This document shows positions 1-64,000 of a stretch of DNA of 64,000 bases, piece after piece. The notes beneath the pieces are model-generated. The model did no database searches and had not been told where the DNA came from. It saw only the letters and a program-made list of their open reading frames with translations. Origin of the DNA: an uncultured Planctomycetota bacterium (GTDB taxonomy: Bacteria > Planctomycetota > Planctomycetia > Isosphaerales > Isosphaeraceae); NCBI GenBank assembly GCA_963737655.1, contig CAVTTN010000002.1:64001-128000 (forward strand). The letters are read 5' to 3'. The translations under genes were made by a program, and so were the position numbers. Positions within the stretch are counted from its first letter, which is position 1, and each line of letters starts with the position of its first letter.

Positions 1-1227
1 CGGGGTCGGGCCCTCCTCCGGGGACGATCCAGCCGAACGGCGGCTCCTCGGTCCCCTTGCGGATCTGCTCTCGGCCCATCGCGAGGTAGTCTCGTTGAAA
101 TCGGTCCTTGTAGCGGGCGGCGAGGGTCAGGATCGACGAGCGCACACGTCTTTTCATACGCCTCGATGTCCGCCAGCCGCCACCATCCGCCCGGCCAGGG
201 ATCGACGAAGTTGACCGCCGGGCGATGGTCGGAAAAACCCCGGGTCGCGCCTCGCAACTGGTCCCGTTCGAGGAAGATCGGCGACGCCGAGCTTCACGCT
301 GGCCGCCTCCGTGAGCACGGCGACGATGTTGTGTCGCTGAGGGGTCGTCCGGTTGCCGCCGTTCCACCAGTTGTCGTACATCGCGTTAGTGAGCACGCCT
401 TTCTTGCCCTCGGAGGCCAGGTCCGCCGCCATGTGGGCGCCGATCACGGCGATCGACTGGTTGATCCGGGGGTCCAGGTTCGGGTTGATCGGGTCGTAGA
501 ATGGCGGGACGAACAATCGGGCGCCTCGGGAGCCCATCTGGTGGACGTCGTAGGCGAGCGTGGGGAACCATTCCTTGTAGAGCAGATGAGTGAGGAGCTG
601 CGTTTCCTTCAGATTGAGCATGAACCAGTCGCGATTGGTGTCGTGCCCGGCATACTTGTGATACAGCCGAGCCAGCCCCTCGCCTTCCCACGGCTTGCCC
701 TTGGTGCGGTCGTACCACTCGGCCACGATGTCCACGCCGTCGGGGTTGGCCGAGGGGACGAGGATCAGGATGGTCCTGTCGAGGATTTCGCGGGTGGCCG
801 GGTCGTCCTTCGAGGCGAGGTGGTGGAGCAAGTCCATCGCCATGAAGGTGGAGGCGGTCTCGGTCGAGTGGATCGAGCAGGTGATCAGGACCACGGCCTT
901 GCTCTGGGCGATCAGGGCCTCGTCGTCGGGTTGGGGCGACGCGGACGGATCGGCGATCCGCCTCTGAAGCTTCTGAACTCGGTCGAGGTCGGCGATCGTC
1001 GAGGGGCTGGAGACGATCGCGGCGAGATACGGGCGGCCCTCGGTGGTCGGGCCCAGCTCCCGGACGACCACGCGATCCGAGGCGTCATCGACCCGATGGA
1101 AGTACTCGACGACCTTCGGCCAGCGGACGAGCTGGAAGTCGGCCGGAGGAGGCGGCGAGGGGACGTCGGCGGCGAGGGCAGGGCAGGGGAGGAGGCAGGC
1201 GAGGAGGAATGGGGCGAAGCGGTTCAT
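1..1227 (-). CDS. Secreted M14-family zinc carboxypeptidase; runs off the window start; apparent +1 frameshift near 288
   Basis: Signal peptide MNRFAPFLLACLLPCPALA. M14 motifs are present: HSTE (HxxE), NPDG, GHDTNRDWF, DVHQMG and TEAAS. After SVKL the homologous-looking sequence continues in another frame (ASPIFLERDQL...DPWPGGWWRLADI) to position 1. Confidence 0.85.
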
Positions 1228-1370
1228 GAAGACGGTCCGATCGGGTCGAGGAAGCTCCGGGCGTCCCCCCCACCTTACCGCGACGGCCCGCCCGATCGAA
1301 GGGTTTGACCGCACCGGATCGATCCGTAAAATGGATGTGGACGTACCCATCCCCGAGGAAGGAGTCCTCC

Positions 1371-2642
1371 ATGATCGCCCTCCATCGCGACGGCCCCCGA
1401 ATCCTTGGCCCCTTGCCCGGCCCCCGGGCGTCGGAGTGGCTCGAACGGGATTCGGCCGTGATGTCGCCGTCGTACACCAGGACGTATCCGCTGGTCGTCC
1501 GCCGGGCCCGGGGGGCGATGGTCGAGGACCTCGACGGCAACCGCTTCCTGGACTTCACCGCCGGGATCGCCGTGACGAACGTGGGGCATTGCCATCCGCT
1601 CGTCACGGCCGCGATCCGAAGGCAGGCCGGGCGGCTCGTCCACATGTCGGGCACCGATTTCTATTACACGCCCCAGGTGAAGCTGGCCGAGACGCTCGCC
1701 CGGCTCGCCCCGGGGGACTCGCCCAAGCGGGTCTTCTTCACGAATAGCGGCGCGGAGGCGATCGAGGCGGCCCTGAAGCTCTCCCGGCACCACACCGGGC
1801 GGCCTCGGGCGATGGCGTTCCTCCGGGCGTTTCACGGGCGGACCTACGGCGCGATGGCCCTGAGCGCCTCCAAGCCGATCCATCGCCGGGGGTTCGCCCC
1901 GCTCGTGCCCGAGGTCCAGCACGCCCGCTACGGCGACCTGGAGAGCGTCCGGACCCTCCTCAAGACGACCTGCCCGCCGGATGAGCTCGCCGCCATCTTC
2001 GTCGAGCCGATCCAGGGCGAGGGCGGCTACATCGTCCCCCCGGACGATTTCTTGCCCGGGCTCCGGCGGATCTGCGACGAGATCGGCGCCTTGCTCGTCC
2101 TCGACGAGATCCAGTCGGGCATCGGCCGGACCGGCCGGATGTTCGCCTCGGAACACTGGAACGTGGCGGCCGACATCGTTTGCCTGGCCAAGGGGATCGC
2201 CAATGGATTGCCGCTCGGGGCGATCGTGGCGAGGGCCGACGTGATGGACTGGCCTCCGGGGAGCCACGCCTCCACGTTCGGAGGCAACCCCGTGGCCTGC
2301 TCCGCCGCCAACGCGACGCTCCGGCTGGTCGAGAACAAATACATGGCCAACGCCCAGGCCCGGGGCGAGCAGCTCCGAGCCGGCCTGAGACGGATCGCCG
2401 AGGGGCGGCCGATGGTCCGGGACGTCCGCGGGCTCGGGCTGATGGTCGGGATGGAGATCGGCACCGACGACGGGCCCGATCCCGCCCTCCGGGACCGGAT
2501 CATCGACCAGGCGTTCGGCCTCGGCCTCCTCCTGCTGCCCTGCGGGCCGAGCACGGTCCGGTTTTGCCCTCCCCTGTGTTTGACGGCCCGGCAGGTTGCC
2601 ATCGGGCTTGACCTCGTCGCCCAGGCCGTGGACCTCTCCTGA
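1371..2642 (+). CDS. Class III PLP-dependent aminotransferase (GabT/ArgD/lysine 6-aminotransferase-like)
   Basis: Motifs FLDFTAGIAV, NSGAEA, FHGRT, EPIQGEGG, DEIQSGIGRTG, LAKG (PLP lysine) and HASTFGGNP. GGAG RBS before the ATG at 1371. Confidence 0.92.
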   Translation: MIALHRDGPRILGPLPGPRASEWLERDSAVMSPSYTRTYPLVVRRARGAMVEDLDGNRFLDFTAGIAVTNVGHCHPLVTAAIRRQAGRLVHMSGTDFYYTPQVKLAETLARLAPGDSPKRVFFTNSGAEAIEAALKLSRHHTGRPRAMAFLRAFHGRTYGAMALSASKPIHRRGFAPLVPEVQHARYGDLESVRTLLKTTCPPDELAAIFVEPIQGEGGYIVPPDDFLPGLRRICDEIGALLVLDEIQSGIGRTGRMFASEHWNVAADIVCLAKGIANGLPLGAIVARADVMDWPPGSHASTFGGNPVACSAANATLRLVENKYMANAQARGEQLRAGLRRIAEGRPMVRDVRGLGLMVGMEIGTDDGPDPALRDRIIDQAFGLGLLLLPCGPSTVRFCPPLCLTARQVAIGLDLVAQAVDLS

Positions 2643-2664
2643 ACCACGGAAGGACGCCCGATCC

Positions 2665-4065
2665 ATGACCGCCATCGCCGAGACGCCGACGTTCGACTGG
2701 AAGCGATTCCCCGAGGCCGAGGCCCTGGTCGATTCGCTCCTCCGGACGGCCCTCGACGGCAACGACTTCCTCGCCTCGCTCTCGACGACGATGGCCGACC
2801 AGACCAGCACGAGGCTGGTGGATTGGGTCGATCACCTGGTCGTGACCGACCGGCCGGGCCTGAACCTTCGGGTGATGGATGCCGAGTTCGTCCGGGAGAA
2901 ACTCGCGTACACCCTCGGCGCGACGGTCTACGTCCACGACGGCGGGATGTTCCCGACGATCGTCGTGCAGTCGGGGTCCGGCCCCGAGGTCCGCGAGGTG
3001 GCGTTGAAGGTCGAGTCGATCGCCGAGTTTTCCCGGGCCCACGACCTGGGACTGCGGCCCGAGGGCTATCCTCTGGGGCCGTATCGGATCGCCCGGGTCG
3101 AGGGAGGCCCGACGGCGGTTTCCGTGGTCGAGAGGCGAGGCTATCGCGGGTTCGAGGCGTTCCCGGGCGACCTGGCGAGGGAAGGGCGGATGGCCCCTCA
3201 CGCCGCCCGGGAGGCCCTGGAAGCTCGCGACCTGTGGCTCGGCCGTCGCCGGGCGTTCGACGACGATCGGCAGGGCTTCGACGTCGCCGACTCGGCGCTC
3301 GATCGGATGATCGAACTGGTCGGGCCCGATCTCGCATGCCACCTGGTGTTCGAGGTCGAGAGGGCGTACTGGGAAAGCCGCAACCGGGCCGCCCGGGTCC
3401 AGAAAGCCCGCCAGGACCGCCTCGGCCTGGGCTGGGCCAACCACGACCACCACACCTTCCGCAGCTCCCGGCGGTTCTTCCCGCGATTGATCGCCATGTT
3501 CGAACGGCTCGGCTTCCTGCTCCGCGAACGCTACCACGCCGGCGCCCAGGCCGGCTGGGGCGCGCAGATCCTCGAGCATCCCCGGGCCGGGATCGTGATC
3601 TTCGCCGACCTCGACCTCGCCCCCGACGAGGCCGGGCACGACTTCGCCCACGACCCCTTGCCCGACCTGCCTCGGCCCAACACCGTGGGCCTCTGGGTCG
3701 GCCTTCATGGCGAATCGATCCTCGGGGCCGGGATGCATCACCTGGAAGCGCAGTTCGATTTCGACGCCCTCCGCGACGACTTGCAGGCGGAAGCCGGCAT
3801 CGAGACCATGAAGCCGTTCTCCGACTTCCCGTTCCTCCGCCAGGCGTTCACCGCCGGGGAGCGCTGGCCCGTGGACCCGAAGCGGGCCGATCGATTGTTC
3901 CAGCTCGGGTGGATCGACGAGGCCCAGCACGCCCGGTTCCTGGCCGAAGGGGCGATCGGGAGCCACCTGGAAAACCTGCAACGAGCCGAGGGCTACAAGG
4001 GGTTCAATCAGAAATCCGTGAGCGCGATCCTCCGGGCCACGGACCCCCGAGCCGTCGACCATTGA
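2665..4065 (+). CDS. Uncharacterised VOC-superfamily metalloenzyme (HglS/DUF1338- or HPPD-like C-terminal half)
   Basis: 466-aa ORF 22 bp downstream of the aminotransferase. Motifs NHDHHTFRS, GMHHLE and HLENLQR...GFNQKSVSAI resemble the His/His/Glu triad and C-terminal helix of VOC Fe(II) dioxygenases. Confidence 0.7.
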   Translation: MTAIAETPTFDWKRFPEAEALVDSLLRTALDGNDFLASLSTTMADQTSTRLVDWVDHLVVTDRPGLNLRVMDAEFVREKLAYTLGATVYVHDGGMFPTIVVQSGSGPEVREVALKVESIAEFSRAHDLGLRPEGYPLGPYRIARVEGGPTAVSVVERRGYRGFEAFPGDLAREGRMAPHAAREALEARDLWLGRRRAFDDDRQGFDVADSALDRMIELVGPDLACHLVFEVERAYWESRNRAARVQKARQDRLGLGWANHDHHTFRSSRRFFPRLIAMFERLGFLLRERYHAGAQAGWGAQILEHPRAGIVIFADLDLAPDEAGHDFAHDPLPDLPRPNTVGLWVGLHGESILGAGMHHLEAQFDFDALRDDLQAEAGIETMKPFSDFPFLRQAFTAGERWPVDPKRADRLFQLGWIDEAQHARFLAEGAIGSHLENLQRAEGYKGFNQKSVSAILRATDPRAVDH

Positions 4066-4174
4066 GGGCCACGGACGGAACTCGCGCCGCCCGGGACGAG
4101 TCCAAGGAGCGGCCCGGAGGCCCGATCGCGGCGCTTCGAGACGCCGGGCCCTCCCCGTCCCGTCCCTGGGGAAC

Positions 4175-4202
4175 TTGACAAGGAAGGAGGGCGGGGTAAG
4201 CT
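4175..4202 (+). promoter_or_regulatory. Putative sigma70-type promoter
   Basis: TTGACA (4175-4180), 16-bp spacer, then TAAGCT, upstream of the 4345 gene. Confidence 0.45.
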
Positions 4203-4344
4203 CTTGGAAGACCTTTTCTCGGGCGGGTGGTCCGTGGTCCTTCATGCCGCCTCGCCGTTTCGCATCCACGACGACCCGTTTTCCCGGACCGGCCCGAGCT
4301 TCCGAGACGGCCCGATCCCGGGGATTAATGGAAGGTCCGAGCTT

Positions 4345-5828
4345 ATGTTGAAGGCGATCTCCCCGCGACGTCCTCGCGGACTCTCGTGGGTCGTCCTGGC
4401 GATCGTCGGCCTGGCCGTGGTCGCGATGGCGACCCGGCGATCTTCCGCCCAGGATGCCCCGCCGAAGGGGAGTTCGGCCGGCTCGTCCGGATCGGCCAAG
4501 GGAGACGAGAAGCGCAAGGACGACGCCGAGACTCCCGAGGTCGCCAAGAAGGCCGACGTCCACGCCAAGGAATCCCCCGAGTCCCAGGACCGCTACGAGG
4601 ATCCCCGGGCCGAGGCCGCCCTCAAGAACAACTTCCCCGAGATGACCGGCTCCGCCGCGTCCCTGAGCGCCGCCGACCGCGCCGCCATCGAGGCGATGGC
4701 CGAGGGCAAGGGCAACGTGGACCTCGGCGCGATCGATCGCTACGTCCGCGCCTACACCGCCGAGCTGACCAAGCGCGCCAACATCAAGGCCCTGGAAGAC
4801 ATCGGGGCAGGCAACGCCAACGCCGTCAAGGCGATGGACCTCGCCTCCTCGGCGCTGATCAAGCCGCTCGTGCCCGAGGTGACCGGGCGGAATACGAACT
4901 TCCGGAACCGGTACGTCGGCAAGCTGATCGAGGTGTTCTCCAAGCTCTGGAAGGCGAACTACTTCACCCGGACGTTCGCCATGACCGTCCTCAGCCGGTC
5001 GGGCGACCCCCAGGCGATGCGGGTCTTCTCCGATCAGTTGAACGACCCGGACCAGGTCCTGATCGTCAAGCAGCTCGCGGCCGTGGGGATCCTCTTCTCG
5101 ACCCAGGAGGGCCGCAAGAGCGTCGACAGCCGGGACTCGATCGGCGGCGCCAAGGCGCTGGCGGACTTCCTGGAACGAGAGACCGACGCCTTCTGGCTGA
5201 CCAAGGCCCGGGCCCTCCGCGCCTGGGCTCGCTCCGCATGGCCACGGCCGTCCCCCTGGGCAACAAGGCCGAGTTCGCCGACACGGCCATGAAATTCCTG
5301 GTCGATGGCAAGCTCCCGCCCGACGTCCGGTCGGCGGCGGCCTGGGCCCTGGGCATGATGGTCGTGCCGAACTCCGTGAGGGACTTCAATTACCCCCTGG
5401 TCGCCTATGCCGCCGGGCTGGCCGCGGCGGACCTCGGCGATCGGATCATCGCGGTCCCGGACAAGGCGATCCTCCGGGTCACGAGGCTGACCGAGCTCCT
5501 GATCCAGATCCATCTGGCCTTCAACGGCCAGCCGGGCGTCCGCGAATCCGGCCTCCTGCACCAGGCCAATCCCGCCGCGGCGTCCGCCCAGGGGTACGTG
5601 GCCGAGGTGGAGAAGCGCGTCCGGGCCCTGACTCGCGCCTCGCTCGCCCTCGGGCAGACCGTCGGGACGAACATCCCCAAGGCCCGCAAGGAGGTCGTCG
5701 CGGCCGTGGATGATCTCCGGTCGTTCCTCGCGAAGCCCCCGACCGGAGCCCGGACTCTCTACTCCGGCGGCCCGGAATCCCCCGAGCCGACGTTGCCGGC
5801 AAAGGTCGCCCCCAGTGCCCGCCCCTGA
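4345..5828 (+). CDS. Exported/membrane-anchored HEAT-repeat-like hypothetical protein; apparent frameshift at ~5222
   Basis: N-terminal hydrophobic segment and helical repeats (AMTVLSRSGDP, RSAAAWALGMM). Adding one C in gcctgg joins the two ORFs to read RALRALGSLRMA. Confidence 0.7.
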
Positions 5829-5856
5829 TCGCCCGGACCGCGCCGGCCCGGCCATC

Positions 5857-6696
5857 GTGCCCGTCCCGGAGGTCCGCGATTACGACCGGATCAATCCGGA
5901 GCTGATCGCGCTCCTGAACTCCGGGGCCGACCACGTCCGGCTTGCCGGAGTCGGCGGCCAGAGGCTCCTCCTGGCCGGCTTGCGAGGGACCTGGGTGGCG
6001 ACCGTGGAGGTCGAAGGGGACGCCGGGCCCGAACTCGCGGCCGAACTCGACGCGCCCGGCCTCCTCGTGATCGTCTCCGGCTCGACCGCGGACGGGGCAG
6101 GGCGGGGCCTGCGAGACAGCCGGTTGCTGATCCTGGGAGACGCCGGCCCCGCCGTCGGATCGGGTCAAACCGGAGGGACGATCGTCGTCGCCGGACGGAC
6201 CTCGGATCGCGCCGGCCTCCGCCAGGCCGGCGGAATCCTGGTCCTCGGAGGCCCGGTCGGGCGATTGGCCGGCGAACGGCAGGGCGGAGGGCGGCTGATC
6301 CACCGCCCCGGTTCGCTCGGCCCCGATGCCGGACTCGGCCGATCGGGCGGTCGTGCCCTGACGCCTCCGAGGCTCGACGGCCAGGACGCGGCGATCCTCG
6401 ACGAGGCCGTCGGCCCCCTCGATCCCTGGCTCCCGGACTCCCTCCGATCACTCCTGGGCGCTCGCCCCGGCCCGATCCGGGGGCCGGGCCATGAACCGAT
6501 TCGGACGATGGGCGGCCCTGGTCGTCGTGCCGTGGCTCGCCGGATGCGGACGCGCCTTCGGGCCCGAGCCGATGAGGACCGCCACGATCTCCGGCCGGGT
6601 CCTGATCGACGGCAAGCCCCTGACCCGGGGCTGGCTGGAGATGATGCCGGCCGACGGCACGATCGGCCTCCTCCGCTCCGCCCCGATCGGGCGTGA
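5857..6696 (+). CDS. Stand-alone GXGXG beta-helix protein (glutamate synthase large-subunit C-terminal domain / FwdC-like); true 3' end uncertain
   Basis: Repeated Gly-rich beta-helix units (VEGDAGPELAA, ILGDAGPAVG, GGTIVVAG, GGILVLGG). The ORF runs ~200 bp into the next gene, so the real stop may be near 6480. Confidence 0.7.
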   Translation: MPVPEVRDYDRINPELIALLNSGADHVRLAGVGGQRLLLAGLRGTWVATVEVEGDAGPELAAELDAPGLLVIVSGSTADGAGRGLRDSRLLILGDAGPAVGSGQTGGTIVVAGRTSDRAGLRQAGGILVLGGPVGRLAGERQGGGRLIHRPGSLGPDAGLGRSGGRALTPPRLDGQDAAILDEAVGPLDPWLPDSLRSLLGARPGPIRGPGHEPIRTMGGPGRRAVARRMRTRLRARADEDRHDLRPGPDRRQAPDPGLAGDDAGRRHDRPPPLRPDRA

Positions 6697-6916
6697 CGGT
6701 TCCTTCCGGATCGACCGAGTGCCGGTCGGGACGGTCGCGATCCGATTCGCGGGGCCTCCGATCCCGGGCACCGGCCTCCCCCGGATCGATCGGTTCCTGT
6801 TCGAGATCCGCCGGAGCCCCCTGATCCGTCGGACGATCGGGCCCGAGGGAGGCCCGATGAACCTGGACATCCTCGACGAGGCCCGGGAATTCACGGCAAA
6901 ATATCCGTCGTTCTGA
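6491..6916 (+). CDS. Putative lipoprotein with carboxypeptidase-regulatory-like (prealbumin-fold) domain
   Basis: Lipobox WLAGC, followed by ISGRVLIDGKPL...IGRDGSFRI, typical of this planctomycete-expanded family. Confidence 0.75.
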   Translation: MNRFGRWAALVVVPWLAGCGRAFGPEPMRTATISGRVLIDGKPLTRGWLEMMPADGTIGLLRSAPIGRDGSFRIDRVPVGTVAIRFAGPPIPGTGLPRIDRFLFEIRRSPLIRRTIGPEGGPMNLDILDEAREFTAKYPSF

Positions 6917-6940
6917 GTGGAGACTCCCCGGAGGCCCGCG

Positions 6941-7981
6941 ATGGCGACCGCCGAGACCACGGAACTCGCCGCCGAGTCGGTCGGGCCCCGATTCCGCGTC
7001 TTTCATCGGTCGGCCGACGGCACGATCGATCCCCTCTGGCCCGTGGATCGGATCGGCGAGGCGATCGCCGATCCAGGGGCCACCGTCTGGATCGACATCG
7101 ACGGGCCCGAGGCGGACGTCCCCCGAGTCGAGGCCCTGTTCCGGGACGTCTTCGCCTTCCACCCCCTGGCGATCGAGGACGCCATCCGGGAAACCCACGT
7201 CCCGAAGCTGGATGACTGGGGCCGCTACCTCTACCTGGTCTTCAAGGCGATCGACCCCGGTCCCGAGGCCGGCGAGCCGGTCCTCCGGGAACTCGACGTC
7301 TTCCTCGGGACCAACTATCTCGTGACCTGCCACTCGGGCCCGATCGAGGCCATCGAGAGCGTGACCCGCCAGGTCGGCCGCGACCCCGACCGCTTCTCCC
7401 GGGGGCCGGACCACGTCCTCTATCACATCCTCGACGAATCGGTGGACGCGTACCTGACGGCCATCGAGCGGCTGGACGAGGCGATCGACGAGGCCCAGGA
7501 GGAAGTCTTCAACCAGCCCTCGCCCCGGACCCTCCAGACGATCTTCGCCGTGAAGAGGGCCGCCCTCAAGATCCACCGGATGATCTCGCCGACCCGCGAG
7601 GTCGTCAACCGGCTCGCCCGGGACGCCTATTCGCAGATCGACGCCCCGGACCGCGTCTATTTCCGGGACGTCTACGATCACCTGGTCCGGCTCCACGACA
7701 TCACCGAGGGCCTCCGCGACCTGATCTCCGGGGCCCTGGATACCTACCTGTCGGCGATCTCGAACCGGACCAACGAGATCATGAAGACGCTGACTCTCGT
7801 GACGGTCATGTTCCTGCCGATGTCGTTCCTGGCGGGGTTCTTCGGGATGAACTTCTTCGGGGAGAACCTCGCCCTGCCCGGATCGCTGCCGAGAGGCGCG
7901 GTGTTCTGGGGATCGTGCCTGCTGATGCTCGCGACGCCTCCCGGCCTGTGGATCTGGGCCCGGCGACGGGGCTGGTTCTGA
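6941..7981 (+). CDS. corA: Magnesium/cobalt transporter CorA
   Basis: FHPLAIED, PKLD, YFRDVYDHL, NEIMKTLT and the GMN signature (FFGMNF), with two C-terminal TM helices. Confidence 0.95.
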   Translation: MATAETTELAAESVGPRFRVFHRSADGTIDPLWPVDRIGEAIADPGATVWIDIDGPEADVPRVEALFRDVFAFHPLAIEDAIRETHVPKLDDWGRYLYLVFKAIDPGPEAGEPVLRELDVFLGTNYLVTCHSGPIEAIESVTRQVGRDPDRFSRGPDHVLYHILDESVDAYLTAIERLDEAIDEAQEEVFNQPSPRTLQTIFAVKRAALKIHRMISPTREVVNRLARDAYSQIDAPDRVYFRDVYDHLVRLHDITEGLRDLISGALDTYLSAISNRTNEIMKTLTLVTVMFLPMSFLAGFFGMNFFGENLALPGSLPRGAVFWGSCLLMLATPPGLWIWARRRGWF

Positions 7982-8090
7982 CCGGGCCCGGTCGGGTCCG
8001 AAACCCGCGGTCCGGCCGATCTCGGGGTAGAATGGATCGATCTCCGTTTTTGGCCCGCCCCGGGGCCGCCCCCTTCCTCGGAGGTCGCAG

Positions 8091-9857
8091 TTGACCGCGT
8101 CCTGGCGAGTCCTCCCCCACGATCGGGACCGCGTCGAGGCCCTGAGCCGGGCGGCCGGGGTGCCTCCTCTCGTGGCGATCCTCCTGATCCACCGGGGCGT
8201 GACGGACGCGGAGTCCGCCCGGGTCTTCCTCGGGGCCCGGAGGGACAGCCTGCACGATCCGGCCCTCCTGCCCGGGGCGGTCGAGGCGGCCGAAAGGATC
8301 GTCCGGGCGATCCGGGACGGCCGGAAGATCGTGATCTATGGCGATTATGACGTCGATGGCGTCTGCGGGACGAGCGTCCTCTGGGCCTGCCTGAAGCTGG
8401 CCGGCGCGAGGGACGTCGAGTATTACATCCCCCACCGGGTCGAGGAGGGATACGGCGTCAATTCCCGGGCGATCCGCCATCTCGTCGAGGAGAGGCGGGC
8501 CGGCTTGATCGTCACGGTCGATTGCGGGATCACGGCCGTCGAGGAAGCCCTTCTGGCCCGCGAGCTCGGCGTCGAATTGATCGTGACCGACCACCACACC
8601 CCGGGCTCGACCTGGCCCGAGGCCGATGCCCTGGTCCATCCGCTCGCGCCGGGCGCGGCGTACCCGTTCCCGGAGCTTTGCGGGGCGGGCGTGGCGTTCA
8701 AGCTGGCGTGGCAGGTGTGCAAGTCGTTCGGCGACGGCAAGAAGGCGTCGCCCCACCTCCGGGATTTCCTCCTCCGGGCGATCAACCTCGTGGCGCTGGC
8801 CACCGTCGCCGACATGGTGCCGCTCGAAGGCGAAAACCGGATCTTCGTCCGCCACGGCCTCAAGGGGATCGCCGTCGATGATTCGGTCGGCCTGAAGGCG
8901 CTGCTCCAGGTCTCGGGCCTCCTGGGCAAGGACCGTTTGAACTCCGGCAACGTGGCGTTCGCCCTGGGCCCGCGGATCAACGCGGCGGGTCGGCTCCAGT
9001 ATGCGATGAAGGCGGTCGAGCTGCTGACGACCGACGACGCCTCCGAGGCGATGGAGATCGCCCGGGTCCTGGACGACTGCAACCGCGAGCGCCAGGACGT
9101 GGAGCGCACGATCGTCGTCGAGGCGAAGGCGATGGTGGAAGAATCCGGCGGCCTGGGCGATCGCGGCGCGGTCGTCGTCGGCAAGGCGGGCTGGCATCCC
9201 GGGGTGATCGGGATCGTGGCGTCCCGCCTCGTCGAGACCTACCACCGCCCGGCGATCGTCGTGGCGATCGGCGAGGAGATCGGCCAGGGTTCGGCCCGAT
9301 CGGTCCCGGGCTTCCACCTGTACGACGCCCTGAAGGCCTGCTCCGACGGCCTGGCGTCGTTCGGAGGCCACCGGATGGCCGCCGGCCTGAAGATCGCTCC
9401 GGGGTTCCTCGCCGAATTCGCCGACCGCTTCGACCGGCACTGCCGATCCGCCCTGACTCCCGAGCTCCGGCGCAAGGAATTGCTCATCGACGCGGAAATC
9501 CCGTTCGGAAGCTTGACGCTGCCGGTCGTCGAGGCGCTGGAAGACCTGGAGCCGTTCGGCATCGGCAACGCGAGGCCGCTCTTGCTCGCCTCCGACGCCC
9601 GGCTCGTGGGCGACCCCAGGGTCATGGGCGAGAAGAAGAACCACCTCCAGCTGAGGATCGCGCAGGGAGAGACCACCATCCGGGCGGTCTGGTGGAATGG
9701 AGCGGCGAAGGCCGAAGGGTACAAGGCCGGCATGCCCTGTGCTGTGGTGTTCACGCCGAGCGTGAACGAATGGAACGGCCGCCGCGAAGTCCAGCTCGAA
9801 GTCAAGGACTTCCAGGCCCGGGATGGCCGGGAGCTTCCCCATGCCCGCCCCGCCTGA
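8091..9857 (+). CDS. recJ: Single-stranded-DNA-specific exonuclease RecJ
   Basis: DHH family motifs GDYDVDG, TVDCG, TDHH, ATVADMVPL, PRINAAGR, GSARS, GGHRMAAG and EPFGIGN. Confidence 0.96.
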   Translation: MTASWRVLPHDRDRVEALSRAAGVPPLVAILLIHRGVTDAESARVFLGARRDSLHDPALLPGAVEAAERIVRAIRDGRKIVIYGDYDVDGVCGTSVLWACLKLAGARDVEYYIPHRVEEGYGVNSRAIRHLVEERRAGLIVTVDCGITAVEEALLARELGVELIVTDHHTPGSTWPEADALVHPLAPGAAYPFPELCGAGVAFKLAWQVCKSFGDGKKASPHLRDFLLRAINLVALATVADMVPLEGENRIFVRHGLKGIAVDDSVGLKALLQVSGLLGKDRLNSGNVAFALGPRINAAGRLQYAMKAVELLTTDDASEAMEIARVLDDCNRERQDVERTIVVEAKAMVEESGGLGDRGAVVVGKAGWHPGVIGIVASRLVETYHRPAIVVAIGEEIGQGSARSVPGFHLYDALKACSDGLASFGGHRMAAGLKIAPGFLAEFADRFDRHCRSALTPELRRKELLIDAEIPFGSLTLPVVEALEDLEPFGIGNARPLLLASDARLVGDPRVMGEKKNHLQLRIAQGETTIRAVWWNGAAKAEGYKAGMPCAVVFTPSVNEWNGRREVQLEVKDFQARDGRELPHARPA

Positions 9858-10491
9858 TCCGTCTCCGGGAGCCGAGATCGCCCGACAGGTCCGGGACCGG
9901 GGCGTGACCAACGCCCGGGTCCTCTCCGCGATCGCCCGGTTCGATCGCAGTCGGTTCATCCCGCCCGAATCGCGGTCCGAGGCCCTGGCCGATCGCGCCG
10001 TGCCGATCGGGATGGACCAGACCATCAGCCAGCCGTTCATGGTCGGCAAGATGACCGAGGAGCTGGACCTCCGGCCGACCGACCGCGTCCTGGAAGTCGG
10101 CACGGGCAGCGGCTATCAGGCGGCGATCCTCTCGGCGATGGCCCGGGAGGTCGTCACGATCGAGAGGCTGACGACCCTTTCGCTCCGGGCCCGGTCGATC
10201 CTGGACGGCCTGGGGATCACCAACGTCCGATTCGCGATCGGGGACGGCTCGCTCGGCCTGCCGGAGTTCGCCCCGTATGACCGAATCCTCGTCACGGCCG
10301 GGGCGCCGGGGATTCCGGCGGCCCTGTTCGAACAACTCGCCGATGGCGGCCGGCTCGTCGCGCCGATCGGCGACGAGCACACCCAGCAACTCACCGTCGT
10401 CCGCAAGAAGAAGGGGAAGCCCCTGATTCGCACCTTCTTCCCCTGCCGGTTCGTCAAGCTGATCGGCGAGGAAGCGTGGCCGGAGCCTTGA
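9841..10491 (+). CDS. pcm: Protein-L-isoaspartate O-methyltransferase
   Basis: QTISQP, VLEVGTGSGYQAA, GDGSLG, APYDRILVTA and RFVKLIG; overlaps the recJ end. Confidence 0.95.
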   Translation: MPAPPDPSPGAEIARQVRDRGVTNARVLSAIARFDRSRFIPPESRSEALADRAVPIGMDQTISQPFMVGKMTEELDLRPTDRVLEVGTGSGYQAAILSAMAREVVTIERLTTLSLRARSILDGLGITNVRFAIGDGSLGLPEFAPYDRILVTAGAPGIPAALFEQLADGGRLVAPIGDEHTQQLTVVRKKKGKPLIRTFFPCRFVKLIGEEAWPEP

Positions 10492-10501
10492 GCCGAGCGG
10501 A

Positions 10502-11791
10502 TCACGATTGGTGGACGTTCTGCGGTCGAGACGATGGAGTGGCCCTCTCGGCCGGATCGCTCCGCCAGCCGGCGACCGCCCGGATCGAACCTCGGGCCCG
10601 GGAGAGCCACGACGCGAGCCGCCAGGCCGAGCTCGCCCGGATCGATCGGAGCTGGGTCTCCGCCGATTCGAGCCGGTCCCAGAGGTGCTGGGAGACCCTC
10701 TCTCTGGCATCGAGTTCCGCCCGGAGGACCCGGCGGTCTTCCTGATCGGCCTGCTCGCGATCCCCGATCCTCCAGATCGTTTCGAGGTGCTGCTCGCGGA
10801 GTGCCCGGAGGTCGTTGGCGGCCTGGAGGGCGAGGTCCTCGGCGACGGCGAGCCGGCCTTCGAGAGCGGCGATCGTCGCCTCCCGGTCGTCGAGGTCGGC
10901 CCGGGCCCGTTCGAGGCTCCGATCCCTCTCGTGAACCGTCGAGGCGGCGATCCGGGTCTGGTCCCGGCTGGCCGCCAGCTCGGTTCGGAGGGCCGAGATC
11001 GCCGAATCCGTCTCGGCGAGGGCCGCGGCGGAGAGGGCCGCCTGGTTCTCCATCGCGCCGATCCGGGCCACGCCCTCGGCGACCCGGCGATCCGCCTCGA
11101 TCAGGAGGTTCTGGTGCTCGACGAGCGATTCGCGGGCCCCGAGGTTGTCCTGCCAGAGCTTCCAGAACCGCCGCTCGTAGGCCGCGACGACCCGGGGGAT
11201 CGGGTCTCGGGCCTTGCGGAACCGGGTGGCCCATCGCGTGATGAAGCTGGCGTCGAAGTCCACGTCGCGGAAGAACCCGTGGCGGGCGAACAGCTCCGCC
11301 CAGTACTCCGGGGGCTGGACGTTGAAGTGGCTCGCTTCCTTGTAGTCGAACGGGGTGGACGAGAAGACGATGTCGTCGGCCAGGGCGCAGAAGTTGGCGA
11401 TGGCGGCCTCGGCCTGCTCGGGCGGGAGATGCTCCAGGACCTCGATGGTCACCAGGAGGTCGAATCGCTCGTCGGGCAGGGGGTCGGTGATCGAGTGGAC
11501 CCGGCAGAACGGGCGGATTCGTTCGTGGGCCCGGGAGATCGCGTATTCGGAGATGTCGATCCCGAAGGCCGCGACGTCGCGATCGCGGAGGCTCTCGACG
11601 AGGATGCCCATCGCGCATCCGGCGTCTAGGACGGTCCGGGGCGCGATGTCGCGGACGATCCTCTCGGCGATCCCTCCGAAGAAGGCCATCCAGTGGGGGT
11701 CTCGGCCGTAGGGAAGGCCGCAGCAGTGCTCGAAGTAGTAGGCGCCGTAATGGCACGGTTCGGCGTCCCGTCGTTCCCCGTCGTCGTCCAT
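10502..11791 (-). CDS. Class I SAM methyltransferase with long C-terminal coiled coil (glycan-capping, WbdD-like architecture)
   Basis: VLDAGCAMG, GIDISEYA and EVLEHL, followed by ~190 aa of heptad-rich sequence ending in SSAWRL. Confidence 0.8.
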   Translation of the reverse strand: MDDDGERRDAEPCHYGAYYFEHCCGLPYGRDPHWMAFFGGIAERIVRDIAPRTVLDAGCAMGILVESLRDRDVAAFGIDISEYAISRAHERIRPFCRVHSITDPLPDERFDLLVTIEVLEHLPPEQAEAAIANFCALADDIVFSSTPFDYKEASHFNVQPPEYWAELFARHGFFRDVDFDASFITRWATRFRKARDPIPRVVAAYERRFWKLWQDNLGARESLVEHQNLLIEADRRVAEGVARIGAMENQAALSAAALAETDSAISALRTELAASRDQTRIAASTVHERDRSLERARADLDDREATIAALEGRLAVAEDLALQAANDLRALREQHLETIWRIGDREQADQEDRRVLRAELDARERVSQHLWDRLESAETQLRSIRASSAWRLASWLSRARGSIRAVAGWRSDPAERATPSSRPQNVHQS

Positions 11792-11978
11792 GACCCTGGC
11801 CTCGCTCGGTCCTTCGCGGATAGGCGGTTCGCAAGGTTGGGCCAGGGGGGCCGCCCTTCCTCGCCATCGATGGCCCTCCGGGCGGGGTCCGTGCCCCGGT
11901 GGAATGGCGATCATCGGCTTGTTTCCTGGTATCGGTCGGGCCCACGGGGGCCCTTTGGCCGGGCGAGCGGCGGACTGC

Positions 11979-14057
11979 TCAATGATCGCGGGTCGCCCGC
12001 GACCGGCCGAAGAGGCGGGGCCGATAGATCGCGCCTGCGTGATCGGCCTGGCCGGGCGCCTGCCCCCGGAGCCTCTTCATCCCGGCCCAGGAACCCAGGA
12101 CGGCGAGCTTCGCCGCCCGGTGGATCGGCCCGAGCCGCTTCAGGCCCGAATTGAGCTTGTCCGCCACCTTGTAGCGGACCGGCTTCGGCGGGAGCGGCAG
12201 CACCACCGGGACCTCGATGATCTGTGGGGGAGGCGCCGGGGGAGCCGGGAGCGCCGGGGCCAGCATCGGCCAGAGGTGGTCCATCGAATGGCTCAGGTAG
12301 CGGACCCTCCAGTACGCGAAGGTCTTGCCGTGCCTCTCGTGGAGGGCCGCCAGCTCGGGCTCCTCGTGGCAATATCCCCGAGACTTCCCCTCGTGATGGA
12401 TGCCCATCAACGTCCCGAAGTAGTAATTGCGATACCCCGCCTCCAGGGCCCGGGCGCACATGTCCACGTCCCCGTAGCCGTTCGGGAAGATCACTTCCTC
12501 CAGGCCGCCGAGTTCCAGGAAGGTCTCTCGCCGGGTCATGGCGCAGGCGAAGGTGACCCCGAAGACCGCGTGCTCGTCGTGGACGAACTCCCGTTGCGTC
12601 CGGGCGTAGCCCATCAGGTTGTAGCCGGACCCGCCGATGAGCTCCAGGATGCGGATCCCTCCGTGCTGGATCTCCCGGCCGTCGGGATAGACGAGCTTGA
12701 TCCCGACGTGCCCGGCGGTCCGGTCGGCCAGGAGCTGCATGGCCATCGTCTGGAGGGCGTCCGGGCTGCGGATCTCGACGTCGTTGTTGAGGAACAGGAG
12801 GAGGTCCTTGCCGTCTCCCCGCTCCGCGATCGCCCGATTGTGGAGCCTGGCGTAGTTGAACGGTCCGTCGTGGGGGAGGATCTCGTAGGAGTTCTTCCGG
12901 GGTTTCTCCAGCCAGGCTTCCAGGGCGGAAATGGTCCCGGGTTCGCTCGATCGATTGTCGATCAGGGCCACGAAGACGTCGAGCTCGTGCCTCTGGGATT
13001 CGAGCGATTCGAGGCACTTGAGGGTCATCGCCGGCTGGTCCTTGAACGGGACCATGATCATCAGCGAAGGCCGTTCCCGGCCCTCGATCGACCTCAGGCG
13101 GATGTTCAGGTGGACCTCGCCCTTCCTGGCCGCCGGCAGGGAGAACTGCGCCCGGGCGTTGGGGTAGGCCAGGGGGACCATCTCGTCCAGGAGCCAGCTT
13201 TGACGCTGGGGGACCTCGGGCTTGGCGTCGAGCGACGAGGAGCAGCTGGTGGGCGTGGCCCTCCAGTAATAGAGGAACAGGGGGACATGGACCGGCCGGA
13301 CCTGGCCGGTCAGGGCGACCCGGAGGTACAGGTCATGGTCCTCGACGCCGTCATACTCGGAGCGGAACACCCGGCCGTCGGAGCGCGCGGCCATGACCAG
13401 ATCGCGGCGGATGGCCGTGAAATGGCAGACGTAATTCACCCGGAGGAGCGTGAAGAGGTCGAACGGAGGCTTGGTGATGAACCCGTACACCCGGGTGGTG
13501 GCGTCGTCGAGCTGGGCCTCGTTGGAGAAGACCAGGTTGGTGTCGGGCTTCGCCGAGATCTGCCGGGCGTAGGTGCTCAGGGCCATCGGGTGGAGCAGGT
13601 CGTCGTGGTCGAGGATGCAGAGGAAGTCGCCGATCGACTGCTCGATGGCGTCGTTCCGGGCGCCGCCGATCCCGACGTTCTCCTCGCGGAGGTAGAGCTT
13701 GATCCGGGAGTCCCGATTGGCCCATTCCCGGGCGACCTCGAAGTGGTCCTGCCTCGGGCTGCCGTCGTCCAGGAGGATCAGCTCCCAGCCGGGATACGCC
13801 TGGAGGCGGACCGAGAGGATCAGCTCCCGGAGGAGCCTGGGCGGCGTGTTGTACATCGGGGTGATCAGCGAGAAGAGCGGGCGGACGGGCAGCTCGGCCA
13901 CCCGGGCGGCCTCGCCTCGCAAGGCCCGGATCAATAGCTGGGGGTCCTGAGGGCCGGCATCGATGACCCACGGGACCGACCGGAGGAAGCGGGTCTCTTC
14001 CGTCTCCACGGTCACCGTGCCGAGGTAATCGCCGACCGGATCGAGGCTCCGGGCCAT
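11979..14057 (-). CDS. Bi-domain family 2 glycosyltransferase
   Basis: First GT2 domain: FSLITPMYN, LDDGS, ARNDAI, LDHDD, EDHDL. Second GT2 domain: IDNRS, FNYARLHN, FLNNDVE, GDVDMC. Confidence 0.9.
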   Translation of the reverse strand: MARSLDPVGDYLGTVTVETEETRFLRSVPWVIDAGPQDPQLLIRALRGEAARVAELPVRPLFSLITPMYNTPPRLLRELILSVRLQAYPGWELILLDDGSPRQDHFEVAREWANRDSRIKLYLREENVGIGGARNDAIEQSIGDFLCILDHDDLLHPMALSTYARQISAKPDTNLVFSNEAQLDDATTRVYGFITKPPFDLFTLLRVNYVCHFTAIRRDLVMAARSDGRVFRSEYDGVEDHDLYLRVALTGQVRPVHVPLFLYYWRATPTSCSSSLDAKPEVPQRQSWLLDEMVPLAYPNARAQFSLPAARKGEVHLNIRLRSIEGRERPSLMIMVPFKDQPAMTLKCLESLESQRHELDVFVALIDNRSSEPGTISALEAWLEKPRKNSYEILPHDGPFNYARLHNRAIAERGDGKDLLLFLNNDVEIRSPDALQTMAMQLLADRTAGHVGIKLVYPDGREIQHGGIRILELIGGSGYNLMGYARTQREFVHDEHAVFGVTFACAMTRRETFLELGGLEEVIFPNGYGDVDMCARALEAGYRNYYFGTLMGIHHEGKSRGYCHEEPELAALHERHGKTFAYWRVRYLSHSMDHLWPMLAPALPAPPAPPPQIIEVPVVLPLPPKPVRYKVADKLNSGLKRLGPIHRAAKLAVLGSWAGMKRLRGQAPGQADHAGAIYRPRLFGRSRATRDH

Positions 14058-14366
14058 CGCACACTCCCTTGTGCACTCGTTCCTGAAAGCCGCCCGTCAC
14101 GTTCCGGGGCGAGGGCGGCGGGATTTCAATCCATCTCTTCGACACCGGCAAGGCCACTTCGCCACGATTGCGCCATCGCGACCGCCAGATTCAAGCCAGG
14201 CCGCAGGACCCGACGATCTTCCCCGGACGAGCGGCCGAGGAATTCTCGCGTTGACGCCCGGCCGATCCCGGCCTAGAAAGGGCCTCTGCGCGGGTCGTGT
14301 CGCGACGAGAACGGTTTCCCCGCCCCCCGACCCTCGGGGGAGGGAAAGGGCAAGGAGGCTCGATCG

Positions 14367-15080
14367 ATGGGTTTGCTGACCAGGCTGATGCCCGCCAAGG
14401 ACCGCGTCCAGGCCGGCTTCGACAAGCTCGGCCCGTGGGTCACCCAGTTCCGGATCAACGGCAAGACTTATGGAGGGAACCAGCCGTTCTACGGCGACCC
14501 CCGCGTCTTGCAGATGTTCAAGTCGTTCTCCAACGTCAAGACGATCCTGGAGCTCGGCAGCCTCGAAGGCGGCCAGTCCTTCGAGCTCGCCCGCCAGAGG
14601 GGCGTGGAGAAGGTCGTCGGCGTCGAGGGCCGTCAGTACAACATCGACAAGGCGAACTTCGTCAAGAAGGTCCTGGAGGTCAAGAACGTCGAGTTCGTCC
14701 TCGGGAACCTGGAAGACGGCCTCAGCCAGTACGGCCAGTTCGACGCCGTGTTCTGCTGCGGCCTGCTCTACCACCTGCCCCGCCCGTGGGTCCTCCTGGA
14801 CGCCTTCCGCGCGGCGGCGCCCCGGCTGGTCCTCAGCACCCACTATTCGCTGGAATCGGGGGTGAAGGAGGTCAACGAAGGGTTCCCCGGCCACTGGTAC
14901 GGCGAATACGGCCACGGCGACCCGCTCAGCGGCCTCTCCCCGCAGTCCTACTGGATCACCCTGGCCTCGATGACCGCCCGGCTCAAGCAGGCCGGCTTCG
15001 AGAACGTCGAGGTGATCTCCGAGGAGCCCCACCCCCACGGGCCCATCCTGCTCCTGACCGCCTGGTCGGGCAAGCCCTGA
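14367..15080 (+). CDS. Class I SAM-dependent methyltransferase
   Basis: ILELGSLEGG, GVEGR and FDAVFCCGLLYHL; strong coding codon bias. Confidence 0.85.
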   Translation: MGLLTRLMPAKDRVQAGFDKLGPWVTQFRINGKTYGGNQPFYGDPRVLQMFKSFSNVKTILELGSLEGGQSFELARQRGVEKVVGVEGRQYNIDKANFVKKVLEVKNVEFVLGNLEDGLSQYGQFDAVFCCGLLYHLPRPWVLLDAFRAAAPRLVLSTHYSLESGVKEVNEGFPGHWYGEYGHGDPLSGLSPQSYWITLASMTARLKQAGFENVEVISEEPHPHGPILLLTAWSGKP

Positions 15081-15405
15081 CCCCGGTTCAGGCGCCCGGC
15101 AGGGCCGGTTCCTTCTCGGCCCGCCTCGGGACGAACACGGGCTCCGGGGACTCGCCCGGAGCCTGCCCTCCCGGGACCCGTCTTCCCCGCTCCGCCCTTC
15201 GGGAATCGAAACGGCACCGGCTCCCGAGCGGTCCCGGTCGTCGCGAGAGACGTGCCGATCGCCGGACGCTTCCGCCTTTCTCGGGGGCATTCCCCCTCGA
15301 CCCGACGCCTAGAATTCCAGGCCGCCGGTCGATCTCGGACAGGGGAACGCGTTCCCCGAGGCCTCGGCCGCGACGAGACCGGCGAGATTCCTGGAGCCGA
15401 CCCCC

Positions 15406-16578
15406 TTGATCCGCCTCCTCTCCTCGACGCGACGCCCGGCCCTCGGGTTGATCCTGGGACTCGGCCTGCTGGCGGTGACCCTCGGCGTCCTGGAGCTCTG
15501 GTTCATCGGCGCCGGACCCCTGGCGAGCCCGCGCCCGCCCGGCGCCGCGGCGGTGATCCCCGGCGCCCTGACCTTCACGGAGTTCGAGACCGGTCCGCCC
15601 TCGAAGGACCCGGTGATCGAGGACTTTCGTCGGGCGTGGACGCCGATCAACACGGCCGGAGACGTCGGCCCCGACGCGTGGAAGTCCCGGATGACGGCCC
15701 TCCACGAGTTCGCCCGGCTGGGGACCGGCTCGATCCCGTCCCTGGTCGAGGGCCTCCACGACCCCGATCCCCAGGTTCGGGCCCTGTGCGCCCAGGGACT
15801 CGGGTACGTCGGCGACGAGACCTCGTCCTCGCTCCTCGATCGAGCCATCCGCGAGGACCCGGACCTCATCGTCCGGGTCTATGCCGCGATCGCCCGGAGC
15901 ATGATCGGGGGGATGGCCCGGGGGCCGGTCTATGAAGACCTGATCCGTCGGGAACCCAACCAGCTCGTCAAGATGAGGCTGGATCTGGCCTTACGGCGAG
16001 GCCCCGCGCCCCGTCCGAACGCCCTGAGAGACGACCTCGCCCACTTCGACCTGGCCCGGATGGGGACGGCCCGACTCGGCGAGATGGCCCCGGACTTCGA
16101 CCTCACCGACCTGGACGGCCGCCACGTCCGTCTGAGCGACTTCCGAGGCAAGAAGGACGTGGCCGTGGTCTTCCTCTACGGCGTGAATTGCATGTTCTGC
16201 ACGGGCCAGATGTCGCGTCTCTTTCACGACCTGGACCGATTCGACGCCGCCAAGGTGCAGGTCCTGATCGTGGAATCCCACGAGCCGTACCGGGTCCGCG
16301 AGACCCTGGGCGGATCGCGGGCCTCGCCCGACCCTCGCCTGCCGATCCTCTGCGACCCATCCCACGTCGTCTCCGCAACTTACGGCGTGGCGTTCCAGAT
16401 GGACCATACCGAGTGGCTGAACCTCCCGTCCACCTTCCTGATCGATCGGCGGGGGGTCGTCCGGAAGATCCACCGATCGGCCACGGTCGCCGATCGCCTC
16501 TGGCCGGATCAGATCCTCGAAGAATGCGCCCGCTGGGAGAAATCCGACGCCTCGGCTCCGGCGTCCAAGGCGCCTTGA
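15406..16578 (+). CDS. Membrane-anchored HEAT-repeat plus peroxiredoxin/redoxin (AhpC/TSA-like) domain protein
   Basis: N-terminal TM. HEAT unit LVEGLHDPDPQVRALCAQGLG. C-terminal APDFDLTDLDGRHVRLSDFRG, CMFC (CxxC) and PSTFLIDRRGVVR. Confidence 0.8.
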   Translation: MIRLLSSTRRPALGLILGLGLLAVTLGVLELWFIGAGPLASPRPPGAAAVIPGALTFTEFETGPPSKDPVIEDFRRAWTPINTAGDVGPDAWKSRMTALHEFARLGTGSIPSLVEGLHDPDPQVRALCAQGLGYVGDETSSSLLDRAIREDPDLIVRVYAAIARSMIGGMARGPVYEDLIRREPNQLVKMRLDLALRRGPAPRPNALRDDLAHFDLARMGTARLGEMAPDFDLTDLDGRHVRLSDFRGKKDVAVVFLYGVNCMFCTGQMSRLFHDLDRFDAAKVQVLIVESHEPYRVRETLGGSRASPDPRLPILCDPSHVVSATYGVAFQMDHTEWLNLPSTFLIDRRGVVRKIHRSATVADRLWPDQILEECARWEKSDASAPASKAP

Positions 16579-16757
16579 TCGGCCCGGGGAGGAATCGTCC
16601 CGGTCGCATCGAACCGCCGGGCTGGGAAGGTCGTTGTCTATAATGGGCACGAGCCTTCCCTTTCCGGGTCCGGCGGGAAGAGGCTTGCTTCAAGCCCGGG
16701 AGACGGCCGGTTGAGACGGCGCTCTCCGGGCGGCCAAGCCGGACGAGGTCGAACATC

Positions 16758-19343
16758 ATGGCGGAACGCGAACTGCTGCCCGTCCTGCCGTTGAGGGGGA
16801 CGGTCATCTTCCCGGAGATCACGGTGCCGATCGCGGCCGGTCGGCCGGGGACGCTCCGGGCCATCGAATCGGCGCTGAAGGCGGACGGCCGGGTCTTCGC
16901 CGTCGCCCAGAGGGACCTTTCCGATGAGCCCGGCCCCGAGGGGCTGTATCCGATCGGCGTGATCGCTCGGATCGGCCAGGTCCAGAGGGGACTTGGCGGC
17001 GTCCAGCTCCTGTTGCAAGGCGAGAGGCGGGCCCAGGCCCTCCATTACCATTCCGGCGAGGCCTTCCTCTCGGCCGACGTGGTCCCGATGGCCGAGATGG
17101 GGCCGATCAACCCGGCCGATCCCGCGTTCGCCGCCCTCTATCGCGAGGCCCGCGAACGGGCGATGGAGCTCGGCGAGAAGCGGGGGATGCCCGAGGAAGT
17201 CCTCCACAACGTCCTGGACAACGTGACCGAGCCCGGCCGGTTCGCGGACCTGGTCGCCGGCTACGTCGAGCTGCCGACGGCCGAGAAGCAGAGCCTCCTG
17301 GAAACCCTGGCCGTCGAGGATCGGCTCCGCCGCGTCCTGGTCCACGTCCAGAGGCAGATCGGGATGATGAATGCCCAGGCCGAGATCAAGTCCCAGGTCC
17401 AGGAAGAACTCGGCGAGCGGCAGCGCGAGATGTACCTCCGCGAGCAGCTCCGGGCGATCCAGAAGGAGCTGGGCGAGGACGATTCGAGCCGGGAGGTCGT
17501 CGATCTCCGCGAGAAGCTGGAGAAGCTCGACCTGCCCAAGGAAGCCCGGGCCGAGGTGGACCGCGAACTCGGCCGCCTGGAGCGATCGGGCCGCGAGTCG
17601 GTCGAGGCCCAGGTCATCCGCACCTACCTCGAATGGGTCGCCGAGCTCCCGTGGAATCGCCGGTCCGACGACGACCTGGACCTGAACCGGGCCGTCACCG
17701 TCCTGGACGAGGACCATTACGGCCTGAACGACGTGAAGGACCGCGTCCTGGAATTCCTGGCGGTCCGTCAGCTTCGGGCCCGGGAACTCGAGCGTGAGGT
17801 GCAGGTCTCGGGCGAAGTCCCGGCCGAGAAATTGAGCGAGGAGAAGGACGCGGCCGCCGTGACCCGGCCCGACGCCCCTTCCGAGGGGAAGCCGATCACC
17901 GACGCGACCGAGGCCAAGGCCCGGGCGATGGCCAAGGGGCCGATCTTGCTGTTCGTCGGCCCTCCCGGCGTGGGCAAGACGTCGATCGCCAAGAGCATCG
18001 CCAGGGCCCTGGGCCGGAAGTACGTCCGGGCCGCCCTGGGAGGGGTCCGCGACGAGGCCGACATCCGCGGGCATCGCCGGACCTACGTCGGCGCGATGCC
18101 CGGGAGGATCATCCAGGGCCTGAAGCAGGCCGGGACCAAGAACCCGGTGTTCCTCCTCGACGAGGTGGACAAGCTCGGCGTGAGCCTCCAGGGCGATCCC
18201 TCCAGCGCCCTGCTCGAAGTCCTCGACCCGGCCCAGAACGACTCGTTCACGGACCATTACCTGAACATCCCGTTCGACCTCAGCGAGGTCCTGTTCATCG
18301 CCACGGCGAACTTCATCCAGAACATCCCCGGCCCGCTGCTGGACCGGATGGAGGTCGTCGATTTCTCCGGCTACACCGAGCGCGAGAAGGCCGAGATCGC
18401 CAAGAAGTACCTGATCCCCAAGGGGATCGAGGAGGCGGGGCTGAAGGACCGGGGGGTCACCTTCACCGACGCGGCCGTGATGTCCCTGGTCAGCCGATAC
18501 ACCCGGGAGAGCGGGGTCCGGCAACTGGAACGGCAGGTCGGCGCGGTGGCGAGGAAGGTCGCGAGGAAGATCGCGGCCGGCGAGCCGATGGACCGGACGA
18601 TCACCCCGGAGGCGGTCCGCGACCTTCTGGGACGGCCGAAGGTCCACCCCGAGCACGCCGCCCCGGTCGACGAGGTGGGCGTGGCCACCGGCATGTATTA
18701 CACCCCGGCCGGCGGCGACATCATGTTCGTCGAGGCCGCCATCCGCCGTCTCGGGCCCTCCGAACCCCGGGCCGAGGGTTCGACGACCGAGGCCGGCTGG
18801 GGCAACGTCGGCCTGATCCTCACCGGCCAGCTCGGCGACGTCATGAAGGAATCCGCGAGGGCCGCCATGACCTACGCCGTGACTCACGCCTCCTCGCTCG
18901 GCATCCCCAACGATCGGCTCGGCTCGATCGAGGCCCACGTCCACGTCCCCGCCGGCGCGATCCCCAAGGACGGGCCGAGCGCGGGAGTCGCGATGGCCAC
19001 GGCCCTGATCTCGGCCATGAGCGGCAGGCCGGTCCGCCGAGACCTGGCCATGACCGGCGAGGTCACGCTCCGGGGCCGTGTCCTGCCGATCGGGGGCGTG
19101 AAGGAAAAGGTCCTCGGCGCCCATCGGGCCGGGATCACCCACGTGATCCTGCCCAGGGACAACGAGGCGGACCTGGACGACGTGCCGCAGGAGGTCCGCG
19201 ACGCCCTGAAGTTCACGTGCGTCTCGAAGCTCGACGAGGTGTTCCCGATCGCCCTGCTCGGCGGGGCGTCAGCGGCGTCCACCGGATCGAACGGCCGATC
19301 GCGAGAAGAAGCCCCCGGAGTGCTCGCGGCCCGAGGGGCGTGA
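16758..19343 (+). CDS. lon: ATP-dependent protease La (Lon)
   Basis: LPVLPLR N-domain, Walker A GPPGVGKT, RGHRRTYVGAMPG, Walker B LLDEVDK, catalytic PKDGPSAG and IGGVKEK. Confidence 0.98.
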   Translation: MAERELLPVLPLRGTVIFPEITVPIAAGRPGTLRAIESALKADGRVFAVAQRDLSDEPGPEGLYPIGVIARIGQVQRGLGGVQLLLQGERRAQALHYHSGEAFLSADVVPMAEMGPINPADPAFAALYREARERAMELGEKRGMPEEVLHNVLDNVTEPGRFADLVAGYVELPTAEKQSLLETLAVEDRLRRVLVHVQRQIGMMNAQAEIKSQVQEELGERQREMYLREQLRAIQKELGEDDSSREVVDLREKLEKLDLPKEARAEVDRELGRLERSGRESVEAQVIRTYLEWVAELPWNRRSDDDLDLNRAVTVLDEDHYGLNDVKDRVLEFLAVRQLRARELEREVQVSGEVPAEKLSEEKDAAAVTRPDAPSEGKPITDATEAKARAMAKGPILLFVGPPGVGKTSIAKSIARALGRKYVRAALGGVRDEADIRGHRRTYVGAMPGRIIQGLKQAGTKNPVFLLDEVDKLGVSLQGDPSSALLEVLDPAQNDSFTDHYLNIPFDLSEVLFIATANFIQNIPGPLLDRMEVVDFSGYTEREKAEIAKKYLIPKGIEEAGLKDRGVTFTDAAVMSLVSRYTRESGVRQLERQVGAVARKVARKIAAGEPMDRTITPEAVRDLLGRPKVHPEHAAPVDEVGVATGMYYTPAGGDIMFVEAAIRRLGPSEPRAEGSTTEAGWGNVGLILTGQLGDVMKESARAAMTYAVTHASSLGIPNDRLGSIEAHVHVPAGAIPKDGPSAGVAMATALISAMSGRPVRRDLAMTGEVTLRGRVLPIGGVKEKVLGAHRAGITHVILPRDNEADLDDVPQEVRDALKFTCVSKLDEVFPIALLGGASAASTGSNGRSREEAPGVLAARGA

Positions 19344-19359
19344 GCGAGCCGGGGCGGTC

Positions 19360-19395
19360 GGGTGGCATGCTTACGTCTTCGTAAGCATGCCACCC
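19360..19395. repeat. Palindromic REP-like element family A, copy 1 (may also act as the lon terminator)
   Basis: Perfect 16-bp inverted repeat GGGTGGCATGCTTACG-tctt-CGTAAGCATGCCACCC; related copy at 21679. Confidence 0.8.
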
Positions 19396-19455
19396 AATCG
19401 AGGTCTCGGGCGAGATCAGAGGAGATCGAACTCGCAGACGGTCACGTCAACACCC

Positions 19456-19516
19456 CGTAGGGCAGGCCTCGGCCTGCCGTCCTCGCGGATCTCGGCAAGC
19501 CGAGGCCTGCCCTACG
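19456..19516. repeat. GTAG-type REP doublet family B, copy 1
   Basis: CGTAGGGCAGGCCTCGGCCTGCCG...CGGCAAGCCGAGGCCTGCCCTACG; related copy at 40558. Confidence 0.8.
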
Positions 19517-19530
19517 AGGATCCAATCCGG

Positions 19531-19654
19531 CTGAGAAATCCGCGTCTAGCACGAGTAGGTCCGACTTCAGTCGGGCCTACAAAACAAGACGTTTTTGTAG
19601 GCCCGACTGAAGTCGGACCTACTCGATTCCTGACTAACCCGGGTTTTTCTACAG
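19531..19654. repeat. GTAG-type REPIN-like element family C, copy 1
   Basis: Inner inverted pair GAGTAGGTCCGACTTCAGTCGGGCCTAC (19553-19624) with degenerate outer inverted flanks; second copy at 47909. Confidence 0.85.
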
Positions 19655-19662
19655 GGTAGCGA

Positions 19663-20058
19663 CTAGAGGATATCGAACTCGCGGACGGTCACGTAAAGCT
19701 CCTGGCAGGTCTCGGCGATCCGGTCGCCGAGGCCCTGGTGCTTGCTCTCCAACTGGGCGGAGTACATGCCCAGGATCTTGCAGAGGAAGGCGGCGTGGCC
19801 GGGCTCGGCCTCGGTGGCGAGGTGGGCCAGCGAATCCTCGATCTGGTCGGCCAGATAGAGGAGGAACTGGGCCTGGCCCTTGACCTCGGCGAGCGATCGG
19901 GCGAGCTCGGGGGAGATCACCCGGAGGGGCGCCGGGCCGGACAGCGAGGCGGACGACGAGAGGGAGGCGGAAGGGGACGAGGCGTCGCGATTCGGGGCGG
20001 TCACGCAGCCGAGCAACGTCGCTCCTCCCCCGCCGAACGGGCGGGGTTCCGGGGTCAT
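19663..20058 (-). CDS. Hypothetical alpha-helical protein (paralog B of a tandem pair)
   Basis: ATG overlaps the upstream TGA (ATGA). Good codon bias. Aligns with the 20055-20390 product. Confidence 0.7.
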   Translation of the reverse strand: MTPEPRPFGGGGATLLGCVTAPNRDASSPSASLSSSASLSGPAPLRVISPELARSLAEVKGQAQFLLYLADQIEDSLAHLATEAEPGHAAFLCKILGMYSAQLESKHQGLGDRIAETCQELYVTVREFDIL

Positions 20059-20390
20059 GCCGCGTCTCCGTTGCGAAGGGCCGAGGACGGGGTCCGCGAA
20101 GCCGACGACATCGACGGCGCCACCGCGGCTTCCAGGCTGCCGCACAGCTCGCCCATCAGGCGCATGTTCTCGCACTCGACCGAGAGGTTCGAGGCGTGCA
20201 TCTCGATCAGTTGGCGGAGGAAGATCCGCGTGCCCGGGTCATTCTCGCTCTGGAACCGATCGACGTCGGCCACGGCCGCGCGGACGAGGTAGTCCATGAA
20301 CTGGAGCTTCCCCCGGATCGAGGTGCAGAGCTTGTCGAGCTGCTGACGATCCGAGCTGGCCTGAGTCACCGGGGCAGTCAGTTGCGACAT
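20055..20390 (-). CDS. Hypothetical alpha-helical protein (paralog A of a tandem pair)
   Basis: 111 aa, MSQLTAPV...; GGAG RBS upstream; strong codon bias. Hidden at the C-terminal end of a shadow ORF in the track. Confidence 0.75.
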   Translation of the reverse strand: MSQLTAPVTQASSDRQQLDKLCTSIRGKLQFMDYLVRAAVADVDRFQSENDPGTRIFLRQLIEMHASNLSVECENMRLMGELCGSLEAAVAPSMSSASRTPSSALRNGDAA

Positions 20391-20768
20391 CCCTATCTCC
20401 CCGACCCATCCGGGCCGGTCGCGAATGGTCTCCCCTCGCGGGCTCCAACCCGCGAGGCGCTCGGCGTTCCCGCCATCCCGGCGCGAGGCCGGGCGAAGAG
20501 GGGGCGGTGCGCGTCGCGTCCTGAGTGCTTCGCAAGTTAACCAACGTCCGGCGATTCCGCAAGCGCCCAGCCGGACGGGCCGAGGTCTTGCGACCGAAGC
20601 GTCACGTTTCCATACTGTTCGGGCGGGGCGATTTCTCGCTTTTTTTGCGCGGAGGCCCCGGGGCGCGGGTAGGATGCTCGCCGGCCTGCCGCCGGTCCGC
20701 GACCCGGGCCCTCGCCCCGCTCCGCTTGCCTCGCCGTTCGAACCAGCCCGCCAGAGGAGAACCGTTCC

Positions 20769-21671
20769 ATGGCTCTGACCCGCCGCCAGATGCTCCTCGC
20801 CTCCGGGGCCGCCCTGCTCGGCCCGGCCGCCGCCGCCCGGGCCCTGTCGCCTCGATCCAGGGCCCCGGGCAAGAAGGTCCTGTTCTTCACCAAGAGCTCC
20901 GGGTTCCAGCACTCGGTCATCACCCGGAAGGACGGCAAGCCCGCCCTGGCCGAGACCATCCTGACCAACCTCGGCAAGGAGCACGGCTTCGACGTGGTCT
21001 GCTCCAAGGACGGCACCCTGTTCGACCCCGACAAGATCGGCCAGTGGGATGCCTTCGCCTTCGAGACCACCGGCGACCTCACCAAGGACAACCCCCACAA
21101 CGACGGCCCCTTGATGTCCAAGGACGGCAAGAAAGCCTTCCTCGACGCCATCCGCGCCGGCAAGGGCTTCCTCGGGATGCATTGCGCCACGGACACCTTC
21201 CACAGCCCCAGCGACAAGGACCTCGACCCGTACATCGAGATGATCGGCGGCGAGTTCATCACCCACGGCTCCCAGCAGAAGGTCAAGCTGGACATCACCG
21301 CCCCGAACTTCCCGGGCGTCTCGGGCTTCGGCACGACCTCGTTCGACCTCCTGGACGAGTGGTACGCGCTGAAGAACCAGCCGGACGACCTCCACGTGAT
21401 CCTCGCCCACGACACCTCGACGTTCCCGGATAAGAAGGGCGGCAACAAGTGCTACGACCGCCCCAATTTCCCCGAGACCTGGGCGCGGATGCACGGCCAG
21501 GGCCGCGTCTTCTACACCTCGATGGGCCACCGTGAAGACGTCTGGGAGAACCCGAAGTACCAGGGCCTCCTCCTCGGCGCCCTGATGTGGGCCACCGGAC
21601 AGGCCGAGACCGACATCAAGCCGAACACGTCGGTCGTCACGCCCAACTTCAAGAAGCTGAGCAACGCCTGA
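20769..21671 (+). CDS. Tat-exported ThuA-like (class I glutamine amidotransferase-like) domain protein
   Basis: Tat signal LTRRQML. Motifs KKVLFFTKSSGFQHS, GFLGMHCATDT, DEWY and GRVFYTSMGH. Confidence 0.9.
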   Translation: MALTRRQMLLASGAALLGPAAAARALSPRSRAPGKKVLFFTKSSGFQHSVITRKDGKPALAETILTNLGKEHGFDVVCSKDGTLFDPDKIGQWDAFAFETTGDLTKDNPHNDGPLMSKDGKKAFLDAIRAGKGFLGMHCATDTFHSPSDKDLDPYIEMIGGEFITHGSQQKVKLDITAPNFPGVSGFGTTSFDLLDEWYALKNQPDDLHVILAHDTSTFPDKKGGNKCYDRPNFPETWARMHGQGRVFYTSMGHREDVWENPKYQGLLLGALMWATGQAETDIKPNTSVVTPNFKKLSNA

Positions 21672-21678
21672 TCGGCGA

Positions 21679-21724
21679 GCGTCGGGTGACATGCTTACGA
21701 AGACCTAAGCATGCCGCCCGACGC
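21679..21724. repeat. Palindromic REP-like element family A, copy 2 (opposite orientation)
   Basis: GCGTCGGGTGACATGCTTACG-aaga-CCTAAGCATGCCGCCCGACGC, directly after the ThuA stop. Confidence 0.7.
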
Positions 21725-21815
21725 GGCCTCTTGGTCAATCGAGCCCGGCCGACTATACTCCTCTCCATCACCCACCCGATCGGCCCGAAGGCCGGGGCTT
21801 CGCCCCGATCGTTGC

Positions 21816-22930
21816 ATGCTCGGTTCCCTCGGCGAACTGTACGTGGCCCGGCTCCGCGAGTTCTACCGCCAGCCGGCGCGGATCTTCTGGGTCTATGGGT
21901 TCCCCACCGTCCTGGCCATCGGCCTGGGCCTGGCGTTCCGCAATCCCGGCAAGCCGACGGTCGAGGTGGACGTCACCCTGACCGAGGATTACGGGCCCGT
22001 CGAGAAGCTGTTCCAGCTCCCGGGCGGCAGCTACCAGATGTTCCCCCAGTCGATGGGCTGGCAGAGGAGGAAGTTCGTCCTCCCCGCCGAGGGGGACCGG
22101 CCTCGGATCGAGATTCGTTTCTCCGAGGAGGAGGGCAAGACCCGCCTGGAAAAGGGGGAGACGGCCCTCCTGGTCACGACCGACCTCCCCAACCGGGTGA
22201 AATACCGCTTCGACCCCACCCGCCCCGAGAGCGCCTCGGCGCGGACCGTCTTCGACGACGTCCTCCAGAGGGCCAACGGCCGGACCGACCCGGTCGTCGT
22301 CGAGGAGGACATCATCCGCGAGGCCGGCTCCCGCTACATCGACTTCCTGATCCCCGGCCTGATCGGCCAGAACACGATGGGGGGCGGCTCTGGGGCGTCG
22401 GGTTCCTGATCGTCAATTTCCGGATCGCCAAGCTCCTCAAGCGGTTCATGGCCACGCCGATGCCCCGGCGAGACTTCCTCCTGGCGATCCTGGGGGCGAG
22501 GCTCACGTTCCTGATCCCCGACGTGGGCGTCCTGCTCTCGCTCGGCTATTTCGGGTTCGGCATGCCGATCCGGGGGAGCCTGTGGCTGGTGATCCTGATC
22601 GAGGTCGTCGGCGCCCTGGCCTTCTCGGGGATCGGCCTCCTGATCGCCAGCCGGGCCTCGACCACGGAGACCGTCAGCGGGTTGATGAATCTGGTGATGT
22701 TGCCGATGTGGATCTTCTCCGGCCTGTTCTTCTCCAGCTCACGATTCCCGGCGATCGTCCAGCCCGTGATCCAGGCCCTGCCCCTCACGCAGTTGCTGAA
22801 CGCCTTGAGGGCCGTGATCCTCCGGGGCGACGGCCTGACCGATCCCCCCGTCTATTTCGCCCTGGCGATCCTCTCGGCCTGGGCCGTCGGCACCTTCTAC
22901 CTGGCCCTGCGATTGTTCCGCTGGAGTTGA
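21816..22930 (+). CDS. ABC-2 type exporter permease; apparent frameshift at ~22388
   Basis: REFYRQPARIFWVYGFP and RYIDFLIPGL. Adding one C gives MGGGLWGVGF, continuing KLLKRFMATP...FSGLFFS...LPLT. Confidence 0.88.
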
Positions 22931-23572
22931 CGGCTCCCTGCGGAAGCGGGGATGGCCGAAGACGTCGAAGAAATCCCCCCAGACGCCTCGGCTCCCGGGC
23001 GAGGCGAGCGGAGGGACGTCCACCTCGTCGATCAGATGCTTCAGGAATGTCGCCTTGGCCAGCATCTCGACGTCCAGGAACGAGGACGCCGATTGCGGGA
23101 CGATCGCCTCCAACGCCTCCCGGCGATGGAGGCGGCACGGCGAGTGGACGTCGGCCACCGGGACCGCGAACAGCCCCCTCCAGAGGAGCCCGCCGAACCC
23201 TCGGGCCATCCGGGCGAAGAGTCCGACCCGCCTCCGGCCGATCACGTGATCGCAGGCGTCGATGGCCTTGAGCAACGGGTCGAGATGGTCGGCGGACCAC
23301 GGCGAGACGGCCCCGGTGACGAGCACCAGGGGGGCCGTCGCCCGGTCCAGGCCGCGCTCCAGGGCGCGAGCCAGGCCGTCCCGGGTCTCCACGACCACGC
23401 AATCGGCCTCGCGGCCCCGCTCTCGGAGCAAAACGGCGAGCCCTCGGGCCACGGAATCGGCGGCCGGGGCGTCGGCCGTCTCGATCGCGATCACGAGGAC
23501 CCCGGCCCCGGCCCGAGGCTCTCGCCGGAACTCCGGGTCGATCGGCTCCTCGGCCGTCTCGGCGGCCGTCAC
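22739..23572 (-). CDS. Degenerate GT2 (DPM-synthase-like) glycosyltransferase-fold protein
   Basis: GT2-like segments GLARALERGL, DHVIGRR and DVHSPCRLHRRE, but no DxD. GTG start coupled to the upstream TGA. The 3' end overlaps the permease in antisense. Confidence 0.6.
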   Translation of the reverse strand: MTAAETAEEPIDPEFRREPRAGAGVLVIAIETADAPAADSVARGLAVLLRERGREADCVVVETRDGLARALERGLDRATAPLVLVTGAVSPWSADHLDPLLKAIDACDHVIGRRRVGLFARMARGFGGLLWRGLFAVPVADVHSPCRLHRREALEAIVPQSASSFLDVEMLAKATFLKHLIDEVDVPPLASPGSRGVWGDFFDVFGHPRFRREPSTPAEQSQGQVEGADGPGREDRQGEIDGGIGQAVAPEDHGPQGVQQLREGQGLDHGLDDRRES

Positions 23573-24441
23573 GACCGGCCGTCCCCGCCGAGCCATCGGC
23601 CGAGGGCGTCGCGGAACGCCCGTTGAAGGCGGCGGGTCACCGGGCCGGGTCGGCCGTCGCCGACGGGTCGGCCGTCGATCGTGGAGACGGGCATGACCTC
23701 GATGGTCGTGCCGGTCAGGATCACCTCATCGACCGAGGCGAGGTCGTCGGCCCGGAGCCGGGTCTCCACGATCGGCAGGCCCTCGTCGGCGGCGATCGAC
23801 GGAATCCCCCGGCGGGTCGTCCCCGGGAGGATTCCCGGGCCTTCGGGAGAGCCTTCCAGCCGGCCCTGGCGGACCCAGAGGAGCGACGAATGCGTCGCCT
23901 CGGTCACGAAGCCCTGGTCGTCGATCAAGAGGGCCTCATACGCCCCCGCCCGATGCGCCGCCTCGTTCGCCAGGACGTTCGCCAGCAGGTTCGTGCTCTT
24001 GACGTCGCACCGTTTCCAGCGGAGGTCCGGGCGAGTGATCGTCGGCACGCCGGTTTCCCGGAGGTCGGCGGTCGCCGAGTCGTCGTAGGGCCGGACGACG
24101 ATCAGCTCGGTCGGCGGGACCGGGGGATCGGGGAAGGCATGGAGCCGGGGGGCTACGCCCCGGGTGAGCTGGATATAAACGGTGGCTTCCTTCAACCGGC
24201 TCTCGGCGATCGTCCGTGCGATCCGGGCGCGGAGGCGGTCGAAGTCCACCCCGAGGAACTCCATCGCCGAGAGGCTTCGGCTCAAGCGGCCGAAATGGTC
24301 CTCTTCGAGCCAGAGGCGGCCGGAATAGAGCCGGAAGACCTCGTAGACCGAATCCCCGAACAGGAACCCCCGGTCCCAGATCGGCACCACGGCCCGATCG
24401 GCGGGGAGGATCTCCCCGTTTAGGCAAGCCAGGCTGTCCAT
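23569..24441 (-). CDS. Class IV PLP aminotransferase (D-amino acid aminotransferase-like)
   Basis: DRGFLFGDSVYEV, YIQLTRG, RWKRCDVKSTNLL, ILPGTTR and DGRPGPVT. Confidence 0.93.
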   Translation of the reverse strand: MDSLACLNGEILPADRAVVPIWDRGFLFGDSVYEVFRLYSGRLWLEEDHFGRLSRSLSAMEFLGVDFDRLRARIARTIAESRLKEATVYIQLTRGVAPRLHAFPDPPVPPTELIVVRPYDDSATADLRETGVPTITRPDLRWKRCDVKSTNLLANVLANEAAHRAGAYEALLIDDQGFVTEATHSSLLWVRQGRLEGSPEGPGILPGTTRRGIPSIAADEGLPIVETRLRADDLASVDEVILTGTTIEVMPVSTIDGRPVGDGRPGPVTRRLQRAFRDALGRWLGGDGRS

Positions 24442-24620
24442 GGTTCGACGATCGCCCCGGGAGGACTTCGATCGAGGACCAGGATAGCCGCAAGGCGGGG
24501 GCAATCCAAGCCTTGGGCCGGAAATCCCGGCGCCGATCGGCGGATCGGGCAGGAGGGGCGGACGCCCTCGTCCCCCGGCGGCGGGAGGGGTCGGCCCTCC
24601 CGGCCGAGGGCGGATTCGCC

Positions 24621-24649
24621 TTGACTGAATTTGGGAGAGATCCTAGAGT
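24621..24649 (+). promoter_or_regulatory. Putative sigma70-type promoter of the FlgI-like gene
   Basis: TTGACT, 17-bp spacer, TAGAGT. Confidence 0.45.
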
Positions 24650-24799
24650 CCGGCCCGCCGTCGGGCCGCGCCTTCGCGCCGGTCGCATGGGGCCGTCCCA
24701 CAAGGATGTGGGCGGTCCCGACGGTCCTTTCGGCGTCCTTCGTCTCCTGGGCGGAGGATTTTCGAAACCGTTCGGTCGGTCGGCAAGGAGGCCCCCGCG

Positions 24800-26617
24800 A
24801 TGCGGCAATGGGAGATCGGGCGAATCGCGGCGATCGTCGCGGTCCTGGCGTTGACGGGCGCCGGGCCGGGCAAGACCCCCGCCCCGAAGAAGAAGCCGGA
24901 GCCCCCGCTGAAGGTCCGCGAGACCGTCGGCGACCTCGCCAAGGTCCCGCCCATGGCCGAGGTCCGCGTCGAGGGCGTCGGCCTGGTGATCGGCCTGGAG
25001 CGCACCGGCAGCGACCCCGAGCCCTCGGCCTATCGCCAGGCCCTTCTGGACCGGATGCGCAAGGACGGGCTGCCCAACGCCGAGCGATGGCTCGCCAGCG
25101 AGACCACCTCGCTCGTCCTGATCAAGGGCCGAATCCCCGCCGGGATCACGACTTCCGACGTCCTTGACGTCGAGATCGAGCTGCCCTTCACCTCGAAGAC
25201 GACCAGCCTGGTCGGCGGCAAGCTCATCAAGGCCGACCTCCGCCAGGTCGGCCTCACGGCCGAGGGGCAGAGGCTCCCCGACGGCCAGGTCATGGCCACG
25301 GCCAGCGGGCCCGTCCTGATCGGCTCGGACACCAACCCCGACGACCCGAGGATCGGCCGCATCCTCGGCGGAGGCCGGGTCAAGAAGGACCGCAACTACG
25401 TCCTGATGATCAACGAGAAGAGGAAGAGCGTCCGGACCGCGGCGATCGTCCAGTCGGTCGTCAACTCGCGGTTCAGCCGGCTCCGGGGGATCGACCAGGA
25501 GGGGATGGCCAAGGCGAAGTCCGACCTCTACCTGGATCTGATGGTCCCGGCGAACTACCACCACAATCAGTATCGCTTCTTCCAGGTGGTGGAGAACCTC
25601 TCGGTGGTGGACAACCCGCAGCTCCGGGCGGTCCGCATGGAGCAGTGGGGCCGGGAGCTCCTGGACCCGAAGACCGCCGGCCAGGCGGCGATCCGCCTCG
25701 AAGGGATCGGCCGGAACGCCTCGGACGTGCTCAAGACGGGCCTGAGCCACCCCCACCCGCAGGTCCGGTTCTTCGCGGCCGAGGCGCTCGCGTACGTCGG
25801 CGACGAGGCCGGGGCGACGGTCCTGGCCGACGCCGTGGCCAATCAGCCGTCGTTCCGCGCCTATGCCCTGGCGGCCCTGGCGGCCCTGGACGAGCCGGCC
25901 GCCCGGCTGAAGCTCCGGGGGCTGATGGCCCATCCCAACGTGGAAGTCCGCTACGGGGCCTTCAACGCCCTGAGGACCGCCTATGCCGACGACCCGTACC
26001 TCGGCCGGGTCCGCGTCCTCCACGACGAGCCCGAGCCGGAGCCCGAAGACGGCGACGCGATGGCCCTCCAGATCGCGGCCCCGAGGAAGAAGCCGATGAG
26101 GTCCGACCCGTTCGCCCTCTACGTGGTGGACTGCGAGGGGCCGCCGATGATCCACCTGTCCAAGACCCGTCGCTGCGAGATCGTGGTCTTCGGCCGGGGC
26201 CAGAAGCTGCTGACCCCCCTGGTCCTGGGCACCGGGCCCTACCAGGTCAACGCGATCGAGGGGGACCAGACGATCTGGATCAGCCGGATCGGGTCCGAGG
26301 CGATCGACGGCCCGGACCAGAAGATCGGCGCGGCGCCGGAGGTCGGTTCGGTGATCTGCGAGCTGGCGAACCTCGGGGCGAGCTACCCGGAGATCCTCGC
26401 CCTCCTCCAGTCGGCCGACCGGCAGAAGAACCTGCCGGGCGACGGCGCCCTGGTGATCGACGCCGTGCCGACGGCCCTGCCGGCCTACGACCAGGCCCAG
26501 ATCGCCGGGACCGACGCCACGGCGAAGAAGGACCCGGCCGTCGGCCGGGCCGGGGCGGAGGCTCCGGTCGAGAAGAGGCCGAGGAAGTCCCTGATCGACC
26601 GGGTCCTGAGGAAATGA
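24800..26617 (+). CDS. FlgI (flagellar P-ring)-like domain fused to HEAT repeats
   Basis: Signal peptide. VEGVGLVIGLERTGS resembles the FlgI GxGLVVGLxGTG motif, and TSLVGGKL resembles SLxGG.L. HEAT units VRFFAAEALAY and VRYGAFNAL. Confidence 0.8.
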   Translation: MRQWEIGRIAAIVAVLALTGAGPGKTPAPKKKPEPPLKVRETVGDLAKVPPMAEVRVEGVGLVIGLERTGSDPEPSAYRQALLDRMRKDGLPNAERWLASETTSLVLIKGRIPAGITTSDVLDVEIELPFTSKTTSLVGGKLIKADLRQVGLTAEGQRLPDGQVMATASGPVLIGSDTNPDDPRIGRILGGGRVKKDRNYVLMINEKRKSVRTAAIVQSVVNSRFSRLRGIDQEGMAKAKSDLYLDLMVPANYHHNQYRFFQVVENLSVVDNPQLRAVRMEQWGRELLDPKTAGQAAIRLEGIGRNASDVLKTGLSHPHPQVRFFAAEALAYVGDEAGATVLADAVANQPSFRAYALAALAALDEPAARLKLRGLMAHPNVEVRYGAFNALRTAYADDPYLGRVRVLHDEPEPEPEDGDAMALQIAAPRKKPMRSDPFALYVVDCEGPPMIHLSKTRRCEIVVFGRGQKLLTPLVLGTGPYQVNAIEGDQTIWISRIGSEAIDGPDQKIGAAPEVGSVICELANLGASYPEILALLQSADRQKNLPGDGALVIDAVPTALPAYDQAQIAGTDATAKKDPAVGRAGAEAPVEKRPRKSLIDRVLRK

Positions 26618-26624
26618 CCGCCCA

Positions 26625-26654
26625 GGCCCCCCTCAGCCCGGGCTGAGGGGGGCC
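26625..26654. terminator. Perfect 30-bp palindrome after the FlgI-like gene (possible terminator or repeat)
   Basis: GGCCCCCCTCAGCCC|GGGCTGAGGGGGGCC, 7 bp after the stop; no T-tract. Confidence 0.45.
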
Positions 26655-27191
26655 GTCGGGCCGGTCCGTCGCGTCCCATCTGCTGCGATCCCCCCCATCC
26701 CGCCCCTCCCCCGCCGGGGCTTCCGGCCCCATCCCCCCCTCCCCGCCGTGCGCCCCCATCCCCCCGATGGCGACCCTCGCGCCAGCCCATCCTAAAGTCC
26801 TACGCCGTGAAGATCGAAAATTAGTCTTGACGGTCAGTTCCGCCCCCGGCAAGGACGCCTTCGAGCGACCCTTCCCGGCCCCCGGACCGGCGACGCCCCC
26901 GACGAGGGGACGGGCCGACTCGGGGGGTCCGGCGGACGACGGGGACACGGCCCCTGGACTTCGCCTCCCCGGCGAATCCCCGGGGATGGCCACCGGACTG
27001 GCACAGGGAAGGGCGTCGGCAGGGATCGCCGGACGAGCGCGGAAAGACGATCGGCCCAACCGGCCCCGGGCCCCTCGCCCGAGGCCGTGCCGATCGCCGT
27101 CCGCCTCGCGCCGGGCGCCTCGCCCGACGCACCGGAGGGTTCAGGAAACCTCCGAGGTCTCGCACGGAAACCCGCGAGTGGAGTCCTCGAT

Positions 27192-27768
27192 ATGAAAAAG
27201 GTGTTCACCACCGGCCAGGTCGCGAAGATCTGCAAGGTCGCGCCCCGGACGGTGAGCAAGTGGTTCGACTCGGGCCGCCTCCGCGGCTACCGAATCCCCG
27301 GCTCCCAGGATCGCCGCATCCCCCGAGAGCACCTCCTGCGGTTCCTCAAGGAACACGGGATGCCCCTGGGGGACCTGGAGGCCGAGGTCTATCATAAAGT
27401 CCTGGTCGTCGGCGCCGACGCCCCGCTCCTGGCCGTCCTCCGCGAACACCTCCGCGAGACCGACGACTTCCGGATCGAGACGGCCGCCTCCGGCTTCGAG
27501 GCCGGCATCCGCGCCGAGAGCTTCCACCCCGACTGCATCGTCATCGACCTGGCCGTCGGCCGGATCGAGGCCGGGCAGATCGCCCAGAACCTCCGGCAGC
27601 AGCCAGGACCACCTCTCCACGATCCTGATCGCCCTCACGAGCGACGAGCCGGGCGAGGAGACCTACAGCCTGGGCTTCAACGACGCCTTCAAGAAGCCGT
27701 TCGACGGCGCCCTGCTCGCCGAGAGGGTCCGCCGCCTGATCTCCCAGAAAAAAGCCGACGAGCCCTGA
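27192..27768 (+). CDS. Excisionase/MerR-type HTH plus receiver-like domain regulator; apparent frameshift at ~27600
   Basis: MKKVFTTGQVAKICKVAPRTVSKWFDSGRLRGYRIPGSQDRRIP. Receiver-like HPDCIVID. The C-terminus STILIALT...FKKPFD lies in another frame, ending at TGA 27768. Confidence 0.85.
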
Positions 27769-28092
27769 GCCGTCCCGATCGGCTCGGACCATCCACTCGC
27801 GGCCCCTCGACGGGCCCGGGGCCTCCCCCTCGCCCGAAACGGCCGGGGCGAGGCCCCGGGCCCGTCGGCGCTGAGGGACGCTCGCCGGTTCGACGTCCGC
27901 CGAGGTCGCCGGCCGGGCCCTTTGAGGAAGCCCGACGGCCTGGACGGGCCGAATTCGGCCATTCCGAGGGAGGTGCGGAATTCCCTTGTTCGTGCGGCGG
28001 GACCCGCTAGGCTCTTCAGGATCGCGTCGTCGCGAGAAGAGGGGTTCGGCGCCGCATCCGGCGCGGCGCACCTTCAGCGGGAGGATGTCACC

Positions 28093-28926
28093 ATGCTGCG
28101 TCGAGACCGTGTGTCTGCGGCCGGGCCCGTCCGGGCCCTCGGGCTAGCGGGGCTCCTCGTCCTGTGCGGCGTCGGGGCGACCGCCCGGGCGGACCTTCTT
28201 GATCAGACCGGGTTCGAAGCCCCCACCTTCACCGCCAACCAGACGGTGGACGGCCAGGGCGGCTTCACGGTCCCCCTGGGCAATGCGGCGGCGGTCACCG
28301 TCTCGACCGATTCGCCGAACTCGGGGAGCCAGGACCTGCTCTTCACGGGCACCAACCTGACCGACGTCTACCCGCCCGACGGCTACTTCCAGGCCACGGC
28401 CGCCGTGACCACGAATTACGACGTCGTCGCCAACGGCAATTCCAGGCTCGTCCTGGATGCCTACCTGATGCTCCACGGCGACAGCACGGCGACCGGGATC
28501 GGCCACACCGGAGACCTCGTCAGCATCAACCTCGAAGCCAACCTGGCCGACGGCAGCTACTTCTCGACCTACCTGTCGTCCGACGGGAACGCCTATGGTT
28601 TCTCCAACGACTATGACGCGATGACGTTCGTCGGCCTGACCGGCTATCACCACGTCACCCTGGTCCTCGACTTCAGCACCGACACGGCCTCGTATCTCGT
28701 CGATGGCATGCTCTTCGGCACGAAGTCGTTCGACCCCTCGACCTCGACGACGCTGGCCTCAGCCTCGCTGACGATGTACGACTTCGCGCTGCCGGACGCG
28801 CCGGCCGATTACACCGCCCGAGTGGATGATTTCTCGGTCCGGGCGGTGCCGGAGCCGTCGTCGGTCGTCCTCTGCCTGATCGGCGCCCTCGGAGTCTCGC
28901 GCCGCCTGGCCAGGCGGCGCTCCTGA
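28093..28926 (+). CDS. PEP-CTERM sorting domain protein
   Basis: Signal peptide ending ARAD, Thr/Ser/Asp-rich beta body, C-terminal VPEPSS plus hydrophobic helix and RRLARRRS. Confidence 0.9.
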   Translation: MLRRDRVSAAGPVRALGLAGLLVLCGVGATARADLLDQTGFEAPTFTANQTVDGQGGFTVPLGNAAAVTVSTDSPNSGSQDLLFTGTNLTDVYPPDGYFQATAAVTTNYDVVANGNSRLVLDAYLMLHGDSTATGIGHTGDLVSINLEANLADGSYFSTYLSSDGNAYGFSNDYDAMTFVGLTGYHHVTLVLDFSTDTASYLVDGMLFGTKSFDPSTSTTLASASLTMYDFALPDAPADYTARVDDFSVRAVPEPSSVVLCLIGALGVSRRLARRRS

Positions 28927-28939
28927 GGCCTCGCCGGCC

Positions 28940-30460
28940 TCAATGGATCGGCACGCCTCCGCCGTCGTCCCCTCCGCCGGCGGCCCGGGCCCGGTCCTGG
29001 TCGGCCGGGAGGAACTTCGAGCCGATCAGGAAGCAGAGGCTCCCGGCGATCAGGACCGGGATGATCAGCAGCATCCCCGCCGTGAAGTTCCTCGGGCCGG
29101 TCGCCCCGTGGACGTCCGCCGCCGCCTTCGCCCCTTCGATCGCCGGGGGCTCGGCCGGCCTCGCGCCGATGGATTCGAAGAATTTGCCCATCGGCGAGGC
29201 CAGCGCCGCCGGCTCGGCCAGCTCTCGCGAGAGGCGGCCGATCAGGGGGGGCGACGGGATGTCTCCCAGCAGGTGCAGCAGGAAAATGCTCAGCGCGAAG
29301 CCGGCCGCCCGGCGATTCGAGGGCACCACGTTCGCCGTGATCGTGTTGCACGGGCCGAGGCACGACGTCAGCAACACGCTGGCCACGAACAGGAACCCCA
29401 GCGCCACATATTTCGACGGGCTCAAAAGCCCCATCGTCCCGAACGGGATCGCCAGGAGGACCGCCGACCCGGCCCAGAGCATGTAGGCGCGTTTGGTCGT
29501 CTTCAGGAGCTTGTCGGGCAGCCACATGCTTAGCAACACGCCGACGATCCCCGCCACGGCCAGGGGGACGCCGATCAGCAGGTTGTCTTGCGGGCGGGTC
29601 TTGTGCACATACTGGAAGAACGTGGGCATCCAGTGGCCATAGGCCCCGATCGTGAACGTGACGGCCGCCATCCCCCCGGTGTTCAGCAGGAAGCTCGGCG
29701 TCTTCACGATCGCGAGATAGTCGGCGGCCGTCGGCTTCGGCCCCCGCGAGTGGTCCTTCCCCTCGGAGGCCCCTCGGCCCGGGTCGCGGATCAGGAGCCC
29801 GGCCATCGCCAGGACGAGTCCGGGGATGCCGACGACCCAGAACGCGGCCCGCCAGCCGTGGAGGGTCCACGCGATCGGCCCAAGGCCGACCCCTCCGGCC
29901 CAGCGGGTGATCGCCTCGGCGTGGGCCGTCGTGATCGCCTGGACGCTGCCGCCCAGCCCGTAGCCGATCGCCGTCCCCACCGGCAAGGCCAGGTAGAACA
30001 GGCCCATGACCCGCCCGCGGAGCCTCGGGGCGAACAGGTCCGCCAGGAGGGTCGGCGCCACGACGCCATAACTCGCCTCGCCGACGCCCAGCAAGGCGCG
30101 GGCCAGGAGCATCTGCCCGGAATTCGCCGCGAAGGCCGTGCCCGCCGTCGCCACGCTCCACAGTCCCACGCCGAACGCCAGGATCTTCCGGCGGCTGTAG
30201 CGGTCCCCCAGCCAGCCGACCAGGGGCGAGACGATCGTGTAGACGATCATGAACGACGACCCGAGATAGCCGAACTTCTCCGGGTCGGGCTCGATGTCCC
30301 TCATGATCGCCGGGCCGACGGCCGCGAACACGTAGCGATCGACATAGTTCAGCAGATTCATGCTGAACAGGACGCCCAGGGCGAACAGGGCCCCCCGGGC
30401 CATCGCGGGTAAAGCCGGGGACAGGCCCGCGACCGAGGGGCCGGGCGAGGAGTGCGTCAT
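28940..30460 (-). CDS. MFS transporter (spinster-like)
   Basis: NLLNYVDRY, motif A GWLGDRYSRRK, RALLGVGEASY and HLLGDIPSP; multiple TM helices. Confidence 0.92.
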   Translation of the reverse strand: MTHSSPGPSVAGLSPALPAMARGALFALGVLFSMNLLNYVDRYVFAAVGPAIMRDIEPDPEKFGYLGSSFMIVYTIVSPLVGWLGDRYSRRKILAFGVGLWSVATAGTAFAANSGQMLLARALLGVGEASYGVVAPTLLADLFAPRLRGRVMGLFYLALPVGTAIGYGLGGSVQAITTAHAEAITRWAGGVGLGPIAWTLHGWRAAFWVVGIPGLVLAMAGLLIRDPGRGASEGKDHSRGPKPTAADYLAIVKTPSFLLNTGGMAAVTFTIGAYGHWMPTFFQYVHKTRPQDNLLIGVPLAVAGIVGVLLSMWLPDKLLKTTKRAYMLWAGSAVLLAIPFGTMGLLSPSKYVALGFLFVASVLLTSCLGPCNTITANVVPSNRRAAGFALSIFLLHLLGDIPSPPLIGRLSRELAEPAALASPMGKFFESIGARPAEPPAIEGAKAAADVHGATGPRNFTAGMLLIIPVLIAGSLCFLIGSKFLPADQDRARAAGGGDDGGGVPIH

Positions 30461-30706
30461 GGGTCGCGAGATCTCGTCGTGAGGGATTCGTGAGGATGGC
30501 GCGAGCGATCCCTCGGTTATACCCACTCCGGCCGCCCCCGACGAGATCAGCGGGCCGGACCCTCAGGCCCGATTCCTTCCCGGTGGAAGAGTCTTCCGAA
30601 GGTTTTGGGTGGCGCGGGTCCCGCACTCGGGACCCGCGCCACCCAAAATGCTCCCGGCCGAAGTCTCCCAAAAAAGGAAACGGCCCTGGCCCGATCTCAA
30701 CCCAGA

Positions 30707-31892
30707 TCAATCGGGCTCGTCGTTGGTTCGCGAGGTCCGCCCCGCCGGGGCCTCGGGAAACCTTCCGCCGATCTCGGCGTCGAGGAGGACGAGGAGCTCG
30801 CGGTCCGAGGGCATGGTCCCGGGGATTCTCAGGATTCCGTTCTTCGATTCGAGGAGGCCCGGGACGATCCCGGCCGACATCACCAGGGTCTGGCCGATCG
30901 GCCAGTTGGTGATCGGCTGGTTCAGCCTGGTCTCGGAGACCTCGGGGACGTTGATCGTCATGTCGTTGGGGCCGATCTCCCGTCGGGTGAGGATCGACGT
31001 GCGGATCAGCCGGCGGACGACGTTGGTCCTCAGGTCCACGGCGAGGTCCAGGGCGTCGCCGTCGTAGGTCAACAGCGGGCTGATCGTCAGCCAGACGCCC
31101 TCTTCCAGCTTCTGGACGGCCGGCTGGAACCCCACGCCGACGGCGCCGTCGCGCTCGGCCCCGGCGATGTAATCGACCGGCTCGACCTTCTCGACGTGGA
31201 GGTTCTGGCCGTTCACGGCCTTGATCGAGGCGTCGTAGAGGATCTCGAACCCTCGGTAGAGTTGCATCTGGCTCAAGAGCATGGCGGCGTCGCCGACGCT
31301 CATGGTCCAGACCTGCTGGCCCTGGGGGCCGCCTCCCAGGGCGGTCATCCGGGCGTGGGCGAGGTATCGCCATCGGGTGTCCGCGGCCCGGACGAGGCGG
31401 ACCCTCAGCTTGAGGAGGTCGGCCTCGGACTTCGTGAAGCGCTTGACGATCCCGTCGACCTGTCGGAGCTTCTTGGGCGTGTGGTAGGCGCGGATCTGCG
31501 TCTTGGAGGCGCTCAGGACGGTGATCTTTTCGCCGTGCCAGTCGGTCGAGCCGGTGGTCCGGAAGATCCAGTCGATGATCCGGGATTCGGGGTGGGGGTT
31601 GTACGAGTTGCCGGCCATCGCGGTGTATCGGGCGATGTTCCAGGTCTGCGAGGTCATCCCCGGCTCGGGCCGGAAGTCGGTGGGCGGGGCGTTGTCGCCG
31701 GGCGGCGAGGGGGCCTCCGCCTCATCGACGGCCGGCAAGTCGTCGGGGTCCTTCGCGGCCTTGATCGAGCCGGAGGCGCCGGTCTTGCGCTTCTTGCGAG
31801 CCGCCGAGGGGCTCGTCCTGGGCCAGCAGGCGGCTCGCCGGCAGGAGGCCGCCGCTCAACAAAGCTACCGCCAGGGCCATCCGCCGGTTCAT
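30707..31892 (-). CDS. Exported hypothetical protein, weakly secretin-like; apparent frameshift at ~31810
   Basis: Signal peptide MNRRMALAVALLSGGLLPASRLLAQ at ATG 31892 joins ORF 30707-31738 if one C is removed. The C-terminal beta-rich part (EEGVWLTISP, INVPEV, RELLVLL) recalls secretin cores. Confidence 0.6.
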
Positions 31893-32050
31893 GCCAGGGG
31901 CCTCCTTGCCGGTCTGGCGGGGATCGCGGCCGGGGCGAGGGGCCCCGGCGCGAGGGGGACGGTAGCAGACCCCTCGATTTCACTCAAGATCAATGGGCCG
32001 GCGGACGACGGAAGGGCGGGTGGCCGGGGTCTCCGTTCCGTCGCGAGCGA

Positions 32051-33829
32051 TCATTCGCCGAACGGGCGATCGGCCGGGGTGTCCAGGTCGAAGAGGAAGA
32101 TGCTGTCCCCCACCCGCTCGACGACCTTGCGAGTCCTCAGCCAGCTCAGGTCGTTCTGGGAATAGAGGCCGTGGAGCCGGGACACGCTCGCGGCGAAATA
32201 ACGCGTGTAGACCGGGATGAAACCGCCTTCGGAGTCGTACAACCGACGATTCGGAGGGGTCTCGGCGGGGACCTGGAACGCCTTGCTCGGGTTCGGGACG
32301 GCGAAGACCCCGGGGACGTCCAGCCTCCTCTCCGTGCTGATGTCGGTCGTCACGTCGTGGATTCCCAGCCTCTGCAACGATCGGCCGAGGGCGTCGAAAT
32401 CCTGTCCCCAATCGATGTTCGAGTCGGCCAGGTAAATCCAGCCCCGCGACGGCCCGCCGCCGATCTCGTTGAACGACGACAGATAGCGGGGATGGGCCGA
32501 GATCGAGGCCCACATCAGCGCCGAGGCCGCCAGGACGGTGATCGGTCCCCAGACCCGGTCCCGGAGAGCCCGGCCCTCGAACAGCCTCGCCACGAACGGG
32601 GCCGCCAGCGGATAGGTCAACAACGCGTAGCGGACGCCGATGTTGACCTTGTTGCGAACCAGCATCAGCCAGAGCAGCGCCAGGCCCGCCGCGGCGACCC
32701 ACTCGAACGCGGAGAACTCCTTCGGCCGAGACCGGGCGACGGCCAGGACCATCAGCGCGAGCAGGCCAAGCGGCGTCTTGAGCAGGAACGCGATCGGGAA
32801 GTACAGGGCCCAGCCGTTCTGGCGGACCTGCCCGCAGAGGAAGGCGTCGTGCCCCTGGTTCTGGTGCCGGACCTGCTTCAGGACGCTCATCGCCGAGGTC
32901 GGGAACGGCCAGTCGGCCAGGGAGACCGGGCCGATCCGCTCCGGGAGTCGCCCTCCGGCGGCCTCGCCCAGGCGGACCGTCCCGAAGCCGTCACCCGCCC
33001 AGAGGACCAGGAACGCCACCGCCCCCATCGCCGCGACCGCGCCGAACGAACCGGCCAGCGATTCGACCGACCTGGAACGCCTCAAGGTCGTCCACACATG
33101 AACACCCGCCGCCAGGAGGATCAGCAGGAGGGCCGAATGCCTCATCGCCCAGGCCAGGCCCACGCCCAGGCCCACGGCCAGCCATCGGCCCCGGGACGGT
33201 CGCTCCGCGAACCGGGCCATCAGGATCATCGCGATCACGGCCGACGCGGTGAACGGGATGTCGCTGCCCGCGATCGCCGAATGCGCCAGGCATTCGGGCG
33301 ACAGCGAGACGACCGCCGCCGCCGCCAGGCCCGACCAGCCCCCGCGATCCCTCGCGACCCCCCAGAAGACCGCCAGGAGCAACACCACGCCCCAGCCGAT
33401 CGCCACGGCCCGGGCCGGCAGCAACACGCGGGGCATCCCCGACAGGACCAGGCGAGAGATCGCCGCCGGGTCGGACGAGGCGGGGAACATCCCGGCCGAC
33501 CGCAATGCCAGGGCCGTCGCCAGGCCGCCCAGGGCATGAGGCAACCTCGGGGCGCCCAGCTCCCACATCCCCAGGTCGTCGCCGGTGCGGATCAGGTGGA
33601 GGGTATGGACCAGGTGCGTGGTCTCGTCCGACGTGATCGAGTCGGTCCTCGCCACCTGCCACGTCCGGGCGACGAACAGGGCGATGATCCCGGTCAGGAC
33701 CAGCACGATCGACACCGCCCGAGGCCGCCGGGACGACGCCCGGCCCGGCTCGGTCTGGCAGATCGGTCGGGACGCGGGGGGAGGCGGGGCCAGGAGAGTC
33801 GCGGGGGTGCTCATCGAGGGGTCCTCCAT
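32051..33829 (-). CDS. GT-C fold (ArnT/PMT-like, GT39/GT83) membrane glycosyltransferase
   Basis: TSDETTH motif after the first TM, many TM helices, YFPIAFLLKTP, IGVRY and LADSNIDWGQD. Confidence 0.85.
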   Translation of the reverse strand: MEDPSMSTPATLLAPPPPASRPICQTEPGRASSRRPRAVSIVLVLTGIIALFVARTWQVARTDSITSDETTHLVHTLHLIRTGDDLGMWELGAPRLPHALGGLATALALRSAGMFPASSDPAAISRLVLSGMPRVLLPARAVAIGWGVVLLLAVFWGVARDRGGWSGLAAAAVVSLSPECLAHSAIAGSDIPFTASAVIAMILMARFAERPSRGRWLAVGLGVGLAWAMRHSALLLILLAAGVHVWTTLRRSRSVESLAGSFGAVAAMGAVAFLVLWAGDGFGTVRLGEAAGGRLPERIGPVSLADWPFPTSAMSVLKQVRHQNQGHDAFLCGQVRQNGWALYFPIAFLLKTPLGLLALMVLAVARSRPKEFSAFEWVAAAGLALLWLMLVRNKVNIGVRYALLTYPLAAPFVARLFEGRALRDRVWGPITVLAASALMWASISAHPRYLSSFNEIGGGPSRGWIYLADSNIDWGQDFDALGRSLQRLGIHDVTTDISTERRLDVPGVFAVPNPSKAFQVPAETPPNRRLYDSEGGFIPVYTRYFAASVSRLHGLYSQNDLSWLRTRKVVERVGDSIFLFDLDTPADRPFGE

Positions 33830-34475
33830 GACGAGCCGAGGCGCCCGGATCGATCCGAGCGCGGCATCGCCTCCGCGACGCCCGGCCAGCCGGGATCATA
33901 CCGGCCCCGCCCCCCGTCCGCAAGGTCCGACGACCCCGACGCCGTCGCGAGACCTACTGGAAGCGTGGGCAAACTGCGTCAACCTTGACGTTGCAAGGCG
34001 ACGAATGCTCAGGTCCAGAAATTCGCAGATCCTGGTCGCGTCAAATCTCTGCAAGTTTCAATCTGGGAGAAGTTGACCACACTTTGCGTCGCAAAGTCGC
34101 GAAAAGGGCGGAAATCGTAGGGGATTCGCGTGCGCAGCGAGGTGTGCGCAGGCAAGAATCCTCACGTCCGAATTCTCGGATTTCAGAAACCCAAAGCCCA
34201 TGCCCACAAGAAGATGTGCCAAGTGGTTTTTTCGAGCGATCGGGCCGAAAAACGCCGAAATGCGCGGTCGCGCCGAGGGGCCGCAACTCATCCATAGAGT
34301 TGGCAATCTTTCGTAGCTTTAAATCATGAATCGAATTTCGGGAACGGCGAGGCCGGCGGATTCGGTGATCGCCGGGGTCCTCGCCCGCGATGATCCTGGA
34401 ATCATGAATGTGCGGCGGCGTGGGCCGTCCTCGGCCCCGGGATCGGCGGCCCGAGACCGGGGCAGGGTGCGTCGC

Positions 34476-35693
34476 CAGGGCCGATCAGTGTTTCAAGATG
34501 CACAAGCTCGCGAGCAGGTCTCGGACGCGGGCGGCGTTCCGCCGCAGGCCGGCGGCGATGTTCGTCACCCCGTCGAGCCGCAGCTTACTGACGGCCAGGT
34601 TCCGCAGCGCCGCCAGCGCCTGCGGCCCCGACCCGCTCCGGGTCCGGTTGGCGTCCTCCCCCATCGTCACGTCCCGGACGTAGTGCAGCCGGTTCTCGAT
34701 CCCCCAGTGGCCCCGCACCCACCCCAGGAGCGCCGCCGCCTCGGCGCTGACGCGCGGCACGCTGGTGATCAGGTACTGGACCTCCACGGTCACCCCACCC
34801 CCGGCCGCGACCGTCCGCTCCAGGAGCCCGACCTGCGCCACCCCCGGCCAGTCCAGGTAGCCGTTGAGCGCCGTGGTCGTCCGCAGCACCCGCCGCTCGA
34901 CCCGCCCGCCGTGCTTGTCCAGGGCCGTCGCCACGTCGGCCTGCTCGGCCGCCTTCCGCCGGCCGTAGGGGGGAAAAGGCCGGCCCGAAGGCGGCCGCGA
35001 TGTCCGCCTTCAGGGTCGGCTGGTTGTCGTCGACCTTGACCAGGTAGTGGCCGCCGGCGTCGACCACCTGGCGGCACAGATCGCGCTGGCAGAACGCCGC
35101 GTCGCCGGTGATCACGCGGCCCTCCAGCACCATCCCCTCCAGGAGCCGCAGCGCCGCCTTGTGCTCGTTGGTCTCGGCCGGGACGCGGGCCTGGGCCAGC
35201 ACGCACCCGGTCTGCTGGTCCAGGGCCGCCAGCAGGTGGACCGCGGGGGCGGCGGCCGTGCCGCTGCCGCGGGAGGACTTGCCGTCGAGCGCCACGGCCC
35301 GCAGGCCCGGGCCGGCCCGCGGCCCCAGCAGGTGCTCGGCCCAGCGGGCCACGGCGGCCTCCAGGGCGTCGGCCGGGAGGCGGGCGAAGAGGGCCTGGAA
35401 GGCGCCGAAGGAGGCGGGCCGGCGGCGGTAGCCGAGGCGGTGCATGAGCTCGATCGGCTGGTCCCGGCCCCACTGGGCGATGGCGGCATAGCCGCGGCAC
35501 CCGCAGAGGATGGCGCAGCAGGCGTGGGCCAGCATCGCGACCATCGGATGCCTCCGGCCGTGCCGGGACCGCGGGTCGGGGACCTCGGCGAGGAATGCGA
35601 GCAGGCTGCCGGGGGGTGCGTAGGTCATCGGTGTCATACACTCCCAGAGAGGAACCGGGAGTCTACTACAGATTAAATAACCGATCGACCCTG
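34476..35693 (-). mobile_element. ISAs1-family insertion sequence (1218 bp)
   Basis: Imperfect TIRs CAGGGCCGATCAGTGTTT and (reverse complement) CAGGGTCGATCGGTTATTT. Exact 10-bp direct repeat GGTGCGTCGC at 34466-34475 and 35694-35703. Confidence 0.93.
34485..35637 (-). CDS. ISAs1-family DDE transposase, split into two frames at a TTTTCCCCCC run (34968-34977)
   Basis: VPDPRSRHGRRHP, ALDGKSSRGS, TNEH, ITGDAAFCQ, KVDDNQPTL; then HGGRVERR, RGHWGIENRLHYVRDVTMGED in the second frame. Confidence 0.92.
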
Positions 35694-35792
35694 GGTGCGT
35701 CGCTCCCTTGAAGCCGGGGGCGTCCTCGATTAGGCTCCACTCGGGGAGATCACGATTCGTCTAGGTGCGGACTCGGTCCGAAGGGGGCCTCG

Positions 35793-37190
35793 ATGTTGAC
35801 CCTGCTCGGGGGCGGGGCGAAGCTCTGCGACGGACTGAGCCGCCGAGAAGCCATGAGGATCGGCGGGATGGGCGCCCTGGGCTTCGGCCTCGGCCTGTCC
35901 GACCTGTCCCGGACGACGGCCCGGGCCGATCCGGGCGACTCTTCGTTCGGCCGCGCCAAGTCCTGTATCGTTTTGTTCCTGATGGGCGGCCCCCCGCAGC
36001 ATTCGACCTGGGACCCGAAGCCCGACTCGCCGGCCGAGGTCCGCGGCGCGTTCGGGCCGATCGCCACGACGGCCCCCGGCGTGTCCATCTCCGAGCTACT
36101 GCCGAAGACGGCGCGCCACGGCGACAAGCTCTGCCTGGTCCGGGCCATGTCCACGGGGGACAATGCGCATTCGTCCAGCGGTTATTACATGTTGACGGGC
36201 CGACCCCATCAGCCCATGAACGTGGAGAACGCCAACCCCGGGGCGCCGAACGATTCGCCAAGCCTCGGGGCGCTGCTCGGCCGGGTCGCCCCGGGACGGG
36301 ACGGGCTGCCTCCGGCCGTGACGCTCCCTCATCGCATCTTCAACACCGACGGGAGTATCTGGCCGGGCCAGGATGCCGGCCTCCTGGGTCGGGGGGCCGA
36401 CCCGTGGCTCCTGAACGCCAAGGTCGGGCCCGAGGGCTACCGGGTCCAGGAGATCGCCTTGCCGGCCGACCTGGACGAAGGGCGGCTCGCCGGCCGCCGC
36501 TCGCTGCTCGATCGCGTGAGGGCCGAGCTCGATTCCGACGCCTCGGCGGCCGTCTTCGAGCGCCGGAGCCGGGAGGCGTTCGACCTTTTGCTGTCTCCCA
36601 AGGCGCGCCGGGCCTTCCGGCTGGACGACGAGCCGGCCGCCAACCGCGAGCGATACGGCCCCGGGCCGTTCGGCCAGAGCGTGTTGATGGCCCGGAGGAT
36701 GGTGGAGGCCGGCGTCCGTTTGATCCAGGTCAACTGGTATCGCGGCCCCAACGAACCGACCGAGAACCCGTGCTGGGACAGTCACCGAGACGAAACCAAT
36801 CGACTCAAAACGACCCTCGTCCCGCCGTTCGACCAGGCATTCTCGGCGCTTTTGGAAGACCTGGAGGCGCGGGGTCTCCTGGACGAAACGCTCGTCGCGT
36901 GCATCTCCGAATTCGGCCGAAGTCCCAGGCTGGACGGCAATAACGGCCGGAACCACTGGGGCGGCGTCTTCTCGATCGCCCTGGCCGGAGGGGGGATTCG
37001 CGGAGGCCAGGCCTTCGGGGCGTCCGACAAGATCGGAGGATCGCCCAAGGAGGGTCGGGTCCGGCCCGAGGACCTCTCAGCCACCCTCTTCCACCTCCTC
37101 GGCCACGCCCCGAACGAGGAATATCGCGACCCGCTGGGCCGCCCTTTGCCGATCAGCCGGGGCGAGGTCGTCCGGCCGATCCTGCTGTAA
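35793..37190 (+). CDS. DUF1501 domain protein
   Basis: CDGLSRREAM Tat-like N-terminus, LFLMGGPPQHSTWDPKP, ARRMVEAGV, WDSH, SEFGRSP and GRNHW. Confidence 0.93.
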   Translation: MLTLLGGGAKLCDGLSRREAMRIGGMGALGFGLGLSDLSRTTARADPGDSSFGRAKSCIVLFLMGGPPQHSTWDPKPDSPAEVRGAFGPIATTAPGVSISELLPKTARHGDKLCLVRAMSTGDNAHSSSGYYMLTGRPHQPMNVENANPGAPNDSPSLGALLGRVAPGRDGLPPAVTLPHRIFNTDGSIWPGQDAGLLGRGADPWLLNAKVGPEGYRVQEIALPADLDEGRLAGRRSLLDRVRAELDSDASAAVFERRSREAFDLLLSPKARRAFRLDDEPAANRERYGPGPFGQSVLMARRMVEAGVRLIQVNWYRGPNEPTENPCWDSHRDETNRLKTTLVPPFDQAFSALLEDLEARGLLDETLVACISEFGRSPRLDGNNGRNHWGGVFSIALAGGGIRGGQAFGASDKIGGSPKEGRVRPEDLSATLFHLLGHAPNEEYRDPLGRPLPISRGEVVRPILL

Positions 37191-37222
37191 TCGGCGTCAT
37201 GCGGTCGAAGTCAAAACCAGGC

Positions 37223-37305
37223 CCTTCGGCGAAACGCAGATTACGCAGATTAAATGCTTAAGATCTGATTACATTTAATCTGCGTAATCTGCGTTTCGCC
37301 GAAGG
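37223..37305. repeat. Long palindromic element family D
   Basis: Perfect 34-bp inverted arms CCTTCGGCGAAACGCAGATTACGCAGATTAAATG with a 15-bp spacer, an internal ACGCAGATT tandem and weaker outer flanks (~37191-37337). Confidence 0.85.
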
Positions 37306-37469
37306 CCCTTAACTTTTCCTCGACCGCGTCAAGCCGATGTCTGTCCGTCTCGCAAGACGGGCGATCCCCGTCGGGTTTGTCGTCGCAATTCTTGTCCTGC
37401 GGCGGCGAATGGCCTGTAAGGAGCGATCAGGGCCAGGGAATTCTCCGATCTTGATCAGAGGGGGCAATC

Positions 37470-39488
37470 ATGAGAACGCCGAAGTTCTGGCTAACCTTGG
37501 GTTTCGTGCTGGTGCCTTCGCTCGGAACACTCGGCGCGGCCCCTCCAGACTCGTCGGACGATCGCCCCGCGTTCGAGAAGGCCAGGGCCGCCGCCGGGCG
37601 GGATGCCGGGGCCCTGATGAAGCTGGTCTTCTGGGCCGAGTCTCGGGGTTGGATGGCCGATCGGGCCGCTCTCCTGAAGGACGTGATCGCCGCCGACCCG
37701 ACCCGGCCCTCCGCTCGGGGCCTCCTCGGCCAGTTGGCCGACGGCTCGACCTGGCGGACCCCCGAGGAGGTGGCCCAGAGGGCCCGCAACGATTCCGAGC
37801 TCTCGGCGAAGCTGGCCGAGTATAACGCGCGTCGGGAGACGCTCTTCCAAATCGCCCAGAGGGAGAAGAACCAGGTCCGGACCCTGGAAAGCCAGGGCAA
37901 AGATCGAGAGGCAAAGACGTTTCAAGCTCGGATCGACCACCGGCTCGCCCCGGCCCACGTCGACCTCGGCCTCTGGTGCGAGAAGAACGGCCTGAAGGCG
38001 GAAGCGACCGCCCATTTTACCACGGCCGTGGGGCTGGACCCGTATCGCGACACCACCTGGAAGCACCTGGGGTACGTCCGGCACGGCGGCCGGTGGATGT
38101 CTCACGAGCAGATCCAGGCCCAGGAGAAGGAAGACGCCGCCCAGAGGCTCGCCGATCGCCACTGGGAGCCCCTCCTCAAGCGATGGAAAGCCTGGCTGGG
38201 CGAGAAGATCCATCGCGACGAGGCCGTCGCCCATCTCGCCGGGATCGACGACCCGAGGGCCGTCCCGGCGATCGATCGCGTCTTCGTCACGAACGATCGG
38301 AACGACCAGGAACGGGCCGTCAAGCTCCTGGGCCAGATCCGGTCCCCCGGGTCGTCGCAGGAGCTGGCGTTCCTCGCCGTGAGGAGCGATTTCGAGCCGG
38401 TCCGGTCGATGGCCATCGAGGCCCTGGAGGGGCGGGAGCCCCGCGACTACGCCGAGAACCTCGTGAAGATGATCCACGGGCCCTGGACCTACGAGGCGAT
38501 GGCGGTGAACGGCCCCGGCTCCAACGGGTCGCTCGTCGTCGATTCGGCCAAGTTCCACGTCGTTCGGACCTACGACGCCCCGGCCCCGTTCAAGCTCGGC
38601 TCCAGCTTCCGGGGCTACGTCGGTATCGACCCAAACGGCTTGCCCATCGTGATTAACGGCCGGGACCTGGACAAGTATTACAGCAAGCCCAAGGAGGCCG
38701 CCTCGATCCTCGCCCAGGACGAGAGGCAGACGGCCGAGATGCTCACGACCGCCCAGATCAAGGCCCAGACCGCCCAGCAACGGCTCCTGGCCGACATCCA
38801 GGACATCGAGACCAACAACGCCATCCTCGAAATCCTCAACCCGAGGATCGCGGCGGTCTTGAAAGGAACGCTCGACGCCCCGGACCTCGGCGACGACGAG
38901 GACGCCTGGCAGTCCTGGTGGTACGAACGGATCGGCTACCGCTTCACGCCGACGCCCAAGGCCATGCTCGCCCAGAATGCCGTCCCGCAGTATCCGGCGC
39001 CCCTGATCGTCAGTTGCTTCGCCGCCGGGACGCCCGTGAAGACCCGCGAGGGCCGGAAGCCGATCGAGGAGATTCGGGTCGGAGACCAGGTTCTCAGCCA
39101 GGACGCCGCCACCGGGGGCCTCGCCTTCCAGTCGGTCCTGGCCATCCACCACAACCCGCCGGACCAGACGCTGCGGATCACCCTGGACGAAGGCGACCCG
39201 ATCGTGGCCAGTCGCTTCCATCGCTTCTGGCTCGTCGGCCGGGGGTGGAAGATGGCCCGCGATCTCCAAACCGGCGACGTGGTCAGGACTTTGGGCGGCC
39301 CCTTGAAGGTCAAGACGATCGAACCCGGCCCGGTCGTCCCGGTGTTCAACCTGGACGTGGCCCGATCCCGAACCTATTTTGTGGGGGACCGGGACAGCCT
39401 GGTCCACGATAATACCCTGCCCGACCCCCACGCCCCGATCTTCGACGCCGGGCCGGTCCTGGCGGGATCGGCGACGAGGACGAAGTAA
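37470..39488 (+). CDS. Secreted HEAT-repeat protein with C-terminal Hint (intein-like, polymorphic-toxin-type) domain
   Basis: Signal peptide and HEAT-like units (DPRAVPAI, RAVKLLGQI). The Hint domain at 39015-39413 reads SCFAAGTPV, PIEEIRVGDQV, SRFHRFW, ARDLQTGD, VFNLDV and LVHDN. Confidence 0.88.
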   Translation: MRTPKFWLTLGFVLVPSLGTLGAAPPDSSDDRPAFEKARAAAGRDAGALMKLVFWAESRGWMADRAALLKDVIAADPTRPSARGLLGQLADGSTWRTPEEVAQRARNDSELSAKLAEYNARRETLFQIAQREKNQVRTLESQGKDREAKTFQARIDHRLAPAHVDLGLWCEKNGLKAEATAHFTTAVGLDPYRDTTWKHLGYVRHGGRWMSHEQIQAQEKEDAAQRLADRHWEPLLKRWKAWLGEKIHRDEAVAHLAGIDDPRAVPAIDRVFVTNDRNDQERAVKLLGQIRSPGSSQELAFLAVRSDFEPVRSMAIEALEGREPRDYAENLVKMIHGPWTYEAMAVNGPGSNGSLVVDSAKFHVVRTYDAPAPFKLGSSFRGYVGIDPNGLPIVINGRDLDKYYSKPKEAASILAQDERQTAEMLTTAQIKAQTAQQRLLADIQDIETNNAILEILNPRIAAVLKGTLDAPDLGDDEDAWQSWWYERIGYRFTPTPKAMLAQNAVPQYPAPLIVSCFAAGTPVKTREGRKPIEEIRVGDQVLSQDAATGGLAFQSVLAIHHNPPDQTLRITLDEGDPIVASRFHRFWLVGRGWKMARDLQTGDVVRTLGGPLKVKTIEPGPVVPVFNLDVARSRTYFVGDRDSLVHDNTLPDPHAPIFDAGPVLAGSATRTK

Positions 39489-39522
39489 GCCGGGGACCGC
39501 AACCTTCGAGGCCGAGAGCCCG

Positions 39523-40473
39523 GTGAACGATCCGACCGAACCCCCGGCCCTCGACCTCTCGGTTCGGCTCGGGCGGCTCTCCCTGAAGAACCCGGTCCTC
39601 GTGGCGTCGGGGACGTTCGGTTACGTCCGCGAAATGAGCGGCTTCGTCCGGCTCGACCGGCTCGGCGGGGTAATCCCGAAGACCGTCACGGCGAAGCCCC
39701 GGGCGGGCAATCCCACGCCTCGGACGGTTGAGACCCCCTCGGGCCTCCTGAACGCGATCGGCCTCGATAACGACGGCCTCGACCACTTCCGGGAGCATCA
39801 CCTGCCGTATTTGAGGACGGTCGGGACGGCCGTGATCGTCAATATCGCGGGCGAGGACGAGGATCAATTCGTCGAAATGGCCGAAACCCTCGCCGGTGAG
39901 CCGGGGATCGCGGCCATCGAGCTGAACGTATCGTGCCCGAACGTCAGCCACGGCCTGGATTTGGGGATCGACCCCCGGGCCGTCGGCCGGCTGGTCGCGA
40001 GGGTCCGGGCGGCCTGCCCGCAACCGATCCTGGCGAAATTGACCCCCAACGTAACGGACATCGTCGCCATCGCCGCCGCCGCCGCCGAGGGCGGGGCCGA
40101 CGCCGTCAGCCTGATCAACACGTTTCGCGGCCTGGTGATCGACTGGAAGCGCCGACGGCCCGTCCTGGCCAACGACGTGGGCGGCCTCAGCGGGCCGGCG
40201 ATCAAGCCCCTGGCCCTGCGGATGGTCTGGGACGTATCGCGGGCCTTACCCAGCTTGCCCATCCTGGGGATTGGCGGGATCGGCTCGGCGGAGGACGCCA
40301 CCGAATTCCTCCTGGCCGGCGCCTCGGCCATCCAGGTCGGAACGGCCACGTTCGCCGACCCGTCGGCCGCCGATCGGCTGGTGGACGAGCTCCCGAAATG
40401 CCTCCAAACCCTGGGCGCCCAATCGGTTGCGGAAATCGTGGGAACGCTCCGCTCCAACCGTCCGGGACGATAA
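39523..40473 (+). CDS. pyrD: Dihydroorotate dehydrogenase, family 1 catalytic subunit
   Basis: KNPVLVASGTFGY, GNPTPR, LNAIGL, ELNVSCPNV, KLTPNVTD, SLINT and GGLSGPAIKP. Confidence 0.95.
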   Translation: MNDPTEPPALDLSVRLGRLSLKNPVLVASGTFGYVREMSGFVRLDRLGGVIPKTVTAKPRAGNPTPRTVETPSGLLNAIGLDNDGLDHFREHHLPYLRTVGTAVIVNIAGEDEDQFVEMAETLAGEPGIAAIELNVSCPNVSHGLDLGIDPRAVGRLVARVRAACPQPILAKLTPNVTDIVAIAAAAAEGGADAVSLINTFRGLVIDWKRRRPVLANDVGGLSGPAIKPLALRMVWDVSRALPSLPILGIGGIGSAEDATEFLLAGASAIQVGTATFADPSAADRLVDELPKCLQTLGAQSVAEIVGTLRSNRPGR

Positions 40474-40557
40474 GTCCGCCTCCCACGAATCATGCTCGGG
40501 GAGACCGGGGCCCTGCGATCACCGACTTCGATCGGGTCGCAAACGGATTGCATTATC

Positions 40558-40617
40558 GTAGGGCAGGCCTTGGCCTGCCGAGATTCGCCGATCTCGGCAG
40601 GCCAAGGCCTGCCCTAC
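40558..40617. repeat. GTAG-type REP doublet family B, copy 2
   Basis: GTAGGGCAGGCCTTGGCCTGCCGAGAT...ATCTCGGCAGGCCAAGGCCTGCCCTAC, between convergent genes. Confidence 0.85.
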
Positions 40618-40657
40618 AACGACCGATGTGAATCTCGGCCGTTGATGGATCTCTCGC

Positions 40658-41353
40658 TCAGGATGGGACTTCGGAAGAATGGACATCGGACTTTCGGCGG
40701 ATTCGATGGAGAGTCCCGCGGACGTCGGCCCCCTCCGCCGTCCGAGAACGAATCGGCTCGGACTGGGCGTCCAGCCCTCGGGAAGCGAGGCAGGCGCCGA
40801 GGTCTTCGGTCGCGACCCGATACGGCCCGGCGACCAGCGCCACTCCCCCGGGTTCCAGCATGGCGGCAATCACGTCGGCGACGAGCGGGACGAGCCTCTT
40901 CTCGTAGAGAACGTCCGCGCCGAGGATCACCGGGTAGCGCCGGGCCTCGGGCCGCCTCCAGTCGAGGATTCGGGTCGAGAATCGTTCCGGGGGGAATCCG
41001 CTGGCCTGGACGCTCCGGCTCACGAAGCGGAGGGGGGCGTCGTCATAGTCGGTGAAATCGACCGTCATCCCCCGGGCCAGCCCGACCAGGCCCGCCAAAC
41101 CCAGTCCGCAACCCATTTCCAGGGCGGTTTTTCCGTTCAGCCCAGGCTCTCGGGCGACGGCCTCGGCCAGCAGGAAGGCCCCGGGCCAGAGATAGGCCCA
41201 GTAGGGCATGTAGTCGTCGGCCCGATTCCATGATCGCACGCCCTCATCGTCGAGGAGGCGGTCGGGGTCCGTAGGACGGACGACCTTCACCGTCGCCTCG
41301 CCGAACTGGAGGGTCGTCGTGGTCTCCGGCCCGTCATACTCCGTCTGGATCAC
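40658..41353 (-). CDS. Class I SAM methyltransferase (Methyltransf_16 / protein-lysine methyltransferase-like)
   Basis: MPYWAYLWP, LEMGCGLGL, FTDY, LDWR and ILGADVLYE; start uncertain. Confidence 0.85.
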   Translation of the reverse strand: MIQTEYDGPETTTTLQFGEATVKVVRPTDPDRLLDDEGVRSWNRADDYMPYWAYLWPGAFLLAEAVAREPGLNGKTALEMGCGLGLAGLVGLARGMTVDFTDYDDAPLRFVSRSVQASGFPPERFSTRILDWRRPEARRYPVILGADVLYEKRLVPLVADVIAAMLEPGGVALVAGPYRVATEDLGACLASRGLDAQSEPIRSRTAEGADVRGTLHRIRRKSDVHSSEVPS

Positions 41354-41438
41354 GATCGGTGGCCTTTCGCGCCGGTCCTCGGGATTTTTCCGGATCCCGT
41401 TGATTCATCACCGCACTCTCTTTATAATCCGGGTGGCG

Positions 41439-41455
41439 TTGATACTGAATCTCAA
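41439..41455. promoter_or_regulatory. Putative Fur-type operator upstream of the feo operon
   Basis: AT-rich near-palindrome TTGATACTGAATCTCAA, 17 bp before the feoA ATG. Confidence 0.6.
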
Positions 41456-41472
41456 TTGCAGAGACCACCCCC

Positions 41473-41727
41473 ATGACGGGATTGATGCCCGCAACCGAGT
41501 TGGTCCTCCTGGGCCTGCTGACCGCCGGCCAGACGGCGACGGTGGAGACGGTCCTGGGCGGTTCGGAGGAGGTCCACCGGCTCCGGGAGATCGGCCTGAC
41601 CGACGGGGCGAGGGTCCAGATGCTCCAGCCGGGCCGGTTGTGCCTGCTGAAGCTGGGGGACCAGAGGCTCGGCGTGCGGTCCGAGGCGTTGAGCACGGTC
41701 CTGGTGAGGACCGAGGCCCGCGCGTGA
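41473..41727 (+). CDS. feoA: Ferrous iron transport protein A
   Basis: HRLREIGLTDGARV SH3-like FeoA motif; first gene of the operon. Confidence 0.85.
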   Translation: MTGLMPATELVLLGLLTAGQTATVETVLGGSEEVHRLREIGLTDGARVQMLQPGRLCLLKLGDQRLGVRSEALSTVLVRTEARA

Positions 41728-41951
41728 CCCGGCTCTCGGAGCTGAAGGTCGGCGGGTCGGGCCGGGTGGTCCGGGTGGAAGGCTCCGGCGAGGTCAGTTG
41801 TCGTTTGTTGGAAATGGGCCTCACGCCGGGAGTTATGGTCAAGGTTTTGGGGACGGCCCCGTGGGGCGACCCGATCGAGCTGGACGTCCGCAACTACCGC
41901 CTGAGCGTCCGCAAGAGCGAAGCCGCGATGGTCGAGATCGATCCCTCCTGA
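41724..41951 (+). CDS. feoA: Ferrous iron transport protein A (second copy)
   Basis: RLLEMGLTPG, APWGDPIE and LSVRKSEA; GTGA overlap with the first feoA. Confidence 0.92.
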   Translation: MTRLSELKVGGSGRVVRVEGSGEVSCRLLEMGLTPGVMVKVLGTAPWGDPIELDVRNYRLSVRKSEAAMVEIDPS

Positions 41952-42004
41952 CTCGCGTTCCCCGCCTCTTCTCTCCTCTCCTCCGCACCGACGAGGCAGC
42001 CCCC

Positions 42005-44206
42005 GTGAGCACGGAGCTAGCCGCCGGCCCCCTCTCGGCCACGATCGCCCTGATCGGCAACCCGAACACGGGCAAATCGACCCTGTTCTCGGCCCTGGCC
42101 GGGGTCCATCAGAAGACGGGCAACTACCCCGGCGTGACCGTCGAGAAGAAGCTCGGCCACACCACCCACCACGGGCGAAAGTGGACGCTGATCGACCTGC
42201 CCGGGACCTACAGCCTCGCGCCCAGGTCGCCCGATGAGATGGTCGCCGTGGACGTCCTCACGGGCAGGCTGCCGGACGTCCCGGCGCTCGACGCGGTCGT
42301 CTGCATCGTCGATGCCAGCAACCTGGAGAGGAATCTCTACCTCGTCAGCCAGGTCCTGGAGATGGGCCGGCCCACGGTCGTCGCCCTGAACATGATCGAC
42401 GTGGCGAAGCTGCGAGGGATCGCGATCGACCGCGAGGTTCTGGCCAAGCGCCTGGGCGTCCCGGTGATCGAAGTCCAGGCGAATCGCCGGCTCGGGCTGG
42501 CCGACCTGAAATCGGCCCTGGCCGACGAGCTGGGCGAGACGGCCCGGGCCCCCGAATCGCCGTTTCCCCCGGCCTTCGTGGCGGAGGTGGATCGCCTGGC
42601 CGAGTCCCTGGGTGCCCTGGACCTCCCCCGATACCTCGTCGAGCGCCTCTTGCTCGACGCCTCGGGCTATCTCGAGGGTCGACTGGCGTCTCGTCTCGTC
42701 GGGATCGACCTCCGGACGACCCTCCAGGAGGCCCGGGCCCGCCTGGCCGAGGCGGGCTTGCCGGTGCCGGCCGTCGAGGCGATGGCCAGGTACGGATGGG
42801 TCGGCAAGGTGCTCGAGGGCGTGGTAACCCGGCCCGATTCCCGGCCGATCACCGGGGCCGACCGGCTCGACCGCGTCCTGACCCATCGGCTCTGGGGCTC
42901 GTTGATCTTCGCGGTGGTCATGCTCGCGATGTTCCAGGCGCTCTTCCGCGGCGCGACGCCCTTGAGCGACCTGATCGGCGACTCGATCGGCCTGGTCGGC
43001 GAGTTCGTCGGCTCCTTCCTGGGCGAAGGGCCGCTCAGGAGCCTCCTGGTCGACGGGGTGATCGGCGGGGTCGGCTCGGTCCTGGTCTTCCTCCCGCAAA
43101 TCTTCTTCCTGTTCTTCTTCATCGCGATCCTGGAAGACTGCGGCTACATGGCCCGGGCCGCGTACCTGATGGACCGGCTGATGGTCCGCCTCGGGCTCAG
43201 CGGGAAGTCCTTCATCCCCCTCCTGTCCTCGTTCGCCTGCGCGATCCCCGGCGTGATGGCGGCCCGGGTGATCGAGAATCGGCGGGACCGCTTGACGACC
43301 ATCCTGATCGCCCCCCTGATGAGCTGCTCGGCGCGGTTGCCCGTCTATACGTTGATGATCGCGGCGTTCATCCCGGACCGGGTCTACGCCCGGGTGATCA
43401 GCCTCCAGGCCCTGACGCTCTTCGCGATGTATGCCCTGGGGATCGTCACGGCGGCGATCGTCGCGTGGATCCTCAAGAGGACGATCTTCCGAGGGCCCAC
43501 GCCCCCGTTCGTGATGGAGCTCCCGCCCTACAAGAGGCCGTCGGCCCGGCTGGTCCTGCATCGGATGGTCAGCCAGGGGGTCGGGTTCGTCCGACGGGCC
43601 GGGACGGTGATCCTCGCGGTCTCGGTGATCGTCTGGGCCGCGTCGTACTTCCCCCACGATCGCCGGGCCGTGGAGGGGCCGTACCGGGCCGAGCTCGATC
43701 GGCTGGAACAGGCACCGTCCGAAGATGCCCCGGCCAAGGAGCGTCTGGCCGAGATCCGCCAGAAGCTCGCCGGGGACTACCAGAGGACCAGCTATCTCGG
43801 CCGGGCCGGCCGCTGGATCGAGCCGGCGGTCCGCCCCCTGGGGTGGGACTGGCGGATCGGCTGCGCGGCCCTCGCCTCGTTCCCGGCCCGGGAGGTCGTC
43901 GTGGCCACCCTGGGCGTCCTCTTCGACGTGGGGTCCGAGGCGGCGAACGACCCGGACGACCACCGCCTCCAGTCGGCCCTGAAGTCGGCCCGATGGGGCG
44001 GCTCCGACCGCCCGGTGTTCAACGTCCCCGTGGCCCTGTCCCTGATGGTCTTCTTCGCCCTGTGCGCCCAGTGCACCTCGACGCTCGCCGTGATCCGCCG
44101 CGAGACCAATAGCTGGTCCTGGCCTGCGTTCACTTTCCTTTATATGACCGTGCTGGCCTATCTCGCGGCGTTCGCCACGTACCAGATCGGCATCCGATTC
44201 GCCTGA
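42005..44206 (+). CDS. feoB: Ferrous iron transport protein B
   Basis: G1 GNPNTGKS, GNYPGVTVE, G3 DLPG, G4 NMID; membrane part ILEDCGYMARAA, MSCSARLPVY and CAQC. Confidence 0.97.
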   Translation: MSTELAAGPLSATIALIGNPNTGKSTLFSALAGVHQKTGNYPGVTVEKKLGHTTHHGRKWTLIDLPGTYSLAPRSPDEMVAVDVLTGRLPDVPALDAVVCIVDASNLERNLYLVSQVLEMGRPTVVALNMIDVAKLRGIAIDREVLAKRLGVPVIEVQANRRLGLADLKSALADELGETARAPESPFPPAFVAEVDRLAESLGALDLPRYLVERLLLDASGYLEGRLASRLVGIDLRTTLQEARARLAEAGLPVPAVEAMARYGWVGKVLEGVVTRPDSRPITGADRLDRVLTHRLWGSLIFAVVMLAMFQALFRGATPLSDLIGDSIGLVGEFVGSFLGEGPLRSLLVDGVIGGVGSVLVFLPQIFFLFFFIAILEDCGYMARAAYLMDRLMVRLGLSGKSFIPLLSSFACAIPGVMAARVIENRRDRLTTILIAPLMSCSARLPVYTLMIAAFIPDRVYARVISLQALTLFAMYALGIVTAAIVAWILKRTIFRGPTPPFVMELPPYKRPSARLVLHRMVSQGVGFVRRAGTVILAVSVIVWAASYFPHDRRAVEGPYRAELDRLEQAPSEDAPAKERLAEIRQKLAGDYQRTSYLGRAGRWIEPAVRPLGWDWRIGCAALASFPAREVVVATLGVLFDVGSEAANDPDDHRLQSALKSARWGGSDRPVFNVPVALSLMVFFALCAQCTSTLAVIRRETNSWSWPAFTFLYMTVLAYLAAFATYQIGIRFA

Positions 44207-44230
44207 ATGGTGGAGGAGGAGGGCGGTCCG

Positions 44231-44455
44231 ATGAACGCATTCCTTCAAATGATCGTGACGCTCGCGGCGGTGGCCGTCTCGGCGGGATACCTCGGGCTCC
44301 GGGCCTGGCGGGCCTCCCGGGCGAAGACCGTCTCGGGCTGCGGATCGTGCGCCTCCTGCCCGGTCGGTCCGGCGGCGAAGGGAAGACCGGGACCGGCGAT
44401 CGAGGTGGTTTCGATCGGCCTCGGGCCCGTGAAGAGGCCCGGAATCCCCTCGTGA
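44231..44455 (+). CDS. FeoB-associated Cys-rich small membrane protein
   Basis: One TM helix followed by GCGSCASCP, directly after feoB. Confidence 0.75.
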   Translation: MNAFLQMIVTLAAVAVSAGYLGLRAWRASRAKTVSGCGSCASCPVGPAAKGRPGPAIEVVSIGLGPVKRPGIPS

Positions 44456-44465
44456 CCCGGCAAAC

Positions 44466-44517
44466 CGCCGTCGGCGCGGCCTTTTTCGTTTGACAGCCGC
44501 GCCGACGGCGATACGAT
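44466..44517 (+). promoter_or_regulatory. Hairpin overlapping a sigma70-like promoter for the tat cluster
   Basis: 15-bp perfect inverted repeat (44466-44480 / 44496-44510) with TTGACA (44490-44495) in the loop and TACGAT at 44512-44517. Confidence 0.5.
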
Positions 44518-44728
44518 AGGAGCACAGCCCTCCCGCGTCGTCCCTGTCGAGACGCCATTGCCTCGGTCGGTGCCGATCTGTCGGCCCCTCCGCATCGAGG
44601 TCTCTCCCCCGTGCTCGACGCGATCCTCCATCCCTCCGCGATCGTTCGTGTCGCGACGCCCCTTGGCGCGTCGGGGAAGAGGCTCTGCGCGGTCCCCGAT
44701 GGTCCGGGGCCCTGGGAGACTCGCGGCC

Positions 44729-45013
44729 ATGACGGACTTCTCGCCGCTCTGGGCCTTCTTCGGCCTGTTCGCCGGGCCATGGAAGCTCGCGGCGGTCGCC
44801 GCCGTGATCGCCCTGTTCTACGGCCCGAGATTGCGGTCCCTGGCCGGGCGATTCGCCCGGGGCGAGCCGCCGCCTCGGCCCGAGGCCCGATCGCCGGCCC
44901 GTCGGGCCCTCGGCGATCGCCTCTTCCTGCTCCTGCTCGTGATGGCGGCCTCGGCCGTGGCCACGTGGATCGTCGTGAAGATGACCATCTCGGCCGGGCC
45001 CTCCCCTCGATAG
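44729..45013 (+). CDS. Small membrane protein with TatA-like N-terminus and extra C-terminal TM helix
   Basis: FFGLFAGPWKLAAVAAVIALFYGPRLRSLAG resembles TM-FG-amphipathic helix; second TM LFLLLLVMAASAVATWIVV. Confidence 0.55.
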   Translation: MTDFSPLWAFFGLFAGPWKLAAVAAVIALFYGPRLRSLAGRFARGEPPPRPEARSPARRALGDRLFLLLLVMAASAVATWIVVKMTISAGPSPR

Positions 45014-45053
45014 ACCGAGCAATCCCCACGCACCCCAGACCAGGAGTTCGACC

Positions 45054-45275
45054 ATGCTGCCTTTGATCGCCTTCGGGTTGCCCCAGGGCGGAGAGCTGAT
45101 CGTCATCGGCCTCGTCGCCCTGCTGATCTTCGGCAACCGCCTCCCCGGCGTCATGAGGTCGCTCGGCAAGAGCGTGACCGAGTTCAAGAAGGGGGTCGCC
45201 GGGATCGAGGAAGAGATCGACCAGGCCGTGACCGCCGACAAGAAGACGACCGCCCCGAAGACCAACGCCGACTGA
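45054..45275 (+). CDS. tatA: Twin-arginine translocase TatA/TatE
   Basis: ELIVIGLVALLIFGNRLPGVMRSLGKSVTEFKKG; AGGAG RBS. Confidence 0.93.
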   Translation: MLPLIAFGLPQGGELIVIGLVALLIFGNRLPGVMRSLGKSVTEFKKGVAGIEEEIDQAVTADKKTTAPKTNAD

Positions 45276-45327
45276 CCCCGTCGAGGCCGTCCCCCGAACA
45301 CATTCCCGATCGTCACCGGAGACCGCC

Positions 45328-45621
45328 ATGCTGCCCAACCTCCAGCCGGGAGAGATGCTGGTCATCCTCCTGGTCGGCGTCCTCCTGTTCGGCAAGAAGC
45401 TCCCCGAGGTCGGCCGATCGCTGGGCAAGGGGATCGTCGAGTTCAAGAAGGGACTCCGGGGGTTCGACGACGACCACGAGGCCGAAACCGCCTCGAAATC
45501 GTCCTACCGGAGCGACTCGACCCCCACCGACGAGGCCGGGATGGTCTCGATCCCCAAGTTCGAGCCGCCCACCTCCGCGCCCACGCTCCAAACCGGGACC
45601 GAATCGCCGGTCCAGGGATGA
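45328..45621 (+). CDS. tatA: Twin-arginine translocase TatA/TatE family (second paralog)
   Basis: EMLVILLVGVLLFGKKLPEVGRSLGKGIVEFKKG. Confidence 0.9.
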   Translation: MLPNLQPGEMLVILLVGVLLFGKKLPEVGRSLGKGIVEFKKGLRGFDDDHEAETASKSSYRSDSTPTDEAGMVSIPKFEPPTSAPTLQTGTESPVQG

Positions 45622-45695
45622 CTTGAAGAGACGAACCATCGCGGATAGGATCTCTCATCGCGGAGGGCGGGCCGGCTCGTGGCTCCCCTCCGATC

Positions 45696-45768
45696 GGGCG
45701 GCTAACTCAGCGGTTAGAGTGCCATCCTCACACGGTGGAAGTCGCAGGTTCGAATCCTGCGCCGCCCA
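45696..45768 (+). tRNA. tRNA-Val (anticodon CAC)
   Basis: Acceptor GGGCGGC/GCCGCCC, D-arm ACTC/GAGT, anticodon loop CT-CAC-AC, T-loop GGTTCGAATCC; CCA not encoded. Confidence 0.95.
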
Positions 45769-45823
45769 TGCGATCACGTCGGCCCTGGATGGGCTTGGAT
45801 CCCATCCCTCCCGGAGGTGGGCC

Positions 45824-46156
45824 GTGGCCATCCCGGATCATTCCTCACGAGAGGACGTGGAACGGCTCCCGGGGCCGGTGCTCCTGGAGTTTGGCGCGAG
45901 CTGGTGCGGCCATTGTCGCGCCCTGGCCCCTCGATTGGCGGAGCTTCTCCGATCCCGTCCCGACGTCCTCCATGTGAAGGTGGAGGATGGTCCGGGGAGG
46001 TCGTTGGGTCGTTCCTTCGGAGTGAAGCTCTGGCCGACCCTGGTCTTCCTCCGCGATGGCCGGGTCGTGAATCAGGTGGCCCGGCCGGGGATGGACGCGG
46101 TTCGCGACGGCCTGGCGAGGATCGCTGGAGATGACGAATCCCCGTCCGGGGCCTGA
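45824..46156 (+). CDS. Thioredoxin family protein
   Basis: VLLEFGASWCGHCRAL and FGVKLWPTLVFLRDG; GGAGG RBS before GTG. Confidence 0.88.
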   Translation: MAIPDHSSREDVERLPGPVLLEFGASWCGHCRALAPRLAELLRSRPDVLHVKVEDGPGRSLGRSFGVKLWPTLVFLRDGRVVNQVARPGMDAVRDGLARIAGDDESPSGA

Positions 46157-46208
46157 GCGGCACCGGCCGGGGATGCGTTGCGTTCGGACGAGTCGGAAAG
46201 CTTGCGGC

Positions 46209-47573
46209 TCAGAATTCGCGGTCCCGGAGGATTCCCGGGGCCGGGAGCGGGTACTTGCCATCGGGGTTCTTCTGGAGCGGGGCGGGGGAGTCCATGGTGA
46301 GCTGGGCGACCATCGGGGCGAACTCGTGGTCGCTGCTGAGCATCTCCTCGAACGTGACGACCTGGCCGGTGTGGGCGGACATCCGGCCCATCGCGGTGAC
46401 GAGGCTGGCCTCGGCGCCTCGGCGGACCTCGTTATACGGCCGGTCGTTGCGGATGGCGTCGATCAGGTGGTCCCATTCGAGCTGGTAGGGGTTCGGCTCG
46501 GGCTGGGCGGCGGCCCAGGTGATGTCCTTCTTGACGAACTTCTGGCCCTTGTAGATCTTGGCGCGGGACGGCGCGTGCGACGAGGTCGAGATGATCGCCG
46601 AGCCCTTGGAGCCGTGGGCGTAGCTGGCGAACTCGTTGTGGCAGCCGACGATGTTCCGGCCTTCGAGGAAGAGCTTGCTGCCGTCGTCGAAGGTGTACTC
46701 GACCGAGTAGGTGTCGAAGTTCTGGTCGATGTTGTCGCCGCGATAGGTCCGCGCCCCGGTGCCGACGGCCTTGACGGGCCAGGCGTCCTTCATCCAGCAG
46801 CATTCGTCGATGTTGTGGATCAGGAAGTCGCTGAAGCAGCCGCCCGAGGCCCAGAGGAAGGCGTGGAACCGCTTGATCTGGTACATCAGCTCGCTGATGT
46901 CGTCGGGCTTCGGGCCGGTGAAGGCCGAGCCGACCGGGCCGGTCTGGCGGTAGGCCCGCAGGGCGATGATGTCGCCGATCTCGCCGTCCTTGATCCGGCG
47001 GTGGAGCTCATTCCGGGCGTCGCAGTGGCGGCACATCAGGCCGACGCCGACCTTCAGGTTCTTCTTGACCGACTCCTCGCCCAGCGCCATCATCTTGCGG
47101 GTGGAGGGGCCGTCGACGGTGACGGGCTTCTCCATGAACACGTTCAAATTTTTCTCGATGGCCCGGGTGAACTGGACCCATCGGAAGGCCGGGGGGGTGG
47201 CCATGATGACCACGTCGCCCGGGGAGAGGCAGTCCATCGCCTTCTGGTAGGCGTCGAACCCGATGAACTTGCGGTCCTCGGGGACGTCCATCTTGTCGGC
47301 GAAGTCTTTCTTGAGGGCGTCGTGGCTGCTGGCCAGGCGATCGGGGAAGACGTCGGCCATGGCCACGAGCTTGATCGGCCCGTTCTTGACCGACAGGGCG
47401 TTCTCGGCGGCGCCGGTGCCTCGCCCTCCGCAGCCGACCAGGGCGACCTTGATCGTGTTGTCCTCTCCGGCGTGGACGAGGGGGACGGACATGCCGGCCA
47501 GGGTCGTGGCGGCGGCGACCCGGCCGGTGTCTCGGAGGAAATCGCGGCGAGATCCACCCTTGGGTTCGGTCAC
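46209..47573 (-). CDS. Tat-exported Gfo/Idh/MocA family oxidoreductase
   Basis: SRRDFL Tat signal, VALVGCGGRGTGA, ATPPAFR, VFMEKP and IHNIDE. Confidence 0.93.
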   Translation of the reverse strand: MTEPKGGSRRDFLRDTGRVAAATTLAGMSVPLVHAGEDNTIKVALVGCGGRGTGAAENALSVKNGPIKLVAMADVFPDRLASSHDALKKDFADKMDVPEDRKFIGFDAYQKAMDCLSPGDVVIMATPPAFRWVQFTRAIEKNLNVFMEKPVTVDGPSTRKMMALGEESVKKNLKVGVGLMCRHCDARNELHRRIKDGEIGDIIALRAYRQTGPVGSAFTGPKPDDISELMYQIKRFHAFLWASGGCFSDFLIHNIDECCWMKDAWPVKAVGTGARTYRGDNIDQNFDTYSVEYTFDDGSKLFLEGRNIVGCHNEFASYAHGSKGSAIISTSSHAPSRAKIYKGQKFVKKDITWAAAQPEPNPYQLEWDHLIDAIRNDRPYNEVRRGAEASLVTAMGRMSAHTGQVVTFEEMLSSDHEFAPMVAQLTMDSPAPLQKNPDGKYPLPAPGILRDREF

Positions 47574-47908
47574 GGAGGGGCTCCTTCGGCGGAGGGTCGA
47601 GAGGCGGCGGGATGGTCGGGAGGGATCGATCCGCGTCGGTCGCCGAGGGCGCCTTCGAGAGGCAGGGACCGCCGGGAGGGCCGGGGTTGCGGAGGGGGTC
47701 GTTCCGATCCCCACCTCCAGCCTATCAGACGGATCGGCGACTGCAAGCGGGCTCTCCGGGCGACCCCCGGGCCCCTTCCTCCTCCTCGGCGGCGGAGCCC
47801 GTGCCCCCGTCCCGCGGCACGAGGACGGAGAAACGGCCCTGGCTCGGGAGCGTGAGGCCCCGGCGATCCGCGCCATCCCGGGGCGAGACTCGAAGTCGAG
47901 TGAAATTT

Positions 47909-48047
47909 GCTCTGTCGCAAGCCTTTTCGATGTATCGAAAGGAGTAGGTCCGACTTCAGTCGGGCCTGTAAAAATCCCTTTTTTCGAAGGCCCGACTGAA
48001 GTCGGACCTACTCCTTTCCTCATTCTCAACAGGGTTTTCTACGGAGC
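47909..48047. repeat. GTAG-type REPIN-like element family C, copy 2
   Basis: Inner inverted arms GAAAGGAGTAGGTCCGACTTCAGTCGGGCCT (47937-48018); the outer flank AGGGTTTTCTACGG resembles that of copy 1. Confidence 0.85.
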
Positions 48048-48112
48048 AAGCCAGACGGAATTGCGCTTCTGGAGTCGATCGCGAGGGGACGACGCCATCG
48101 AGGCGCGCCGGC

Positions 48113-48379
48113 TCAAGGCGATCCATCGGGCGACGCGAATTGCGCCCGGTTCAGGGTCCGGTCTCCCGGATCGTCGGTCGGGTTTCGATCCCGATGGGCC
48201 AGGTCGGCTCCGGGGAACGGCGGCGGGACCATCACGCCCCGGGGGACTTTTCTCGGATCGGGGCCCTGGGTCGCGGCTCGGTCCGGCTCCCGACGGACCG
48301 GACCGGACCGGCATCCGGCGCCGATCAGGACGGCGATCGGGATCGTGAATGTGAAGATGGTCCCGAGTCGCCGGTTCAT
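48113..48379 (-). CDS. Possible small lipoprotein
   Basis: MNRRLGTIFTFTIPIAVLIGAGC looks like a signal peptide with lipobox; the Pro-rich remainder has no recognisable domain. Confidence 0.4.
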   Translation of the reverse strand: MNRRLGTIFTFTIPIAVLIGAGCRSGPVRREPDRAATQGPDPRKVPRGVMVPPPFPGADLAHRDRNPTDDPGDRTLNRAQFASPDGSP

Positions 48380-48450
48380 GGTCGCCGATCCCCTTGCGAT
48401 GGGTTCGATCGGAGGGGATATCGACCGGGTGGCGAGCGATCTGGACGCGC

Positions 48451-48481
48451 AAAGAAAAACCCCGGGCCGGTGCCCGGGGTT
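48451..48481 (-). terminator. Intrinsic terminator after tRNA-Asn
   Basis: On the minus strand, AACCCCGGGC-accg-GCCCGGGGTT followed by TTTCTTT. Confidence 0.75.
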
Positions 48482-48485
48482 GGAA

Positions 48486-48558
48486 CTCCCCGACAAGGAC
48501 TCGAACCTTGAACCTAGCGATTAACAGTCGCTCGCTCTACCGATTGAGCTATCGGGGA
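48486..48558 (-). tRNA. tRNA-Asn (anticodon GTT)
   Basis: Minus strand TCCCCGATAGCTCAATCGGTAGAGCGAGCGACT-GTT-AATCGCTAGGTTCAAGGTTCGAGTCCTTGTCGGGGAG. Confidence 0.95.
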
Positions 48559-48659
48559 ATCGGTCCCAGGAGCTTACCGGACGAAGCCGGCCGGCTCAAG
48601 GGCAATTCCCTGAGGAAGAGGAGACCGAGGGATCGGGGCTGGGGACAACGGGCGAGGGT

Positions 48660-48821
48660 CTACTCTTTGGCAGGGGCCTTTTCGTGCTGCTCGATGGCCT
48701 TCTCCAGGATTCCAACGATCAGGGCGTTCAGCGAGGCCTTGTCTTCCTTGGCCCAGCTCGCCAGTTGCTCGTGGAGTGCTGGCGGCATGCGAATCTGGAA
48801 GTGGACCACGGTCTCGGGCAT
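48660..48821 (-). CDS. 53-aa Arc/HicB-like ribbon-helix-helix DNA-binding protein (not in the ORF track)
   Basis: MPETVVHFQIRMPPALHEQLASWAKEDKASLNALIVGILEKAIEQ fits the RHH pattern FxLRxPxxLHxxLxxxAxxxxxSLN; GAGG RBS. Confidence 0.8.
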   Translation of the reverse strand: MPETVVHFQIRMPPALHEQLASWAKEDKASLNALIVGILEKAIEQHEKAPAKE

Positions 48822-49109
48822 GGAAGCACCTCGTCAAGTCTCACTCGGGGACGGGCGGACGCCACGGGGAGGCGGCCTGTCCGTCTTCCGGGCCCCGGTA
48901 CGTTCGCCAGGCGGGCATGCATTGAGATTGTAACCTGAAAATCGGGCGGACGCTTCCCATTTTTCTTTGAAGCGGCGCGACCACCCGGTCGGAGGCTTGT
49001 TCGCGACCCGAAGGTCGAATAAAACTAGGGACACCGACGGGTCGATCGGCGTCGCCGGCGCGCCGAGGGCCGCGGACCCAGCCCCTCTCCCGATCGGCGA
49101 TTGGCACTC

Positions 49110-49685
49110 ATGGACCCCAGGTCGTTTCCTCCGGGCGAGGCGCCCCCGCCGGACCGACAGCCCGGAGAACCGGCGAAGGACGAGATCGTCCGCCAGTTCG
49201 TCGAGCACTGGGGCCTCATGGCCCGCTCCTGGGGCATCAATGCCACCATGGGGGAACTCTTCGCCCTGCTGTACATCACCGGCACGGACTGGACGGCCGA
49301 CGACCTCCGGAAGGAGCTGGACATCTCCCGGGGCAACGTCAGCATGAACCTCCGGGAGCTGATGGCGTGGGGCGTCGTCCACCGGGTCCATCGGACCGGA
49401 GAACGCCGGGAGTTCTACCGGGCCGAGGCCGACGTCTGGACCCTGTTCCGCCGCATCCTGGGCGAGAGGAAGCGTCGGGAGCTCGACCCGACCCTCGTGG
49501 TCCTGGACCGGGCCGCCACGCGGTCCCAGGCCGATCCGACCCTGGCCCCGCTCCATGCCCGGGTCGTGGCGCTCCAGAGGTTCTTCGGCCTGATCAATTC
49601 GCTGGCGACCCGGCTCGGAACCCTCGAACCGGGCGATCTCGCCGAGATGACCGCATTCCTCGAAGCCGAGGACGGCCGGGCCTGA
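49110..49685 (+). CDS. GbsR/MarR-family transcriptional regulator
   Basis: FVEHWGLMARSWGIN, LDISRGNVSMNLRELMAWGVV and ERREFYRAE. Confidence 0.88.
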   Translation: MDPRSFPPGEAPPPDRQPGEPAKDEIVRQFVEHWGLMARSWGINATMGELFALLYITGTDWTADDLRKELDISRGNVSMNLRELMAWGVVHRVHRTGERREFYRAEADVWTLFRRILGERKRRELDPTLVVLDRAATRSQADPTLAPLHARVVALQRFFGLINSLATRLGTLEPGDLAEMTAFLEAEDGRA

Positions 49686-49712
49686 TCGTTCGCCAGGCCC
49701 GGCCGACCCGAG

Positions 49713-50423
49713 TTAGCGACCCGGAGGGGCGCCGGGAGGTCCGCCCTCGGGCGGGCCGCCTCCGGGCGGGGGGCCTCCCGGACCTCCCGGGGGCGGGCCG
49801 CCCGGGCCACCGAACCCTCCCGGGCCCGGCGGGCCTCCCATGCCCGGTCCTCCCGGTCGAGGACCGCCCATCCCGGGACCGCCCATCCTCGGCCCCATGA
49901 TTCGATGCTCCTTGTGGCAGGCGGCGCAGGAGTTGGCAAGCTGGCCGTGGGCCGTCCTGGCGGCGGCGGTGTCCTTGGCCTGGGCGGCGGTGTCCAGCTC
50001 GCCCGCCGCCAGGGCGAAGGCTTCGGTCAATTTCGCCCAGGATTCCTTGGAACCCTTGGGCGGATCAAGCTTTCCGAGCTCGGCCGAGAGCGAGGCGTAT
50101 TGCTTGGCCTCGGGCTGGATCGCCGACCAGTCGGGCATGTCGGCCTTCAGGGCCTCGCCGATCTTGGGCGTCAGGGAGTTCGGCCCCTTGGCCAGGACGG
50201 TCATGATCCTCTTGATTTCTCGGGAGCCCGGGCCCGCCGGTTCGCCCGGACCACCCGGGCCGCCGGGGCCGCCGGGGCCGGAATTCGTGGGCGGGGGCTG
50301 GCTTGTGGACGTCACGGGGCTGGCCGACGGTCCGCTCGGTTCCTCCCCACATCCACCCAGGACTCCGAGGGCGACGGCGACGAGCCCAGGACCCAGGGCG
50401 ATGACAGTGCGAGATCTCGACAT
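49713..50423 (-). CDS. Lipoprotein cytochrome c (class II / cytochrome c'-like) with Gly/Pro-rich tail
   Basis: Lipobox LGGC, helical bundle, C-terminal CAACHKEH heme motif, GGPG/GGPP repeats. Confidence 0.8.
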   Translation of the reverse strand: MSRSRTVIALGPGLVAVALGVLGGCGEEPSGPSASPVTSTSQPPPTNSGPGGPGGPGGPGEPAGPGSREIKRIMTVLAKGPNSLTPKIGEALKADMPDWSAIQPEAKQYASLSAELGKLDPPKGSKESWAKLTEAFALAAGELDTAAQAKDTAAARTAHGQLANSCAACHKEHRIMGPRMGGPGMGGPRPGGPGMGGPPGPGGFGGPGGPPPGGPGGPPPGGGPPEGGPPGAPPGR

Positions 50424-50919
50424 CCCAGGAAATTCTCCAGTTGGGAAGGGAAATAGGAGCGTGGCGCTCGTGGCGACGAGACCCGCCGCGGCCGACGATT
50501 CGAAGGCCTCGATTCCGTGAAAGAGCGGGAATGGATCGTCGCCACGAGCGCCCGGTCGGGGTTCTCGTCGGCGCGTCGTTCACGCTCTTCCAAGAAAAAA
50601 TCAGACACCCCCCTTTTCCCTCGGCCGAAGGCGACTAAAAAGGGGTTGTTGAGATCGTCTTCGATCTCCCGAGCCACGAGCGAACGGACCGAGCGGACTG
50701 CCTGCGCAATCTGGGCGGAAGGCGTGGGCAACTCACCTTGGGGGTGGGAGTCCGCGAGGCCGTAACCTCAACCGGGAGTCGTCGCCGTCCAAACGGGCGG
50801 GTCGGCGGCTCCCGGTTGGTTATTTCGACGAGGACGAGCGAAGCCCTCGCGGCGCCCACGGAGGGCGGCGAGGGCTTCGACTTGAGATCAGGGACGATGC
50901 GACCGATTCGGGCCGGGCC

Positions 50920-51591
50920 TCACTGGCCGCCGCCGGGGCGGCGGGGCATCTCGGGCTTGTAGTCGAACGGGGCGCCGGTCATTTCCTTGTAGGTGGCCTT
51001 CTGGGAGTCGGTCAGGATGTTCATGGCCTTCTCCTTGGTCTCCTTGGTGACCGTCTCGCGCTTCTTGGTGGCCGCCTCGCGATCGGCCTGCATGTCCTCG
51101 CGGGTCGGCATCTGGCTGCGCATCTCTTCGCCGAGGGTCTGGAGCTTTTCCTTCTGCTCGTCGGTGATGCCCAGCTTCTTCTGGATGTCCGGGCTGTTGA
51201 AGGCCTGGAAGCCCTGGACCTGGAGCGAGATCTGATCGAACCGCTTGGTCTGGTCGGCGGTGAGGATGCCAGAGGCAACCTTCTTGGTCTCGTCGTTCAT
51301 CTCCTTCATGACGGTCTGCATCTTCTGCTGGCGCTCGCCGGCGTCCAGGTTCTGGAGCTCGGAGAACTTCTCGCGCATCTTCTCGCTCATCTCGGTCTGG
51401 GCCTTCTTGGCCTTCTCGATCTGCTCGTCGGAGAGCTTCAGCTCCTTCTGGACGCCGGAGTTGGTCAGGAGGTTCAGCCCGCCTCCCCCGCCCATCATGC
51501 CGCGGCCGCCGAAGCCCTGGGCCCGGGCCTGGGAGCTCGTCAGAAAGGCCGCCAGCCCCAGGGCCACCGCCAGCTTCAAGGAAGTCCTCAT
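50920..51591 (-). CDS. Exported helical protein with LTxxQ motifs (Spy/CpxP-like)
   Basis: Signal peptide ending ARAQ; repeats ELKLSDEQ, ILTADQ, LGITDEQ and ILTDSQ. Confidence 0.75.
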   Translation of the reverse strand: MRTSLKLAVALGLAAFLTSSQARAQGFGGRGMMGGGGGLNLLTNSGVQKELKLSDEQIEKAKKAQTEMSEKMREKFSELQNLDAGERQQKMQTVMKEMNDETKKVASGILTADQTKRFDQISLQVQGFQAFNSPDIQKKLGITDEQKEKLQTLGEEMRSQMPTREDMQADREAATKKRETVTKETKEKAMNILTDSQKATYKEMTGAPFDYKPEMPRRPGGGQ

Positions 51592-51764
51592 CGCGCGTCC
51601 TCCGCCAATCTCAGGGTGATGTCTCATCAGGCCGATGGCGACTGAAGCCCCGCCCGACCTGGAAGCGGGGCTTCCCGTGCTGAGAATAGCGACAAGTCAC
51701 CCCGTGGAGGCGCGGAAAATCCCGGGTATGGCCGGATTTCGGTCGAGGGCCGAGGCGCCGCCGA

Positions 51765-52547
51765 TCAACCCGGCATCTCCCCCCGGGCCAGCTCATCTTC
51801 CCACTGGTCGAGCAACGGCCAATCCACGGCGCAGGTGCCGAAGTCGGCCATGTGGGTGTAGGATTCGAGCCGGGCGATCGTCGCGTCGAGCAGAGCGTCA
51901 TCCTTGCGGAAGATGGGGCCGTGCGACGGGAGCAAGTACTGGGCGTCGCAGGCGCGAATTCGCCTCAAGCTGGCGAGGAAATCCACCAGGTTCGAGCCGT
52001 GGTGGGCGTCGATCACCCCCACGCAGCCGTCTCGGAAGATGTTATCCCCCGAGAAGAGCAGAGGGCCCATCCGGAACGCGAGCTGGCCGGCGGTGTGCCC
52101 CGGGGTGCTCCAGACTTCCAGGGTCCGGTCGCCGATGGCCAGCCGATCCCCCTCGTCGATCGTCAGGTCCACCTTGCATCGGGGCATGGGGATGTGGATG
52201 TTCTGGGCGTCGATCCGCGAATAGGTGAGGATCTCGTCGCCCTCTTCCAGGGGCTTGACGCTCCTGGGATGGGCGGCGACCTGGCACTTGAGGATCTCCC
52301 GGGCCCGGGCCAGGCCCTGGGCGTGGTCGGCGTCGGCATGGGTGGCGAGGATCATCTTGCAGGCCGAGAGGCTGAAGCCCATCCGGCGGATCAGCTCCAG
52401 GACATCGCCGAGCTCGTCCAGGAACCCCACGTCGATCAGGGCGTACTCGGACCCGCCGTCGATCAAATAGATGTTCACGCCCAGGCGGCGGCGGGCCTGG
52501 ACGTTCATCTCGATCACGCCGGGGAAGACGTACTGACGATCGATCAT
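51765..52547 (-). CDS. Metallo-beta-lactamase-fold hydrolase
   Basis: LIDVG, THADADH, TPGHT, FSGD and LPSHG. Confidence 0.9.
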
Positions 52548-52666
52548 GGATGGGTTCGCGAAGGGGAGGACGGACGTGAAGGGGCCGGGCGATGCCTCGG
52601 CCCCGGCCGATTTTACGGGCCCGAGCCGGTCCCGGCAACTCGATTGGGCGGGCCCGACCCGGCGGA

Positions 52667-53810
52667 TCACGACCGGGGCGACGGATTTCCGCCCCGTCCC
52701 CGGGGTTCCTCCGCGTCGGGATGCGGCGGGCAAGGGGGCTCGATCCGGGAGAACCGCTCGATGATCCCCGGCAGCTCCTCCAGGGCGAATTGCCGGACCA
52801 CGCCCCCTTCGAGATGGGCCGCCTTGTTCATCCCGTAGACGACGGACGAGGATTCGTCCTGCCCCCGGGTCGTCCCCCCCGAGCTCAGGATTCGCTTGCA
52901 GCCCTCGATCCCGTCGCGACCCATCCCGGTCATGATGAGGCCCAGCATGCCCGGCCCGTAGACCGTGGCCGCTGAATGGAACAGCATGTCGATCGACGGC
53001 CGATGCCCGCTGACGGGCGGGCCGTCGGACAGCATGGCCCGGACCTGGGGCGGACGGCCGACCAGGGTCAGGTGACGGCCTCCCGGGGCGATCAGGATCT
53101 GGTTGGGGAGGACGCGATCGCCCTCGCGGGCCTCCTTCACCGGGACGGCGCAGAGGCGGGCGAGCCTCGCGGCGAAGGCCCCGGTGAACTGGGCCGGCAT
53201 GTGCTGGACGATCACGATCGGCGCCAGGGGCGGCGAAAGCTCGGGCAAGGTCTGGCTGAGGGCCTGGGGGCCTCCGGTGGAGATCCCGATCGCCACGCAG
53301 GTCATGCCGAGGTGGGCGGGTAGGCTCAGGCTCGCCTCCGGTCCCTCGATCCGAGGTTCCGGCCGGCTCCGGCGAGGCGGGGGCGGGCCCGGACGGCGGA
53401 CCTTGCTCTGGGCCGCCGAGAGGACCTTGAACACCAGCAAGTCGGCCGACGCCTTCAGCTCCGTGACCTTGTGGGGGCCCGGCTTGGGCAGGAAGTCCAC
53501 GGCGCCGAGCGAGAGCGCCTCCAGGGTGACCTCCGCGCCTTCCTGGGTCAGCGAGCTGACCATCACGACCGGGGCCTCGTGGAGCCTCCAGGAGGGCCGG
53601 CAACGCCTCCAGGCCGGTCATCCCGGGCATCTCGACGTCCAGGGTGATGACGTCGGGCCTCAGGCGAACGGCCAGGTCGATGGCCTCGGCGCCGTCCTTG
53701 GCCGAGCCGATGACCTCGATCTCGGGCGAGGACCGCAGCATGTCGGTCAGGAGCTTGCGCATCAGGGCCGAGTCATCGACCACCAGGACCCGGACGGGGC
53801 CGGTTGTCAT
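52667..53810 (-). CDS. cheB: Chemotaxis methylesterase CheB; apparent frameshift at ~53585
   Basis: Receiver VLVVDDS...TLDVEMP; catalytic GISTGG, VQHM, HRPSID and TGMGRDG in the second frame. Confidence 0.93.
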
Positions 53811-54226
53811 GGGGCGCCTCGCGGGTCGGGAGGGGGGCCTTCGGGGGCGGTCCGAGGGGGATGGGCGCGGCCTCCGACCCTGTCCAGGAGGCTGGTGATC
53901 CGGCCCCTCTCGAACGGCTTGACGATGAAGTCCAGCGCCCCCGCGCCGATGGCGTCCTGGAGCGTCTGCTTCTGGTCCAGGGCGGTGATCATGACCACCC
54001 GGGCCTGGGGATCGAGCGCCCGGATCGCCCGGAGGGCGTCCAGGCCGCCCATCTCGGGCATGACGACGTCCATCGTGACGAGGTCCGGCCGGAGGCGCTC
54101 GTACATCGCGACGGCCTCGACGCCGTTGGCGGCCTCCCCGGCGACGTCCCAGCCGGCCTGGGTCGCCACGTCGCGGATCAGCCTCCGCATCAGCATCGCA
54201 TCATCCACGACGAGCAAGCGTTTCAT
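53807..54226 (-). CDS. cheY: Chemotaxis response regulator CheY
   Basis: Single receiver domain LVVDDA, TMDVVMP, ITAL and FIVKPF, inside the che operon. Confidence 0.9.
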
Positions 54227-54274
54227 GGGTTCACTCGTGGGTCTGGGCGCCCGTCGCGATCATTATACCGGGGT

Positions 54275-54772
54275 TCAGATGTCGTAGCCCTCGCCTCCCG
54301 GGACGCGGATCGAGACCGTCCCGGACGAGGTATCGAACGTGAGCCTCCGGCCGGTCTCCCCGCCGACGTCCCGGGCCAGGACCGGGATGCCCAGCCCGGC
54401 GAGGATCTGCTCGACGGCCTCGCTATTGCGACGGCCGATGTCCATCGCCGGTCCCGCCTGGAACATGCTGGCTCCCCCGACGATCTTGGCGACCAGCCGG
54501 TTCCGACCGGCCCGGCCGCGGATCCGGTCGAGGTCGGCGATCATCCCGGGGATGGCCGTGTCGGCATACTTGCCGGGATGGTCGGTCGACCCGTTCGACG
54601 AGGGGAGCACAATGTGGGCCACTCCGCCGACCTTCGCCACGCGGTCGAACAGGACGACGCCCGCGCACGAGCCGAGCAGGGTGCGGAGCTGAGTCGGCGA
54701 CCCGGCGACGGCCCATCGGCCGATCGGGATCGAGACGACCTCGGGTGTTTCGGGCCCCGGGGCGATGCTCAT
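54275..54772 (-). CDS. cheD: Chemoreceptor glutamine deamidase CheD
   Basis: TLLGSCAGV, AHIVLP, KYADTAI, AKIVGGASMF, IGRRN and DVGG. Confidence 0.93.
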   Translation of the reverse strand: MSIAPGPETPEVVSIPIGRWAVAGSPTQLRTLLGSCAGVVLFDRVAKVGGVAHIVLPSSNGSTDHPGKYADTAIPGMIADLDRIRGRAGRNRLVAKIVGGASMFQAGPAMDIGRRNSEAVEQILAGLGIPVLARDVGGETGRRLTFDTSSGTVSIRVPGGEGYDI

Positions 54773-54781
54773 GGCGGGGCC

Positions 54782-55418
54782 TCACGGGGTCGGGAGTTCC
54801 GTCATCGACGACGCCATCTTCTCCAGAGAGTCGCCGCTGGGGATCAGCAGGAGCGACCAGTCGAGCTTCATCGGGTCGGCCTCGAAGACGGTCCGGGCCA
54901 CGAGCAGGCGATCGAGCCGGACGGCCTGCTCCATCAGGGCGAATTCCAGGAGGCTCCCGGCGAACTCGTGGCGGAACGTCGGCGGCGAGGGCACGATCGA
55001 CTCCGGGGCGTCGGTCGCCGAGGGGAGGCCCTCCGTCAGCGAATTCAGATAGGCGCAGCCGACGATATTGGCGGTCTCCATCGCGGCCGACCGCTCCAGC
55101 TCTCCCCAGGCCGAGGCGGTCCCCATCGGCTGACCCAGGAGGAGATCGGCCAGGGCCAGGCCCGAGCGGTCCCCGAAGACCAGGAGGAGATGGCCGGAGA
55201 TCCGGCCGCCGAGCTCGAGGGAGCAGCAGGCGACGAGCGAATCCGCCGGGCCCGAGGAGCTCGGCCGCCTCGTCGAGTCCGACCTCGTCCACCTGGTTGA
55301 CGATCAGGCGAGCGGGCTGGCCGAGCCAGCGGGAGAGGGCCCGCGAGGCGTCCTCCGCTCCCCTCGCGAAGATCGCCGCGAGCCTCTGCGTCTGGGGCTT
55401 CGTCAGGATCGGGACCAT
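54782..55418 (-). CDS. cheC: CheC-family phosphatase; apparent frameshift at ~55250
   Basis: GAEDASRALSRWLG N-terminus; second frame GHLLLVF...ERSAAMETANIVGCAYLNSL (SxxxExxN motif). Confidence 0.85.
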
Positions 55419-55439
55419 CGGCCAATCGCCTCCCTGGTG

Positions 55440-57728
55440 TCAGCCCACCGGCCGTCCGCACTCGTCGGCCGCCATCTCGATCAGGGCGTCGATGTCCAGG
55501 ATCAGGGAGACCCGGCCGTCCCCGAGAATGCTCGCGCCCGAGAGGCCGGCGACCGGCCGGAAGTTCCTCTCCAGCGACTTTAGCACCGCCTCCTGCATCC
55601 CGAGGAGCTCCTCGACGATCAGGCCCAGGGTCGACTCGCCGTTGGAGACGACGACGACGGTATGCTTCGCCCCGGCGTCTTCAAGGGCGACTTCGGCCCG
55701 ATCGAATTCCGAGGAGGCGACCGGGAGGAGGGCCTTCAGGGCCACGAGCGAGATGATCCGCCCCCGGATCTCGATCGAGCGGCGGTCGTGGAGCCGGAAG
55801 ACCTGGCCGGGACCGACCTCGACGATCTCATCGAGGTGATCCAGGGGGATCGCGTACGATTCCTCGCCCACCCGGGCGAGCAGGACGGACATGATCGCCA
55901 GGGTCAACGGCAGGCGGACGGTGAACGTCGAGCCCAGGCCGGGTTCGGTCCGCACGTCCACCGATCCGTTCAGCCCCTCGATCCGGCTCTTGACGATGTC
56001 CATGCCGACTCCCCGGCCGGAGATGTCGGTCACCGTTTCGGCGGTGCTGAGCCCGGGATGCCAGATGAACTGGATCAGTTGGCGTTCGGAGAGCTGGCGA
56101 GACTCGGAATCGGAGATCAGCCCCCGGGCCACGGCCTTGCGGCGGACCCGTTCGCAGTCGATCCCCCGGCCATCGTCGCCGACGGTGATCACCACGCTAT
56201 TGCCCCGGTGCGAGGCGGCCAGGAAGACCGTCCCGGATCGCGGCTTGCCGGCGGCCTCGCGCTCCTCGGGAGGCTCCAGGCCGTGGTCCACGGCGTTGCG
56301 GACGAGGTGGATCAGCGGGTCTCCCAGCTCGTCGACCATCCTCTTGTCCAGCTCGGTCTTCTCCCCGGCGACCTTCAGGGAGACTTCCTTGCCCGAGGAC
56401 ATCCGCAGGTCGCGGACCACGCGATGGAAGCGGTCGAAGAGGGGCCCGATCGGCACCATCCGGGTCTCCAGGACGCCTCGTTGGAGGCCGTCGGAGACGC
56501 GGGACAGGTGGTCGATCGCCTCGGCCATCGAGGCGAGCCGCTCCCGCCCTCGGCGGATCAGGTCGAGCTCGTCCTGGATGGCCCGGAAGTTCTCCCGGAG
56601 CCGGAGGAATTGCGACGCCCAGCGATCGTTCCGGCCCTCGCCGGGCCCTCCCAGCTCTCGGGCGAGCGTATCGAGCCGATCGCGGGTGTCGGCCGCCAGG
56701 AGCTGGGCGTTCGAGGACCGGAACAGCTCGTCCAGCCCTCGGGCGATCTCGAAGAACCGGGACTTGTTGATCACGAGTTCGCCGGCCAGGTTCATCAACT
56801 GGTCGAGCCGGTCGGCGTCCACGCGGACGGTCTCGGCGACCCGGGCCCGCTTCGGCGCGGCCTGGGGAGGAGCCGTCACGACGGCCGGCTCCTCGGCCGG
56901 CGACGGGACGGGTTCCTCGACGATCTCCGCCTCGGGCTCGGGCGGGCTAGGGGCCTCCGCGATCGGCTTCGGCGGCTCGGGCGGCAGGGCGGGGAGCGGG
57001 GCCGACTCGAACTGGATGTCGATCACGCCATCGACGTCGGCCATCGCATGGAGGTCCAGGAGGTCGCAATCGGCGAGGATCCAGACGTCCAGCCTCGGCA
57101 GCGACTGCACCTCTTCGAGCGCCTCGGCCGGGGGGCGAACCGCGAGGATTCGCCCCTTGGAGGCCAGGCGGTTCAGGACGAGCTTGGCCTTGAGGTCCGG
57201 CCAGGGCAGCCCGGCCTCGAACATCAAGGCCAGATGGACCGTGCCTTGAGGCAGGGGCGCGGCGTTTTCCGGAGGGTCGGGCCGAGGCGCCGGCTCGCTC
57301 GCCGGAGGGGGCGGCTTGGGTTCCTCGGGCGGCTCGACGGGTCCTTCCAGGAGGGCGACGACCGCCGCCGCGAGGCCCGAAAGGTCCACCTGGCTCCGGC
57401 CGCTGCTCCGGAGGTCCCGGTGGTAATCGCGGAGGGCATCCAGGCTGCGAAAACAGAGCTCCAGGAATCGCCGGTCCAGGGCCCTCTTGCCGCCTCGGAG
57501 CCGGTCGAAGAACGTCTCCAGGTGGTGGGTCAGCCCCTTGACCTGGTCGAACCCCATCATGGTCGAGGAACCCTTGATGGTGTGGACCAGGCGAAACGCG
57601 TCGCGGAGCGCGCGCTCGTCCCCGGGCTCGGCCTCGAGCCGGAGCAGGGTCTCGTTCAGTCCGGCGATCTGCTCATCGACCTCGTCGAGATAGGTCGGCA
57701 GGAGGCTCTCCAGGTCGAACCCCGACAT
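55440..57728 (-). CDS. cheA: Chemotaxis histidine kinase CheA
   Basis: Hpt FRLVHTIKG, TVRVD..RLDQLMNL, HLVRNAVDHGLE, DDGRG, SGRGVGMD and a C-terminal CheW domain. Confidence 0.97.
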   Translation of the reverse strand: MSGFDLESLLPTYLDEVDEQIAGLNETLLRLEAEPGDERALRDAFRLVHTIKGSSTMMGFDQVKGLTHHLETFFDRLRGGKRALDRRFLELCFRSLDALRDYHRDLRSSGRSQVDLSGLAAAVVALLEGPVEPPEEPKPPPPASEPAPRPDPPENAAPLPQGTVHLALMFEAGLPWPDLKAKLVLNRLASKGRILAVRPPAEALEEVQSLPRLDVWILADCDLLDLHAMADVDGVIDIQFESAPLPALPPEPPKPIAEAPSPPEPEAEIVEEPVPSPAEEPAVVTAPPQAAPKRARVAETVRVDADRLDQLMNLAGELVINKSRFFEIARGLDELFRSSNAQLLAADTRDRLDTLARELGGPGEGRNDRWASQFLRLRENFRAIQDELDLIRRGRERLASMAEAIDHLSRVSDGLQRGVLETRMVPIGPLFDRFHRVVRDLRMSSGKEVSLKVAGEKTELDKRMVDELGDPLIHLVRNAVDHGLEPPEEREAAGKPRSGTVFLAASHRGNSVVITVGDDGRGIDCERVRRKAVARGLISDSESRQLSERQLIQFIWHPGLSTAETVTDISGRGVGMDIVKSRIEGLNGSVDVRTEPGLGSTFTVRLPLTLAIMSVLLARVGEESYAIPLDHLDEIVEVGPGQVFRLHDRRSIEIRGRIISLVALKALLPVASSEFDRAEVALEDAGAKHTVVVVSNGESTLGLIVEELLGMQEAVLKSLERNFRPVAGLSGASILGDGRVSLILDIDALIEMAADECGRPVG

Positions 57729-57746
57729 GGGCGTGGTCCCTCGTCC

Positions 57747-58577
57747 TCAGGCCGGTTTCTGATAGAGCCAGGTCTTGTGGCGGACCAGGGTGCCCAGGAG
57801 GTCGTTGACCCCCTCCGTCGGGCCGACGACGAGGTATCCTCCCCCGGTCAGGGACTCCAGGAGATGCCGGACGACCGTCTGCTTGGATTCCGGGTCGAAA
57901 TAAATCAGCACATTTTTGAGGAAAATGCAATCGAACGGGCGTTCCTTGATGGGCTGCAGGAGGTTGTGGGGCTTCCACGAGGTCATCGCGCGGACCTCCG
58001 CCCGGGGCGTCCAGCGAGCGGTGGCGGGGTCGTGGTCGAAGTGGGCCGAGCGATCCTCCTGGGAGACGAGCCGGAGGGCCCGTTCGTCGTAGGAGGCGGC
58101 GCGGGCGGCTTCCAACGCGGCCCCGCTGAGGTCCGTGCCGAGGAGGGTCATGCTCCAGCCGGTGAAGGCCCCCTTCTGCTCCCGGATCTTCAGGGCGATC
58201 GAATAGAGCTCCTCCCCGGTGGCGCAGGCCGAGGACCAGATCCGGAGGGACCGCTCCCGCTGTCTCAGCCGGGCCTGCCGGGCGACCTCCGGGAGGAAGG
58301 TCTCGCCGAGCCATTCGAAGTGGTGGGGATCGCGGAAGAAATAGGTCTCGTTGGTGGTGATCGCGTCGAGGAATTGAGGGATTTCCCCGCGGCCGGAGAT
58401 CGACGTCAGATGGAGGAAGTAGGCCGAGAACGAGGGGATTCCGGTCGAGCGGAGCCGCCTCCTCAGCCGGTTCGAGACCATCACCCGCTTCGTGACCGGG
58501 ATCCGGATGCCGGCGGATCGATAGATCAGGCCGCGGAACCGCTCGAATTCCTCCTCGGTCAACTCGGCGTCGAGCAT
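57747..58577 (-). CDS. cheR: Chemotaxis methyltransferase CheR
   Basis: TTNETYFFRD, IWSSACATGEE, GTDLS and FLKNVLIYF. Confidence 0.95.
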   Translation of the reverse strand: MLDAELTEEEFERFRGLIYRSAGIRIPVTKRVMVSNRLRRRLRSTGIPSFSAYFLHLTSISGRGEIPQFLDAITTNETYFFRDPHHFEWLGETFLPEVARQARLRQRERSLRIWSSACATGEELYSIALKIREQKGAFTGWSMTLLGTDLSGAALEAARAASYDERALRLVSQEDRSAHFDHDPATARWTPRAEVRAMTSWKPHNLLQPIKERPFDCIFLKNVLIYFDPESKQTVVRHLLESLTGGGYLVVGPTEGVNDLLGTLVRHKTWLYQKPA

Positions 58578-58590
58578 GGCTCCCCTCGGT

Positions 58591-61087
58591 TCAGACCTTG
58601 AAGCCGGAGATCACGCTCTTGAGCGACGCGGCCTGGGCCCGAGCTCCTCGGCGCTGGCGGAGAGCTCCTCGGAGCTGGAGGCGTTGGTCTCGGTGATCGA
58701 GGAGACGTCCTGGATCGCCTTGCTGACCTCCTCGGCCGATCCCGATTGCTCCTGGGTGGCGTGGGCGATCTTGGCGATGCTGGCGGCCGTCTCCTCGACC
58801 CCCTGGACGATCGTCTTGAGCGATTGCCCCGCCTTCTGCGACAGCTGGGCGCCGTCGGCGACCCGGGCCGTCGATTCCTTGATCAGCGAGGTGATCTCCT
58901 TGGCGGCGGCCCGGGAGCGCTCGGCCAGCTTGCGGACCTCGTCGGCGACGACGGCGAAGCCCAGGCCGTGCTCTCCGGCCCGAGCGGCCTCGATCGCGGC
59001 GTTGAGCGCGAGCAGGTTCGTCTGGCTGGCGATCTCGCCGATGACCTGGATGATGTCGCTGACCTGCTCGCTCGACTTGCGGATCAGGAGCATGGCCTCG
59101 ATCGCCTGATCCACCGATTCGCCGCCCTGCTTGGCCAGTCGCGAGGTCCGGTCGGCGAGCTCCCGGGCCGACCCGGCGTTCTGGTTGATGTCCAGGATCG
59201 CCCGGCTGAGGTGCTCGACCGAGGCGGACATCTGCTCGGCCGTGGCGGCCTGGTTCTGGGACGACTCGCTCAGATAATTGGCGCTCTCGGCGACGACCCG
59301 GGCCCCCTCGGCGAACTGATTGGCCGACTCGATGACCTCGCCGATCACGTGCTTCAGGTCGGTGGTCATCTTGGAGAGGGCCAGGCCGAGCCGGCCCATG
59401 TCGTCCTCGCCTCGGACCTCCACCTCGACGGTCAGGTCACCCTGGGCGGCGGCGGTCGCCACCTTCATCAACTGATTGACCTTCATTTCCAGGTCGCGCT
59501 TGGCCTGGTCGATCCGGGTCTGCTGGTCGACGCGCTCCAGGGCGCTGGAGACCAGCCGGCCGATGTTCCTCAAGGCGTCCAGACGAGACGCCGAGGGGCT
59601 GAGCTTCTTCTCGGTGAGGAAGTCCATCGTCCCGATCACGTGCTCCCTCAGGAGGATCGGGAAGCAGAGGCCGGACTTCAGCCCGCTCTGACGGGCGACC
59701 GGGCCCCGAGAGAAGCCCGGCATGTCGCCGAGGTCCGGGACGAACACGAGCTCGCGGCGCTGCCAGGCCTGGCCGTTGAGGCCCTCCCCCTCGCGGAATC
59801 GGGACTCGGTGGTGACCCGACGAAACTCGGCGGAGACCGCCCCCGAGTCGAGCGAGAACCGCAGGACACGCTCCTGGGGATGGACTTCCCAGTACGAGCC
59901 ATACGACCAGTCGAAGGCTTCTCGGACCGTCGAGAGGACGGACTCGATCACCTCGCCCACGGTCGTGCATCGGCCCAGGGCCAGCAGGAGTCGGTTGATC
60001 GCCGTGGTATCGGTGGCCAGCTCGGCCTCCCTCGCCTCGGTCTCGATCCGTTCGGTGACGATGTCCCAGGTGAGCATCGGCCCGAGGTAGTTCCCCTGGC
60101 CGTCGATGATCGGGCTGACGAGCAGGTCGGCCTTCTCGGGGCCGACCTCGATCAAGGCCCGGTGAGGCAAGTTCTTGGGGTCGGCCAGGAGCCGCCTCTG
60201 GTGCTCGGGGGCCTTGTGGAAGATGTCGATCGATAGGCCGACCATCTCCTCCACCTTGCACGGCAGGTAGGTCTCGATCCGCTTCAGGAGCCGGAGCGAC
60301 GCGGGGTTCATGTAGCGGATCTTCAGGTCGCGGTCGGCGAACATCATGCTCGTCGGCGCGTTCTCGATCATCCGCGACAGGCGCGCCTGCTCGATCTGCT
60401 GGGCGAGCTTGGTGATCTTCTCCGAGGCGAGCCGGCCGATGACCCGGATGGCGTCGAGCCGTGTCGCCGAGAAGTCCACCGAGCCGGAGGCGAAGAAGTC
60501 CAGGGTCCCGAAGACCTGCCCTCCCTGGATGAGTGGCAGGGCCACGGCCGAGCGGATCCCCAGTCGGCGGGCGACGGGCGCCCGGGGGCAATCGGAGAGC
60601 TCGGCGAGGTCCTCGACGTGGATCAATTCGCGGCGCTTCCAGGCCCGGCCGTTGAGTCCCTCGCCTTCCCGGAAGCGGGCGGATCGCGTGACCCGATGGA
60701 ACTCCGAATCCACCTCGCCGGACTCGGCCGAGAAGACCAGGGCGTCCCGGGCCTCGTCCACCACCCAGTACGACCCATAGGCCCAGCCGAATCGGCTGCG
60801 GATCGAGTCCAGGGCCGCGCGGATGACCTCGGCCACGGTCCCCGCTTCCAGGATCGCCGTGACCGAGTCGATCATCGCCCGGGTCGTCGAGTTCGCGTCC
60901 TCGTCGATCGGGCCCCGGGCCGGGGTCTCGGGAGGGGGCGGGGCGCCGGAGCGAATCCGGGCTCGGCGGTCTCCAGCCACTCGCTTCGAGGAAACCGCTT
61001 CGCGGACGATCGCTTCGAGCCGGGCAGGCGACGCCCTCGGATGCCTCGTCCGGGCTCGGGGCCGTTTTCCTGGATCGGTGGTGCCAC
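58591..61087 (-). CDS. Soluble methyl-accepting chemotaxis protein GAF-PAS-GAF-HAMP-MA; start uncertain (61087 or 60980); apparent frameshift near the 3' end (~58638) and possibly at ~60940
   Basis: Two similar GAF repeats (YGSYW...[15 protein letters not shown]), a PAS domain, HAMP (GDLT...DDMGRL) and the MCP hairpin [37 protein letters not shown]. No TM helix. Confidence 0.92.
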
Positions 61088-61091
61088 GGGA

Positions 61092-61646
61092 TCACGCAGC
61101 GCTTTCTGGGGGACGCCCGGAGTGGGAGATCGTCGAGGGGAGGGGCATGGGGGGCGCGTCGAGCTCGTCGGTCGCGAACAGCCTGTCGGTGTCCAGGATG
61201 ATCAGCAGGCGGTCATCCAGCCGGGCCAGTCCCGAGATGAACCTCCGGGTCAGGGCCGCCATGGAGACCGGCACCGGCTGGATCTGGTCCGAGGTGATCC
61301 GGATCACCTGAGTGACCTCGTCCACGATGCACCCGACGATCTTCTCGTGGACCGTCACCACGATCGTCCGGGTCTCGTCGTCGAGGGGGCGGGGCGGCAT
61401 CCCGAACCGTTTCCTGAGGTTGATGATCGGGATCACGCTGCCGCGAAGGTTGATCAGCCCCTCGATCGACTCATGCACCCGGGGCAATCGGGTGATGGGC
61501 TTCATCAGGATGATCTCGCGGATCTTCGTGATCGCGATCGCGTACTCTTCCCCGTCCAGGCGGAAGCCCACGAACTGGCGGATCGGCGGCTCTTCGCGCC
61601 GGCTTTCGCGATCGGCCGAATCGGTGCGAGTCGATCCCGACGCCAT
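61092..61646 (-). CDS. cheW: Chemotaxis adaptor CheW
   Basis: FVGFRLDGEEYAI, IEGLINLRGSVIPIINLR and GCIVDEV. Confidence 0.95.
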   Translation of the reverse strand: MASGSTRTDSADRESRREEPPIRQFVGFRLDGEEYAIAITKIREIILMKPITRLPRVHESIEGLINLRGSVIPIINLRKRFGMPPRPLDDETRTIVVTVHEKIVGCIVDEVTQVIRITSDQIQPVPVSMAALTRRFISGLARLDDRLLIILDTDRLFATDELDAPPMPLPSTISHSGRPPESAA

Positions 61647-61861
61647 GAGCCCGTCTCTCGCTGGGTCCAGTCCGGACGGATCGAACCGACGTCTCGCCCG
61701 ATCACGGAAACCCGGGGACGAGCCGGCGGTCGACCGGGAGGAGTTTGAGGGACGTCCTCATCATATCACACGGGACGCCACTCGCCGGGAGAATCCCTCA
61801 CGGAACGCCCTCGACCGGCCGGAGCCCGCCCTCGGATGGAGCGGGATCGGCCGGTCCTCGA

Positions 61862-63031
61862 TCAGGAGGCGCCGGAGCCCGGAAATTGAATTAAGATCAT
61901 GTTAATATCGTCGTGGGGATGGACCGGGGTGACGTGGCGATCGACGGCGTCCTGGAGCCAGTCGAGGATCGCCGAGGGCTCGCCCCCTTGATGGGCCTCC
62001 AGCACCTCGCGGATCTTCTCGGTGCCGAACGGGACGTCGGCGGGGTCCATGGCGTCGGGAAGGCCATCGGTGTAGATCAGCACGGACTCGCCGGGCCCGA
62101 GACGATCGGAGAGGTCGGCGAGGCCCTCCACCATGCCCAGGCCGAGCAAGCCGGGCTCGGAATCGAGCAATCGCGTCCCCGAGGGGCCGACCACCAGGGC
62201 CGGCGGGTGGCCGACCCCCGCATACTGGAATTCCCCGGTGCTCTCCTGGATGATCAGCGCGAAGGCGGTGCAGAAATAACCATCGGGGAAGTATTGACCG
62301 GCCGCCACGTCCAACTCGGCGAGGATGCGACTGGGCGGCGATCCGGCCGTCATCGGCGCCGCGACCAGCGTCTTGACCATCCCGGAAAGCAGGGCCGCAT
62401 TGACCCCGTGGCCCGAGATGTCGGCCGCCACGACCGCCAGGCGGCCGTCGTCGATCTGGGCGAAGTCGTACACGTCGCCCCCGAGCTGATTGGCGGGCTT
62501 GTAGGTCACGGCCACCCGGACGACGCCCCGAGGGGCCGGCGGCTTCGGCATGAGCCCCATCTGGACCGTTCGCGCGAGCTTGAGTTCCAGGGCCAGTTTC
62601 TTCTGGGCGGCTTCCAGTTGCAGGTTCCTCTCCGCCAGCTCTCGCCGGAGGTCGGCGATCCGGAGCTGGGACCGGACCCGGGCGAAGATCTCGGGGACCT
62701 CCGCCGGGGACTTCGGCTTCTCGAGGTAGTCGTCGGCCCCGGAGTCCAGGCCGATCACCCGGCTCTCGGTCGCCCCGAGGGTCGTCAGCATGATCACCGG
62801 GACCATCCGAAGCTCGGGATCCGCCTTCAGCGCCTGGCAGAAGCCGGGACCGTCGAGCTCGGGCATCTCGTAATCGGTGATGATGAGTTCGGGAGAGACC
62901 TCGCGGGCCTTCTCCAGGCCCTGGAGGCCGTCGCCGGCCGTCGCGACCTCGTAGCCCTCCTGCTGGAGCCAGGCGGCGATCATCTTCCTCATGGTCGAGC
63001 TGTCTTCGACCAGGAGCAGGCGGCGTGGCAT
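61862..63031 (-). CDS. Response regulator with PP2C/SpoIIE (RsbU-like) phosphatase output
   Basis: Receiver LLVEDS, TDYEMP, YLEKP; coiled linker; PP2C motifs LGGDVYD, ADISGHG, YTDGL and HDD. Confidence 0.92.
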   Translation of the reverse strand: MPRRLLLVEDSSTMRKMIAAWLQQEGYEVATAGDGLQGLEKAREVSPELIITDYEMPELDGPGFCQALKADPELRMVPVIMLTTLGATESRVIGLDSGADDYLEKPKSPAEVPEIFARVRSQLRIADLRRELAERNLQLEAAQKKLALELKLARTVQMGLMPKPPAPRGVVRVAVTYKPANQLGGDVYDFAQIDDGRLAVVAADISGHGVNAALLSGMVKTLVAAPMTAGSPPSRILAELDVAAGQYFPDGYFCTAFALIIQESTGEFQYAGVGHPPALVVGPSGTRLLDSEPGLLGLGMVEGLADLSDRLGPGESVLIYTDGLPDAMDPADVPFGTEKIREVLEAHQGGEPSAILDWLQDAVDRHVTPVHPHDDINMILIQFPGSGAS

Positions 63032-63090
63032 GAGGATCACGACCTCCTCGATAGGACGAGAACCGGCGAAAGGGGCGGACGACCATCATC

Positions 63091-64000
63091 TCAAGGCGAC
63101 CGACGAAACGTGAGGCCGGGGTCTCCCGGGCCTCCGCCGAGGGCCTGGAAAAGGAAGGCGTCGTTGCCTTGCCACTGGACCTTCCCGACCATCGGCGCCT
63201 GGTCGTCGGACTGGACCAGGGTCAGCACGCCGTCACCGAACGAGGACTTGCCGGTGATCTGGTGCGACTGGCCGCCGCCGCTGACCTTCCAGGTGAACGG
63301 CCCGCCGTCGGCGATGGTCAGGTTGATGGCCGAGGTCTTGTCCGGGCTGGCCGCCCAGGACCCGACGAGGCTGGCCGGGTTCGGGACCTCGGCGGGAGGC
63401 GCGACCGGGGGCGCGGGGTTGGGCGCGTCGGGGGCCGTCGGCTTCGACCCGGTCAGGGACGCCAGGAGCTGCGCCGAGACCCGATCCCCGGGCTGGAGGG
63501 CCACCACCGCCTTGAGTTCCGATTCCGCGTCCGCGTCCTGGCCGGCCGTGAGATAGAGATAGGCCAGGACGAACCTCGCCGCCGAGGCGTTGGGACTCGC
63601 CCGAACGACGGCTTCGAGGGCCCGCAACTGGGTCGTGTAGGTATCCACATCGGGGTAGAGGCTGATGAGTGTCGTCCAGTCCCATCCCGGTCCGGCGGAC
63701 AGGACCCCGTACAGGGCCGCCGCCGCGTCGTCGTATTTCCCGAGGGCGAAGAGGACCTGGGCCCGGAATTCGTGGAGCGTGGAATCGCCGGGCATTGCCT
63801 TCACGGCCTGATCGGCCAGCGAGAGGGCCCCGTTGTAGTCGCCCTTCATGAAGGCGTCGCGGGCCTGGTCGAAGCTCGTCATGGCGGGCCCGGTGACCGA
63901 ATCCGCCGGGGGCGCGCCGGAGGTGTCGATCGGCTGGGAGTAGTTGTAGATCTGAACGTTCGGGGCCACCCCGGCCGAGTTGTAGTACGGGTTCGCGTAA
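63091..64000 (-). CDS. TPR-containing protein, C-terminal part (gene begins beyond the window)
   Basis: TPR-like helices (FDQARDAFMKGDY, HEFRAQVLFALGKY, ARFVLAYLY) and a C-terminal beta domain. Confidence 0.8.
   Translation of the reverse strand, partial: YANPYYNSAGVAPNVQIYNYSQPIDTSGAPPADSVTGPAMTSFDQARDAFMKGDYNGALSLADQAVKAMPGDSTLHEFRAQVLFALGKYDDAAAALYGVLSAGPGWDWTTLISLYPDVDTYTTQLRALEAVVRASPNASAARFVLAYLYLTAGQDADAESELKAVVALQPGDRVSAQLLASLTGSKPTAPDAPNPAPPVAPPAEVPNPASLVGSWAASPDKTSAINLTIADGGPFTWKVSGGGQSHQITGKSSFGDGVLTLVQSDDQAPMVGKVQWQGNDAFLFQALGGGPGDPGLTFRRSP

Follow-up and report, generated by a model that had tools for sequence, protein, structure and literature searches.

4-Hydroxyphenylpyruvate dioxygenase (HPPD) and hydroxymandelate synthase (HMS; 2r5v, 3zgj, 3isq, 1cjx) are VOC proteins of two domains, the C-terminal one of which binds Fe(II) through His, His and Glu. 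The DUF1338 proteins (PF07063), including hydroxyglutarate synthase (HglS), YdcJ and rice FLO7 (6w1k, 6w1g, 3lho, 3iuz, 2rjb), belong to the same class of chemistry. HglS has ligands His70, His226 and Glu294 together with Arg74; the R74A variant is inactive, and the enzyme with Arg74 was active on 2-oxoadipate only, among seven 2-oxoacids (10.1101/2020.01.30.927905). Lysine-catabolic neighbours of DUF1338 genes, such as those found here, are described in an earlier report (10.1101/450254). Among PRK05769-type aminotransferases, PH1423 and Thermococcus TK2101 use L-ornithine and L-lysine, and TK2101 can also take 2-oxoadipate as its acceptor (PMC9986279); a paper cited there describes TK2101 in its title as needed for proline supply.

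The window analyzed here, a stretch of 64,000 nucleotides, contains a class III aminotransferase gene and, after a 22-bp gap (2643-2664), a gene encoding a 466-aa protein. Both genes, the gap and the motifs of the second product (NHDHHTFRS, 3439-3465; GMHHLE, 3730-3747; HLENLQR, 3964-3984; GFNQKSVSAILRAT, 4000-4041) were located where the original prediction had placed them. The features of the locus are as follows; the RBS-like sites and the second promoter-like site were read from the sequence.

1305..1332, + strand: TTGACC-16-TAAAAT 5' of both genes, resembling a sigma-70 promoter by consensus only
1359..1364, + strand: RBS-like AAGGAG, 6 nt 5' of the ATG at 1371
1371..2642, + strand: PRK05769-type class III PLP aminotransferase of 423 aa, with the PLP lysine K274 in the motif CLAKG; probably a lysine/ornithine omega-aminotransferase
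2648..2654, + strand: RBS-like GGAAGGA within the intergenic gap
2665..4065, + strand: 466-aa unannotated protein, predicted tandem-HglS-fold metalloenzyme; probable 2-oxoadipate dioxygenase/decarboxylase
2686..3159, + strand: degenerate N-terminal HglS-fold copy, residues about 8-165, by hhalign and structure match to DUF1338
3307..4062, + strand: predicted catalytic C-terminal HglS-fold domain, residues about 215-466, by structure match and global hhalign
3448..3462, + strand: H262, predicted to be the first metal ligand, and R266 at His+4, predicted to bind the distal carboxylate, by alignment, hhalign and 10.1101/2020.01.30.927905
3739..3741, + strand: H359, predicted to be the second metal ligand from its strand register relative to the NHFT motif of DUF1338
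3970..3972, + strand: E436, predicted third metal ligand, in E-x-x-x-R440, by alignment and hhalign
4175..4202, + strand: TTGACA-16-TAAGCT, a weaker promoter-like site 5' of the next gene that fell short of the promoter-scan threshold

The promoter scan of region 1100-4500 gave one match, compared with a mean of 0.1 in 50 shuffles, and no terminator-like site was found 3' of the pair in a scan of the same region. The promoter-like site before the next gene suggests that these two genes form a unit of their own. The GC3 values of the aminotransferase and 466-aa genes were 0.92 and 0.89, and the aminotransferase matched PF00202 in Pfam with an E-value of 2e-119.

For the 466-aa protein, no match was obtained in Pfam or NCBIfam, or in the PDB by sequence or by profile. 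As many as 7129 of 8000 scored candidates, counted as clusters at 90% identity and thus a lower bound, were homologous at E<=0.001, which indicates that the gene is real; the protein is a member of a large unnamed family. No description of this family was found in a literature search that covered few subscription journals; remote members may be listed in supplementary DUF1338 tables on bioRxiv. An alignment of 87 rows was assembled from sequence searches with no motif filter. None of these members matched a Pfam family at E<=0.01, and PF07063 (gathering cut-off 25 bits) matched neither the 466-aa protein nor any of the 87. H262 was retained in 85, H359 in 82 and R266 in 81 of the 87 rows, and E436 in 79 of the 83 rows without a gap there, so that the motifs represent more than chance similarity. 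The proposed His, His and Glu are thus conserved at positions equivalent to those of HglS, the second His being placed by motif only. H263, H348, H358 and H434 are further conserved histidines of the family.

The predicted model of the 466-aa protein (pLDDT 94.4) was compared with 48,161 chains using VIA. The top three matches, ahead of HMS at Z 12.3, were all DUF1338 proteins, namely rice 6w1k (Z 16.5, rmsd 3.5, 216 residues aligned), 3iuz (Z 16.3) and 3lho (Z 15.5, rmsd 2.9, 193 aligned), which bears out both the VOC fold and the closeness to HglS that had been proposed. DUF1338 structures ranged from Z 15.5 to 16.7 versus 12.3 to 13.0 for HPPD and HMS; P. putida HglS (6w1g) scored 12.2, and glyoxalase and epimerase structures 8.7 or less. 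The sequence identity to HglS structures is 14-17%, which counts against an HglS-like assignment. Foldseek alone had pointed to HPPD, with poor TM values and with HglS absent among the matches listed, before the wide VIA search put DUF1338 first. An HPPD or HMS acting on an aromatic 2-oxoacid is accordingly extremely improbable: these enzymes are likewise two-domain VOC proteins and were the top Foldseek matches (E 1e-11 to 1e-8), but at a TM of about 0.25 and an rmsd of about 20, and VIA placed DUF1338 above them with the complete model as well as with the isolated N-domain. The two domains of the protein each resemble DUF1338, the 87 members lack any Pfam assignment, and the typed neighbours of the family gene are of lysine type, with no aromatic-catabolism gene among them.

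The N-domain alone matched 3iuz and 3lho (both Z 11.5) and 6w1k (Z 10.2), followed by a next match at 7.3, and aligned to a whole DUF1338 chain (3lho 0-253, rmsd 3.4, 149 aligned); hhalign of the N-domain against DUF1338 gave a probability of 92 and an E-value of 5.3e-7. Global hhalign of the C-domain gave a probability of 92 and an E-value of 6.9e-8, whereas its local alignment was weak (probability 2-41). The whole-profile hhalign matched the N-domain only, and a direct comparison of the N- and C-domains gave no significant match (probability 6). Since each half separately matches DUF1338, the 466-aa protein is, in the predicted model, a tandem duplicate of the entire HglS fold in which a single site (H262, H359, E436 and R266) is intact. 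The original prediction of a two-module protein therefore stands as to the two domains and is refined in that they are two whole HglS-fold copies, of which only the C-terminal one keeps the ligands. The N-terminal copy retains D56-H57 and E156-R157 and lacks the second His (A113, placed by motif) and the His+4 Arg; E156-R157 and R194-x-R196 are invariant in it.

With HglS the protein shares the fold, D-H-x-x-x-R, the second His, E-x-x-x-R and a terminal GF...I...TD. It differs in having two fold copies per chain instead of one, the first without ligands, a spacing from the conserved Trp to the second His that is longer by five residues, and extra conserved His, Trp and Arg residues. The predicted ligand-carrying strands span residues 260-266, 359-363 and 430-440. 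The first His and the Glu were aligned by hhalign, while the second His was out of register in every mode; on strand register against the DUF1338 NHFT motif, H359 is preferred to H358 as the probable second ligand. R266 aligned to the Arg of the DUF1338 DHxAxR motif. The substrate, left unassigned in the original prediction, thereby becomes predictable, as R266 stands at His+4 like Arg74 of HglS.

We consider it about 75% probable that the 466-aa protein converts 2-oxoadipate and O2 into D-2-hydroxyglutarate and CO2, a chemistry that is itself already known. Fe(II), predicted to be bound by H262, H359 and E436, would chelate the 2-oxoacid end of 2-oxoadipate while R266 grips the far carboxylate, and O2 would drive decarboxylation and hydroxylation to the products. 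The N-terminal copy would be non-catalytic and probably structural. D-2-hydroxyglutarate could then be oxidized to 2-oxoglutarate by a YdiJ/GlcD-type flavoenzyme encoded elsewhere; the host genome contains YdiJ-like and GlcD-like genes below cut-off and, above cut-off, a gene for piperideine-6-carboxylate dehydrogenase (Pcd). The aminotransferase would take the 6-amino group off lysine to give aminoadipate semialdehyde/P6C for the unlinked Pcd, and may also interconvert 2-aminoadipate and 2-oxoadipate. The pair thus most likely encodes two steps of lysine breakdown, the opening one and a late one. The earlier proposal that the second enzyme acts downstream of the aminotransferase is retained in a refined form, with the aminotransferase probably two steps upstream rather than the direct supplier of substrate. 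If this is true, thousands of hypothetical proteins gain a function, a near-core gene of Isosphaeraceae-like planctomycetes is assigned, the 2-oxoadipate step of lysine catabolism is closed where Pfam sees no HglS, and the duplicated architecture joins a small group of two-substrate 2-oxoacid oxygenases.

The aminotransferase scored 558.4 bits with NF004426 (PRK05769; cut-off 552), and two orthologues scored 578.7 and 562.7. Its best PDB sequence match was 7vno (E 2.8e-98), which we take to be PH1423 of Pyrococcus horikoshii. It fell below the cut-off of 2-aminoadipate transaminase (NF049976; 288.2 versus 650), L-lysine 6-transaminase (Lat; TIGR03251; cut-off 520.8) was not among its best 25 families, and it is only 30% identical to a true Lat. 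No Lat was found in the host genome at E<=1e-80, in a search in which no control genome was positive, though the same model did score locus L059 in a separate search. Among 41 genomes of the host's family, 27 contained both the aminotransferase and Pcd, five the aminotransferase only, one Pcd only and eight neither; the aminotransferase was hence present in 27 of 28 Pcd genomes (Fisher p 1e-4, for kin that are not independent). In G353, the genome with Pcd only, and in its congener G363, no aminotransferase orthologue is present and a lysine-dehydrogenase-like gene lies beside pcd. Because it tracks Pcd and is swapped for a lysine-dehydrogenase-like gene where checked, the enzyme is probably a lysine 6-aminotransferase, and would, if so, be a bacterial PRK05769 enzyme, coupled to an HglS-like gene, that forms a third way into the P6C route. 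That the first gene instead encodes the biosynthetic acetylornithine aminotransferase (ArgD) or an ornithine aminotransferase, linked to the second by inherited synteny with no shared flux, is rather unlikely. Its score with ArgD (TIGR00707) reached 386.7 against a cut-off of 410.05, and the host genome has argC but, apart from the present gene, no PF00202 genes other than BioA and HemL, so that the enzyme may serve arginine synthesis there. However, that genome is 87.7% complete, and a separate ArgD above cut-off (449-463) in all five near-complete relatives lowers such a role, as does the association with Pcd.

An aminotransferase orthologue was located within 300 bp of the family gene in 29 of 32 cases. 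This linkage, which the original prediction had anticipated, was seen in the host's own family only, and in other lineages the family gene is paired with Lat, a lysine-dehydrogenase-like gene, Pcd, YdiJ or a class I aminotransferase. The anticipated linkage to an aldehyde dehydrogenase fails in the host, whose Pcd lies 2.2 Mb away, outside the operon. The lysine-catabolic context itself was seen in 19 of 38 distant loci, with a lysine-catabolic gene within 8 kb of the family gene (pcd in 17, lysine-dehydrogenase-like in 7, lat in 6 and ydiJ-like in 3), and pcd adjoined the family gene in four of four randomly drawn Verrucomicrobiota matches. Among Verrucomicrobiota and in other Planctomycetota, the corresponding place next to the family gene is taken by Lat or by a gene resembling lysine 6-dehydrogenase (3abi, PH1688). 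Peptidase genes are also frequent neighbours.

The family gene was present in 78 of 81 genomes of the host's (Isosphaeraceae-like) family and PF07063 in none of them; PF07063 was not found in the host genome by a search with a positive E. coli control. In a sample of 301 genomes of the host phylum, 29 contained the family and 25 PF07063; the corresponding counts in 201 genomes of another phylum (that of G381) were five and three. No genome among those searched contained both, a mutual exclusion that is statistically weak (p 0.07 overall, 0.017 within family f2) and gives the HglS-like reading slight support. The phylum sample also included 129 Pcd-positive genomes, 111 of them with neither gene, which counts against that reading. 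Members of the family also occur in environmental Chlamydiota and Ignavibacteriota, besides Verrucomicrobiota and anammox bacteria, and the genomes that carry it without PF07063 include anammox ones. An orthologue from a cultured strain is WP_015249348.1 of Singulisphaera acidiphila.

Some observations count against the lysine reading. Of the 29 genomes with the family in the phylum sample, just 7 had a Pcd match and 22 had none, six of the eight host-family genomes with neither aminotransferase nor Pcd keep the family gene, and in a relative (L054) the gene lies beside arginine succinyltransferase (ast) genes. The same Fe(II)/O2 chemistry on other or wider dicarboxylic 2-oxoacids (2-oxopimelate, 2-oxoglutarate, arginine/ornithine-derived), for amino-acid turnover or metabolite clean-up, would accommodate such genomes, the ornithine/lysine activity of the partner aminotransferase's nearest solved relative, the peptidase neighbours, and a PRK06836-type class I aminotransferase gene directly upstream in 7 of the 11 full-length loci of one anammox family (f30). 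We regard it as unlikely, given that the family gene repeatedly adjoins lat, pcd, lysine-dehydrogenase-like or ydiJ-like genes in different phyla and that HglS with Arg74 is selective for 2-oxoadipate. The ast context cannot separate it from the lysine reading, because a short true DUF1338 gene (L143) also lies near astD-type genes.

An O2-using enzyme is unexpected in anammox bacteria. Full-length copies with intact ligand residues and R266 were found in 11 genomes of f30 and five of a second anammox family (f75); hydrazine synthase alpha was present in all five tested genomes and was matched to 5c2v in two of two. Pcd was found in none of 23 f30 genomes, and the lysine reading, preferred here, does not account for the intact copies of anammox bacteria or of relatives without the upper pathway. 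A VOC metalloenzyme that needs no O2 (isomerase, epimerase, lyase or decarboxylase) but reuses the HglS scaffold would explain such copies in anaerobes, and the extra conserved histidines also speak for it. This is very unlikely, since the fold is nearest to O2-using HglS, HMS and HPPD, with glyoxalases and epimerases far lower, and since a GlcD-like hydroxyacid oxidase gene follows the family gene in one anammox genome (G300). Anammox bacteria do meet and reduce O2, and inhibition is reversible (PMC10156729). A speculative alternative, to which we give slight probability, is that the anammox and anaerobe copies serve not lysine feeding but an O2-triggered 2-oxoacid sink, in which the upstream class I aminotransferase and a downstream hydroxyacid dehydrogenase would complete a cycle that consumes O2 and gives back 2-oxoglutarate, or an O2-free 2-oxoadipate step; the N-terminal copy, with E156-R157 and R194-x-R196, could then be a sensing domain that gates activity. 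Retention in these bacteria poses a directly testable question on O2 use by anaerobes. In a quick tree of 75 rows, with most Isosphaeraceae rows left out and proteins trimmed to the last 470 residues, each anammox family formed its own supported group, which is compatible with a single anammox origin and also with more than one. A survey of aldehyde dehydrogenases in four anammox genomes and G318 found general ALDHs.

The two open reading frames of the original prediction, the 22-bp gap between them and all four motifs were confirmed at their positions in the sequence. They encode a class III aminotransferase and a 466-aa protein, and lie among the following features.

1-1227, (-): M14 zinc carboxypeptidase-like gene, oriented divergently to the pair; compared with an 883-aa homologue, its frame shifts near 287 and near 150-185, probably through indels in the assembly
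1305-1332, (+): sigma-70-like promoter site, consensus match (1 found versus 0.1 expected)
1371-2642, (+): class III aminotransferase
2665-4065, (+): 466-aa protein
4345-5828, (+): conserved unannotated planctomycete protein (about 480 aa), its ORF broken near 5223 by a frameshift; in many relatives it follows the 466-aa family gene in synteny
5710-6696, (+): GXGXG-motif protein, PF01493 (FwdC/glutamate-synthase-domain-like), conserved at the same place in relatives
6917-14057: ordinary neighbours, including a CorA transporter; visual inspection also suggested genes for a RecJ-like exonuclease (8091-9857), protein-L-isoaspartate methyltransferase (9823-10491), a further methyltransferase and a glycosyltransferase

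Ribosome-binding-like sites preceded both genes of the pair, and a weaker promoter-like site lay ahead of the gene that follows; with the promoter-like site at 1305-1332, these consensus matches suggest a two-gene unit. Frameshifts occurred in genes neighbouring the pair, and both of its members were intact. The assembly of this genome (G000) is 87.7% complete.

By sequence, the 466-aa protein had no match in Pfam, NCBIfam or the PDB, and none of 87 aligned family members matched Pfam at E<=0.01. Its predicted model (pLDDT 94.4, pTM 0.94) returned HPPD and HMS in Foldseek with poor TM scores. An unfiltered structure search (VIA) placed rice hydroxyglutarate synthase first (6w1k; Z 16.5, rmsd 3.5, 216 residues, model 215-466), followed by two further DUF1338 structures (3iuz, Z 16.3; 3lho, Z 15.5), with HMS below (12.3), bearing out the HglS-like VOC fold proposed earlier. 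P. putida HglS scored Z 12.2 against the model. Folded alone, the N-terminal domain matched 3iuz and 3lho (Z 11.5 each) and 6w1k (10.2) over nearly whole DUF1338 chains, the next match being 7.3. Against a profile of 13-17 DUF1338 proteins taken from sampled genomes, the N-domain reached a probability of 92 (E 5.3e-7) and the C-domain 92 in global mode (E 6.9e-8) and only 2-41 in local mode. Compared directly, the two halves no longer show a match. As both match DUF1338 in the structure search and the profile comparison, the best reading of the modelled protein is a tandem duplicate of the HglS fold. Though homologous to HglS in structure, it lies outside PF07063, because it failed the Pfam cut-off and carries two fold copies per chain.

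In the accessible text of the HglS study, the metal ligands are His70, His226 and Glu294, the far carboxylate is held by Arg74, the R74A variant has no activity, and 2-oxoadipate was the only one of seven 2-oxoacids to be turned over (10.1101/2020.01.30.927905). D261-H262-x-x-x-R266 and E436-x-x-x-R440 of the 466-aa protein aligned to the DUF1338 motifs, and H359 is the putative second metal ligand, predicted from motif and strand register rather than from the alignment. Conservation was 85/87 for H262, 81/87 for R266, 82/87 for H359 and 79/83 for E436; the 12 of 87 rows deviating from the full set were 3 fragments and 9 distant or poorly aligned sequences. All four residues were retained in 128/128 locus rows (108 distinct loci, 20 repeat rows), a partly circular count because 80 of these came from patterns including the His motifs. 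Across these rows the N-terminal copy retained H57 (106/128) and E156 (124/128), whereas Ala usually stood in place of the second His and Arg was missing at His+4. Overall, we consider it about 75% probable that the 466-aa protein works like HglS.

At least 7129 homologues were found from 8000 candidates scored, and 807 matches among 1.84 billion 50%-representatives; all named members examined were annotated as hypothetical or uncharacterized. The best 80 loci came from Planctomycetota, Verrucomicrobiota, Chlamydiota, Ignavibacteriota and a few others. Isosphaeraceae were the nearest relatives with a name, and the host therefore probably belongs to this family. A literature search on HglS/DUF1338, planctomycete lysine catabolism and anammox found no paper on the family. 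Two records, labelled Bifidobacterium (L053) and Kuenenia (L047), carry copies whose neighbours disagree with the label, as does their placement in the tree, among Verrucomicrobiota and Isosphaeraceae-like rows; the records are probably mislabelled or misbinned.

The family gene and PF07063 occurred in 29 versus 25 of 301 genomes of the host's phylum, 5 versus 3 of 201 in a second phylum (that of G381, itself counted) and 78 versus 0 of 81 in the host's family, and together in no genome of these three samples. This mutual exclusion (p 0.07 overall, 0.017 within family f2 of the phylum sample) is weak alone. The locus adds the near-core status of the gene in its host's family. PF07063 was absent from G000 in a Pfam search of the 87.7% complete assembly. 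Short true DUF1338 genes in Planctomycetia (L143, 7444-15315; L145, L146, L149, L151, L153) had an aldehyde dehydrogenase nearby, typed as astD in L143, and four of these loci also carried a class III aminotransferase; the 8 PF07063-positive f2 genomes had no Pcd (piperideine-6-carboxylate dehydrogenase) match.

Among 38 distant loci, pcd was found at 17, a lysine/saccharopine-dehydrogenase-like gene at 7, lat (lysine 6-aminotransferase) at 6 and a ydiJ-like D-2-hydroxyglutarate dehydrogenase gene at 3, with at least one of these at 19. Typed examples exceeded the cut-off for Pcd (4/4) and Lat (1/2); the ydiJ-like genes fell below it. The dehydrogenase-like protein was closest to 3abi PH1688, presumably lysine 6-dehydrogenase. 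In four of four randomly drawn Verrucomicrobiota matches, pcd adjoined the family gene. Direct lysine oxidation by a lysine dehydrogenase is noted for some bacteria in the portion available of a review (PMC7253579), and the same kinds of neighbours are reported for DUF1338 in the text available of 10.1101/450254. G000 itself carries Pcd (C2:2305389; score 752.9, cut-off 730) and YdiJ-like and GlcD-like genes scoring under cut-off. In two genomes of the host's family (G363, L196 8286-12365; G353, L197/L198), the family copy shared just 48% identity with the usual copy and was accompanied by a lysine-dehydrogenase-like gene and pcd, a pattern suggesting that transfer has replaced the module.

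The window's aminotransferase passed the PRK05769 cut-off and failed those of Lat, ArgD and 2-aminoadipate transaminase. Its best solved relative was 7vno, which we take to be PH1423 of P. horikoshii. According to the text available of PMC9986279, both ornithine and lysine are substrates of PH1423 and TK2101, the latter also accepting 2-oxoadipate. Of 42 close loci, 30 had the aminotransferase next to the family gene, and 4 of the others offered <200 bases of upstream sequence; in 29 of 32 genomes having the aminotransferase, it lay within 300 bp of the family gene. Across 41 genomes of the host's family, its orthologue and Pcd were both present in 27, the orthologue only in 5, Pcd only in 1 and neither in 8; Lat was not found in a search without a positive control, and 2 of the genomes had the dehydrogenase domain. 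In the Pcd-only genome and a congener, which lack the orthologue, a lysine-dehydrogenase-like gene adjoined pcd. Because the aminotransferase tracks Pcd and this gene stands beside pcd where the orthologue is missing, the pattern points to lysine 6-transamination as its predicted function, making a case for a PRK05769 lysine aminotransferase. In G000 the enzyme may have a second role in arginine synthesis, since no separate ArgD was found in that 87.7% complete assembly, although five of five relatives carry one. The G000 argC (C2:2649957-2650960) is broken into two frames.

Several observations count against the reading of the 466-aa protein or go unexplained by it. Pcd occurred in only 7 of the 29 family-positive phylum genomes, and 111 of 129 Pcd-positive genomes had neither HglS form. 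Six of the 8 host-family genomes without aminotransferase and Pcd still hold the family gene, which in 2 of them directly adjoins the peptidase gene flanking the aminotransferase elsewhere. In one relative (L054), arginine succinyltransferase genes adjoin it. Seventeen of the 29 positives belonged to families f30 (12/23, one as fragments only) and f75 (5), identified as anammox bacteria because hydrazine synthase alpha was found in 5/5 genomes tested (2/2 matched to 5c2v). These anammox copies, a further addition from the locus, retain all four active-site residues. No Pcd match was found in the 23 f30 genomes; a PRK06836-type class I aminotransferase lay directly upstream in 7 of 11 full-length f30 loci, and a GlcD-like oxidase downstream in one anammox genome (G300). 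Such a gene order would fit conversion of 2-aminoadipate via 2-oxoadipate and 2-hydroxyglutarate to 2-oxoglutarate. According to the part available of PMC10156729, anammox cells show some tolerance of O2 and some capacity to reduce it. Family-gene fragments in anammox-family genomes, some with stop codons (G228:C44:19435-25029, G049:C5:1852169-1852521), are probably decaying copies.
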